Assembly: GCF_003334335.1 (NCBI RefSeq)
Contig: NZ_QOWQ01000202.1
Length of the DNA stretch: 365 nucleotides
DNA from: Escherichia coli
Lineage (GTDB): Bacteria > Pseudomonadota > Gammaproteobacteria > Enterobacterales > Enterobacteriaceae
Direction: 5' to 3' (one strand)
Shown: positions 1 to 365 of the stretch, in pieces
How positions within the stretch are numbered: the stretch's first letter is position 1
Layout: each line of letters opens with the position of its first letter
Translations under genes and position numbers: made by a program
Notes under the pieces: model-generated
What the model was told of the DNA's origin: nothing
Databases searched by the model: none
The model's input: only the letters and a program-made list of their open reading frames with translations

Positions 1-365
1 AGTCCCCACACCCCGTATGTCTCCACACCATCAGGCAGGGTACTGACCTGTATCCGGTCCGGCGCGGGGTGTGCGGTAATGTCCACACTCACCGGCTTAC
101 CGCTGCCGTTAATCAGGTTCACCGTCGATGTCCCCGTCTCCGGGAGTGTCACCTCACGGTCCAGCGTCAGGGTGCGGGTGGCAGCATCAATGGACAGGAC
201 ACGTCCGCCGGTCATAGTCCCGGCATAGTCGTTATCACAGATTTCAATGATGTCACCGGGTGTGTGCCGCAGCCCCTGAGACCCGAGCGTGAAATCCACC
301 GTCTGCGTTTCCAGCAGTTCGGTCTTTATCACCCACAGCCCGGCACGGTGGGCCTGACCGCGGCT
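1..365 (-). CDS. J: Internal fragment (partial at both ends) of a lambdoid phage/prophage host-specificity (tail-tip, central tail fibre) protein J homolog. The codon register runs + 365..363 (Ser) down to + 5..3 (Gly), with + 2..1 the first two bases of the next codon.
   Basis: Seen in sequence: the reverse-complement frame is open across all 121 codons. Leu codons are 9 CTG and 2 CTC, with no TTA, TTG, CTT or CTA, which is typical of a highly used enterobacterial/coliphage coding frame. The translation contains motifs I recall from lambda gpJ (SRGQAHRAGLW-IKTELLETQTVDF, GLRH-PGD-IEICD-DYAG, TGGRVL, TRTLTLDRE, DGSG-PVSV, PDGV-Y-VW). Established knowledge: gpJ is the roughly 1,100-aa tail-tip protein of lambda-like siphophages, and this stretch corresponds to its central portion, not the C-terminal receptor-binding region. 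Limits: the match is from memory, not a database search. The complementary strand is also stop-free in the same register (+ 3..365), but it has no in-frame ATG, uses rare Arg codons (AGG, CGA) and gives an Arg-rich translation with no recognisable similarity. Confidence 0.88.

Follow-up and report, generated by a model that had tools for sequence, protein, structure and literature searches.

A drop in identity to lambda gpJ within a prophage gene J fragment of Escherichia coli coincides with the distal part of a domain inserted in HDIV

The stretch of E. coli DNA analysed here (365 nucleotides, called the window below) carries an internal piece of a prophage tail gene, and the protein that it encodes resembles gpJ of phage lambda closely over one part of its length and much less over the rest. 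The question that this raises is whether such a drop marks a recombination junction or the entry into a part of the protein that evolves faster. Lambdoid tail genes are mosaic, and they exchange modules by homologous recombination, as described by the Hendrix/Juhala-type mosaic model. A preliminary description of the window, made from the sequence alone, had proposed a possible mosaic boundary near position 150 and had named a more rapidly evolving domain as the alternative. The gene itself and its domain architecture are already known, as is, from general knowledge, the mosaicism of lambdoid tail genes; a literature search on mosaicism of the J gene found no specific paper.

The fragment and its place in gene J

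The minus strand of the window is free of stops over 121 codons (frame from position 365 down to 3), and the translation given in the preliminary description proved exact; four short ORFs in the remaining frames are incidental. By megablast, the window is 99.7% identical at the nucleotide level (one mismatch) to the annotated gpJ gene of E. coli JE86-ST05/ST02 and UCPROB-001/002, and 93–97% identical to J of numerous lambdoid phages, Stx-converting ones among them. It covers codons 439–559 of the JE86-type gpJ (1156 amino acids), equivalent to residues 440–560 of lambda gpJ. BLASTP against the lambda protein (NC_001416, 15505–18903) gave a single ungapped alignment over residues 440–559, with 78 of 120 positions identical, and the translation matches the PDB sequences 8iyk_J (residues 440–559, E = 2.7e-50) and 9e7m_Ja (E ~2e-50). 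Since the 365-nt window alone is too short for this purpose, the full Pfam architecture was read from the JE86 gene containing it: FNIII-A, Phage-tail_3, Ig_J, Ig_J_second, Phage_Tail_Tip and Ig_GpJ_C are all six present, in that order, and Phage-tail_3 (PF13550) spans residues 331–497 of the 99.7%-identical full-length protein (E = 2.6e-37). The JE86-ST05 locus (L002) encodes successively a tape measure protein, a tail protein, minor tail protein L, a C40 peptidase (K-like), a tail assembly protein (I-like), gpJ, a Lom-family protein and a tail-fibre N-terminal-domain protein. Every gpJ-family feature that could be tested, i.e. homology, architecture, gene order and fold, is found for the window.

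Of 5426 complete E. coli genomes, 1892 have a match to the window; the number of J-segment copies per matching genome has a median of 2 and a maximum of 11. Of the 6244 places matching the J segment in these genomes, 14 are plasmid-borne.

The drop in identity is a valley shared by the family

Identity to lambda was estimated in the preliminary description at about four residues in five upstream and about half or fewer downstream, and both figures hold: 56 of 71 residues (78.9%) are identical over window 365..153 (amino acids 1–71) and 22 of 50 (44%) over 152..1 (amino acids 72–121). The conserved islands listed for the downstream part (TLP, GSG-PVSV, PDGV and VW) were all found in the lambda alignment. 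Split at this boundary, which follows the motif LTLDRE, amino-acid identity differs with a Fisher p of 1.1e-4, and nucleotide identity to lambda is 74.6% on one side and 56.6% on the other (p = 4e-4). Because the boundary had been chosen by eye, we also used a boundary-free max-chi-square change-point scan with permutation. It placed the change after window amino acid 75 (lambda 514, window nt ~141; permutation p = 0.0006), 4 residues from the boundary first proposed. A chance fluctuation of identity could be suspected in so short a fragment, with merely 121 residues compared and a boundary picked post hoc, but the boundary-free permutation result speaks against it, as does the reproduction of the low-identity region in 99 independent family members (see below); chance, to which we attach practically no probability, is refuted as the cause of the drop. 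A uniform identity to lambda across the fragment, the outcome that would have told against the first proposal, is likewise absent, with 79% on one side and 44% on the other.

The step change in identity that had been claimed stands as a drop but not as a lasting step, since the low-identity region is a valley of ~55 residues that recovers past the window. In a 30-residue sliding profile of the full-length JE86-type protein against lambda, identity is 0.73–0.93 through lambda 420–510, 0.43 at 511–555 and 0.90 at 571–600, and the far wall of the valley sits just beyond the window end.

The valley is not peculiar to this pair of proteins. We compared 99 diverse J-family representatives spanning the region, many of them just 36–55% identical to the query. 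The frequency of the commonest residue is 0.59–0.75 up to JE86 residue 510, 0.34–0.41 at 511–570 and 0.59–0.73 at 571–600. Since the valley lies at the same residues in the 99 representatives, the boundary is a property of the family and not of the window/lambda pair. Identity in the valley is below that of the flanks in 99.7% of 4950 family pairs, and pairs with a flank identity of 0.75–0.85 have a mean valley identity of 0.44–0.45 (sd 0.10). The window compared to lambda-type proteins (flank 0.80, valley 0.48–0.50) falls on this family trend.

The valley coincides with a known structural element. In lambda gpJ a beta-sandwich formed by residues 483–569 is inserted between strands beta24 (477–482) and beta25 (570–578) of HDIV, and this domain is lacking in pb3 of phage T5 (PMC10721106). 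In the paper on the LamB complex the inserted element is named an OB domain that decorates a loop of HDIV, and the tail tube is extended under the gpM ring by gpJ HDIV and gpL HDI (PMC11101478); this tube-building role explains why the upstream part of the window is strongly constrained. The preliminary description had raised the possibility that the divergent part is a distinct domain, and the structural mapping bears this out, with the qualification that it is the distal portion of such a domain (Table 1). The proximal portion is 70% identical to lambda and conserved family-wide. By structural part, the family-wide frequency of the commonest residue is 0.60–0.75 in the HDIV core, 0.59–0.63 in the proximal insert and 0.34–0.41 in the distal insert. 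The inserted domain ends (lambda 569) 9 codons past the window, and the recovery of identity coincides with the return of the chain into HDIV.

Table 1. Features of the window (coordinates in nt) and segments compared between the lambda and JE86-type genes
Feature	Window	Strand	Lambda gpJ residues	pS	pN	Basis
Internal fragment of lambdoid prophage gene J (tail-tip attachment / baseplate hub protein)	1..365	-				Translation, BLASTP, PDB sequence matches
HDIV hub-domain core, long helix and strands to beta24, strongly conserved	237..365	-	440-482			Limits from PMC10721106
Proximal beta-sandwich/OB insert, first two strands (...YAG..GGRVL....TLTLDRE)	153..236	-	483-510			
Distal, weakly constrained beta-sandwich/OB insert, low-identity stretch	1..152	-	511-560			
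Variable loop DREVTLPETGTS (JE86 codons 507-518)	126..161	-				Haplotype tables
Compared segment			382-439	0.67	0.14	Nei-Gojobori vs JE86-type
Compared segment			440-482	0.62	0.09 (0.088)	Nei-Gojobori vs JE86-type
Compared segment			483-510	0.62	0.20	Nei-Gojobori vs JE86-type
Compared segment			511-569	0.63	0.35	Nei-Gojobori vs JE86-type

An AlphaFold2 model of JE86 residues 381–640, built from 29 diverse sequences (pLDDT 87.8), has in the HDIV core a helix at model positions 60–76 and strands at 79–85 and 97–100. It superposes on lambda gpJ (8xcg_J/F) with an rmsd of 2.4–2.5 Å over about 220 columns (TMq 0.78, E ~1e-33), whereas the TMq is 0.45 only with T5 pb3, which is devoid of the insert. 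According to this model, the HDIV fold with its inserted beta-sandwich/OB domain is present in the JE86-type gpJ, and the divergent part is predicted to have retained its fold. The ungapped alignment and this predicted fold together imply that the divergent part is homologous to its lambda counterpart and probably folds in the same way. Replacement by a non-homologous module had also been considered and was ruled out, since the part is 44% identical without gaps and keeps its predicted fold.

Silent sites behave differently from replacement sites. From the Nei–Gojobori proportions for four segments of the lambda and JE86-type genes (Table 1), silent divergence is flat across the boundary (pS about 0.62–0.68) and replacement changes alone rise. 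No synonymous-divergence step was found at the boundary (pS 0.62 vs 0.63), in a comparison whose power is limited by near-saturation: between the two classes pS is about 0.63 for a ceiling of about 0.75, and the valley contains ~48 synonymous sites, so that dS alone leaves room for an ancient exchange in which the distal insert came from a lineage of slightly greater age. Where the residue is identical, four-fold sites match at 34 of 71 positions in the flanks (48%) and at 9 of 22 in the valley (41%; p = 0.63); the corresponding counts are 26/56 for HDIV and 17/37 for the whole insert. Within the window, the change-point is borne by codon positions 1 and 2 (identity going from 0.87 to 0.67, p = 0.0007); for third positions it is not significant (p = 0.09). 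With silent sites flat, the step is thus a replacement-site phenomenon.

The same contrast between domains is seen over a much shorter time scale of divergence, among 80 IMG/VR loci of 96–100% amino-acid identity. In the 61 distinct sequences that they comprise, piN/piS is 0.027 in HDIV, 0.144 in the insert and 0.111 downstream, i.e. the replacement-site evolution of the insert is about 5-fold faster; the insert also has a slightly raised piS (0.15 vs 0.10). Among the matching records from complete E. coli genomes, the share that is at least 95% identical is 88% over window 153–365 and 34% over 1–152.

We regard it as likely that these results reflect a decoration domain with weakly constrained distal strands and loops. 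At the drop the chain would then leave the tube-forming HDIV core and the two leading strands of the inserted domain and enter the distal strands and loops of that domain; strong purifying selection would hold the core, and the distal insert would accept amino-acid changes much more readily. Lambda-type J and the J type of the window prophage would have about the same age from one end of the stretch to the other, and the apparent step would be produced by unequal constraint at the protein level, not by different ancestry; as its cause we infer that constraint is relaxed on a domain lying at the periphery and taking no part in tube building. It is therefore the alternative offered by the preliminary description, a more rapidly evolving domain, that agrees with the data: pN goes up and pS stays flat in the distal beta-sandwich/OB insert of HDIV.

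Two proteins from metagenome assemblies (P0149 and P0163) display an extreme form of the window's pattern. Their flanks are 100% identical at the protein level (92 + 40 residues) and their inserts about 38% identical, and exchange of the whole insert as a cassette was considered for this pair. It was rejected at the DNA level (L087 1371–2100 vs L089 2001–2750): pS in the flanks is 0.45–0.85, showing ancient divergence throughout, and pN in the insert is 0.36–0.44. A high pS in flanks that encode identical protein points to constraint, not exchange; HDIV is almost frozen in these genes and the insert is free to change. As a side observation, the J-like gene of L089 (1076–2000) is 5′-truncated, with homology from about lambda residue 348, after in-frame stops, and is preceded by three small AlpA/HTH_17-type genes; this locus could be what is left of a prophage, or else a satellite-like element with a partial J.

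Recombination in J and the variable loop

Recombination does occur in J. A true crossover between window-type and lambda-type sequences was found in three Stx phages (LC567840, LC727893 and LC727879; loci L083, L084 and L085). The switch lies at gene nt 1758–1773 (codons 587–592; L002 6444–6459), within the conserved block AITAVQHVPEKEAIVDNG that follows HDIV, i.e. 79–94 nt outside the window, whose gene-3′ end is nt 1679. Upstream of it these phages are 92–100% identical in nucleotides to the window type and downstream 88–98% identical to lambda; the parent-distinguishing sites are about 200–207 window-type vs 15–20 lambda-type before the switch, and about 138–140 lambda-type vs 12–13 window-type after it. 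Several partial J proteins of E. coli/Shigella (P0021, P0057, P0083, P0092 and others) have the same switch. In the Stx2a phage Stx2_EH1846 (L083 1–201; LC567840 record 39201–39728), a sodC gene for a copper/zinc superoxide dismutase stands directly upstream of J, on the opposite strand, and replaces the usual neighbourhood of tail assembly gene I.

Given this record, one has to ask whether the distal insert (window 152..1) could derive from another J lineage than the upstream part. Besides the crossover in the Stx phages, such a mosaic junction would be in keeping with the frequent exchange among close relatives, where 45% of informative site pairs over 780 nt fail the four-gamete test and the Hudson–Kaplan minimum is 29 events (PHI-like permutation, p < 0.001), with the deeply diverged haplotypes of the loop at codons 507–518, and with the co-resident J copies (up to 11, median 2), which offer prophage tail genes plenty of material for gene conversion. 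The minimal recombination intervals are, however, scattered along the entire 780 nt and not focused at window ~150, and no crossover like that at codons 587–592 was seen there. The 120 homologous proteins fall into two classes, window-type and lambda-type, the latter being about 0.78, 0.84, 0.70, 0.47 and 0.75 identical to the query over five successive segments, and none of the 120 combines the flank of one class with the valley of the other; nor do any of these proteins, or any of the 4 phages compared at the nucleotide level, change parentage at codon ~510. Neither synonymous nor four-fold sites have a step, and the valley is common to the whole family, with the window/lambda pair on its trend. 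Moreover, since identity recovers downstream, a mosaic origin would need two junctions that both happen to coincide with a structural sub-domain. Three hallmarks of a junction were thus looked for at the boundary, i.e. a change of nearest relative, a synonymous step and lineage specificity, and none was found. Flat silent divergence, unchanged parentage and a family-wide valley make a mosaic boundary at ~150, as first proposed, highly improbable.

A different alternative accepts that the insert evolves fast but sees in it an exposed surface that interacts, for instance, weakly with glycans of the cell envelope or with a partner protein, diversified by positive or balancing selection. It draws on the loop at codons 507–518, which the AlphaFold2 model places between strands 123–126 and 139–143. 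Among J genes otherwise near-identical (96–100%), this loop has several deeply diverged haplotypes, as if old ones had been kept, and its piS is 0.39 compared to about 0.11 in the flanking segments (about 3.5-fold). The amino-acid variation is focused on codons 517–519 (window 123–131), with 2–4 residues at each (T/A, S/A/L/P and T/A). The haplotype of the window (ETGTSTV, with private silent variants) is rare, being found in 2 of the 79 IMG/VR loci compared and in 1 of 61 distinct sequences. The pattern suggests that J alleles convert one another in short patches, or else that alleles persist for long at a putatively exposed loop. It may be added that OB/Ig-like decoration domains of tails are thought to be adhesion aids, a statement made about FNIII domains, and that the inserted domain is an addition, missing from T5 pb3 (PMC10721106). 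Against adaptive diversification, piN/piS is well under 1 throughout, at 0.14 for the insert and 0.38 for the 4 most variable loop codons, and the three lambda tail-tip structure papers cited here assign no function or ligand to the OB/beta-sandwich inserted in HDIV. Co-evolution of the insert driven by docking of the side tail fibre was considered too, and rejected: the Stf collar of Ur-lambda contacts gpV and gpM, not gpJ (PMC12617516). Adaptive diversification as the source of the drop seems unlikely to us.

A bolder form of this idea would make the distal insert a functional exposed surface, for instance an accessory adhesin for envelope glycans or a docking site for another virion or host factor, whose allelic classes, the hypervariable loop at window 123–131 and its diverged haplotypes among them, are maintained and shuffled by selection. 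We hold this to be distinctly unlikely; if true, the insert would be a second, unrecognised specificity determinant in J, besides the C-terminal receptor-binding domain.

Implications and comparison with known systems

On the reading that we favour, weak constraint on the distal part of a decoration domain, the HDIV-inserted OB/beta-sandwich would be the least constrained part of the J hub region. A sharp drop in protein identity within a phage tail gene need not mark a recombination seam, and differences in constraint between domains can be diagnosed from silent sites together with a family-wide conservation profile. The analysis also assigns the real crossover between lambda-type and Stx-type J to codons 587–592, in the conserved block that follows HDIV. 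Beyond annotation hygiene, the importance of these points is small.

Compared to the intragenic mosaicism known in lambdoid phages, the likeness is provided by the J crossover of the three Stx phages at codons 587–592; the difference is that this junction lies outside the window and that the boundary within the window lacks the hallmarks of one. To the gpJ genes of E. coli prophages and Stx phages (e.g. WP_137486890 in JE86-ST05; BP-4795, VT1-Sakai, phage 2851 and PhiR12_2) the window is 93–99.7% identical in nucleotides, and from the best match it differs by a single mismatch. With lambda gpJ (UniProt P03749; PDB 8IYK, 8K35, 8XCG and 9E7M) the window has an ungapped homology over residues 440–560 at 65% identity, and the JE86-type gene shares with lambda its Pfam architecture and gene neighbourhood (tape measure, M-like, L, K-like, I, J, lom, stf-like). 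The two nevertheless belong to distinct allele classes, about 66% identical over their full length and strongly diverged in the C-terminal receptor-binding region (0.27–0.40 identity); in the distal insert they are 44% identical, yet the predicted fold of the JE86-type protein superposes on lambda gpJ at 2.4 Å.

Follow-up and report, generated by a model that had tools for sequence, protein, structure and literature searches.

The 365-nt stretch of DNA analysed here, referred to in its full length as the window, is almost certainly an internal piece of gene J of a lambda-like siphovirus of E. coli (the tip attachment protein, central tail fibre or baseplate hub), carried most probably by a chromosomal prophage and transcribed from the minus strand. 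The identification is based on the observed reading frame, on sequence homology, on where the fragment lies in the protein, on how widely the sequence is distributed and on the gene order in close relatives. The gene, the kind of element and the host are all already known, and nothing beyond the coding sequence needs explaining in the window.

The reverse complement of positions 3-365 (minus-strand frame 1) contains no stop codon across the full 365-nt window and gives 121 complete codons, with window bases 1-2 being the first bases of the following codon. The 121-residue translation, SRGQAHRAGLWVIKTELLETQTVDF...DGVETYGVWG, is the equivalent of lambda J residues 440-560. In the BLASTP alignment with lambda J residues 440-559, 78 of 120 residues were identical (65%) and 103 of 120 positive, without any gap (E 1e-55), and the nucleotide identity to lambda J was about 73% over 286 aligned columns. 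PHROG tail families (tail protein or host specificity, including phrog_31, "central tail fiber J") were matched at E values from 1e-68 to 4e-55, and the lambda gpJ chains 8iyk_J and 9e7m in the PDB at E 2e-50. Model positions 107-162 of the 164 positions of the Pfam domain Phage-tail_3 (PF13550) matched fragment residues 1-59 (E 7.9e-10), the match being partial because the window begins inside the domain. Collinear similarity, the Phage-tail_3 signature and coding constraint on the minus frame, three of the features by which membership of the lambda gpJ family was judged, were thus found. An earlier note, made from the letters of the window, had taken it for an internal fragment of a lambdoid J gene, clearly related to lambda J and not identical to it. 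Both points are borne out by the identities given above and by the position of the fragment at residues 439-559 of a gpJ of about 1,156 residues; the coding strand, which that note did not state, is the minus strand. The best matches were all to phage tail-tip proteins and not to any non-phage family.

The nearest relative was the gpJ of E. coli JE86-ST05 (WP_137486890.1, 1,156 aa, NZ_AP022815.1 1230103-1233573), residues 439-559 of which were 100% identical to the fragment in amino acids, with 364 of 365 nucleotides shared. The sole difference is at window position 339 (GGG versus GGA) and is synonymous. An identity look-up placed the JE86-ST05 protein in 98 blocks of the assembly collection, and all of the seven loci with DNA encoding the identical J protein had A, not G, at position 339. 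G at this position occurs in IMG/VR alleles, which differ from the window at 13-22 other positions; a 120-mer including position 339 matched three IMG/VR contigs, which were 94-96% identical over the whole window. A 185-mer of the window had no match in JGI metagenomes or GTDB representative genomes. On these comparisons, none of which gave an exact copy of the window, it differs from a very common allele by a single synonymous SNP.

The coliphages matched in tblastn fell into two groups, the Stx-converting phages, BP-4795 and vB_EcoS-569R3 at 93-98% identity and the lambda-type phages, mEp460 and cdtI at 62-65%. Phages of other genera (Serratia, Salmonella, Acinetobacter, Ralstonia, Burkholderia and Vibrio) were all below 50% among the 30 matches listed. 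At the nucleotide level, the records of vB_EcoS-569R3, PhiR12_2, Stx1a- and Stx2a-converting phages and BP-4795 were 94-97% identical to the window. Judged from the tblastn groups and the nucleotide matches together, the fragment therefore belongs to the J clade of the long-tailed Stx-converting and BP-4795-type lambdoids of E. coli and not to the lambda clade proper.

The genes surrounding J in the closest relatives are those of a phage tail. In JE86-ST05, the late operon runs through terminase, portal, protease, decoration protein, capsid, FI, head-tail joining and tail tube genes to G/T, tape measure (H), M, L, K (C40 peptidase), I and J, and is followed by an Ail/Lom-family protein, tail-fibre genes and a YadA-like protein. 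The order H-M-L-K-I-J-lom-stf was found in all eight of the 99.7%-identical loci examined and in lambda itself, in agreement with the earlier statement that lom and the side tail fibre genes lie downstream of J in lambda; no locus among these closest relatives had non-tail genes in place of tape measure, M, L, K and I upstream or of lom and tail-fibre genes downstream. The seven loci with the identical protein had the same neighbours and the full Pfam architecture of J, i.e., FNIII-A_GpJ, Phage-tail_3, Ig_J, Ig_J_second, Phage_Tail_Tip and Ig_GpJ_C. The JE86-ST05 element is a lambdoid prophage of about 50 kb, with the integrase adjoining yccA and the other end at a tRNA-Ser and the hya operon. 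Its upstream part comprises integrase, exonuclease, dicB, regulators, replication genes, Q, three tRNAs, a SASA esterase and lysis genes; the integrase, immunity/replication, Q, lysis, head and tail modules are all present, with a few early genes frameshifted.

The JE86 prophage also carries accessory cargo (L001 22225-27391 and L013 22865-27455). Downstream of J and the tail fibres are genes for an outer-membrane protein of the Ail/Lom family and a YadA-like protein of the adhesin family, and hokD and dicB are present as well. Behind Q come three tRNAs (Ile, Arg, Arg) and the genes of a TerB-family protein and a carbohydrate esterase of the SASA family; in Stx phages this slot is occupied by the stx genes. 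Outside the window, the intergenic gap between I and J is about 250 bp in the JE86-ST05 clade (L001 18438-18686), as against about 60 bp in lambda. This gap is AT-rich, and at about 18612-18645 a GC-rich hairpin precedes a run of T residues. It also had a sub-threshold Rfam match to the sRNA STnc100 (RF02076) at 18563-18644 on the plus strand (25 bits against a gathering threshold of 47, E 0.0018). The gap may encode a small RNA of the prophage or act as an internal terminator, or it may be of no significance.

Of the alternatives to an intact J gene in a prophage, the one that survives best is an origin in the remnant of a decayed (cryptic) prophage or in a pseudogene of J. In favour of decay, lambdoid prophages of E. 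coli are in many cases defective, single E. coli genomes were found with as many as 11 J-like copies, and several early-region genes are frameshifted or partial in the JE86 relative. On the other hand, the frame is intact throughout the window, the encoded protein is 100% identical to the corresponding part of an intact 1,156-aa J, the exact JE86 protein recurs in the 98 blocks mentioned above, the only nucleotide difference to JE86 is synonymous, and the late operon is complete in the closest relatives. A decayed source is thus considered unlikely, although the fragment covers 121 of about 1,156 residues and the intactness of the whole gene is beyond its reach.

A source in a free (virion-derived) phage genome, or in a phage-plasmid or other plasmid copy, appears still less probable. 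The region was found in 149 phage records at 90-97% identity, all of them from Escherichia or Enterobacteria phages or Stx1/Stx2-converting phages, and in 19 plasmid records (18 from Escherichia and one from Salmonella), the best of which were 95-97% identical, and 14 of the 6,244 places in complete E. coli genomes are on plasmids; these findings could be taken to support such a source. However, every copy found with at least 99% identity lay in an E. coli chromosome or a long assembly contig. In megablast searches the region was present in 1,892 of 5,426 complete E. coli genomes, in a median of 2 and a maximum of 11 places per genome, with a best match of 99.7% (a level reached in four genomes), and 6,230 of the 6,244 places were chromosomal. 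A chromosomal prophage is therefore the preferred source. The same figures, i.e., the E. coli genomes with near-identical DNA and the 149 records of coliphages and Stx phages, uphold the earlier description of the element as lambdoid and its host as enterobacterial.

The preference for CTG among the leucine codons, which had been offered as a sign of adaptation to an Escherichia- or Salmonella-like host, was counted correctly (9 of 11 codons being CTG and 2 of 11 CTC). As evidence for the host it is weak, because there are just 11 leucine codons and the GC3 of 71% favours CTG anyway; in the whole J gene, CTG accounts for 71 of 88 leucine codons in the nearest relative and 62 of 78 in lambda. 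Codon usage was found consistent with E. coli and was not relied on, and the probable host is assigned from the database matches instead. The GC content of the window is 61.6%, compared with 57% for the whole of J in both lambda and the relative. It is also above that of the late region of the JE86 prophage (56%) and of the neighbouring hya-app chromosome (55%). The left arm of lambdoid phages is GC-rich, and the window is in line with this.

An unusual setting is very improbable, for example the takeover of J by a non-phage element such as a tailocin or satellite, a host genus other than Escherichia, or recombination that has given the allele a new receptor specificity downstream. The window is one SNP away from a very common allele, which offers no pointer to any of these.

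The weakest alternative is a real gene on the plus strand, or an antisense or overlapping gene embedded in J. Two frames of the window are free of stop codons, namely minus-strand frame 1 and plus-strand frame 3 (positions 3-365, 121 codons), and small plus-strand ORFs are present, including a 49-aa ATG ORF at 79-228, so that a case for such a gene could be made. However, the openness of plus-strand frame 3, which is the codon-aligned antisense of J, is forced by the absence of TTA, CTA and TCA codons from the sense strand, and none of 5,000 shuffles of the codon order introduced a stop into the frame. The substitution pattern was compared with three homologues, i.e., two IMG/VR alleles and lambda J. 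In the minus frame, 9 of 13, 18 of 22 and 68 of 120 differences, respectively, were at third positions, and the ratios of synonymous to non-synonymous changed codons were 7/4, 17/4 and 39/43. Read in plus-strand frame 3, the substitutions land on the first codon position and the corresponding ratios were 0/11, 2/19 and 6/76, so nearly all changed codons would be non-synonymous. These patterns indicate that coding constraint is restricted to the minus frame and that purifying selection acts there. All the homology and annotation evidence likewise points to the minus frame, and neither strand of the window had an Rfam match at E<=1. Ruled out by the codon shuffles and the substitution pattern, a plus-strand gene or antisense ORF has next to no chance of being correct. 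The remaining ORFs of the window are out of frame and 22-49 aa long, and its repeats are just two-copy matches of 10-12 nt, which are regarded as chance; the view that the window holds no accessory gene can thus be retained.

Within gpJ, the window falls in the part that in lambda forms the structural hub. The domain limits were transferred from the lambda structure (PMC10721106) through the gap-free alignment, together with the Pfam match. Positions 237-365 (minus strand) encode part of hub domain IV (HDIV), equivalent to lambda residues 440-482, and positions 3-236 (minus strand) encode 78 of the 87 residues of a beta-sandwich inserted in HDIV, equivalent to lambda residues 483-560. In lambda gpJ the beta-sandwich comprises residues 483-569, between beta24 and beta25 of HDIV, and HDIV serves in the baseplate hub as the adaptor by which the tube is extended (PMC10721106); the domain inserted in the HDIV loop is named "OB" in PMC11101478. 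In the full 1,156-aa gpJ, Phage-tail_3 covers residues 331-497, the next Pfam domain, Ig_J, begins at residue 608, and the host-range determinant Ig_GpJ_C lies at residues 1026-1156, far downstream of the part encoded in the window. The window would accordingly contribute to the structural hub and not to the C-terminal receptor-binding or host-range determinant. Where the window departs from three other alleles of its clade, the changes are clustered at positions 126, 128, 129, 131, 132 and 135. This 10-base cluster falls in the beta-sandwich insertion, near the residues ...PETGTST..., and could reflect either a small patch of variability on the protein surface or a short tract of recombination.

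The fold and the mechanical role of this part of the protein would be those described in the lambda structure papers. In the tail tip of lambda, three copies of gpJ are located together with gpL beneath the ring of gpM (PMC10721106, PMC11101478). HDIV extends the tail tube downward, and the remaining gpJ closes the tube and then runs into the central fibre, the C-terminal domain of which binds the outer-membrane receptor. Upon receptor binding the fibre is rearranged and the hub domains swing outward, so that the tube opens and the DNA can exit. In lambda, binding of LamB at the C-terminal receptor-binding domain is followed by twisting of the fibre, flipping of the helical shaft and release of the FNIII domains, after which the hub domains and gpI move outward and the tube is opened (PMC11101478).

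J is among the most thoroughly studied phage genes and ranks with the most frequent ones in E. coli, this allele being present in a large share of the sequenced genomes; the fragment is of little significance in itself. Its practical value lies in annotation, for which [quoted passage not shown] would be appropriate. The window marks the tail module of a lambdoid prophage, which in relatives is followed by cargo encoding lom-type and other surface proteins. Host range should not be inferred from it, since the domain that binds the receptor is encoded about 470 codons further downstream.

Among the known systems, lambda gpJ (NP_040600.1; PDB 8IYK, 8IYL, 8K35, 8XCG, 8XCI and 9E7M) belongs to the same family and aligns with the fragment at the same position of the protein without gaps, the identity within the window being 84% in the HDIV part and 54% in the beta-sandwich insertion. 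The scaffold of hub domains is also shared, at more distant sequence similarity, with baseplate hub proteins of siphophages and tailocins that have a J-like N-terminal hub, among them T5 pb3, the tail fibre of the F2 pyocin (PDB 25vf, matched by the window at E 1e-10) and two further J-like proteins of the tail tip (PDB 9l9p and 23gd, about 1e-6). The hub domains of gpJ superpose on T5 pb3, which is without the beta-sandwich inserted in HDIV (PMC10721106); the part that is absent from T5 pb3 thus makes up two thirds of the window. Over its whole length, the J protein of JE86 (L001 18687-22157) is 24 residues longer than that of lambda, with the gaps concentrated at about residues 798-897, where the identity is 22-32%. 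Its C-terminal receptor-binding region (about residues 998-1156) is 30-54% identical to that of lambda, and this low identity suggests that the receptor of the JE86-type J clade may differ from LamB.
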